Source of the DNA: Callorhinchus milii
Taxonomy: Eukaryota
Length of the DNA stretch: 64,000 nucleotides
Assembly (NCBI RefSeq): GCF_018977255.1
Contig: NW_024704743.1
Span: 9,364,001 to 9,428,000, forward strand
Direction: 5' to 3'
Below, piece after piece: positions 1 through 64,000 of the stretch (positions within the stretch are counted from its first letter, which is position 1; the number at the start of each line of letters is the position of its first letter). Position numbers and translations under genes: made by a program. Under the pieces are notes generated by a model. It was given only the letters and a program-made list of their open reading frames with translations. It was not told the DNA's origin and did no database searches.

Positions 1-124
1 ACATCAGGCAAAATGTGTCCAAGAGAATAATGCTGCAAAGTACGTCCAGCAAAGGGAGAGATTTCAGAATGAATTGGTAAAAATACTGATTAACAGCAAG
101 GTTTTTATTTCCCAAGATCGCTAA

Positions 125-545
125 GTGCCAGCCTGTCGGTGGAACTCTCGCCTCAGAGTTCGAAGGTTGTGGATTCGATCCCCGTATCGGGACTTTGATC
201 TCATAGCCTGGGGGGATGCCACTCGAGTGCAGTTGCACTGTGGGAGATGATGTACTTTGAACAAGATGTTAAACTGAGGTCAAATCTGCCCGTTCATGTG
301 GATGTTAAAGATCTTATGGCACTATATGAAAAGGTAAGGGTGTTGGCCCAGTATCTGGGCCAACAATCCCCGAGATAAAATTGGTCATTCACTTTATAGC
401 CGTTTGCAGGACATTGCGCTGTGTAAATTGGCTGCCAATTTTGCCTATAAAATACGCAGTCTACACTTTACAGTATATCCTATGAAGCACTTAGAGATGT
501 CTTTCCAATTTGGAAAGCTTCATATCAAATGCCAGGATTATTATT
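125..545 (+). mobile_element. Deu-domain SINE (family B, SacSINE1/AmnSINE1-like), near full length
   Basis: tRNA-like head (gaaggttgtggattcgatccc), Deu core gatgttaaactgaggtc...gtggatgttaaagatcttatggcact, and tail ...aaatgccaggattattatt. Confidence 0.8.
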
Positions 546-549
546 TTGG

Positions 550-967
550 AGAATGCAGAAGCTCTTTTTAACCCATTTGAACTGTTCCTTTTTGAATACC
601 CACACTACCATCAACCCATCAGAGCATCAAGCTATTTCTTAAGTAGTCCTGGCCTCTACTACTATTTCCTACCACTTGTTCCAGCTACCAATTATTCTTT
701 GCATCATTAATTACTTCATGTTGTCACTATCCCTCCTTAAACGTTGAACCTTTGCCTCTTTGTCCTATTGTCTTATCATATCTGAAAGCATTGCTCTGAG
801 TTTACTTGTTCAATCCCATTTAGTATCTTTTTAGCAACTCTGTAAGGGTTGCCCTCGGAGATGTCCCTTTTCAAGGTTGATGAATTCTGGCTCATCCAGT
901 CATTCCTCATCAGTCATCCCTCTAATCACTGGAGATCATCCTTGTTGCTCACCTTTGCAGAGCCTTA
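550..967 (-). mobile_element. CR1 LINE ORF2 3' relic
   Basis: Reverse complement gives degraded CR1 C-terminal motifs (QRRATRMI..., LEKxxLRGD..., KILNG, RTRG-like). Confidence 0.65.
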
Positions 968-2046
968 AGGGGCTGCATTTTAGAATTGGCTGCTCTTTGT
1001 GACTACCTTGGGCAGGACAAACAAATATTCGATGCTTCAGTTTAATACAATACTTCAACAAAAAGCAGCCCTCAGCTACCAGGAATTTATCACAAGCCAT
1101 AGATTCTGTTTAGCCAAACGTTTGCAAGATTTATCGCCCTCTGTTGCACTTCGGCAAGTTATGATCCATTTAAGCCCACTTAAAGTGACAGTGACAGACA
1201 ATGGCTACTTGAGGTTGCATTCTTAGTGTGTGAAAATTGATTTTCATATTGTCGGGAGAAGATTGTTGAAATTGTGTCTATATCGAGGAGTGTGCACTGA
1301 GCGAAAACATTTTTAAAAAGGTCATTAAAAAAATTCAACCTGAAAATCTGTATTCAATCGTTCACATTTAGCCAACAGAATTATGGTTGTGGATAACTAT
1401 TTCCTTTACTGAAGTTTAACTTCAATCTCAATGGGATATAGAAGCAAACTGCATGGACATTGATCATGTACTACTGTCAGACTTAGAATCAGAAGTAACA
1501 GCACACGCTTGGCCAATCCGGCTGGTGTGGTTAATCTATCTCGTCCTTGAATCCCAAATTCCCTTCTTTCCCTTTTACATTAATTCTCTTCAAACACTTG
1601 CCCCGTTCCCTTTAAATACCTCTGTCCAACTAAAATAGCAAAGAGTTCCAATATTACAAAATTTAGGAGGAATAATCAGGGCATTTGAAAGTCTATGCTG
1701 ACACTGGATGTCTTTTACCTGCAACCCATCTCTCATTTTTAACAGCGCGTAAAAAGGTGTAAAAGTGAGACTTTCTGTGTTGCTGGGGAAAAGAAACACT
1801 AACAATACAACTGTTAAAGAAGAAGAGGTGTTTATCCAGTCAGTCTGTGCTACATGGAAACAGCTCCCCGAAAGAGAAGGATGGGTAGTTAAAACCAACT
1901 GTTATTTCCAGATAATAATTAATAGTTTGTGTTTGCTTCTCCCTTCCCGTTTCAGCGGCTGAACTATAAATCACTTATTGCTTTCTGAAACAAACGCTCT
2001 GTTTATAAACTCCTACACTTACTTTTATTTAGAAGACGCAAGATCA

Positions 2047-2418
<372 letters not shown>

Positions 2419-2621
2419 CTATGCATCGTTTAAGGGCTCAACAGGGCTACAAATCCAATTGCGATAGTGAATTCAATTGCGAATCATTTATGAGATTACA
2501 GATTAGGAGAAAGCCATTCGATCCAACGAGCATAACCTGGTGCCACCTCATCCACTAAAACTAACTACTTTAATTAGTAGTTAACTTCCAGTTCTACAGC
2601 TTGCACCATACTCTTCCATTC

Positions 2622-2698
2622 TACAAAATATGCAGTCAATTTACTTTACAGTATATTCTGTGAAGCGCTTTGAGACATCTCGAAGATGTGATAAGGCA
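2622..2698 (+). mobile_element. SINE family A 3' part; host element of nested insertions, continues at 3189-3201 and 3523-3555
   Basis: cagtcaatttactttacagtatattctgtgaagcgctttgagacatctcgaagatgtgataaggca matches the family A tail. It resumes as aggcactatattg / aatgcaagaattatt after the insertions. Confidence 0.8.
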
Positions 2699-3188
2699 AT
2701 AACAACAAAATTACATTTATAGAGTGCCTTTCACGTCGGGAGGACCTCCCAAAGCACTGAACAATCAGGTGTCGGGGCCCGAGCATGGGGGAGGAGTGGT
2801 GTAGGGGTGAGGGAAGGCAGAGAGGTGGGAGGGCGACCAAAGGAATGGTCGAAGACAAGGGTCTTGAGACTGGCCTCGAAGGAGGCAAGGGAGGAAAGCG
2901 AGGCGAAGGGACCGTACGATGGAGTTCCAGAGTGTGGGGGCAGAGAGGCTGAAAGACCAGCCGACGATGGCGGGGGACATGGAGCAGACCAGAGCCCGCT
3001 TAACGCTTAACGGAGGGAGTGGGCAGGTTGGTAGGGAGTCAGCAGGTCAGAGAGGAGCAGGAGGGGGAAGGCCATGGACAGCCTTGAAAGTGAGGATGAG
3101 GATCTTGAACTCAATCCTCTGGGGGATGGGGAGCCAGTGGAGTCGGACCAGGGTGGGAGTGATGGGGTCACGGAGCCTGGTGCACGAG
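2699..3188 (-). mobile_element. L2 LINE 3' fragment
   Basis: Encodes L2 ORF2 C-terminus (LHWLPIPQRIEFKILILTFKA...APTLWNS) and ends in the tail aaatgtaattttgttg. Flanked by aggca at 2694-2698 and 3189-3193. Confidence 0.9.
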
Positions 3189-3201
3189 AGGCACTATATT
3201 G

Positions 3202-3515
3202 TGGAGTCCTGTAGCTCAGTGATTAGAGCACTCGCTTTGCAAGTGAGAGACCTGAGTTCAATTCCAGGCAGGGCGAAACCTTGGGCAAGTTTCCTTACTC
3301 CACACGCCTAATAATAATCCCTCCAAAAAAACAAAACAATAATAAATTGGTCATTTTCAATCCATGACTGTTTGGGGGACATTGCTGTGCGCAATTGGCT
3401 GCCGCGTTCGCCCACAAATATACAGTCAATTCACTTTACAGTATATTCTGTGAAGCGCTTTGGGATGTCTAGAAGACGTGAAAAGCGCTACATCAAATGC
3501 AAGGATTATTATTAT
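3202..3515 (+). mobile_element. tRNA-Ala-like SINE family A, full length, short subtype (SINE2-1_CM-like by recollection)
   Basis: Head ggagtcctgtagctcagtgattagagc (A box), anticodon arm ctcgc-tttgcaa-gtgag (TGC), B box gttcaattcc, tail aaatgcaaggattattatt. Target-site duplication (TSD) tatattg at 3195-3201 and 3516-3522. Confidence 0.92.
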
Positions 3516-3689
3516 TATATTGAATGCAAGAATTATTATTATTATTATTATTATTCCAATGGTGGCCAAGCTTCCAGCCAAATGTCCGCAGCCTCCTCAA
3601 CCATCTTTCTTCTGCCTTATGTTTGGTCAATAATTCTACCTTTCATACTCAGTGCTCTTTATTATAAAGTTCAGCATTTTAAGAGATTC

Positions 3690-3960
3690 ATCCTATGTGA
3701 AAAGCACTCAACAAGTTCACCTTATCATTGTAATCTTAATTCCTGCTCTTTCCCGCACCCTTTAATATTCCTCCTCTTGAAATGTTTTGTCCAATCCCCT
3801 TTTCAACACTGCTATGGTCTCAACTTCAACAGCTACGTGCATCAAAGCATTCTATATTCCAAAAACCCTCTGAATAAACGTCTAATCTGCCCTCAACTCC
3901 TGCAGTGACCATCCTAATTCAAAGGTGCTCACTATGTTAGATGAGTTAGACATGGGTAAC
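3690..3960 (-). mobile_element. Old CR1 3' relic
   Basis: Degenerate similarity to the better CR1 copies at 30255-30582 and 54855-55168. Confidence 0.5.
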
Positions 3961-4329
3961 ATTGTTGCCATTGTGATTTCTACATTGAGGGAACAAAATC
4001 TCACTATCCCCTTCACTTAGTCAACACTCAAAGTGGGGGAAAGGCTTGTAGATTATCCTCGTTAAATACTCGGAATAAAACTTGATCATTTCATTCATGT
4101 CGCCTTGTAGGATATTGACTGTCGGGTTTGCCTACAAATGCATAGTCACTGCACTTTACAGTAAACATTGTGAAGTGCTTTGAAATGTCCTTCCAACGTG
4201 AAAGGCACCATATCAATTGCAAAGGTTATAAATATTATTATTGTAATACAACAAAACAACAATTTGCATTTATATAGCTCCGTTCACACAGAATAACAGA
4301 TTCTCAGGCTCTTCTTTAGAAATAATAGC

Positions 4330-4915
4330 CAGCTATTTCGAAGGCTTTCAATGAATGTCAGCTGCTGTGAATCCGAACCCCATGGACAATTAGCCGTAAT
4401 AACAATGACTTTTGCTGCTGATGTTCAAGAAATAACAAGCAGCATCGTCCTGACAGATGTTTTTAAAATCAGGTTGGCTAAACACAAAGATTTTACCGCT
4501 CCGTTTGTCGCAGGGCTGATCCTCATCTCATTAACAGGACCTCAAAAGGTCCCAGTCACCTGCCACGTTTCTATGTAATAAACAGTAACCCTTTTTTTAT
4601 ATATATATATTCACAGTATATATACACCAGGGCCTTCCAAGGGATAATGCTTCTAATGTGCTGCTTTCCTTCTGAGCACGAATTAAGCTGCTAAATCCTT
4701 ATGGTGCTTCACAATGATCTGGTTTGTCAAATCCTAAATCATCTGAAGCTGGTTAGGCTAATTTAATGCAATGACTAGGCCAATATTGTCCGAGACCAAC
4801 AAGCAACAATGCCGCTGATGCTTGCTGTCAGACAGCCACGAGGCTGCACAATTATTCACCATTCCCCTGTGATCTGAAATTTCACGCTTAATTCCTTAAA
4901 CTACGGGCAACCGCA
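4330..4915. promoter_or_regulatory. Candidate conserved non-coding element / enhancer
   Basis: No recognisable repeat or coding signal; TGACAG (4451-4456), CTGTCA (4825-4830), TAAATCA, TAATTTAAT and ACAAT motifs. Conservation not tested. Confidence 0.4.
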
Positions 4916-5444
4916 TAGGCACACAGCACCCAAATGCTGTCAAGGACGCCATGGTGTCTGCTGCCTGTTCACTTACTCTCTCCTCCCCCCATTATTTGAC
5001 CCAAGTACATGCTCCACTGGAATGGGTGGAGCCCCTGAACATCTCCTTTCATTCTTCTCGTTTCATCTCGTACAAAAAGCTGGCAAGCCTTCAAGTAGTT
5101 TGACAGCATTAACATTTCCCTATTAACACGTAGGCTTCCTCCTTGGTAAGAAATTGCATGGGATTTAGGGTATAAATATGCAGCGATTGTGAGGGAATTG
5201 GGAGGTGTGACCTGACCCTGACGCAGTGGCTGCAGATTGCAACTTTCTTCCAAGCTTTGCACCGAGTTACAAAAGTCATTAAAAATGTAGCAGAATCAAA
5301 ATAATTTTTTCACAAGAAAGGATCCTTGGCCCATCGTGCCCGTGCCAGCTCTCTGTGAGATCTAACAGTCTAGGTCCCACTCCCCAGCCTTTTCCCTATT
5401 CTCTTTTATATTTATCCAATAAAAGACTTGATGTTTGACATTAC

Positions 5445-5590
5445 TTCGATGGTTCAGCCACTTTACTCACTGAGCAGCTGAGAAAATCAAACAGGCTGAG
5501 AAAGTCCTTGGTTTTATCCCCAGCAGGTGCTGTGTTCATCTAAACTGGGATAGAAATGTGGGCACCATAGTTCTCGCCAGGCTCCACCAT
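5445..5590 (+). mobile_element. Ancient SINE fragment (AmnSINE2-like), 5' part
   Basis: atggttcagcc...gaaagtccttggttttatccccagcaggtgctgtgttcatct resembles the heads of the copies at 22750-23005 and 46865-47085. Confidence 0.4.
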
Positions 5591-7045
5591 CTCCCAATAT
5601 CAATATGCTCACACTTAGCCCACAAATCCCTTCATGCCCTTCCTTCCAGCACATAGTGCACAGGTGCAGCATGCAGCAAATGAGGTCAGCAATAACCTGA
5701 CAACCTCAAGGACAACCATTTTTAGAACAGAAAGCCAGCGGATCCACAACAAAAGCAAGCCGCACAACAACAACTTGCATTTATATAGCGCCCCCTCACG
5801 CAGGGTCACATCCCAAAGCAAGCCGTACTTCTGGTAATACAGGTTCACAGGACACGCCCTCGTTGTAAGCAGACTTGAGGCACTGAATCGTGGTGTCTCC
5901 CTGTAAAATGTTTAAATATTGCTGTACTAATGAAAAGATGCATTTTGGGACAGAAAATCTGACATTTCTAAAAACATCCAAAGAGCTGAAGGTTACACAT
6001 GACTTTATCAGCAAAGTTAATAAAACATAATATCACAGAACAAATTGGATTGCAGAAACTTTATTGGAAAAGTCTGCCAGGGATGAACATTCATCACAAG
6101 ACTCATCATCATCCAACAAACCTTTCAAGGCCCCACTTTCTAGCTTTTAAGCATCAATTTGCAACTGTACTAGAGTCTCAAATGACTCTGCACCAAACTA
6201 CCACCGAATCTGGTGATTTCAATCACAAGCATAGACCACACTAGAATAATCTGCAAAATGACTTGCAAAAGAACAGAAAACTTTTGTGTTACTCTTCCCT
6301 TATCCCCCCACCAAGTAAGGAACACAATGGTTTCAGGCAGCACAGTGCTGGAAAAAGCAAAGTTTCTAGCATTCACGTTGCAACAAAGGACAAGGCTACA
6401 TATGCAGCAGTAAAAACCTTCTGTAAAGAGGTTTTCATTGAAGAAATTAAAACCAATATTGCAGTATAATAATCCTTGCACTTGATTTAGTACAAGCCAC
6501 CAATGGGAATGACTATTGGGAAGTTCATGTTTAGATATCAGTGAGGATCGGATCAGGCTTGGTTCCCATAATAATAACAATAACAATCCTTTCATTTCAT
6601 TCACATCGGGAGGACATCCCAAAGCGCTTTACAGGACATACTGTAAATTGTGGTGACTGTGTACTTTGTGGACCCATGTTCACACTTGGCTGAATAGTCA
6701 GTGGACTCTTATGTAAGTCAAAATGCAGCCACTAAGAAACGTGGGAGAACCCAGAGAATTGTAACCCCAGCATAAATTGCTACTGATCACACAGACAGGA
6801 GCTCTGGTTCCTATTCTTAAAATCAGAAGAAATTTACATAAGAGCAAGGAATTTCAAATTTATTCTCACATGTTTTTCCACTTATCTTGAAGATTAATTA
6901 GGCATAGGCAAAAACATGAAATGTAATGAGTATAATTCCCAACATGGATTTCAAGTTGTCTCGTTACAAAATCAGAACCATCTCCCATGTCAGCCAAAAT
7001 AATAATAGAAACTTTTCTGCAAATACAGTACAACAAGTCCAACAG

Positions 7046-7310
7046 GTGTCAGTCTGGTTCAGTTGGTAGCACTCTTGCCTTGGAGTCAGAAAATCATGGG
7101 TTTAAAACCCACGTTAGGATAGTCTAGATATCTAGATAGTCTAGATTTTGAGCTCTCAGTCTCTGTTTTACCAGAAGTGCCATCCTTTGGATGAGACATT
7201 AAACCAAGGTCTCATTGGCCTGTTCAAGTGGGTATTAAAAATCCCATGCACTATTCAAAGAGAGAAGGGAATTTCTCCTGGTGTCCTGGCTAACAATTTA
7301 GCTTATCACA
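7046..7310 (+). mobile_element. Deu-domain SINE (family B), 5' two-thirds
   Basis: gtgtcagtctggttcagttggtagcactcttgcc head; ggatgagacattaaaccaaggtc...aaaaatcccatgcactatt...cctggtgtcctggc core. Confidence 0.8.
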
Positions 7311-7419
7311 ATGACGTGCGGTATCAAATGAAACAACAACAAACCACAAATTATATTTGGATAGCGCCTTTCAGGTGAGGAGGACCCAAAGGGTCCTTGA
7401 ATGAAACCTTGGATGAAAT

Positions 7420-7960
7420 GATGATAATTATTATGTATGAGAGACAATTAGAAAATATTCATCAACAACAATGAACGCATTTGTTAATGTGAAATAAACC
7501 AAATAATGCAATGGTGTTTGGGGATTTGCGTGTGTGTGTATACGACAGGAGGAGGGTGATAAACAGTAAAAAAAAATTACCATTAAACTGACTTAAACAC
7601 AACAAACAATTCTGCCACTTGAGAAATATCTGGTCAGTATGTTCGCAAAAGCATAGGTCAATAATTTCTCCCCCCCTCACCCTCAATGACTATCTGCTGT
7701 CTGCAATACTCCCTTTGCTCCTGACAATGTTTCTCTCTGATGGACTCAGAAGCACTTGGCTGGATTGTGGGGAAGGTGGGAGGGGAAACGGAACAAATTC
7801 TGTGATTTATTAGAAGCAGGCCCAGATTAATCAATGAACCTACTAATTTATGGCTTAAGGCCCCGAGGTCTGAGGGGCCCCAGATATGGATATCACGTTG
7901 AAAATTTAGCTCTGCTTATTATTAGATTACCTAAAATTACCATAACTATTTGTAGAACAG
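7420..7960. promoter_or_regulatory. Candidate conserved non-coding element / enhancer
   Basis: Repeat-free; TGATTTAT (7803-7810), TAATTTATGG (7844-7853), TGACA (7722-7726), several ACAAT. Conservation not tested. Confidence 0.45.
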
Positions 7961-8494
7961 CAGTAAAAAGTCAAACCAGGCCCGAGTCAGATGTACATAC
8001 TCATGCTTATATGTCATCAGAACCGATGAGCTGAAAACGATTATCACAATTGGGAAAAGCACATGGAGCTGATGCACTTGTGACATTTTTTCGTATAAAC
8101 GGTAGGTAAATCAGCTTTTAATCACTTTATCCTGTCATTTGCACCTTTACATGCTTTTAAAATGTCTTATGTTCATTTATAAGTATTTTTAAATGTATTA
8201 AAACAAAATTTCGTATTAAATATCAACATGTGGCTTGTGATCCACACAAAGTTTAATGTGCACAGTATGAAAGGCCTCCAAATTTGATCTTGAGTTTAAG
8301 TCCCCCTCCCATATCCCTTAATCTGGCTCTGATTTGAAGGCAACATAGCTTTAATAATTTGTCCACAAGTTAACCATTATTATACTTTACAGTACTTCCT
8401 GTGAAGCGCTCTGAGGCACCATCCTGATGTGAAAGACTATACCAAATGTAAAGATTATCATCATTATTCTAAAAATGAACAATATTGTTCGGTT

Positions 8495-8675
8495 TCTCAA
8501 AAAAATCATAGATTGGTCAATCAATCCACGACTGTTTGTAGGACACTGCACTGCGTAAATAGCTGCCACGTTTCATCCACAAAATATACAGTCAATTCAC
8601 TTTACAGTGAAGCACTTTGAGATGTCTTTAAGATGTGATAAGGCGCTATATCAAATGCAAGGATCATTATTATTA
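8495..8675 (+). mobile_element. SINE family A, 5'-truncated
   Basis: caatccacgactgtttgtaggacactg...gcgctatatcaaatgcaaggatcattattatt. Confidence 0.8.
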
Positions 8676-9194
8676 TGTGCAATTTAAACACTATTCGGAT
8701 GAGTTGATTCAAATGTCCCAGGGTTCATTCAGCTGTGCACAGTGGTGTTCAGAGATCACTCGTCAGATAAAACTGTGACTGTGGGTAGAAAGAGTTTTTT
8801 TTAAAAAGTTTTTTTAAACGCATAAAAAGTCAGATCACTGCAAGTGCACAACGCAGAATTGAGAAGGATTGAATTCACTGGTCATTGAAGAGTTTCAGCA
8901 GGCGTCTGTCCCGGAACAATGGCACACAAGCCTCGAAGCATAGAAATCACAGTACTGTATACAAGGTCGTTGAGCCTAAACCTCTGCCTCAGGTTGCATT
9001 GCAGTTAATGTGATATCCGCATTCGCGATTATACTTCCAAATAGTAACTATTAAAGCAAAACTAAAAATAAATATGTAGAACCAAATGTAATGCACAAGA
9101 GTGACATCAATGCACGCCACAACTTATGTGCCTTGCAAACTGTTTTAATGTGGCAGAAAAATTCCCACATTGCAAAAATCCCTCTTTGTAGGCA

Positions 9195-9362
9195 CCACTC
9201 AGGGCTGGAAAGTGATGAGATGTGTGTGTGGACACTGGCTGAGGACAGGATCTGGTTAAGGTTCAGTGCACTCTTCAGCTGAACAGCTTGTCAGCAGTGT
9301 ACTGTCTGTCTGGACTCGCACAGCAAGAACAGTCTCTTTGTTGACGTTTTAGAGGGCAGGCC
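9195..9362 (+). mobile_element. Ancient SINE fragment (AmnSINE2-like), 3' part
   Basis: gctggaaagtg...gtgtgtgtggacactggctgaggacaggatctgg...ctgtctggactcgcacagcaagaa matches the recalled AmnSINE2 body. Confidence 0.5.
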
Positions 9363-9384
9363 TATGGAATTGTGCCACAAAAGT

Positions 9385-9918
9385 CAATGTTGCATGAGTT
9401 CAAGAGAGGTGAAAACTCTGCAGCTCGTGTCCTCTCCCGCACCAAACTCCGTGAACCCATCTCCCCCATTCTTGCCCGATTCCATTCGCTCCCTATCCTT
9501 CAGAGGATCCAGTTCAGGATCCTGGTCCTTACCACAAAGACCTCCACGGCCTCACTCCATCTTACCTCTGCGACCTCCTAACCCCCTATCAACCCACCCG
9601 CTTCCTCCACTCAGCCGGCTCCGGCCTGCTCCACGTCCCCCGACCCACCCGCCCCACCATTGGTGGGAGAGCCTTCAGCCATTCTGCCCCCAACCTCTGG
9701 AATTCCATCCCCCAGTCATTCCGCCTCGCCCCCTCCTTAGCCTCCTTCAAGTCCCGCCTCAAGACTCTCCTCTTCGACCATGCCATCGGCCACCCCTCTT
9801 CCCCTCTCCTCCCTTCTCCCGCCCGACCCCAGCTCTGAAATGCTGTGGACTGTCCAGCGCCTTGGGACATCCTCGCGACGTGAAAGGTGCTATACAAATG
9901 TAATCTTGTTGTTGTTGT
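9385..9918 (+). mobile_element. L2 LINE 3' fragment
   Basis: ENSAARVLSRTKLREPISPILARFHSLPILQRIQFRILVLT; tail cagcgccttgggacatcctcgcgacgtgaaaggtgctatacaaatgtaatcttgttgttg. Confidence 0.9.
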
Positions 9919-10054
9919 GAAGGAAGGAAAAAAAAAGGAAGGAAATGAAAGAGAAGGTGGGACGAAGAGAGAGAAAGAGAGAGTGAGATGGAGTTCCAAC
10001 AAAGCTGAACTGCCAGCATCTGGAGAACATGAGTGAATGAAAAAGATAAGATAG

Positions 10055-10196
10055 AAAATGGATAGATATTTGTTAGGTACGGTTATCCAGGGATATAGGG
10101 TAAGGATGGGAATTGGAGTTGAGGTACAGATCTAACAGAATGGCAGAACAGGCTCAAGGGACTGAATGACCTACACCTGTTCCTATGTTCCTATGA
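10055..10196 (+). mobile_element. CR1-type 3' UTR/tail
   Basis: Ends ggctcaagggactgaatgacctacacctgttcctatgttcctatg, with a terminal 8-mer tandem repeat typical of CR1 3' ends. Confidence 0.6.
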
Positions 10197-11125
10197 ATGA
10201 AAAAGCACTCCACACGGGGAGGAGATGGGCCCTGGCACTGAGGTTAAGTAAGAGGAAACAATAAGAGAGCAGCGCACATTCAGCACCAGACGGGACTCAG
10301 CAGAACAACTTTAGAAACCATGTCTGTGGGAGCAGCACTGGTGCCAATGATGTAAAAAGGCCAATTTATGTTTTGTAATTAACATGTGCTTTGTGAATAT
10401 AAACATGACTACGGCACCCAAGAAAATACATATCTCATCGCAAACCATCTGTCTTGCATTACAAGTATCTGAGGTTACCTGTGATAACTTGGCAATAATC
10501 ATAATTTATCTAATTGGAGAATATGGAGCAAATTGCGAGAATAGGAATTTTTTTTAATTAAAATAATTTAAAATATCAATAATGTAAGAATTACAACTAT
10601 AATGGACAAAAATGTGGTGTAATAATTATATCTCAATGAAACTGGTTTAGCATTTACAATACAAGTTACATTCTTATTACGCCTTTCATGTTGGAAGGAC
10701 ATTTCAACCAAAAATTTCTTGCGTTTATATAGTGCCCTTCAGGCAGGATAGCATCTCGGAGTTCTGCACAATGCTAGGGTTGGACGCTGAGCAAAGAGGT
10801 AGATCTTAAACTTTACAATGCTTTACACAGCTATTTGAGCACCTCGGCTGGGGAAAAGTGGGGTGGGGGACAGGGGGGAAAGAAGATGTAAGTAGAGCCA
10901 AAGAGGGGGTCTTGAGGTGGGCTTTGAAAGACGAGAGAAAAAGGTGAATCAGAAAGACTCCAGGATTCACTTGCCAGACTGAATCCGAGCATAATGTACA
11001 GCACAAGTTACCTTCATTATAAGCTCTAATAAGTGAAGATCATGTTTGGATCTTGGAAAATCTGTCTAAACCGTGCAGGTGTTAATACAAAAACCTAATT
11101 GGGAGACTGAGACAAGACAGATGTG

Positions 11126-12655
11126 GAAAATACAACATGATTCAATATAACATTTGTGAAGCACCTTTCACGGTGGGAGGACATCCCAAGGTGCTGAATA
11201 GTCATGGGTTAAGACGCGAGCTGGAGTGGGGTGGGGGAAGATCCAGGAGGGTGCAGGGCAGAGAGGGTGACGGTTTTGAAGAGTTGTGCCTTCAAGGAGG
11301 CAAGGGAGGGAGCGAGGTGAAGGGAATGTGGGATGGAGTTCCAGAGGGTGGGAGAGAGAGTCTGAAGACCCAACCACGCATGTTGGAGCCAGGTGGGGGA
11401 CATGGAGCAGGCCAGAGTCTGCTGAACGGGGGGAGCAGACATAATAATAATAATCTTCTAGACGTCTCAAAGCACTTCAGACAGGTTGATAAGGGGTTAG
11501 CAGGTCAGAAAGGTAGGAAGGGGCAAGGCCATGGAGGGCCTTGAAGGCGAGAATGAGGATTTTGAACTCAATCCTCTGAGGGATGGGGAGCCAGTGGAGC
11601 CGGGCAAGAATGGGTGTGATGGGATCAAGGAGTCTGGTACGGAAGAGGTCACAAGCTGCAGAGTTCTGGATGATCTGCAGCTTGTGGAGGGAAGAGTTGG
11701 GAAGCTCAACAAGCATAGTCGAGCCTGGATATAATGAAGGCTTATATGAGGGTTTCGGCAGCCTGAGGGGTGAGCCAGAGTCAGGCAATGTTTCGTAAGT
11801 GAGGAAAGGTAGAGCGGGTAATGGCACGGATGTGGAAAAAAAGGGGGGATGAGGGTCGAACAAGACGCCAAGATTCCTGATTGACTTGGTGAGGTGGAGC
11901 GTGCATCCCTGAATGGTGATGCTGCCAGTGCCAAAGGTGCGGAGGCGCGGGTGTGAGCCAATCAGGCTGACGTTCTTGCTGACTTTCAACTGTAGAAAGT
12001 TGGCTCTCATCAAGGACTTGATGTCTGACAGGCAGTCTGTCAGTGATCCTGGAGTTGAGGGTGGAGGCAGAGAGATAGAGCTGCGTGTCATCCGCGTACA
12101 TGTGGACGTTGACCCCATGTCTGCAGATGATGTCACCAAGAGGGAGCATATACAGGTTGAAGAGGAGACAACCAAGGACAGAGCCCTGAGGAACACCACA
12201 TGAGACGATGCAGGGGCTGGAAGAGAGGCTGTTTGTGGAGACAAAGTAGGCCGGTACGAGAGATAGGATCTGGATCATTCAAGAACAGAATCTTAAAGGT
12301 GAGAGGTTAGTTGTTGGAGGAGGATAGAGTGGTCCATAGTGTCGAAGGCAGCGGAGAGGTCGAGGAGGACGAGGAGATAGAGGGAGCCCCAACCACAGAT
12401 GGACAGAATGTAATTTGTCACCTTGACCAGGGTTGTTTCTGTGCTGTGAGCAGCAGGGAAACCCAATTGGAGAGGTTTGTAAAGGGAGTGGCAAGAGGGG
12501 AAGGAATGAAGCTGGGAGGAACAACTCTTTATGGACCTTGGAAAGGAACGCAAGGTTGGAGATGGGGCAGGGATAGGTCAGGGAAGGTTTTTTTCTAGGA
12601 TAGAGGCGAAAACAGCTGTTTTTAGGGGGGTGGGAATGGTGCCAGTTGAGAAAGT
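11126..12655 (-). mobile_element. L2 LINE, ~1.5 kb 3' portion including the reverse-transcriptase core (frameshifted)
   Basis: RT motifs [12 protein letters not shown]...[26 protein letters not shown]...HMYADDTQLYLS, and C-terminal LHWLPIPQRIEFKILILAFKALHGLAPSYLSDLL lie in different frames. Interrupted by a 36-bp insert at 11442-11477. Confidence 0.95.
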
Positions 12656-12794
12656 CATTGATTTAAATGAAGAAGACTATTATTTCAAAACATGAAGCAA
12701 TTGTGACTTTTACTCTATTTTTGTAACACAGACTTAGGGTGAAGGTTGCTTGTGACTTATATGGAACCCGCCTTAAGAGACTTATTAAGAGACA

Positions 12795-13120
12795 TCATGA
12801 GTTAGAAGATTATGGGTTCAAGCTCCAGGTTGGGATTTTGAACTCAGTCCAGTCTGACATTCCAATGCAGTGCTGGGGGAGCGTTGCATTGTTGAATGTT
12901 CCTTTCTTCAGATGAGACATTAAACCGAGGTCCCGTCTGTCTGTTCAGGTGGATGTTAAAGATCTCATGGCACCATTTGAAAAGAGAAGGGAATTTCTCC
13001 CAGTGTCCTGGCCAATAATTCCCCAAATATAATCGGTCACTCATTCCAGGGCTGTTAGTGGGTCATTGCTGTGCATAAACTGGCTGCCATGTTTTGCTCA
13101 CAAAATACACAGTCAATCCA
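12795..13120 (+). mobile_element. Deu-domain SINE (family B)
   Basis: cagatgagacattaaaccgaggtcccgtctgtctgttcaggtggatgttaaagatctcatggcacc...ccagtgtcctggccaa. Confidence 0.85.
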
Positions 13121-13129
13121 TCATTGAGA

Positions 13130-13410
13130 CCACAACAACAACAAATTAGGTTTGATAGCGCCTTTCGGTTTTCAGGTGCAATGGAAAAAGAGCAGGCGAG
13201 GCAAAGGGATTGAGGGAGGGAGTTCCGTAGCTTCGGGGCGTAGTGGCTGAAGGCACGGCCGCCAATGGTGGAGCGGAGGATTCGAGCGAGAAGGAGGAGG
13301 CTGGAGTCAGTAGAGCAGAGGCAGCGGGTAGTGCTGTGAGCAGAGAGGAGGTTGGAGAGATAGGGGGATGCCAAGGTGTGGAGGAATTTAAACACTAGAG
13401 TGAGGATTGT
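13130..13410 (-). mobile_element. L2 LINE 3' fragment
   Basis: ILTLVFKFLHTLASPYLSNLL...IGGRAFSHYAPKLRNSLPQSL. Confidence 0.85.
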
Positions 13411-14309
13411 TATTCTTATTATTATAATTCCCCAGATAAAATTAGTCATTCACTTGATGCCTGTTTGTGGGACATTGTTGTGCACAAATTGGCTGCTGCA
13501 TTTGCCGAGAAATACACAGATGGCCACCACACTTTACAGAAATGTTGCGAGTCCTTTTGAGTGACTTAAAGTTATAACTGCAATAATCCTTGTTCTTGAT
13601 ATAATGCCTACAATTTTGAACGTCAGAGTTTGTAAATTTTAAGCCCTGTACAAATTGAGTACTTCTATTAATTCTTAAAAAGGCTACTCAGATTTTGATC
13701 AAGACTACATACATGACTTTGGCCAAATACATTTTGAACTAATTCTGCATTTGTTGCTATTGTTTGCACAAGGACAGGGTATATTTTAATGCAACAATAG
13801 AAAAAACATCTATTCTGATGTTGTGCATGTCAGATTGCATGAGCGTTTCGGTTAATTTAATTGCAGGTGTTTCCTATTGGCTTTGTCCAAACAACTGTGG
13901 GATTATCAGACTCGGAGACTGAGGTGGAAAATTGATGTGACAATGGAGCCTGAGGCTGAGATGGAAGCAACTATAATGCAGGAAGAGGAAGCCCTCGATT
14001 CTAACCTTCAGCAATGTATGTCCTCAAATACAGTCACTACACTTAGCACTTTATTACTTTAAAGAGCTCTCAGATGTTTTGATACGATAAGGTGCTATAA
14101 AGATGCCAATTCTCTCTTTCAATAAATATAAGAGCTTTCTTCATCAATGAGCCAATCCAACAACAAATTTCATTTAGGACCTCCCAAGGCACTGGACGGT
14201 GAAGGGTTTGCACCCTAGCTGGGTATCATCCGGTCTGCAATGCCCAAATAAAATCTGCATTTCATTTGTGCTTTGCAGAAGAGCAAAATGTAACTTTGAA
14301 AGTGTTAAG

Positions 14310-15048
14310 CTCTGATCCTCAACTATTCTTTTTAGCCCACATCTGTGCCATGACCCGCTCTACCTTCCTCCACCTCCGCAACATCGCCCGGCTCCGCCAA
14401 TCTCTCACACCACAGGCCGCCAAAACCCTAATACACGCATTCATAACATCCAGGCTTGACTATGCAAACTCCCTGCTTGTCAGCCTCCCCAACTCCCCCT
14501 CCAGATCACCCAGAACTCTGCAGCCCGAGTCCTCTCCCACACCAGGCTCCGTGACCCTATCACCCCCAATCCTCTCCTTACTCCACTGGTTTCCCATCAC
14601 ACAGAGGATACAGTTCAAGATCCTGGTCCTCACCTTCAAAGCCCTCCGTGGCCTTGCTCCCACCTACCTCTGTGACCTCCTAACCCCCTACCAACTTGCC
14701 TGCTCCCTCCACTCAGCGGGCTCCAGCCTGCTACACGTCTCCCGATTTGCCCGCCCCACCACTGACGAGCGGGCCTTCTGCCACTCTGCCCCCACTCTCT
14801 GGAACTCCATCCCACAGTCCCTCCGCCTCGCCCTCTCCCTTGCCTCCTTCAAGACGCATCTCAAGACCCTCTTCTTTGACAGTACTTTCGATCACCCGCC
14901 TTCCCCCCCTGCCCTCCAACCTCCCCAATCCCGACCCCCAGCTCAGAGATTGCGTTGTAGACCGGACGATACACTGACTGTCCAGCGCCTTGGGACGTCC
15001 TCCTCTTTACAAATGCACTTTACAAATGTAATTTTGTTGGTGTTATTG
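14310..15048 (+). mobile_element. L2 LINE 3' fragment
   Basis: FLHLRNIARLRQSLT...LIHAFITSRLDYANSLL...LHWFPITQRIQFKILVLTFKAL...LWNSIPQSLR; tail tacaaatgtaattttgttg. Confidence 0.92.
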
Positions 15049-15654
15049 TTCCTCTCACAAACTTGTATGCCAAGAAGAGCTTTTTTCATATTCTCAACAG
15101 TCGTGTATATATAGACTTATCACGTCAACAGTTACTGTGCAGAGGATGACACATGGCAACAAACAAACCACCATTTACGCAACACGTAACAAACATTCAG
15201 CCACATTCATGTTCTTACTGCTACGTGTTAAATAGAACTGATTGAACTAGACTGCTCATTAATTAACTACAGGCATTATCCCCAGTGCTAATTGTATTAA
15301 GGAAATCATTGTGCTGCAACAGACAATGACCTAATGCTTCCCAGTAATTCCACAGGTCACTTTCACATCCTGAACCTGACCTCTAAATCCTTCCCCCTTC
15401 ACCAATGCAATTTCTTCCAGCTCTATTCTCTTTCCATTCTGGTATACTGCTTGCTACCCACTCCTTCCATTCAATGATCGTTGGCGTACCCTTTAATCAC
15501 CAGCCTCTTGAATTTGCTTCCAAAATATTATTGTGTTCCTTTCTCTCATCTTGTCTTGAAAATATAACTATTCGATTACGTCTTTGGTCAACATCCTTAA
15601 ACTTTCCTATTTCGTGATCTTCTTTATATAGTCAAACATTTTGAAGCATTTATT

Positions 15655-15770
15655 CTATAATAATAATAATATAATATAATAATATAATAATAATAATATA
15701 ATAATAATAATAATAATAATCCTTGTATTTGATATAGCACCTAATCACATCAAGAAAGGCTCAAATTGCT
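15655..15770 (-). repeat. (AAT/ATAAT)n microsatellite grown from a SINE tail
   Basis: About 65 bp of aat/ataat repeats directly adjoining ccttgtatttgatatagc, the reverse-complemented tail. Confidence 0.8.
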
Positions 15771-16003
15771 CACCCCTCTCTACAAGCCATAATGGGAACA
15801 GCAGAGGAGATGTGAGCTCTTTAGGCAGCGAGCTATCCATTGATTTTGAGAGCAGTGGGATCTAGTTTAGCTTTATAATTGGGTAAGGTACATGCAATAG
15901 AAATTTAACACTGACCGATGTAAAGTGTCATCCATTTGTGGTGTATAATCTTTTATACATTTGTATAAAATCAATGAAATTAGAGAGATTTAGGAAGAGA
16001 AAA

Positions 16004-16244
16004 CAATAATAATCCTTGCATTTGATATAGCGCTTTTCACGTCTTCTAGACATCTCAAAGTGCTTCACAGAATATACTGGAAAGTGAATTGACTGTCTGT
16101 ATACTTGTGGATGAAACTCAGCAGCCAATTGTGCACAACAGTGTCCGACAAACAGTTGTGGAATGAGTGACCAAATTACTATAGGTTTTTTTAAAGAATT
16201 ATTATCCCCGGAAAAGCAATCCGCCAACCAACTAACACCAGGTT
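16004..16244 (-). mobile_element. SINE family A, long subtype, 5'-truncated at the FAT1 fragment
   Basis: Tail at 16004-16030; the body ends ...gaaaagcaatccgccaaccaactaacaccaggtt exactly where the FAT1 sequence starts. Confidence 0.88.
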
Positions 16245-16624
16245 AGATGGTGGTGGCAAGATGGCTTTCTGTAATATCAATGTGATCTTCGCTGATGAAA
16301 ATGATAATGTGCTTCAGTTCTGAGCTGCAGAGTGTAAGGTAAATATCAGTTTATATGCTTCAAAGGGATCTTCAGTCATTCAGATTGTGGCGTCTGATGC
16401 CGAGGGAGGAGTTGGGGACAATTGTCTATTTTATTGAGGCAGATTCTGACAATGTTGAAGAAAATCTGGAAATCGATTCATTTTCTGGGGTCATCACCAA
16501 AGAAAATCTCTTTGGTCCGGAAAACAACTTTTACAGTTTCTTTGTCCGAGCTAAAGATGGCGGAGTCCCACAGCAGGAGTCTGCTGTCCCCGTCTATGTT
16601 AGAATACTCCCACCTGAAGTAAAA
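16245..16624 (+). pseudogene. FAT1: Decayed FAT1 protocadherin coding fragment (about one cadherin repeat)
   Basis: Frame 1 reads DGGGKMAFCNINVIFADENDNVLQF*AAECKVNISLYASKGSSVIQIVASDA. After a frameshift near 16402-16416 it continues GTIVYFIEADSDNVEENLEIDSFSGVITKENLFGPENNFYSFFVRAKDGGVPQQESAVPVYVRILPPEVK. Collinear with recalled human FAT1 DAGGKVAFCTVNVILTDDNDNAPQFRATKYEVNIGSSAAKGTSVVKVLASDADEGSNADITYAIEADSESVKENLEINKLSGVITTKESLIGLENEFFTFFVRAVDNGSPSKESVVLVYVKILPPE. In-frame TGA at 16321-16323. Confidence 0.9.
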
Positions 16625-16700
16625 CACTGCACCTTCAGCAATGCAGCCTTACCTCAGGACAGTACTGGAACATCAATGTAGATTAGAAGTTTAATTCCTT
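16625..16700 (-). mobile_element. Deu-domain SINE fragment
   Basis: gcaccttcagcaatgcagccttacctcaggacagtactggaacatcaatgtagatt resembles 33269-33325 and 52895-52940. Confidence 0.55.
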
Positions 16701-16704
16701 AGAA

Positions 16705-17162
16705 TCATAATACCTGCATTTGATATAGCACCTTACCTCATCGAAAGTCACAAGTACTTCACAAGATTTGCTGTAAAGCATAGTGATTGTTTATTTTCAA
16801 TGGTGGCTGCCAATGTGGCAGCCAATTTGCACTTAGCAATGTCCTATGAAGTGAATGACCAATTTTACCTGGGGGATCGTTTGCCAAATTCTAGGAGAAA
16901 TTCCCTTCTCTTTTTGAATTGAACCATGGGACTTGTGATGTCCACCCGAACAGATTTAATATCTCATCAAAAAGCCACTACTTTCATCAATGCAACACTC
17001 TTCCAAGACTGCACTGGAGTGTCAGCCAAGGCAAAGAGTCTCAAAGTCCCAATGTAGGGCTTGAAACAACAATCTTCTAACTCAACAGTAACAAAATTAC
17101 ACTTCTATTGCGCCTTTCATCTCGCGAGAGGTGAGAATGTTACCAACTGAGCCAGACTGACA
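16705..17162 (-). mobile_element. Deu-domain SINE (family B), near full length
   Basis: Runs from tail (cctgcatttgatatagc) through core (ccatgggacttgtgatgtccacccgaacag) to head (gtgagaatgttaccaactgagccagactgacat). Confidence 0.8.
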
Positions 17163-17419
17163 TCTATGGTCCTATAAATAAGACTGAATGCATAATTTTC
17201 TAATGCAAAAACATGGAAGCTACCAAATGTGAAGTGAAGAGATGTTCTGCCGATGTGACACATGCCATATCAAATGTAAGGATTACCATTATTATAACTG
17301 ACTATTGTGTAGTATTTCTTAACAGATTTCTTAAGAAATGTGTAATTCTAAACTTTCTAAGAATATCAAATGTGTATTCTTTAACACGTACAATGTTTCA
17401 GAAATTCAATGATAACTTA

Positions 17420-17620
17420 TATTATAATAATCCTTGCTTCTGATATGGCGCTTTTCACGTCTTCTAGACGTCTCAAAGCGCTTCACAGAATATACTGCAA
17501 AGTGAATCGACTGTCTATTTGTGGGTGAAACGTGGCAGCCAATTGTGCACAGCAGTGTCCCACAAACAGTCGTGGATTGAAGTGACCAATTTTATTATTG
17601 TTTTTTTTGAGGGATTATTA
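17420..17620 (-). mobile_element. SINE family A, 5'-truncated
   Basis: gcgcttttcacgtcttctagacgtctcaaagcgcttcacagaatatac...gtcccacaaacagtcgtggattg. Confidence 0.88.
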
Positions 17621-20600
17621 TCTTCTTATCTAATACCACAAATTAAACCCCATCACTGGAAAAAGCAACAAACCCAACATTCATCTAAATTTCCACATTG
17701 TAGTTCATGTTTCAAAAGCATTATTTACAAAATGCCTTGTGATAGCTAGATACTGATCAAAATGACGCCAACTAGGTTGTACTGGGAACTCTGCTTGTTG
17801 AGCAAATATAAACTATGGGTTACATTTGTTTTAAGAAGTAAACATCCAAGCGAGTTTGTTCTATCTGCCTCCTGGGTTAAAACATGGCAAAAACAAATAC
17901 AAAACACACAGGTCTAGTTGAAAAAGCAGTGCGAAAACAAAATTAGCCTATATTTAATATACAAGAAACAAGAACAACAACTTGCAAATTTAGACAGCAC
18001 CCTTCACACAGGATGGAATCTCTGTGATTTCTGATACAGTGCCTTTCACACCAGGATATCTCAAAGCGCTTCACAGGATAAAGTGTAGTGACTGTGTACT
18101 TTGTACATCTGAAAAAAAAGTTTAAACCCTGAAACCCTGAACGAAACGAGTCATACCAGCTCCCAGTTGCATTAAAAGAAAGACAGCAGCCAATCTGTGC
18201 AAGAACATTGTTAATTGATTAAATAGATCTGTGGGTATTGTAACCATCTGCAGCTTCATCTGTTGCATTGCATTCTTCACAACAATGCCTCCAGCACTCT
18301 TTAGAAACAGAGTTAGAAAAACTTCACTCTTTAATACATCAGCGCCTCACAAATCTTGACCAGCTTAAGAGAATCATCCTGCAAGATTTATGAAGGCATA
18401 ATTATTTGAATACAAATAATTAAGTCTATAAATTCATGTCCAAACATAATACTATCCATAATTTCTAAAAGCTGCTTTCTCACATTTTAAATTGATGCAA
18501 TAAATTATTTTTATATGAAATCTCCAATGTACTCCCATTTTTTTTAACCAGTCAACTCATTTTGACAAACAGTTTGAATTTAGGGGGAAGATTTAGAGAC
18601 AGTTGTTTCGGACGATTTGTGGATGCCCTTCACTCTTATTGGAACGCTGGAAGATGAGAATAAAAAAAACAGCATCTGGGGACAGACATGGGGAAAAAAA
18701 TCTTCAAACATATTTCTGCTCCCCGGTGTGTAGCTCATTACTCTGATACTTGTATCACCATGCACCACAAGGACAGATAAAACACGTCCTTGAGGTTCTG
18801 CCAAGAGATTGCTTTTCACTGTACCCAGCCAATGCCTTTCAAAACCTAAAATTGGCACTTGTGAGCATGTCAGTGTTTAGCTGTTAATTGTCGGGACATG
18901 CGATTGATGAGGTTCTTAACTTTCCCCCACTCTTCCACGTTTCTACGTGGCACTGAAATTACATAAATAGCCGTCAGATACTAGATAGTGTGCACAATCT
19001 TAATGACAACCAGAAAGTATAGCATCTCGATCATACCTTGGCATTACTACTCTACAACAGCAAGGAGCAGGTAAGGCAGGAACTCCACCATCACACAAAA
19101 TAACACAGAAATTATGTGAATTAGACATGGTTTAATGTTTCATTCTAGTTGCCAAGCACTCGTAGAGGAGACAGGACTGAAGCATTTAACATAGGCTGAC
19201 CATTGTCAATCAATCCAATCACTTGCTTTTACTGAGGAGTTTCTTTTGCAACCTGTACATTATTTTATTGGTATGTCATTTAGTCAGTTTTATTAAACGA
19301 GGATTTCCTCTCAACAATGATCTTTGTTAGATAAGGTACCAGCACAGCATGGTGCAGATCCAGTCAATGACTAGCCAAACAATCAGGGCATTGGTTAGTA
19401 AGGTTGTTAAGAGTTTCTGTATCTTCGCATCTGTTTTGGATTACTGCAGGTCTGGTCTGGCTTTGCCAGGCTCAACAACTAAGAGCCAGCTATAGGAAGA
19501 CACCACTTAAGTCCTCTCCTCCCAGGAGGATATTTATATATATTTTAGGCATGATATTCATTTAATTGACCCCATAAAGGGGAAGGCCTGAAGTAAACCC
19601 CACTGAGATTTGAACCCAGAACTTTCCAGTCATAGGTCAGAAACACAACAGACTAAGATAGAATAAATAAAACTATTGTTCGTAAAGTAGAATAGAAATG
19701 TAGACATTTTCATCACAGCAGCTGGCAGCTTGGCCAAGCCTGCTTGTTGCTGCCCTTACCCTGATTTCTTTTAAGTTTGCCCTTTTTAATCAATTCCCCT
19801 TCTAGCGCTGATCTACAACAGTTATATAGCACCTTTGACGTAGAGTAACATCTTGGAGTGCTGTACAATGAAGCGGTTGGATGCCAAGCAAGAGAGGGGG
19901 AAGGTGGCCATAGGAATGGATTCGAGGCAGGACAGTAAGAGTGGAGGCAAGACCGAGTGGTAAAGGGAGTAAGTTCCGGATGTTCTTGTCTTATCCGAGA
20001 CAGTACCCGGATAAGATTACATGTCCTTGCCAAAAATGCTCTATCTTGATTTCAGTAACAAACTGAGGTGGAACAACAACATTCTAAAACCGACGCACTC
20101 ATCAGAGAAATACAGCCATGAATCCAATAAGCTTCTTCAGTACTGCCAGCGTAAGGAATTGTGGTGAGTTAAATATTTTTTACTTGTGTCCCCAGATTTG
20201 TTTTACAAAATATGGTCATCCTTGTGTAGGAATGAAGGCTTGGCTACAGATGGTGGCAGGGTATGTACAGCAAGCCTGATTCAGCTGAACAGAGGAGGAA
20301 GGTAGGAAAAGATATTACAAACAAGAAAACTGATTCTGTAGTTTTTCTGTACACATATCTTTTGTGACAGGAACTGAACCACTCTAGATGTACAAGCTAC
20401 CTGATCCACCGTTCAAACCCACAAAAAAGCCTTTTCCAGTCACTCCTACAACAGACTCTCAAAACATTTACAATCTGATCCTCATTCATGCCTGCGGTTT
20501 CCTTCAATGCTCCAGCACTCACCATGTTGAATATTGTAAATCCATTGCCTAATCTCACTTTTAAGACAATAGGACGTTATCAGACTAATCTTTCTCACGT

Positions 20601-21785
20601 TAACACTTTCTCATAACTTCCCCAATTTTTTGCATTCTACTTTTAATTATAAAATCCTTCATCCGTGTTTTAACTGCAATTATGTTTAGTATTAAATGCT
20701 TGACTGGAAAGAAAATGAATCCTCTCCCCCCAATACAGAGAGGAATAAAATATTATTTAAGTGTAGATTTCCCATCAAGAAGAATCCTACAATGGCTGGC
20801 ACTCACCTCCTCCTACCCTGGAGTTCGCAACATAGACAGGGAGGAGCCAAGCAACATACAATGCAGATAGCACTCAATTCAGAGCTGCATAATCCTGGGA
20901 AAGCAACACTGGAAGAAAGCCATAAATGGCACTCAAGTGGAAGAAAGGATTGGAGTGGTAGAGGGCTTTGCTACGCTTATCTGCACATCTCGTGTGATTT
21001 GTTACATTTCCCATCACGTATGTAGATAAGTAAACAATAGATTAGGTCTGTTTTTTCTGTAATGCTTTCACCTATCTCCCTCCTCCGCTCAGCAATCCAA
21101 TGTGAAAGATAGCAAAGTTTCACATGTATATCCACGTCTGGGCCACATCACACAACACTTCACATGGCTGGCTGTGAGCCCGAGCTGGGGCTGGAGAACT
21201 GAAGAAGCAACGAGAAGATCACAAAGTGAAAAGTCTTACAGTGGGTTTTGAAGGGACAAGGCAGAGGGGCTCCGGGATGGATTTCCAGAGATCGGGGGCA
21301 GAATGGCTGAAAGATCTATAAGTGCAAGTTGCTATGGAAAAGTGAGGATTCTTCACTACCGGGTAAAAGAGCCTGGTTTCTTCTACATCCAGGGAATTAT
21401 TTTGACCGTAGAATTCTCCTCCTTCTGCATTTTTCTTTTTACATCTACTAAAGAACAAATTCTGAAAATTAACATAATTTAAAAATACAGTCTATAGAAA
21501 GCTTTTTCATTTCAGATGAAAAGATTTATGACCAAAAAGCTTAATAGTCTAAAATGAATGAAATCAGTGAGCCAAACAGTTATCCAGCCAAACCCTTCCA
21601 ATCTCCACAGATCTGACAACAATGCATCCAGTGAAGGTTACAATCAAAAAAGATGTAATGAATGAATGTACGTTGAAGTCAGTAACTAAATGAAAAATGT
21701 TTGCCCCCATTTGAATTTATGTTAAGATGGCTCAATCCTGTGCTTTCTCCAGGTTTAATTGCTGTAATGCAGTTTTTCTAAGTAC

Positions 21786-22168
21786 TAATAAATAATAATA
21801 ATCCTTGCATTTGATATAGCACTTTACTACGTCTTCAAAACGTCTCAAAGCGCTTCACAGAATATACTGTAAAGTGAATTCACTGTATATTTTGTGCGCG
21901 AAATGTGGCAGCCAGTTACGCACAGCAGTGTCCCACAAACATTTGTGGATTGAGTGACCAAATTATGATTGTTATTATTTTGAAGGGATTATTACCCCCG
22001 GAAAAGCGATCCACCAAACGACTAACAACTGGATTCCTACTTACTGCTAGGTAAACAGAGGTGTGTGGAATAAGGAAACTTGCCCATCATTTCGCCCTGC
22101 CCGGGAATCAAACCCATAACCTCTCGCTTGAGAGGCGAGTGCTCCAACCACTAAGCTACAGGACTCCC
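21786..22168 (-). mobile_element. SINE family A, full length, long subtype
   Basis: Head ends ...ccactaagctacaggactcc; contains the internal segment cctacttactgctaggtaaacagagg; tail aataataatccttgcatttgatatagc. Confidence 0.92.
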
Positions 22169-22749
22169 AAGAAACGTTGGCTACACAGACAGCAAAGGTT
22201 AGTTAATTTTGATTTCTGAAATTGACCTGATGCCAAGAAATTGGAAGATGTGGCTGATGAGGTTTCAAACTGTAGTTAAAGTGTCACACCTCAGAGGTCC
22301 CTGTGGAGCTCAAAGCATACAGGAGAACGTTACCCTAATTACAAATTACAGCTAAAATGAAAGGTCACTTGGCATCGTGCTCCACTTTTGGGATTGTGTC
22401 CAACTGAGAAAAAACATTAACGTCACGAACCACAGGTATCTCCTGTGGGTTTCTGGCAGGAGGGACAGAGCAGAACATCAGGAATATCCTTTTGCTCTCA
22501 GCCGCAGCTAGGATATTCCTTCACACCATCGCAACTTTTAATCCAGCAATTCAAATGATAGAATCAGACAGGCGGAGGGGGTGTGACAGTGCAAAGAACA
22601 ATGAGAAAGACTGCTTGTGAATAATTTCTGGTCTATACATATCGACATTGACCTACTTCCTCAACCAATGGTCAGGTCATGCATTGAGGTACATTTGCAT
22701 GGATGATGCCAACTCTCTGGGTGTCTTACTCAACTTTCTCTGTCTGCAA

Positions 22750-23005
22750 GCAGCACCAGCTGCTCAAGCGAGAGAGCATTGCAGCCCAATGCTGTCCTCA
22801 GTCAACCCACAATTTTCCAGCCAGTGGATAGAGATGAGACATGGGAGCCCTGGCTCAGTCCCTCTGTAGCTCAGGGATATCGAGATCAATTGTACAGCCT
22901 TTTCTTAGTCTGGCAAAATTCAGTGAACTCAGCACAGATCTGCGTTGAAACTTGGGGACCTCCAACTTGCACCACATCATTTGGGGCATTTACACTCAGA
23001 TTTAC
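22750..23005 (-). mobile_element. Ancient SINE (AmnSINE2-like)
   Basis: gctgtcctcag...tttccagccagtggatagagat...gggagccctggct...aactcagcacagatc...ggggacctcc is collinear with 46865-47085 and with the reverse complement of 9195-9362. Confidence 0.5.
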
Positions 23006-26000
23006 CGATGATGAGGGCTTCTGTTTATTAGGGTTTAAATAATTTCATTTTATTTTCAGCACTTTTTGGACTTGTCAAAAAATCAGAGGGTTTGGGGGCT
23101 TTCACTCGTGATGAGAAGATGATTTAGACACGCCTGCACACATGGACGGGAGAGATGTGCCTTCATAACAACAACAACTTGCATTTATATAGCGCTTTTC
23201 ATTCCTGGATGACGTCACAAGGCACCAGACAGTCAAGGGTTCACGCAAGAGCAGTGCCTCTCTCCTCTCACAAACAACAACTTAAATTTGTATTGTGGAT
23301 TTCACATCACCAGACGCGCCTGTGCACACGGAGGGGAGAGAAAGAGAATAATGCATGAACACTTGACATCAGGACTGATAACCATATACAGTGTTTTCTG
23401 GGGTTTTGGGATAAACGCTGAATTCATTTTATTTTAATCAAGGTTTACCGGTGAGGGGGATGCTGTTTTAAAAAAAATCAGAAACCTTACGCATGATCAA
23501 CACCAGAGCCTGTGCTCCATCAAAGGAGCAAATTCTAGAGCAAACTCGGACACAGATAAGAAAAATGTTCAATGAATAGAATATGAATACATTCTTCAAT
23601 TTAATCACCTTCAATAAATAGGGCACAAACTGGGGTATGGTGAATGGCCTTTCAATGGCTCCACCTAAAAATAACTTAATTTCCCTCCGCCTTGCCCTTC
23701 TTCAGATCACATCTGAAGACTTTCTTCTTTAACCTACCCTCTCCTGTTTCAGCCACAAGCTCTGAGATGATACCCACCTACTGGGTAAGTTGCCATTAAA
23801 AGCTATCTCTTGAATCGCACCTAGAGTCACCTTCCCCTCCACTCTGCTCAATGTCCTCTCCCAACACTGTAAAGTGCTCCAAGCCATTATTCTAAGTGAA
23901 AGGTGCTATACATATGTTACTATTATATATTTTTCTGTGCTCCAGCCGGCAAGTAAGGCATTCGCGATTCCTGTATTGAAAATCTATCGCAAGCTCTGCA
24001 GTGTGTGGAAACGCAATCACTGGTAGGGAAATTGAAGACAAATGGTAAGAACACAAATTAATGTCAGTTCTTAATAGCTAGTGGCTGCAATAATAAACTG
24101 TGGATCGATTTTCTGTGGCCTGAAGAGGTGTTAAAGAGTATGAACGCTTACCTCACAGTCTAAATACAATCGGTAGAGACTGGGCTCCTCTCTGGTATTC
24201 ACTTAAATACCACTTTTATATTATGGAACCTGGGAGGCCCCAACACTGGAGCTCCACTCTCTCATCTGTCTGTCATGTTTACATTTGGAAACAGCTGGAT
24301 TTCCAGCGTTTCATTCCCCCCACATGTAGTGAACTTCAGTACATCCTTATTCTCCGATTTTGGCTAGTTTCATTCCAGTGATGGAAACTATTGACTGTGG
24401 AGGCAACAGGAGCTCAGACACCAACATTCGAAGAGGGAAACGTGCTGCCTCTTCTCTGCAGGTCGTCAGACTTTAATGTAAAACCACCAACTGCTTTGGG
24501 AGAAAGGCACAAGGGAAAACCTTGTTCAGAATCAAAGTAGTAGTTTGCTAGTGGTGGTTGGGGAGGGGGGGGCGCCTTTGCCCAAACCTGCAGCTGTATC
24601 CTGGGCAGGTTTAGTTATGACCTGCGGGATTTACTAAAATGTGCAGTGATTGTGTATTTGTAGCTGAACTCAGGGAGAGTTCTAAAAGGTCAAAGAGTTT
24701 TTTCATCTAAACCTCATCATTATCTTGTGTGCAATGCCTCCACTACTTAGTACAGCAAAATTATAGGATGGTCCTCAACAGCGTGGCCATCCTTCACTAA
24801 ACAAACAAAGAAAATCCAAGTGTGTCACTGATCTCCAACTGGTACATTCCCTCATCAGTCTGGCTTGCATTCAAATCCTGCTCTTAGAGGTAAGAGATAG
24901 ATTAACAGGAAGCTCTCACAAACCTTGGCAAGCAAGCACTGCAATTCCACGTTCCAACAGCTGTATTTTTGAACGTTCTATGCTGCGCTACTTTTTTACG
25001 GAAGTACAATCATTTATAACCAACACACCCATATACCCCTAACCAAGCAACACATTGTTTCTTCCTCGAGCAAATCAAAATTAGAAAATTTTGTTTCCTC
25101 CCACAGAGTTGTGAATGTGCCAACAAAAGCAGTTGATTAATTCCCCCCCAAACAAAATTGTTTCAGTCCCTTTTATAATAGTCCTTACATTTGAATAAGC
25201 ACTTTCCACATCGGGAAGATATCTCAAAGTGCTTTATAAAATACATTGTGAAGTGTAGTGACTATATTTCCAGGTGAACGGTAGCTGGCGAGGAACAACA
25301 TTGGCGGATAAAAGGGATTGGTAGAGGTTCAAATGATTTCTGTGCTCCTGGACGAGAATGGGAGGGGAGGGGGAATGGGAAAGAGTGAGGAGACAATGTG
25401 GGAGAATTATCCAAGGAGGCAAGGAGATCAAGCTTGAATAATAAAGGTGTGAGGATATTGTGGAATTTTCACTCCTTTGTCCCAGTCTTGAAAGTCCTTC
25501 TATAATACCTCTTTGACTGTGCCTTCAGTCACATTGCCCAACTCACTCTTCTGTCCACTCAGACTACACCATTCACATAAAGCAGGGATTTTCTCCTGCA
25601 TGAAAGGTGCTATAAATGCACTATGTTGTTCTCAATTGGCATTAGGGTTCAAGGAGTCTTTATGGTGAGTTTTCTCCCAGGAGAAAGAGTGGGTGTGGAA
25701 GAGGGAGGGGGCTAAAGGATACGATTTATCCACAGCTCAGGTACAAACCCCTCACTGCCAGCACTTTGGGAAGTGCACCCAATGTGAAGGGCCCTAAATG
25801 AATGCAATTTTTTGTTGATTTTTGCGTAGATTGTGAAAGAAGCAATCTTGATGGGCTAAAAGCTGTCCAGTTGTGGGCTTTATGTTCTTCTACACTGTTA
25901 TATTGATCTAAATATTTTAACTCATAATGCAAGTGCTCATTCATCCATTCAGTCAGGATAATTGCTTGCAGAATACTTGTCAATCACAGAACTATAACAC

Positions 26001-26049
26001 CACTGTATAACGGTGTAATATGAAAAATGAGATAAAAGAAGTGATTCGC

Positions 26050-26620
26050 TGGTCAATGAGTCAGTGACTGGAGGACATCAGTTTTAAGATATTTAACAAG
26101 TTAGAGAAGAGGGAGATGAAGAAGAATATTTTTACTCAGAACGTTGTTAGGATGTGGAATGTCTGCTCACACTGACTCCTCTACCTGATACCTTCTCTCA
26201 GCTGGCATGGCTCCTCCACTCCACAATTGGTCACTTTCAGTCACCAAGCCCCAAATCTCTGGAACTCCTTGCCTCATTCTCTCCATTTTGCCCCTTCTTT
26301 GCCTGTCTTCAAATCATACCTGAAGACTTTCCTCTGTCACCATGCCTTCAGTCAGCTCCCCCCACTTCCACTTCAGAGTCAAGTCACACCACTGTTAAGT
26401 ACTCCGAAACGCTATCCACATGAAGTGCACTACATAAATGCAAGTTGTTGTGGTTGCCTTGTTGCGTGTAATGGTCAAGGCAGGACCTAGATTAGCTTTT
26501 GAAGGGGAATAAGATAGATATCTAAAATTCATTAAGTATGGCCAAATAATTGAGACTAAATTGATTGCTCTTTCAAAGAGACAGCACAGACACAATGGCC
26601 TATGTGATGTAAATTTCTAA
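26050..26620 (+). mobile_element. CR1 3' end interrupted by an L2 3' fragment (L2 at ~26165-26452)
   Basis: CR1 ggacatcagttttaagat...tttactcagaacgttgttaggatgtggaat stops at ~26165 and resumes at ~26456 (ggtcaaggcagg...ctctttcaaagagacagcacagacac). The insert encodes TFSHQAPNLWNSLPHSL...FKSYLKTFL with tail taaatgcaagttgttg. Confidence 0.75.
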
Positions 26621-29600
26621 GCTTTTGTTGTGTTTTAGCAAAGTTCAAATAATATTGTCATGATGTTTTATTCCAGAAATATCACTATTAGTGCTTTGTG
26701 GGGACAATTTGAAGTTGATGAACAACACGACTTAAAATATCATCTGATCAAATTCACACAACTAAATCCAGCATAACTCGTCCGAAGTGCTGGGAAGCCT
26801 TATGTAGTATAGTGCACCATACCACAGAGAAGTAGGGTGTTCAATCTCCCATCAACCCTGCTTAAATAGGGATATCAATGTGGTGTCAGAAAATCATAGA
26901 ACGTTAACAGCACAGAAGAATGAGATGCTAAACATGTTCAGGGTGGACGTTAAAGGATCCCATGGCACTATTTGAAAAGAGGAGAGTGTCCTGGCCAAAA
27001 TTGTTTCAGTTCAATTGGTCATTCACATGCTGACTGTTTGTGGGACATTACAGTGTGCAAATTGGCTGCAACATTTATTCATCGACTTAGTGTTCTGAAT
27101 CGCTATCCTGCATGAAGAGTCCTATATAAACGCAAGTAGTAGTTGTGGTACTACGTTAAATTGTAATTACCATAAGATGCTGTAATGCTATAGGGTTACA
27201 TCAAAAGCAATGATTATTATTGAGACCATTCAACTAATTGAGCTTGTGCTCATGATAGTTTACCCACTGGAACTATCTCTTCGGTCGCATTCTACTACTC
27301 TTTCTCAATGGATTTTTAATATTTTCTTCACAAGCAATTAACAGAAGGCCTATGATTCTGCATCCTTTTGGATCCTGCATCACCAACAGAAAGTCCCAGG
27401 TCAGATGCTGTGGTTTTAGATATTGTGTAAGACTCCCACTGTTCTGAAGCAATTTCATTTTCAATTCTTAGTCAGAGAAAGGAAAAACCCATTAATCTGA
27501 GCTGCCTGCAAAACATGGTCTCATTTAAAAAGGTAGTGATAATCAGAGGAAAAAACTGCTGTTACAGAAAAGAGCCATACAATGAGGCAAATAGAAAAAT
27601 CAGTCTGTATCTCGGTTGAGTCGGCGATTAAAACTTGAGATTCTTTCGTCCCACCTTCACCTTTCGTAGCTTCTGAAGCAAAATGTCTCAGAGAATAGAA
27701 ATGGGAGGTGGAGAAAAAAAACAAGTGTCAACATTGAACTCAACCGATCTCGTGTTGTGGGAAGCCTCCTTATTATTTTAAATTGGCTGCTTGAGCTGTT
27801 CCATTGTGATAGTGTGATTGATGGGATGCTAACCTGGAATCAGATATGCAAACTATTATCCCTGAAACCTCTCTTTGGAGCACATTTACATAACTTCTCA
27901 AAGGGGAACAGGGACATGCTGAGAATAGGCTTGCATCGCTATCGGTAACATTTCTCATTTAAAAGAGACTTGAGAGTCACTTGTGTCAAGAGGAGGAAAA
28001 GACACTTGCACTACAGAGACCCACATTACCATACTTACAACTGTAAGTCAAATCCAATACCAGATCAAATAAATTAGTCATCGACACTAATGTTTCTCCA
28101 AGCCCACCAGTGTATTATTTCATTTCATTTCATTTTAGGGACCTTTGCCACCAATTTCCCTTGATATTGGCCTGGAATGTTGCTTTTACAGCTTGAGAGC
28201 ATTAAAGTAGGAAATATCATTCATATAAAGTACCCTCCTGCGCTCGGGCAATGAAAAAAAACAATTTGCTCTGGCTCAGAGATTCCTGCAGCCAAAGGAC
28301 GAGACAAAGCCAGACTGAGAAAAACAGCTACTGCAGTAGTAGTAATTAGACATAGATAAACTGTAATTTTGGGGTCTGTCTGCTGCAACCAACTCTATAA
28401 CTATAGGTCCTGTTGCTCATCATTCAAATTGAGCTGCTTTGCCCACACCCCGCAATAACAATTTAGGCAGCGAGGTGGAAAAATACTTGGCTGATTTCAT
28501 AAAAGAAAGGCTGTACATCCTCCAGGCTTGCGTAGGAATTGGAACCTTACCCACAACAGATACATTGGAGACTCCAGTTTGTCTACATGGAATTGAATGA
28601 CACCCGTTGTTCTTTTTTTCCAAGCATACATTTTTTCTGACACGACACACTACATTTCAACCCCCAGAGGATCTCACCTGTCATTAAGAACCCCCATGAA
28701 TCCAATGATAAAAATACAAATTTTCAGGTGAAAGCATTTGGCAAACCGTCTTTCTGTTCAGATATGCACAGCAGAATGAGGCAAACTGCTTGCAAATCAT
28801 TGGTACATCATGGACACGAAGGGTGGTTGAGGAGACAGACAGAGGAGGGAGGTGATGACGTGCGTGGCCTGGAAAAAGCAGGTTTGAGAATAATGTGAAC
28901 ATTATGATAATCAAGCACTTCTGTCAGAGTCTGGCGCTACACTGCAATCACCTCGCAGACTCCTCCACCGTCACCAAAATGAAAGAAACAAAACGTCAAG
29001 TGCATTTCTGGTAAATTGACAAGAAGTCATCAGAATTCCTACAATTTTCATCTAGTTTCTGCACCCAGAGTGGTAAGAATAAATTGTCAAAATGAGAAAA
29101 ATTATGAAGATTCTTAAAGAGGTGCAAAATATCTGGCTTAAGAAAGGTTTAAAAATTGCCTCAGGCACCAAGTTCCTAGTATATACCACAGTTTAAAAAA
29201 GTTTTTTTTGCTGAAGCTTGAAGTGGCACTCCTAGAATCATGGATGGTATGTAATGACAATTGTTTGCCTGAATTGTTTGCATTTTGACAGGATAATACT
29301 TCTCGGCTATTACCATCAGAAAACACAGCAAATGTTCTGTCAGTGGTCGACAGCAGCAAAGAGAACTGTAGTTACCAGTTCAGAACTCCTAACAATACTG
29401 TAAAGACATTTATGCCCACAAAATACAGTCACCCCACTTTTCAGTATATCCTGTGTGGCACTTTTGAGACAACTTGATGAAGTTGGTGCTGAAGAAGGCA
29501 CTGTACCAAATGCAAGGATTATTATTATTATGGCTAAAGTTAGGTGGAAGTGGTGAAGGTAGATTTTAAAGAGACAATTATGCGAATAAATCTTAGCATT

Positions 29601-30254
29601 TGACGTAGCGCGTTATCACTTCAAAATGTCTTAATCACTTCACGGAGTTTCCTGTAAAGTGTAGTGACTGGTTTTGCAGGGGGATGAAAATGCACTAATT
29701 CAAACTACTTTATTGCTGCCGAGCACCTTGTGCAATTGTCCGTTTATATTTAAATCAACCTGGGTATACAGCAACTTACATATGTATAGCGCCTTTTACA
29801 TCGGGAGGATGTCCCAAGGTGCTGATACAAGAAGCAAACGCATCAAGTTTAATTGGGGGTGGGTGGAGGGAGATAAAGAGACTCGTCAGGATTTTACGTT
29901 GCAGGAGAGCTGAAGGCATTTGCGAAGGAAGCGACTTCAACATTGCTTCTTATTCAAGCAATTACATAGAACTATATGGCACTAAATAGTGCTCAAAGTC
30001 CCAACCTCTCTAACACCCTTTCTCCATCACATATACAACAAGTTTTATCTGAAATGCATTGATGCTTTTTTCTTCAACCACAGCTTCCGGCAGTGGGTTC
30101 CACTTTCTCAAAACCCTTCTGCTAAGCTTCCCACAAGATCAACTATTAACTCTTATATTAATACTCGCAGGAAATCAGTTCAGAGCTGATCTGACAACCT
30201 ACAAGTCAGTCATTTATTTGGATTTTAGTTATAATTTAGTTTTAGTTTAGTGTT

Positions 30255-30582
30255 AGTTCCACTGGCCGGTGGGTCAGTAAACCGAGGACATCGATTTAAA
30301 ATAGTTGTTAAAAGAAACAGAGGGGAGGTGAAAAGAAATTTTTTCACACAGTGAGTTGTTCAGATCTGGAATGCATTGCCTGAAAGGGTGGTGGAAGCCA
30401 ATTCGATAACTTTTAAGAGAGAAGTAGATAATTATTTGGGGAGGACAAGTTTGCAGGGCTATGGGGAAAGAGTGGGGGAATGGGATTGAATTGGATAGCT
30501 CTTTTCAAAAAGCCGGCACAGACAGGATGAGCCGAATGGTCCCCTTCTGTGCTATATAATTCTATGACCCTATAATTCTATG
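30255..30582 (+). mobile_element. CR1 LINE 3' end
   Basis: RGHRFKIVVKRNRGEVKRNFFTQ*VVQIWNALPERVVEA; 3' UTR ends gaatggtccccttctgtgctatataattctatg. Confidence 0.88.
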
Positions 30583-30914
30583 AATGTGGCCTCAGATATT
30601 GAACCCAGATGACAGGTTACTTTAGTGTTGACTTTTATCGTTGGAAGTTAAACTTTTGATTCTGGTGGACAAGGAAATGTGATTAGAGTGAATTGCTCCA
30701 GTACGGAGCACCAGCACAAACACCATGAGCTTTTTGCCATAATTTGCCCATGTTTGTCCACAAAAACAGTCACTCCAGTTTACAGCATATCCTATGATGT
30801 ACTGTAAGACATGTTCCTGAAATAAAAGGCTCTATATGTAATGTAAGTTTTATATTATCATGAATTATTTCTGGGGTTCTCATTTTTTCTGAAAAAATTT
30901 GCTTCCACCTTTCA

Positions 30915-31116
30915 AATAATCCCTCAAGAAACAAAAACAATAGTAATTTGGTCACTCAATCCACGATTGTTTGTGGAACATTGTTGTGCGCAATTGGCTG
31001 CCGTGTTTTTCCCACAAATATACAGTGAAAACACTTTACAGTACATTCTGTGAAGCGCTTTGAGACGTCTAGAAGACGTGATAAGGTGCTATATCAAATG
31101 CAAGGATTATTATTAT
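30915..31116 (+). mobile_element. SINE family A, 5'-truncated
   Basis: ttggtcactcaatccacgattgtttgtgg...agcgctttgagacgtctagaagacgtgataaggtgctatatcaaatgcaaggattatt. Confidence 0.88.
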
Positions 31117-32361
31117 ATTTCTATAATTGGACTCTGGAAGTTGGAAGAAAGGTGAACCTAAGAAACTCATTTTGAAGTTAGAAATAGGTGGGAAGGAAAT
31201 TGGTAGAAGACGGTAAAAAAAATTGAAAGAAAAACAGAATAAGGGAAAGGGAAAAAATGTATTCAACATTAACAATTCACTTCCTGTTTCCCACCATTGG
31301 CGGTTCAGCTCTTTGTTCCTACTTTTTGGAATGCTCCCAAAATCTCTTCGCCATGTGTCTTCAAAACCCTCTTAAAAACACATCTCTTTAACCATGATGT
31401 AACTTCATATCCCCAAACTCTGCCTCTTTTCCTCCCTCACAGGGGATTTACCCCATCTTCAATGAAAAGCGCTTTGAGACGTTCAAACTCCGTGAAAGGC
31501 ACTGCACCAGCTAAGTTGTTGACGTCCCACAGCAACAAAGCTATGTAGATGCTTTGAGCAGTTTTACCTTATTTCAGGGTCACAATACATGAGCTGGAAA
31601 CAAAGAATCAGCCAGCCCACGGAGGTGGAGATATCTCGAGGCCTGCCGGCAGTCAAAGGGTTAAAAGTGGGGCAAGAGGAAATGGTCCCTTGCTCCTCTT
31701 GATATTTTATGGAAGCCTAATGGAGCATATCAACTGATTCCTGCAAATTACTTTGACATGTGTGCAGTTAGTTGCAAATCATTATTAACATGCTAATGTT
31801 AATGTGGTTTCAGTAAACATGCTTTCAGTTTACTGCATCGTTCCTTCCTATTAACAGTCCCAGACACCAATTAACACCTTATCAGTTCTCTAGGCTCGTG
31901 TCCAAGACTGTGCTAATGATTGCAACACGAGGAAAAGCATCATAAAAAACAGGAAGGGAACATTCGATTGGGGGTGGAAATAGTTAGGATGGAGAGTAAT
32001 ATGAACCATATACTAGGGTGCGACACAACTTTATGCACTTTTGGAATCAGTTTGATGTTTATAATTGGGTTTGTTGAATGTCTGAAGTACATTAGTATAG
32101 GTTGTGATCTGTGCTGGGAGGCAGGAGAGCAGGGGAGAGAACACTGTTGCTGAGAGTTATACCTGAGAAAGTTCTCATACACTTACATATAGGCCTAAAT
32201 AGACCCCAGTTGACCCCTCAAGTTTCTTTTAATATTCAGACCTTTTTCATCCCTTTAGCTCAGAGGATATTCTATTCAACTTCAGGATTGTTTCTCAAGT
32301 AGCTGGAATCTGCTGGTGCCTCGAACCTGCGCCATTAATCTTGCCAGGCGAAACCAGGGCA

Positions 32362-32498
32362 CCAGAGGCAACATGCAGGCAACTACAGACAACTCCAAGG
32401 TTAGTTCAGTTCACTCTCCAAGCCTAGTTCAGTTGGCCAGGCAGCGAACTTGGAGCTGTCTGTAGTTGTCTACAGATAACTAGACAAGTTGCCTCTGG
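32362..32498. mobile_element. Palindromic MITE-like element
   Basis: Terminal inverted repeats ccagaggcaac / gttgcctctgg and inner inverted repeats caactacagacaactccaag / cttggagctgtctgtagttg. Confidence 0.6.
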
Positions 32499-32669
32499 GT
32501 TACAATGTTGTGGGTTCAAGTCTCACATCGGAATTTGAGCCTAAATTTAGGCTGACAAAGCAGAGACAGAATACAGTCACTACACTTCACAATAAATGCT
32601 GTGAAGCACTTTGAGATGTCCTCTCGGCATGAAAAGCCCCAGATCGAATGCAAGGATATATAATGCCTT

Positions 32670-33395
32670 GTTGGTTGTCGAGATGCCTCAAAGTGCTTTA
32701 CAGAATTTGACTGTGGAATGCAGAGACTATGCAGTTCTGGTGACTGTGTACTTTAAACGTGGCAGCCAATTTGCAAACAGCAACATCCCACAAATAGTCA
32801 AAATAAATGACCAATTTTATTTGAGGGATTTTATGGCCAGGACACTAGAAGAAACTCCCTTCTCTTTTGGAGTAGTGCCATGGGATCTTTAATAATAATA
32901 ATCCTTGCATTTGATATAGCGCTTTTCACATCGGGAGGACGTCCCAAAGCACTTCACAGAACACACTGTGAAGTGAATTGACTGTATATTTTTGGGCGAA
33001 CGCGGCAGCCAATTGCGCACAGCAATGTCCCACAAACAGTCGTAGATTGAAAATGACCAATTTATTATTGTTTTTGGTTGTGGGGGGATTATTATTAGGC
33101 GTGTGGAGTAAGGAAACTTGCCCAAGGTTTCGCCCTGCCTGGAATTGAACTCAGGTCTCTCGCTTGCAAAGCGAGTGCTCTAACCACTGAGCTACAGGAC
33201 TCCAATATCCTTAATATCCTCCCGAACAGGTAGGCGTGACTTTGTCTTAACGCCTCGTCCAAAGGATGGCACCTCCAACAAATGCAGCGCTCCCCCAGCT
33301 CTGCATTAGAGTGTCAGCCTAAATGGTAAAATCAAACTAGGATGTGTGGCTTGAACACACAGCCTCTGACTCAGAAGAGTGCCACGAGCTGAGCC
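32670..33395 (-). mobile_element. Deu-domain SINE (family B) split by a family A SINE
   Basis: 3' half ends ...gtagtgccatgggatcttt (32890); 5' half resumes aatatcctcccgaacagg...ctctgactcagaagagtgcc (33205-33395). Confidence 0.8.
32890..33204 (-). mobile_element. SINE family A, full length, short subtype, young-looking
   Basis: Nearly the reverse complement of 3202-3515; head ends gtgctctaaccactgagctacaggactcc. Confidence 0.93.
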
Positions 33396-33520
33396 GATGA
33401 TCCCCTCCCTAACCCAAAGCCAATTTGAGCTCCCCCTTTTCCCTCCTCTCCCAACTGCCATCTCAGATGAGATTAGCTCACGCCACAGCCCAGGATCAAA
33501 TCTATACAACACAACTTACA

Positions 33521-33718
33521 AAGCTGGTGGCCAACCCATGGCCAGTGGGCCGGAAATGGCCCGCCGGACATTTGCACTGGTCTAGGTGAGTCTGTTTTAA
33601 ACCAATATTTTGTATCTAGCAGCTACTGAGGGACGAGGTTTATGGTGTGGCCATAAATGAAGAAATATTCAATCAAGATTTATTTTGCTGGTCAACCAAA
33701 AAGGTTAGCACCTTTCAT
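33521..33718. mobile_element. Degenerate non-autonomous hAT/Charlie-type DNA transposon relic
   Basis: Left end gctggtggccaacccatggccagtgggccggaaatggcccgcc and right end aaaaaggttagcacc resemble the caggggtggccaacc...ggttggccacccctg termini of hAT MITEs. Confidence 0.45.
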
Positions 33719-34380
33719 GTCCGAGAGGAGTAGGGAATCTGCAACATTTGCAGTTTAATTAACTCAGATACTCACAGCATCAATTCGCTGAGACATCATG
33801 GGTCTTTTCTTGAGTCTTATAATCTTTACAGTTCATATCAATATTGAAACCAAGCAGATGTTGCACATCTGCTCAGAGTACAGCACGGTTGAAACTTTAT
33901 GAACTTCGGTCAAAACCTTGAAGAAATTTTGCCACAAAGCAAAATAAAATGTAAGCGGTTAATGCTTTGTTCTCGCAAACTAAAACAAGAGTGGATATAT
34001 TAAAGTGAGTTGTCTTTTGGTGGATTTCCATGTGAGGGCAAAGGGTTAAGAAAATATTTTGTTCAAACCAACAGTAGATGATGATCTGTCTCACAAAAAA
34101 AAATGTAAAAAGGTCAAATCATTTGGTTTGGTTTTCCTTTCCTCAAATTCTCAGTCAGGATTACAATCCAGTCAATTCCGTTGGGAGCTGTGCTTGAATG
34201 GCATGGGAACCTGCCTTCTCCGTCCCCAATCATGTTCCTACAAACTGGCAAAAGCTACCCTCTGGGGAGGTCGGGAGTGCAGATGTCACTCAGTCTTGGA
34301 TGTGAACTCAGTTAAAAGTTCAATACACTACAGCTGTCAGGCCAGTCAAACCCAGCATTCCTGAATCTTAAGAGTTGAAT

Positions 34381-34895
34381 GTACACGCATGCAGAGACAC
34401 ATACCAGCACATACACAGACACATACCAGCACACACGCAGAGGCACATGCCGACACACACATACATGCAGAGACACATGCTGCCACACACACACATGCAG
34501 AGACACATACTGTCACGCACGCCGAGACACAAATGCCAAAACACACGCAGAGACAAATGTCGAAACACATACATGCAGACACACATACCCACACAGACGC
34601 ACACAGAGACACATGCCGACACACCAACACATACGCAGAGTCACATAATGACACACACACACAGACTCATGCTGACACACATGCACACACACAGACACTC
34701 CCACACAGACACGCACACATACACATTCCCACACATAGACAGGCACACACATATACACTTCCACACACAGACACACACCCGCACTCCCACACACTGACAC
34801 GCACACATAAACACACACAGACACGTACACACACGGCCACAGACATGCAGACACATGCCCCATGCAGGCATGCACGCACGCATACAAACACACGC
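34381..34895. repeat. Degenerate (CA)n-derived minisatellite, ~515 bp
   Basis: Recurrent units such as cacacacatgcagagacacat; produces stop-free HT/CV ORFs in many frames. Confidence 0.95.
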
Positions 34896-35835
34896 AATCA
34901 AATAGTCAATAAATAAACGAAATAGAAAAACTTGAATGAGACTAAGATGAACAAAAGGCAACAAAATCAGTGACTTATTCAGCATAAGCATTTGCCAAAG
35001 ACAATATGTGGACTATGTGTTTGGCTGATGAGTGAGTGGGGGTGGGAGCTGGCCAGAACATGCATTTGGAATTGCAGGACCTTCCTTTGAGAGATGAAGA
35101 ACCTACTCGAACACGTCGAACAGCACGTTACCCCAAAATGTGAGCTCAATTCCAGCCCCTGCCAACACATACTTTGGCACAAGGGTGCTGACAACTAACA
35201 GTACTGGCTGACCTCATAATGCAATGCACAGGGAAGAAAATAACCCCTTCCATGGACTTGATAGCACTTCATGTTGTTGTACACACACTGAATGCTACTT
35301 CTACATTCCAAGTATGTTGTTGTTGAGTTTGCTTCAAGAGGCAAGCTTGCTTCTTGGTCCACAGACCGCCTAGAAATTATCAACAGGATGTTTATTTTTA
35401 ATCCTGTTACCAAATTGATCGTGCGCTGCCTCAATAACTTTAAAAAAAAGGAGACCTGATTTTGATGTTTGTTTTCATTGTTCCAATGTGATGGAAGTGC
35501 AAACCAGGCCACCCGGCCAACTCATGGTGTCATCTTACTATTGATAAAGGCAGCGAAAGACGCTGTAGGGCTCCAGTCATTAAGATAAGTTTCTGGAGCA
35601 GCAAATTATTTAAATTACATGTAGCGATAGGATAAGGAAAAGGGCCACTTGGCCCAACAGCCAACGTGCTGTGTTTATACTCCAACAAAAGCCCCCACCT
35701 CTTATCCCCCTCAAAATAGCGGCTAACAATACTTTCAAGGTCAGAGCCTGATAAGGAGGATGGCTTCTAGCACTCCTCAAATTACAATCACTAGAATAAT
35801 AATGATAATCCTTGCATTTGATATAGTGCCTCATC

Positions 35836-36581
35836 ACAACAACAACTTGCATTTATATAGCGCCCTCCACACTGGACTGCATCTCAGAGCGCTTTACAGT
35901 AACGGATCCCGGGACCGAGCCAGGGGGAGGGGACGGAAGGTGACCAAAGGCGTGGTCGAAAAGAAAGGTCTTCATCAGAGACCTGAAAATGGGAAGGGAG
36001 GGAGTGAGATGAAGGGAGTGAGGAAAGCAGTTCCAGAGCCTCGGGGAATAGTGGCTGAAGGCACGGCCGCCGAGGCTGGAGCGGAGGACTCGGGGGACAA
36101 GGAGGAGGCCAGACCCAGACGAACGAAGGCAACGGATACTGCTTTGAGGAGAGAGGTCAGAGATGTAGGGGGGTGCAGAGGAGTGCAAGGACTTGAATAC
36201 AAGGGTGAGGATCTTGAAATCAATCTTCTCTGGATTAGGCAGCCAGTGCAGTCTGGCAAGATCTGGGCTGATCGGGGAGTGGAGTTTCATGCAGGTGAGA
36301 ATCCGGGCAAGGACTGAGGTGATCGGGGAGCGGAGTTTCATGCGGGTGAGAATGCGGGCGCCAGAGTTTTGAATGATTTGGATTTTATGGATGGTAGTGA
36401 ATGGGAGACCAGCAAGGAGGGCATTAGAGTAGACCAGCCAAGAGGTGACAAAGGCATAGACCAGGGAGAGAGGTATTGGCGGAGACGGGCGATGCGTCGG
36501 AGGTGGAAGAAAGCGGTGCTGATGAAGGACCGGATGTGGGGGAGGAAGGATAATTGGGGGTCGAACCTGATGCCTAGGTTG
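35836..36581 (-). mobile_element. L2 LINE 3' fragment (second tail type, ...tataaatgcaagttgttg) inserted into a family A SINE
   Basis: AFVTSWLVYSNALLAGLP...IQNSGARIL...LHWLP...FKILTLVFKSLH...GGRAFSHYSPRLWN. SINE pieces lie at 35795-35839 and 36582-36731. Confidence 0.92.
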
Positions 36582-37387
36582 CATCACAAAGCACTTCACA
36601 GAATATATTGTAAAGTAGATTGATTGTGTATTTTATGAGCGAAACGCAGCAGCCAATTGTGCACAGCAATGTCCCACAAACAGTCATGGAGTGAGTGGCC
36701 ATTGGTTTATTTATTTTTGGGAGGGATTATTACACTTCACTTTACAGTATATCCTGTGCAGCACTTTAGGACGTCTTCCCAATGTGAAAGGTGCTACACC
36801 AAACGTAAGGATTATTATTATTCCACTAATTTCAGTCAAGTGACTAAGGAAAGCCATGTCCAGTATGCAGTATACCTGGAGTAGATCTCCCAGATGAGAT
36901 CCTCATTACAACCTGAAAGAAAATGTTACAGAAAAACTCTCCTGTAAAGTTCCTGAACCAAATTTTGTTAAGAGATTTCCACATATTGTTGAAAATTTTT
37001 TGTAAAAGCCAAAACACACCCAGGCAAAGCAAGATACTAAATGGCACCATTAGCAACAGATGAGGTGTAATGGGGCGCAAAGAAGGAAGCCATCTGCTGT
37101 GATCTTTGTGCTCGTCTTCAAGCTGCAAATTGAAGAAATGTTGTGTGCTATTCATGCTCATGGCTAACAATTTAGGCACAAAGATGAAAAATTAGGGGTG
37201 GGGGTTGTAACCAGGTCAGGCTGTATATTACACACTTTCAACTAAAGTCTAGAGATCAATATCTTGAATGCTGCTACTGACCAGCTTAGATCTTTGTCCT
37301 TTTAAGAGCTTCAGGATGTTCCCCTGGTGTAGAGCCCTGTACAAATGCAAGTTGTTATTGTAGGCCTAGATACTTTATGTTTTATTT

Positions 37388-37705
37388 CTAATAATAAACC
37401 TTGCACTTGATATAATGCCTTATCATGAGATGACTCAAAGTGCTTCATAGGATATACTGTAAAGTGGATTGACTGTGTATTTTGTGGGTGAATCACGGAT
37501 GCTAATTGCTCACAGCAGTGTTCCACAAACAGGATTGAGTGAACAATTTTTTAAAAAAAATTGAGGGATTATTACTCCCTGAAAGCAATCCGCTAATTGA
37601 CTAACAACCAGGTTCCGATTTACTATAAGATAAATAGAGGCGCATGGAGTAAGGAAACTTGCCTAAAGTTTAACCCTGCCCGGGAATCAAACTCAAGTCC
37701 TCAAG
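37388..37705 (-). mobile_element. SINE family A, long subtype, head truncated
   Basis: Tail ataataaaccttgcacttgatata; internal aacaaccaggttcc...ggagtaaggaaacttgcc...gggaatcaaactc. Confidence 0.82.
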
Positions 37706-38264
37706 CTTTCACACTGATTCTAGTTTTCTCCCTTCCTCTCCTTTCCTCAATGTGTAAGCTAGGGTACAGTTCCACATACCCTGGGTACCTTTAATTAACT
37801 AGCCTTCTGACACTCACTATCGCCTGTTATAACTTGACTTGAAGCCAAAACTACAGATTATTGCTTTTGGTGCAACTGATTGTTCTCATGGAGGCAAGTT
37901 TTAGAATGAAGCAGGATGCAATCTTCTGCTTACAGTGTTCAACCCAGTGACAAGGATGCAGCCAGGTTATTCCTCGGTTATTCCTCGACACTAGGTCACG
38001 CTGCTTGCTGCCTAAGAGTGTAGTTGCTGTGCGGGCAGCAGCTTCTACACTGTACACAAATTAATTTATCCAGGTGGTCACATTGTGTGAATGGCCATCT
38101 TCAGATACGAAGAGCAACCATTATTACTATCAGGTGTAATGAAGATGAAAGCTGTGTGAGACATTTCAATGCGATAAAACACGATAAAAATATACAAACT
38201 TTTTTTCGTCTGGAATTTGGAGACAAAGCTAGGAAAAAGTTTGCAACTGACCAACAAGGAAATC

Positions 38265-38630
38265 AAGCAGTGATGTCTCACTTCTGAGTCAGAGGATCTG
38301 AGTGCAAGCCCTACATTGTGACTTTGAACTCGGTCTACGCTGACACTCCAATGCAATGCTGGCTGTGTGCTGCATTGTTGGAGGTGCCATCCTTCAGATG
38401 AGACGTTAAACCGTTCTGTTTGTTCAAGTGAACGCTAAAGATTCTTGTGGCAATATTTGAAGGGAGAAGAGCATTTCTCCCAGTGTCCTGGCCAACAATC
38501 CCCAAATAAAATTGGAAGTTTACTTCCTGGCTGCCGGTGGAACATTGCCTACCGCATTCGACCACAAATACACCATAAATTCTGTGAAGCGCTTTCAGAG
38601 ATCAGGAAAAGCGTTGCATCAAATACAAAA
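38265..38630 (+). mobile_element. Deu-domain SINE (family B)
   Basis: ctgagtcagagg...gctgacactccaatgc...cagatgagacgttaaaccg...cccagtgtcctggccaac. Confidence 0.82.
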
Positions 38631-39956
38631 AAAAATATTTATATCCTGAAAAGATGGGGTCAGAGATTGGCAGAGCCATTGCCTTTTAAACATGAGATGC
38701 TACCTCGCTCCGGGACACTACCCCGTGTGAAGGGCACTATGTAAATCCAAGTGGTTGTTGTTGAGATGCTGTGGTTGGCAATAGACATTTCTTGTAACAG
38801 AGCACAGAGGCAATCCTTGTGGCTAAGCAGTATTTCAGCGCCTTGGGATGTCCTCCCAATGTAAAAGGCATTATACAATGTAAATGTAATTTTTATTGTT
38901 GTATTCAGTAGCTTTGTACATGGCATCACTAAAATCAGAGGACAACACAGCTCTGACAACACCATTAAGAATCGCAGAACAGTCAGGTGTAATGAAAGGA
39001 AACCCAGAACCTGACCCATTACACCAACAAATGCTTGAATGCGTTTACCTCAAATAAAAGGCAGCATTGTCAGTGCCTTTTACATACAGGATTCTGTAGG
39101 AAAGAAATTGTCAAATACAACAATCCAAACTATAACTCTTTGGCTGCGGACAGACTTCCTGGCATAGAGCAAGCCGTGGGATTCCAGCTAACAATGGTGT
39201 TTTCCCTTGTTATTTTCAGCCGCGGACTCTTAAGCAAACATCGGGTGGTGATGTCACACAGGAAGTGGGTCTTAAATGAAGTAAATAGCAGGAAGAGAAG
39301 ACCCCACACGGCACTTCACAGATGTGGGATAAACGCTTGCTGGCAACAAAATATTGGGATACGTGGATCTGATATACTGCAGGGGAAGCTGATAATTAAT
39401 TCAAAAAACAGGTCGAATGATTAGCAAAGAGGGATGAAAATAGCTTCAAGTGAAGTCCAGGCATTTAATACAAAGCAACAACAGGATCTGAAGCTGGGCG
39501 TAAAAGTAATTGAATGCGCCTGTAAAAACTTGCTGAATGGTAAAATAACTCATTGCCGTTTTGCCTAATTGCTCCAATTGTTAGCAGCTGATAGAAGGCA
39601 TTTCAGAGCTCAGGGCAGGAGATTTCTGTCCAGTTGTAGACAAGGGGTGAAATCCAGTTCACGCAAGGCTAAAATCACAGACCAGCCACCAGCCTGTGTA
39701 ACTGTACATAGAATTTTGACTCACACAAAGCTTCAAAGCATTGTGAAAACCTATCATCAGATTTCAGATAATGGAAGAAACATTCCTGAACTGCTGTTTA
39801 AGATGAAAGAGTCCCAAATTCTGATCCACTTAGTAGAATTGTCTCGACTGCTACACAATGAGTTTCTATGCTTCATGTGAGAAGCTTCCGTCACTCTGAG
39901 CTGCAGATATGCATTACTAAAATGGCAGTTTGAAATGGAACGGTTTATGGAACAGT

Positions 39957-40215
39957 GTGTCAGCCTGACTCAGTTTGTATCACTCTCGCTATGAGGTCAG
40001 AATGCTCTGGGTTCAAGCCCCACGTTGGTCTATATAGTCTAAGCTGACACTTCAGCGCAGTGCTGGGGTAGCGCAGTGCATTGTTGTGGTCCTGTCCTTC
40101 GGATGAGACATTAAACAGTCTACCTGTTCAGTCGGACATTGAGGATCCCATGGCACAATTCGAAAAGAGAAGCAAGTTTGTTCAGGTTTCCTGACCAAAT
40201 TCCTCCAAATATAAC
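39957..40215 (+). mobile_element. Deu-domain SINE (family B), 5' part
   Basis: gtgtcagcctgactcagtttg...gggttcaagccc...cggatgagacattaaac...gatcccatggcac. Confidence 0.82.
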
Positions 40216-42002
40216 TGGCAAAAGCACCAGAAACCCATACTTCTTGCATTTGATTTTACAATTCATCGTGTCGTCAAAATATAAAGTGCTTCACATGATT
40301 TTTCTATGAAGTGCAACAAACTGTGCATTTTCTAGCCAATTGCACCAGCAATGTCCCTCAAACAGCCATAACGTGAATGACCGATTTTATCTATAATTAA
40401 TTCAAAGAAATAGCTGTTGTACAAATCAGTTGAAACAAAAGGTTCTTTTTACTCTAGCTAAGCAGCCAGACCATCGTTCTTCATTAAAACGGCTGTTAAA
40501 GTTCAAAGGAAATTGGGCACCTCCATTTCAGATATTTCAAACAGCCAATACCAATCTGTTTCTTGTCCTTTGGATCTGCTTTGCAAAAATTCACAAAAAT
40601 AAAAGTGGGAAGAGAGAAGCAGACAGCACAGGATGTCAATCAATACCATTAAAGAACATTTATTCCTCCTCCCAATCAGCAAACAAATTGCTCTGATCAC
40701 AACACGCAGCTGAGGATTGAATAGTGCACTAATTTTCTCCATTGATCCCCTGATCGATTTAGATGGCTCTGGCTTACTTTCCACCACACATGGGCTTCCA
40801 CCCCTCCAAATCCCCTATCCCTCTATTGTCTTCTCTATGCATCAAGTTTCCTTGCAATACATGCTCAATTTTGTTTCAATACGGGCTGCACTTGTTCCAT
40901 CTTTGGATGGTGATCTGAACTTGTGTGGATGTCTACGACCTTTTTAAGTGCGTTCCAGAACATCTCAGATTGCAATAAATCAAAGGGAGTGACAACGTCA
41001 GCAGGATGCCCAGAATCCCTACAGATTCCCACACATATGGTATATGAATAACACGCCACAAGAAGAGACAGAGCAGCCAATGAATGTTACAGCAAAAACG
41101 CTTAATAACAATAAATGTCTGTGGGAAGGGGCTTTGTTTCCAATTTTTAAAAAAGTTTCACTAAGTCCTTAGCCAAAACCCAGTTAAATCTGATATTTAA
41201 GAATCTAAATCTTGATGAATATGTGAAACTTTAAGAACAAGAGCTAGCGCTAATTGCAAACTTTGTTTCGGACGCATTCAGGTAATAGTCAAAATAACAG
41301 TGGCAAAAGACATCAATGAAAACCCAGCATCTCTTTTGGCATTGTTGTCGTGTGTCTCAATGGAGTCACTGGATTCAGAGCAGCACTTAAAGATTTTACT
41401 GAAAAATGCACCCAAAAGATCTTCGATACGATAAAATCAGGCACTTTGCTGCACTTTTCTTGGTTAAATATAATTTACAGGTTTTAGCGCACAACTATTA
41501 TAATGTGTATTTAGAGTCACTTTTGGGTCTTGCAACTTGCAAGCAAACTGATGTATTGTATCTATGAAGTAAGTAATACCACATTTGTTCTTCCTCTCCT
41601 GAAGTCGCAGGCTCGTGTTGGCAAGGAGCACAATACACTACTATTTATATGGCACCTTTCACGTCAGGAGGATATCCCATTGCATTTCATACATTCACAC
41701 GGATGACTGCTAACCTGAGCTGGGGGAGCGAAAGATAACCAAAAGTATGGTCTTAGAAATGGGTCTTAAGGGGGGCTTTAGAAAGGAGGGGGCAAGTTGG
41801 AGTGACTCTGGGATGGAGTTTGTGTCTGCCTACAATTTACACACCAATAATTTGCATTTATAAAGCAGACTTCATGGAGCATAGCCTTACATATAAATCC
41901 CTCAAATTATTTTTTGTGAAAGATGCTGTATAAAATGCAAGGTTTATTATTATTATTATTAATTTTTCTGAAGTTTACTTCACATCTATAGCATTTTCAA
42001 TC

Positions 42003-42047
42003 TCTCCCTCGCTCTCTCTCTCTCTCTCTATATATATATGTATATAT
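42003..42047. repeat. (CT)n(AT)n compound microsatellite
   Basis: ctctctctctctctctctatatatatatgtatata. Confidence 0.85.
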
Positions 42048-43574
42048 TCTCCTGGTTCACTAAAGTACATGAACCTGATCGCAAAGATCGTGCAGATGGA
42101 ATGATTGGAGTTTGCTTTAAAAAAACGCCTGCTGTATGACTTGGGAAAATGATGAATGTTCTCAAAAATGGACACCAATTACTCAGGGTCACGCAACAAA
42201 ATTATCAAATTAGTATCACATAATCAGCTCTACATGTCCTAACCGTACAACCCTGGAGCATCAGGGCTTCAAACCCATTCTGCTAAATAGCCACCAGAAA
42301 CTAAAACTCTGAGCACAAAAGCCAAAACACTCCATCTCATCATCAAAGACAAGATAATCCCATTTTGGTTGACTCCTGTGGTTACCTGTAGAGTTTCTAT
42401 TAGTAGCAAGTACTGATGGGGTAATAAAACCATCTGACTATCTTTTGGCGGTCACACATGACATCTATAACCAGATCCAGATCCATCTGCTTTTCTCACA
42501 GCTAGACTCTCACTTGGTCCAATATTAAACCAGGCTCTATTACTGGAGAGAGCCGCATAAAGAGTTCAACATCTCCAGCACAGATCCAGGATAAAGTATT
42601 ATTCTAATCCAGCCAGGAGTTTTCGTCTCATTGTTGCACTACACCAAAGCCCATATGAACCTCCTTCTGTGCACAGATCTTCCAGATTTCAGCTTGCAGG
42701 CTTCACTGCACTGGAAACATCCCAGCCCCGCTGTGAATGCAAATAGGACAGCACAAAGATTTTACCCGGCGATGCTTTTTCATCAGGAGTTTGTTGGAGG
42801 AGGCAGGCTGCAATGATCGGCAGTCAAATATCTCAGGATCAAAAGGTGACAGATTGGTGACTGAGCTCCCACTACCTATGCAATACAATCTACATTTATG
42901 TAGTGCCTTTCACGTTAGCAGGGCTTTCAAAGCACTTAAAAAGCATTTATGGACCCCTATCTTCTTTGTTCAAGCACCCTCTGCCCCTCTCTGTTTCACT
43001 CCAGTCACCCACTCTCCATTGCTCCAAGCCCCCTCTCTCCCCTCCTTGTGCTCTGGTCTCCTCTCTTGACCGCCTTTCTTTGGAGCCCTGTAGCTCAGTG
43101 GTTAGAGATTGCAAGAAATTTTAATTTAAAAAAATTATATTGGAATTTTGTACTTCTTGAGAATGTTTTATGCAGCTTTGTTTACAACTGAAATATCCTT
43201 TATATATAAATATTGTTTGTCATAGCAACAAAGCAATTTTGTATTTTGTCTTTCTTTGGAATGTGTCACAAATTATGAAGCATTTTTTGTATCCTAAATG
43301 TCCTCTAGATTCTGTTGTTCCCATAGCACAAAGTTCTGATAGTGATGTTTATTTCAGCAACACTATGTTAACTGAAAATCTAGGAACTTCAATGGGCGGG
43401 TAAAGTGGGCTAAGTTGTCTCTTTATAATAAAAAGATATATAAAATATAAATCTAAATATTGGCCATTGTACTCTTTATACATATTGTACCATATGTGTG
43501 TGTGTGTGTGGACAGATGGTTGGTGCGTCAGCCTGGTGCAGTGACAAAACTTTTGTCTCTGAGTCATAAGTCAG

Positions 43575-43920
43575 GTCTGACTCCACGGTTTTGCTCCACC
43601 CTACCTCTCCGACCTCCTAACACTCTACCATCCTGTTCGCTCCCTCCACTCAGCGGGCTCCAGCCTGCTTCACATCCCCTGCCTTGCTCGCCCCACTATT
43701 GGGCCTTCCACCACTCTGCACCCACCATCTGGAACTTCATCCCGCATTTCCTCCGTCTCACCCCCTCCCTTGCCACCTTCAAGATCCATCTCAAGACCCT
43801 CCTCTTTGACCATGCTTTCGATCTCCCTGCTTCCCCCTTACCCTGTCCAGCGCCTTGGGACATCCTCCTGACTTGAAAGGCGCTATACAAATGTAATTTT
43901 GTTGTTGTTGTTGTTGTTGT
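43575..43920 (+). mobile_element. L2 LINE 3' fragment
   Basis: AFHHSAPTIWNFIPHFLRLTPSLATFKIHLKTLLFDHAF; tail aggcgctatacaaatgtaattttgttgttgttg. Confidence 0.9.
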
Positions 43921-44272
43921 AGAACACTCGCAAGCAAGCAAGTGAGAGCCTGGGTTCGATTGCCGCATGGCGAAACGTTGGGCAAGTTTCCTTACTCCAC
44001 ATGGCTGTTCACCTAGCAGTAAGTAGGAACCTGGTTGTTAGTCGATTGGCAAATCACTTTTCCGGGGGTAATAATTCCTTCAAAAAAAAATAATAAATTG
44101 GTCACTCAATCCACGACCGTTTGTGGGACACCGCTGTGCACAAATGGCTGCCGCATTTCGCCCACGAAATGTACAGTCACTACACTGTACAATATATTCT
44201 GTGAAACACTTTGAGACGTCTCAAAGACGTGATAAGGCGCTATTTCAAATGCAAGGATTATCATTACTATTA
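43921..44272 (+). mobile_element. SINE family A, long subtype; its missing first ~26 nt are found at 43082-43107
   Basis: agaacactcgc...cctgggttcgatt...gggcaagtttccttactccac...gttcacctagcagtaagtaggaacctgg...aaatgcaaggatta. Confidence 0.88.
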
Positions 44273-46864
44273 CATCCCCCTCTCCTCTTCCGTCTGCATC
44301 TCCCGAATGGCTGATCTGAAGCAGTAATTTGCTACATTGCGAAATCATTGATTCATATCAACATTCTGTGTTTACTCCTAGTTATAAGAGCTTCAACCAC
44401 ATTAGTTGTAAATACTAGACTCTCTCTTTAGATAATACATGAGCATTTATTATTAGTCTCTTTCTGTAACCCTATGATGCGTATTCTTATAGTGGATAGC
44501 ATTTAATCATAGAAAGACTTGACTGTTGTTATTCAAGTATATATTTGTTTCTGTGTTCAGGGTGGAGGAGGGAATGAAATAACATAAGGGTATTTTTAAA
44601 CACGCACGGAAATATTTGGACGTCCATTAATTTGGGAGACATCTCGCTTCGCTAATGTTTAGTAATCAATCAGACACTAAAAAGCCTTCAGGGACCACAA
44701 GGAACAGGACTGAGGCCCCTGTGACTGAGGTTTACAGCACAATCAGTCACCAAAGGGGACAATCTCTTCCCTTTCAAAAACAACATCCGGGGAGAGAGAA
44801 ATCAACACTCTTTATGATACGGAAATGGGAATTCTGAAAGGATGAGATCAGAGGAGACGAAGAGCCTTCTTCACTCTGACTACCCTTAGAGGTCTTGTCC
44901 GGGTCATTCTCATTTCCATCATCAGATCTCACTCTCTGTAACAGGGGAATAGATCAGAATGAAGAAATATAAAGTTTGTAAATTTCTATGGTTCTTGAGA
45001 TACATTGATTTGAGCAAACAATGTCATAAAGCACTATCAAATGCAGAGTTTTGTTATTATTGGATATCCTCCTGACATGAAAGTTGCTAACACAAAAACT
45101 AGGATGATTATTAATTATTATTATTAATAATGATTTGCAGTTATACAGCACTTTTTTGTTGGATATCTTGAAGAACTTTACAGTGATAAAGTGGAATTGA
45201 GCAAGATGCAAAATTGAGAGCGAAAGGGGTGGTTGAATGGAGCTGACTGAAGCGGTCGAAGAGATAGATTCGATCGCACCTACCTCAACATGTCAACATT
45301 TAATTTATTTTTAAGCAGGACTTTGGAAGCTGAGAGCGAAGGTGCTAGCTGGAGGGATTTGGAGAAAGACTTCTAGAGAGCCTGAAAGCTGCCAATAGCA
45401 CAGTAACCAAGCATAAAATGGTGAGTTACTTGACTTGGCGTAAACACTGCCTGAAAAGAAACATAATAAGTCTGTTCTATTACAAGTAATAAACCTATTC
45501 AATTAACTGGAATCAGATTGTGTTTGTTGAGTGTGTGTCTGGTATATTTCCTACAGATCTGAAGTGGCACAGAGTTAGTCCTGTACTTCAGGCCGCCCAT
45601 TTTGTTGGACACTTGACACATTCCCTAAACTGCTCCTATCTGTTCTAAAGCAACACCATTCATGCAACAGGAATTCTCTCCTAATGGACCCAAATGAAAT
45701 TAATCCCAAATAAAACTGAATTACTGTGTGAGTGTCAACATTTAATTTCTTCTAATTATATTTTCAAACCGTCAGCATAAGTAACCGTTTCAGAACGCAT
45801 TAGCAACAGATTGGGAAGATTGGCCATCATACTCTTCGCATACTGTCTGCCTGGTGCAGCACTACATTGGCTCTTCACTTCTGCAACTATCATAAAGGCT
45901 ATAAAACGTGCCCTTTGTTTCCAAGTGATGCTCATTTCAGCTAGTTGCCTGGTTGACACACAGCTCCCAATGGGAGAATCAGTGTGACATTTATTATTAA
46001 CTTGCCCGTTCTCAGTCTGACAAATTAAAGATGCATTTTTACGAGTCCTATGAATTACAGTAGGTAAATCAGCAGCTATTTTATGCACAGCAAAGTCCTA
46101 CAAACAGTCATTTGTCAGGGCAATTTTATCTGAGAGATTGCTGGCCAGGGAGGAACACCCTTCGTTTTCTCAATAGCATCCTGGTATGTTTAACATCCAA
46201 GCAAACAGAACCTCAGTCACACAAAGCGCCACACATCCAAGAACGCAGAACTTCCTCCCAGCACTACAACAGAGTGTTGATCCAAACCATCAGCTCAAGT
46301 TCCGATGTGGTGTTGAAGCCACAGGCATGAGCACTGATCCACACTGACACACAACCTGTAAAGTCCATCTCATCCACATCACTAGGCTCTAAGTTATCAG
46401 GTGAGACTCCCAGAGCCAGAATCATGCTTTCTTTATTTAAGAAAAGATCAATAACAATAATTGCATTGGATACAGGACCTTTCACGTCATCCAAACATCT
46501 TCATATGATTTTTAAGGTAGGCCAACCAGACTGCCAATTTGCGCCCTGCAATCAAGAAGACATGATAGATGTTTAAAACTGCTGAGAGGAATCGATAACA
46601 TGGATGACACCAAGTTATGTGAATGGACTTCAAGGCCTGAGAGGATTCAACGCTATATGGAGTACCGGAAACATCGATGAGCAGGATATACGGTGAGAGA
46701 GGTAAGCAGCACCTTTCCATAAAGGTTGACCATCACTGGTCTTCCCCAAGCCCAACCCTGTCCTCATCAAATGTAAAGCATTTCAGAGGCAGTTTGACGG
46801 TGCAAAAGTTGGGCAGGAGGGTGGCTATTCTAGAAGGATTATACCAAATTAGTTTTTTTCATCC

Positions 46865-47085
46865 CAAACCCCTCTTGTGAGCATCCATTCCAAGAGGGGT
46901 TCTTTGGTGAGCAAGCGGAAGCAGGAACTCGGCTAATTTCTCTTTCTGGTGACTCCGAAGTTAAGTGCAACTCATTAAATACTGCCTGGCTGCGATCAGC
47001 TAACTCAGGATTCAAAGCGGAAACCTCTGGACTATCAGGCTCCATTCCACACTTGGCAGGAGTTTGACCAATCAAGCCATGGGAG
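46865..47085 (-). mobile_element. Ancient SINE (AmnSINE2-like)
   Basis: Reverse complement has catggcttgattggt...gaatcctgagttagctgatcgcagccaggcagt...aaattagccgagttcctgcttcc. Confidence 0.55.
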
Positions 47086-49027
47086 GAAAGGGGACAGGAA
47101 ATACCCTTTTCACTATTCATATATTACACACTAAACTCTAAAGTACTATCCTCTCAGAAGTGCCTGCTCCAGATGGTAGGTTAATAAAGTTTTTATTGAG
47201 AAGCTCTCAAACGTGATGCCTGTCAGAAGCAAAACATTCACAGCTCTTTAAGTTACTGTGATATAAACCAAACTTCCCAAAGGATTGCCAGCCAAAATAG
47301 GGACGAGGTCCACACATTTTTAAATGATTTGTTCAGAAATGGGCTTCCTTTAAAAGAAAGCACACACAAACACACAATATGATAAACTGGATTTGAAACA
47401 GATCATTTTCTGCTTTTCAGCATATTTGGGGAATTGGAAGGATCAGCTTGTACAACAGCTTCTTTTAAAGTGTTGGAAACATCAAAACAAACCCAATGTC
47501 ATCTCTAGGAATTGATGCTGTGTTAAGAAAGAAACAACAATTAATAAGAACTGCCAATGCAACTGCAATGTTAAGTCACATTTGGAGATGAGGAACACAG
47601 TAGTTTACATGAATGCAATGTATGCCCCGAAGACAAGAATGTGCAATATTTCCAAGGAACTCTGTCCTATCATCCAGGAAGCGTCACTGATCGGATTGTT
47701 CTTGTGCCTCTTTTATGTTGAAGAATCCAAAGGCTGGTAATTTGCCACGTGTTGGAGCTCCAGAACGTTTTCCTTCCCTGTAATCTCCTGCTATCCAAAG
47801 GTCTCCTCAGCTTTCTTGTGTCCACCCCCATTTCCCAGCTCAAGATCTGTCTTGTTGTGTGAAACGCTTTGAGATGTCCTCCTGACATGAAAAGCGCTAC
47901 AAAAATGTGAGCTGTTGCATTCAGATGAATTACAATACAACAGCCAAAGTAGATGACCAAAGCATTTTTCATTCCCCATTCCTCTAATTCATCATGAGCA
48001 ACCCCAGTTATTTTTAGTTGAATCAATAGTGAATAAGGTCAGATTAGATGTTCTCATAGGCCCTGCTGTTCTTTCACCCAGGACAAGACTGTATGGTAAA
48101 TTGGAGTGTAGCAACAGCAGGACATAAAGCAATGTAAGCTTCTACTTCAGTGGACATGTGTACTCGACAACTTGGTTTTATACACAAAATCCAGCACAGG
48201 ATTAATAATAATAAGTCTTATATTTGATAAAGCCCTATAACGTGGAGAACACGACAAAGCACCTCCCAAAGTTTCTGTAAAATTTAGTGACTGTGTATTT
48301 GTAGGTGAAGAATGAAAAACCTAGAGAAAGTTGGTAAAAACTTTAAAAATGTCAGAGACATGTAGACAAGACTTATTGTACCTTTTAGCATTGGGTAACA
48401 TTTGGTAAAAGGTCTCCATCGATTGTTCAGCAACATGCTCATGCAATTTTCCACTTAAATAAAACCTCTGACTGATCTGTGCGTCAAATGTCTTGTTCTG
48501 TTATATTTACGCACAGGGATGATAGGCCAGTCGGTCTGAGGGGTGAAATGATTTATAATTTCTCAGCACGGGATCAAAATTTGGTGTGGTTGTTTCAAAA
48601 ATGAAAGTTTAACAACCTCCGCAGGCTCGAGTTAAGACTTTTAGCCCAGCTCCTTTCCAGCTCCCGCATTCTGTGCAATTATTTGCATTTTGTACAGAAA
48701 CCAGGCCATCCATTAGCCCAGCAGTGCTCTCGCACATCCAGATCAATAGTGACTAGATTATTCCCATAGGAATCGGTTGTTGGGCACTTAGTGCTTTGTT
48801 TCGCCACTGGAATCCAAAGCAAGAACGTTGGGAGACCACAGAATAATTCAAAACATCATTCAACTTTACTTGCTGGAGCCAAGCATACTGCATTTGTCAA
48901 GTACAAAGGTTTAAGTACAACAAGAGCGAGCAAAGCACTGAAATTGCATACACATGTGGGAATTCTAGACTCTCCTCCTCGCTCTCCTGCCATGGTTGCT
49001 GCAAGCACCTGTTCCTTGTTCCTTCAC

Positions 49028-49400
49028 AGCATTCTCGCCTCTGGGTTGGAAGGTTGGGGCTTCAAAGTCTCTCGACGGGGCTTGGGCTCACAGCCCAGGC
49101 TGACACTCGAGTGCAGAACTGCAGAGAGCTGCATTTTTACTGATTCCAGCCTTCGTATGGGGCAAGAAACCAAGGTCCCATCCTGCTTTTTCTTATGGTG
49201 GATATTCTAGATCCTGTGATGTTGTTCAAAAGAAGGAAGCCTTCCCCTTGCCAACAAATGGCAATTACATTGTGGCTTTTTTGGGGACACAGTGGTGCAT
49301 AAAATGGCGGCGCTATTTGCCTGCTAAAGGCAGTTGCTATACTTGACAATTACTTTAAAGCACGTTGAGATGCACTGACCTACAAGACACTATATATTGA
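49028..49400 (+). mobile_element. Deu-domain SINE (family B), degraded
   Basis: ctcgcctctgggttggaaggttggggcttcaaag...caggctgacactcgagtgcag...aaaccaaggtcccatcc. Confidence 0.65.
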
Positions 49401-62659: not shown

Positions 62660-63060
62660 ATAACAACAGCAAATTGCATTTATACAGTGCCTTTCACTTC
62701 GGTCCCAAGGCGCCAGGCAGTCGAGGGTTTACAACTGAGCTGGGGCTTGGATTGGGAGGGATGGGGGCCAAAGAGGGATGGGGGAAAGATGACTGAAGGC
62801 CCGGTCAAAGAGGAAAGTCTTGTACATCTTGGACTGATTCCATCCCCCAGTCACACTGCCTCACCCCCTCCTTAGCCTCCTTCATGTCCCGCCTCAAAAC
62901 TATTCTCTTCGACCATGCCATCGGTCACCCCCTTCCCCACCCCTCCCTTCTCCCTCCCTGACCCCAGCTCGGGTCTGAAATGCTATACACTGTCCAGCGC
63001 CTTGGGACGTCCTCCCGATGTGAATGGCACTATACAAATGTAATCTTGTTGTTGTTGTTG
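62660..63060. mobile_element. Two L2 3' fragments in opposite orientation (minus 62660-62818; plus 62830-63060)
   Basis: Both carry ...ctctt(t/c)gacc...gcgccttgggac...gtgaa(a/t)ggcact tails, pointing outward. Confidence 0.78.
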
Positions 63061-63617
63061 AATTCTTCTTAGGACATGGGAGATACAAGAGGTTGCACTT
63101 TAAATACAATAGGAGCCTGGTATTCACTTAATTGCTGTTTGTGGGATTGTTTGTGTGCTGTAAGTAAAGTGGTTGCAGTGTTTGCCTACAAAATAGAATC
63201 AGTGCACTTTACAGTAATTAGTGTGAAGCGCTTTTAGATGTGAAAGGTGCTATAGCAAATGCAAGGTTTATTATTTGATTATTATTATTAAATTCCCACC
63301 TGGTCTAAGCTTGTTGGACCAATTGTGTCTTAAAATTTAAGATTAGGACGAATTGCGGTAAATTCTTAAGTTCGACCACAATTTTGAAGCCTTTTGTTCC
63401 TCAGATCTTCAAACTAACCACATTTTTGCACACCATACAAAACTAATTCCACAACAATGCACGGAAACAACTGAATACAACATTCCTGCAGTCTTCAAAT
63501 AAACTTCAGGAAACATATTATTGAAGGGAACGGGGAAAGCAAAAGGGTTAGTGCCCATGGCCGCAATTAGGGGAGCTTGTATCAGCAGACACGATGGGAT
63601 AAATAATGATAAAAAAT

Positions 63618-63978
63618 GAATAATTATTGCATGTGATATAGCACCGTATCGCATTGTTGAAGCATCTCAAAGCGCTTCACAGAATATATTTTAAATGTAG
63701 TGACTGTGTACTTGGTTGGCGAAACGCAGCAGCCAATTGTGCACAATAGTGTTCAACAAACAGTCGTGGAATGAGTGATCAATTTTATTTATTTATGTTT
63801 TGGAGGCATTATTACCCCTGGAAGCACCAAAACTAATAACTAGGTTCCAACTTAATGTTAGGTAAACAGATGTGCGTGGAATTAGGAAATTTGCCTGAGG
63901 TTTTGCCCTGCCGGGGAATCGAACCCGAGTTCTCTCACTTACAAGGGGAGTGTGCTAACCACTACACTACAGGACTCC
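63618..63978 (-). mobile_element. SINE family A, full length, long subtype
   Basis: Head ends gggaatcgaacccgag...gtgctaaccactacactacaggactcc; body caaagcgcttcacagaatat...caaacagtcgtgga. Confidence 0.85.
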
Positions 63979-64000
63979 AGAAATCCTTGATAATCCTTGT

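Follow-up and report, generated by a model that had tools for sequence, protein, structure and literature searches.

How did a short piece from the interior of the FAT1 coding sequence come to lie in an intron of PARD3 in Callorhinchus milii? An earlier note on this DNA had read the piece as an orphan, captured from FAT1 mRNA or DNA and stranded in the intron of this elephant shark gene. The window, meaning the whole stretch of DNA analysed here (64,000 nucleotides; all positions refer to it), contains the following features around the piece.

2130 to 2310, minus strand: coding exon of PARD3, the host context (100% over 60 aa, tblastn, splice sites).

16000 to 16005, no strand assigned: left copy of a candidate target-site duplication (TSD), AAAACA (sequence; chance 0.0036-0.0057).

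16006 to 16244, minus strand: 5'-truncated tRNA-SINE of family A (copy alignment, nhmmer 213 bits, L2-like tail).

16245 to 16620, plus strand: internal, pseudogenic FAT1 coding fragment (parent contigs, Pfam, nearest proteins).

16621 to 16626, no strand assigned: right copy of the candidate TSD, AAAACA (parent loose end differs; chance tests).

16627 to 16696, minus strand: internal piece of a family-B SINE (nhmmer, divergence 17 of 54 columns).

The host gene is as the earlier note had named it. The exon at 2130-2310 on the minus strand has AG/GT splice sites and encodes residues ~75-134 of PARD3 (tblastn), and two C. milii records, one of them named partitioning defective 3 homolog, match its translation at all 60 aa (100%); the next species reaches 85%, and a PDB search with the exon returned nothing relevant. 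Residues 1-73 of the PARD3 protein have no match in the 64-kb window, and the intron, which we take to be intron 2, appears to continue past it. The insert lies in this intron, 13.9 kb upstream of the exon in transcript direction and antisense to PARD3. For one C. milii protein in UniRef (P0167, 174 aa), translation would begin at an intronic ATG, 30 codons upstream of the exon, and pass through the PARD3 acceptor (window 2311-2400, minus strand), which has the appearance of a gene-model artefact.

In a six-frame translation, two frames contain cadherin-like sequence between ~16246 and 16620, and the motifs DENDN, ASDA and VRAKDGG, on which the reading as a FAT1 ectodomain segment had been based, are present in the translation. 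In tblastn, FAT1 proteins match 16246-16410 and 16421-16621 collinearly (64% and 69% for a sturgeon protein, P0001; E 2e-37); in the alignment, a stop faces Arg and there is a gap of one residue. The fragment corresponds to about residues 2570-2696 of a 4,615-aa FAT1 and spans a cadherin-repeat boundary; its Pfam Cadherin match (E 3e-4) is below the curated cut-off, and a PDB search with it returned generic cadherins alone. Among 24 chosen proteins, the pieces reach their highest identities with FAT1 of coelacanth (77%, 66 columns) and of paddlefish (65%, 54 columns). A protein search with the second piece was matched by 46 of 58 candidates, the sole gene-named match being FAT1. This piece shares 58-73% with five named FAT1s and one unnamed FAT1-like protein, versus 45-46% with three unnamed paralogue-like clusters (P0287, P0299 and P0300); the first piece is less discriminating, with 53-64% to FAT1s versus up to 53% to unnamed paralogue-like clusters. 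In the protein tree, the rows nearest to both short pieces are FAT1, and no starred clade holds the pieces. The proposed check of the best match thus came out for FAT1, which ranks above the paralogue-like clusters for the second piece. Judged by similarity, FAT1 is the best assignment of the fragment, the comparison paralogues being unnamed clusters.

Compared with the FAT1 protein, the fragment holds 127 of ~4,600 codons, with a stop, a frameshift and a codon loss, and has no start, signal peptide or membrane anchor. An ORF of 108 aa occupies 16355-16678. As the earlier note had stated, it is the only FAT sequence seen in the window: four full-length FAT1 proteins gave no further tblastn match in the 64 kb at E<=0.05, and no larger FAT1 duplicate came to light there.

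The limits of the fragment and its reality follow from sequencing reads assembled into contigs. Four of 24 sequencing runs were aligned on 16205-16690 at 80% likeness: X2, X3 and X8 from organism A, the same species, and X12 from organism B. The stretch or a part of it occurs in 12 of the 24 listed runs, and half or more of its words in six, all of organism A and belonging to two studies, of which one may be the source of the window. Zero-difference contigs bridge the left junction in X2 and X3 (16208-16382; two of three same-species runs) and the right junction in X2, X3 and X8 (16554-16690; three of three, from two studies), and five such contigs tile 16208-16690 in X2. The junctions are therefore not an assembly join. 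The insert is not covered from end to end by any single contig, and since copy and parent do not differ over 55 nt (16529-16583), the contigs do not prove the phasing across that interval.

A second type of contig in X2, X3 and X8 represents the parent. It matches exactly the span 16245-16620, which sets the length of the fragment at 376 nt, and extends beyond it (up to 3,755 and 6,495 nt). The left end proposed earlier, 16245, was therefore correct, and the right end, 16624, was not, because the parent match ends at 16620. A tblastn extension to 16639-16645 was rejected as chance similarity to the family-B SINE. Hand-translated, the loose ends of the parent contigs read KLITITVMAK before and PVPKFSESL after the matched span, like FAT1 proteins there, with the frame kept; at the left end, the DNA run X12 continues like X8, which may be an RNA run. 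The parental reading frame continues past both ends, and neither looks like an exon boundary, as the earlier note had stated for this part of FAT1. In assembled contigs, the homologous stretches belong to single products of 1,250-1,420 aa, placing the piece within one long exon; for this reason, the piece itself does not discriminate between RNA and DNA as its source.

Copy and parent differ by 29 substitutions over ~375 sites (7.7%; 26 listed and three unlisted near contig ends) and at four indel places. Where both types align, the bin depth equals the sum of copy and parent contigs (22.7, 22.9 and 19.6 in X2), and there is no third sequence version among the contigs listed in the four aligned runs, depth not being equal to copy number. 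No joints were found among the contigs of these four runs (X2, X3, X8 and X12), and no listed X12 contig bridges either junction; contigs of this kind show presence, not absence. The parent FAT1 gene is thus present in the same sequencing runs, intact and running on in frame beyond both ends, which supports the earlier claim that the fragment is a real captured internal piece of FAT1.

The captured piece carries the following changes relative to the parent.

16321 to 16323, plus strand: premature stop (parent C at 16321, codon table).

16401 to 16420, plus strand: frame-shifting cluster of six substitutions and three indels (parent contigs).

16494 to 16495, plus strand: site of a 3-nt in-frame loss (parent contigs; one-residue tblastn gap).

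The stop is TGA where the parent has CGA (Arg), with C at 16321 in all four aligned runs of organisms A and B. It arose by CpG decay of the Arg codon, exactly as the earlier note had suggested from the letters. The frame does shift, through three small indels at 16409-16420, which leave the copy a net 2 nt shorter than the parent and belong, with six substitutions, to one cluster. The codon reported as missing corresponds to the 3-nt loss after 16494, seen against the parent in three of three organism-A runs.

The FAT1-type contigs of organism B (X12) were used to polarise the changes. Outside the indel cluster, 20 differences separate copy and parent, of which ten fall on the copy branch, five on the organism-A gene branch, and five were not polarised; nine more are specific to organism B. 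The codon counts leave out the six cluster substitutions, one organism-B change beside the cluster, and the three unlisted differences near contig ends. On this basis, the copy branch has eight non-synonymous changes (including the stop) versus two synonymous ones, and the neutral expectation is not rejected (p 0.74-1.0). The gene branches have 4-5 versus 9-10, which are small counts, and differ from the copy branch with a Fisher p of 0.047, or 0.036 with the doubly changed codon taken as one of each. A comparison of the dN/dS type against the parent, which the earlier note had recommended, thus yields a neutral pattern in the copy that differs from that of the gene. The FAT1 piece has evolved neutrally since copying and shows no sign of function.

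The branch counts also give an approximate date. With five changes on the A branch and nine on the B branch (p 0.42), the copying falls close to the split of organisms A and B or later. With a substitution rate of 1.0-1.1e-3 per site per million years, as given in PMC5499810, a copy branch of 5-7% translates into very roughly 50-70 million years. The chimaerid split is put at ~187 million years ago in PMC12952989, and the synonymous distance between A and B is 0.20-0.26; if organism B is a chimaerid with that split time, the copy would be roughly 80-130 million years old. Taken together, the decay may have lasted some 50-130 million years, as a rough estimate. Within 16309-16328, the FAT1 gene of organism A has changed V to I and A to V, and the dead copy still agrees with organism B at both residues; the fossil thus keeps the older FAT1 state.

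The description as an orphan did not survive, because the piece directly adjoins a SINE that lacks its 5' end and carries an (ATT)n tail. Similarity to the SINE reaches as far as 16244, and 16245 is the first base matched by the parent. Past this border, the letters of other SINE copies and those of the parent both depart from the window; the join is therefore blunt, with neither overlap nor filler. The SINE lies on the minus strand up to 16244 and FAT1 in sense on the plus strand from 16245, and the two, in opposite orientation, are fused at the truncated 5' end of the SINE. This left neighbour, a family-A tRNA-SINE (16006-16244), is 239 nt long with its tail at the left and covers model positions 2-242 of 376, the head and B box being missing (aligned with ten window copies; nhmmer 213 bits). 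The head of full-length family-A copies in the window carries what we take to be a B-box-like motif. The truncated copy is 10.9% from the window consensus, an upper bound on its divergence since the consensus mixes subfamilies, and has 3.6% private changes. Its tail is similar to three L2-like pieces of the window at their 3' ends.

The right neighbour is an internal piece of a family-B SINE at ~16627-16696 on the minus strand (nhmmer E 1.5e-6 and 4e-7), which is 31.5% from the window consensus (17 of 54 columns) and is taken as pre-existing target DNA. Families A and B share ~155 nt of their 3' end (model positions 2-156). The idea that the FAT1 piece splits one SINE in two was rejected, as the left and right neighbours belong to different families. 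The left flank (15771-15999) matches no window repeat and no part of family B. Family A is probably CmiSINE (SINE2-1_CM / SINE2B-1_CM) and family B probably SacSINE1-CM of the Deu type, both named from the published description only. According to PMC5499810, CmiSINEs share a tail with L2-2_CM, and CmiSINEs and SacSINE1-CM of C. milii are mobilised by L2-2_CM. The same source describes a younger and an older tRNA-SINE family that have ~160 bp of 3' end in common as well as an L2 tail. The window families match this pattern (~155 nt shared; 10.9% versus 31.5%), a likeness by description and not by consensus. The C. milii genome as a whole is described as dominated by LINEs and SINEs (PMC4350176).

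Several further repeats in the window were recorded. A full-length family-A SINE (32894-33203) sits inside a split family-B SINE (32803-33372) with a 4-nt repeat and a short extra duplication; this nesting shows that A is younger than B. The stretch 57215-57791 holds a pair of almost complete family-A SINEs on opposite strands whose tails meet, clipped and overlapping. Broken pieces of an L2-like reverse transcriptase occupy 11480-12662 on the minus strand (Pfam RVT_1, E 1.8e-8 and 7.7e-5), and further L2-like 3' pieces occur near 9.4k, 14.2-15.1k, 35.9-36.6k, 43.5k and 62.8k. A 51-nt tandem duplication lies inside an L2-like piece (36255-36359), and 34383-34853 is a 470-nt degenerate CA-rich minisatellite.

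By which route did the two parts arrive? An mRNA 3' end with poly(A), expected of a classical L1-type processed pseudogene, is not found, the piece being internal; as the earlier note had observed, poly(A) is missing, with no run of six or more A in 16151-16760. A short direct repeat is present instead: AAAACA occurs at 16000-16005, just outside the SINE tail, and again at 16621-16626, from the first base after the parent match. The right copy is not derived from the parent, whose loose end behind 16620 differs. The repeat brackets SINE and FAT1 together and neither alone; for the SINE by itself, only a 3-nt match is found (p 0.35). The chance of at least 6 nt is 0.0057 when this tail, its end left free over ten positions, is compared with every window position, and 0.0036 when all 38 tails are compared with random positions, with a separate estimate of 0.0043; these values belong to a test that was devised after the match had been seen, on a repeat that is short and A-rich. 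None of the 37 other tails gives at least 5 nt with this right flank. For calibration, nine family-A copies that have a tail and a sharp end were chosen by eye among the 45 other hits, and their exact repeats measure 7, 5, 4, 4, 3, 2, 2, 2 and 2 nt (at least 5 nt in two of nine), indicating that family A can leave short duplications. TSDs of the L2 clade are reported to peak at 3-5 bp (PMC4245944). AAAACA is therefore a statistically supported candidate for a TSD around the whole composite.

The outer junction admits other readings of the repeat. No exact microhomology between target and FAT1 was found there, the parent continuing with unrelated letters, and the parent has no A4 run closer than one that begins 9 nt past the end (by eye). 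The start of the family-B piece is no more than ~8 nt from the right junction, and no tail half of that element was found on the left; this arrangement also fits a deletion at the site. AAAACA could likewise be eroded family-B sequence, about three of the first eight nucleotides matching the family-B majority (by eye). One contig of organism B bears on the state of the target. Record 6 of X12 (230 nt, depth 3.1) matches 16617-16690 with 13 of 74 differences (17.6%), and its first 122 letters do not align to the FAT1 piece. The value of 17.6% is close to the synonymous distance between A and B, while window paralogues match the family-B piece at only 39-61%, and the last bin in X2 and X3 is covered by the locus contig alone. 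The record may be the pre-insertion site, or it may be one of ~218,000 paralogous copies, with a chance per copy of 6e-7 to 3e-5 at 55-60% identity.

The bracketing of the composite by AAAACA suggests retrotransposition as the route, and SINE and FAT1 piece were probably inserted together, as one composite, by L2-type machinery. Within such an event, the FAT1 part may have been copied from FAT1 RNA that was primed at the second target end, a form of 'twin priming' with foreign RNA that we consider close to an even call, falling somewhat short of it. In this model, an L2-type LINE enzyme would nick the target at a 6-bp staggered site, and the SINE RNA would be reverse-transcribed from its (ATT)n tail for 239 nt before synthesis halts. 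Across the cut, FAT1 mRNA or pre-mRNA would be copied from the opposing free 3' end, yielding a 376-nt cDNA in opposite orientation. The two cDNA ends would then be joined bluntly, and filling of the staggered gap would duplicate AAAACA. Lacking promoter, start codon and splice sites, the FAT1 piece would decay neutrally from then on. The parts, their orientations and exact limits, the blunt inner junction and the neutral decay are taken from direct observation, to which the model adds a single event, the enzyme, the RNA template and the order of priming.

The enzyme is suggested by the SINE tail, which is like L2 3' ends in the window, and by nearby reverse transcriptase domains (Pfam RVT_1). 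Priming on FAT1 RNA is favoured because it explains both the opposite orientation and the exonic donor. A precedent comes from human L1, where antisense, unspliced internal mRNA pieces, found in two of 17 chimeras, are ascribed to twin priming (PMC13174262). Against it stands the zebrafish element ZfL2-1, which produced no 5' inversions in cell culture, and the argument made in the same work that a 5-nt overhang is perhaps too short for twin priming (PMC4245944). The missing microhomology at the outer junction, the SINE that leans towards greater age, the break in family B, and the short, A-rich repeat also count against twin priming. A more general proposal, that abortive L2-driven SINE insertions in chimaeras regularly capture inverted internal pieces of host (pre-)mRNA by second-end priming, would run against the view that L2 machinery does not twin-prime, and is put forward tentatively, as unlikely rather than likely.

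The same single insertion could have used another template. The FAT1 piece would then have been copied from DNA, or from the antisense strand by a template jump, while the 5' end of the SINE was being joined; such a copy would amount to a '5' extra sequence' of exceptional length with a distant template, synthesised by reverse transcriptase or a host repair polymerase. We regard this as unlikely, though worth serious attention, as it accounts for the shared TSD and the junction no less well and does not depend on twin priming, for which L2 overhangs may be too short. Extra nucleotides at the 5' end, many of them templated by the flanks, are reported for about 40-50% of zebrafish ZfL2-2 inserts (PMC2666801, PMC4245944), and the fragment has no splice junction. 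The extras described in these studies, however, are a few nucleotides long or flank-derived, not 376 nt of a distant gene. Moreover, a DNA template would yield either orientation and mostly non-coding sequence, whereas the piece found here is exonic and antisense to the SINE.

A second alternative separates the two parts in time. A full-length SINE would have inserted first, and a later double-strand break would have removed its head together with a stretch of unspecified length that contained the tail half of the family-B SINE, before a FAT1 patch closed the gap as a class 2 templated-sequence insertion; the 6-bp repeat would then be due to chance. The state of both neighbouring SINEs, which are cut at or near the FAT1 ends, is what such a break would leave. 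No repeat brackets the FAT1 piece alone and poly(A) is absent, and class 2 insertions are described as having neither TSDs nor poly(A) (PMC5110952). The SINE may also predate the FAT1 piece (p 0.05-0.18). Its divergence range of 3.6%-10.9% brackets the FAT1 copy branch of 5.3-7.1%; in counts, the SINE, at an upper bound of 24 of 221, is compared with 10 of 187 (p 0.049) or 15 of 211 (p 0.18) for the FAT1 copy, and at non-CpG sites 19 of 202 with 8 of 185 (p 0.07). The two ages are compatible, with the SINE leaning older (p 0.05-0.23). On the other hand, a break and patch need a chance event of ~0.5% to place the repeat at a boundary defined by the parent, neither junction has the microhomology or added bases typical of class 2, and truncated family-A copies are common without any patch, four of the nine calibration copies ending near model position 180-205. 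A history in two steps is unlikely to about the same degree as a DNA template.

An assembly artefact, the remnant of a segmental FAT1 duplication and a functional, exapted element are each very improbable accounts. An artefact would agree with the lack of one contig over the whole insert and with the 55-nt identity of copy and parent at 16529-16583, but both junctions are covered by zero-difference contigs and the copy differs from the parent at 29 sites; a duplication remnant has no other FAT1 piece in the 64 kb beside it, and function is contradicted by the stop, the frameshift and the neutral ratio of non-synonymous to synonymous changes. Least probable of all, and hardly to be entertained, is that the SINE adjoined the FAT1 source and carried it along (transduction or a SINE-tailed retrocopy): the composite is indeed SINE-tailed, but the parent in X8 and X12 reads FAT1-like before 16245 where the copy has SINE, which contradicts transduction, the FAT1 piece is antisense to the SINE, and no third sequence version occurs among the listed contigs.

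Insertion of the composite in one event, which we prefer, has its nearest counterpart in the antisense mRNA/LINE-1 chimeras of Law and Burns 2026 (PMC13174262). As there, a stretch of host mRNA sequence without splice features or first exon lies in opposite orientation at the 5' end of a non-LTR element, with one TSD, here a candidate, around the whole; two of the 17 mRNA/lncRNA chimeras described in that work are not sense. Unlike in those chimeras, a non-autonomous tRNA-SINE takes the place of L1, and its tail is (ATT)n, not poly(A). Further differences are the machinery, presumed to be of the L2 clade, a 6-bp repeat in place of the 14-17 bp of the figured examples, and the cartilaginous-fish host. 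Co-arrival of the parts was shown by orthologous alignment in that work; here it is probable.

Other known insertions share only some of these features. Like the inserts of ZfL2-1 and ZfL2-2 described in PMC4245944 and PMC2666801, the composite has an L2-type tail, what is probably a short TSD, 5' truncation and foreign sequence at the cut end. The ZfL2 extras reported there are, however, short and largely flank-derived, without 5' inversions for ZfL2-1, while the present one amounts to 376 nt from a distant coding exon. The templated sequence insertions of classes 1 and 2, as defined in PMC5110952, are similar in being short copies of a distant locus with an intact donor. Class 1 is described as needing poly(A) and an L1 site, both absent here, and class 2 as having no TSD but marks of NHEJ, in contrast to the candidate TSD that encloses SINE and fragment. 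In listings of a mainly open-access literature, no report of this locus or of an opposite-orientation SINE-L2 chimera was found. The kind of object is known; the variation lies in the partner, which is a SINE, in the L2-type tail accompanied by a short duplication, and in a host that is a cartilaginous fish.

The locus is a fossil without sign of function, and its value is that of a record of mechanism, since the parent fixes both limits to the base. The insert may also provide a presence/absence marker for chimaera lineages. If the composite did arise in a single event, L2-type machinery that moves a SINE can join an inverted piece of foreign mRNA to it, a reaction described for L1 (PMC13174262) and not found for zebrafish L2 in the cell-culture experiments of PMC4245944. 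This would bear on whether second-end priming is general to non-LTR retroelements, and on how L2-rich genomes copy pieces of host genes. If the route proved to be recurrent, it would provide for the scattering of exon fragments, independently of poly(A), in genomes dominated by L2 and SINEs.
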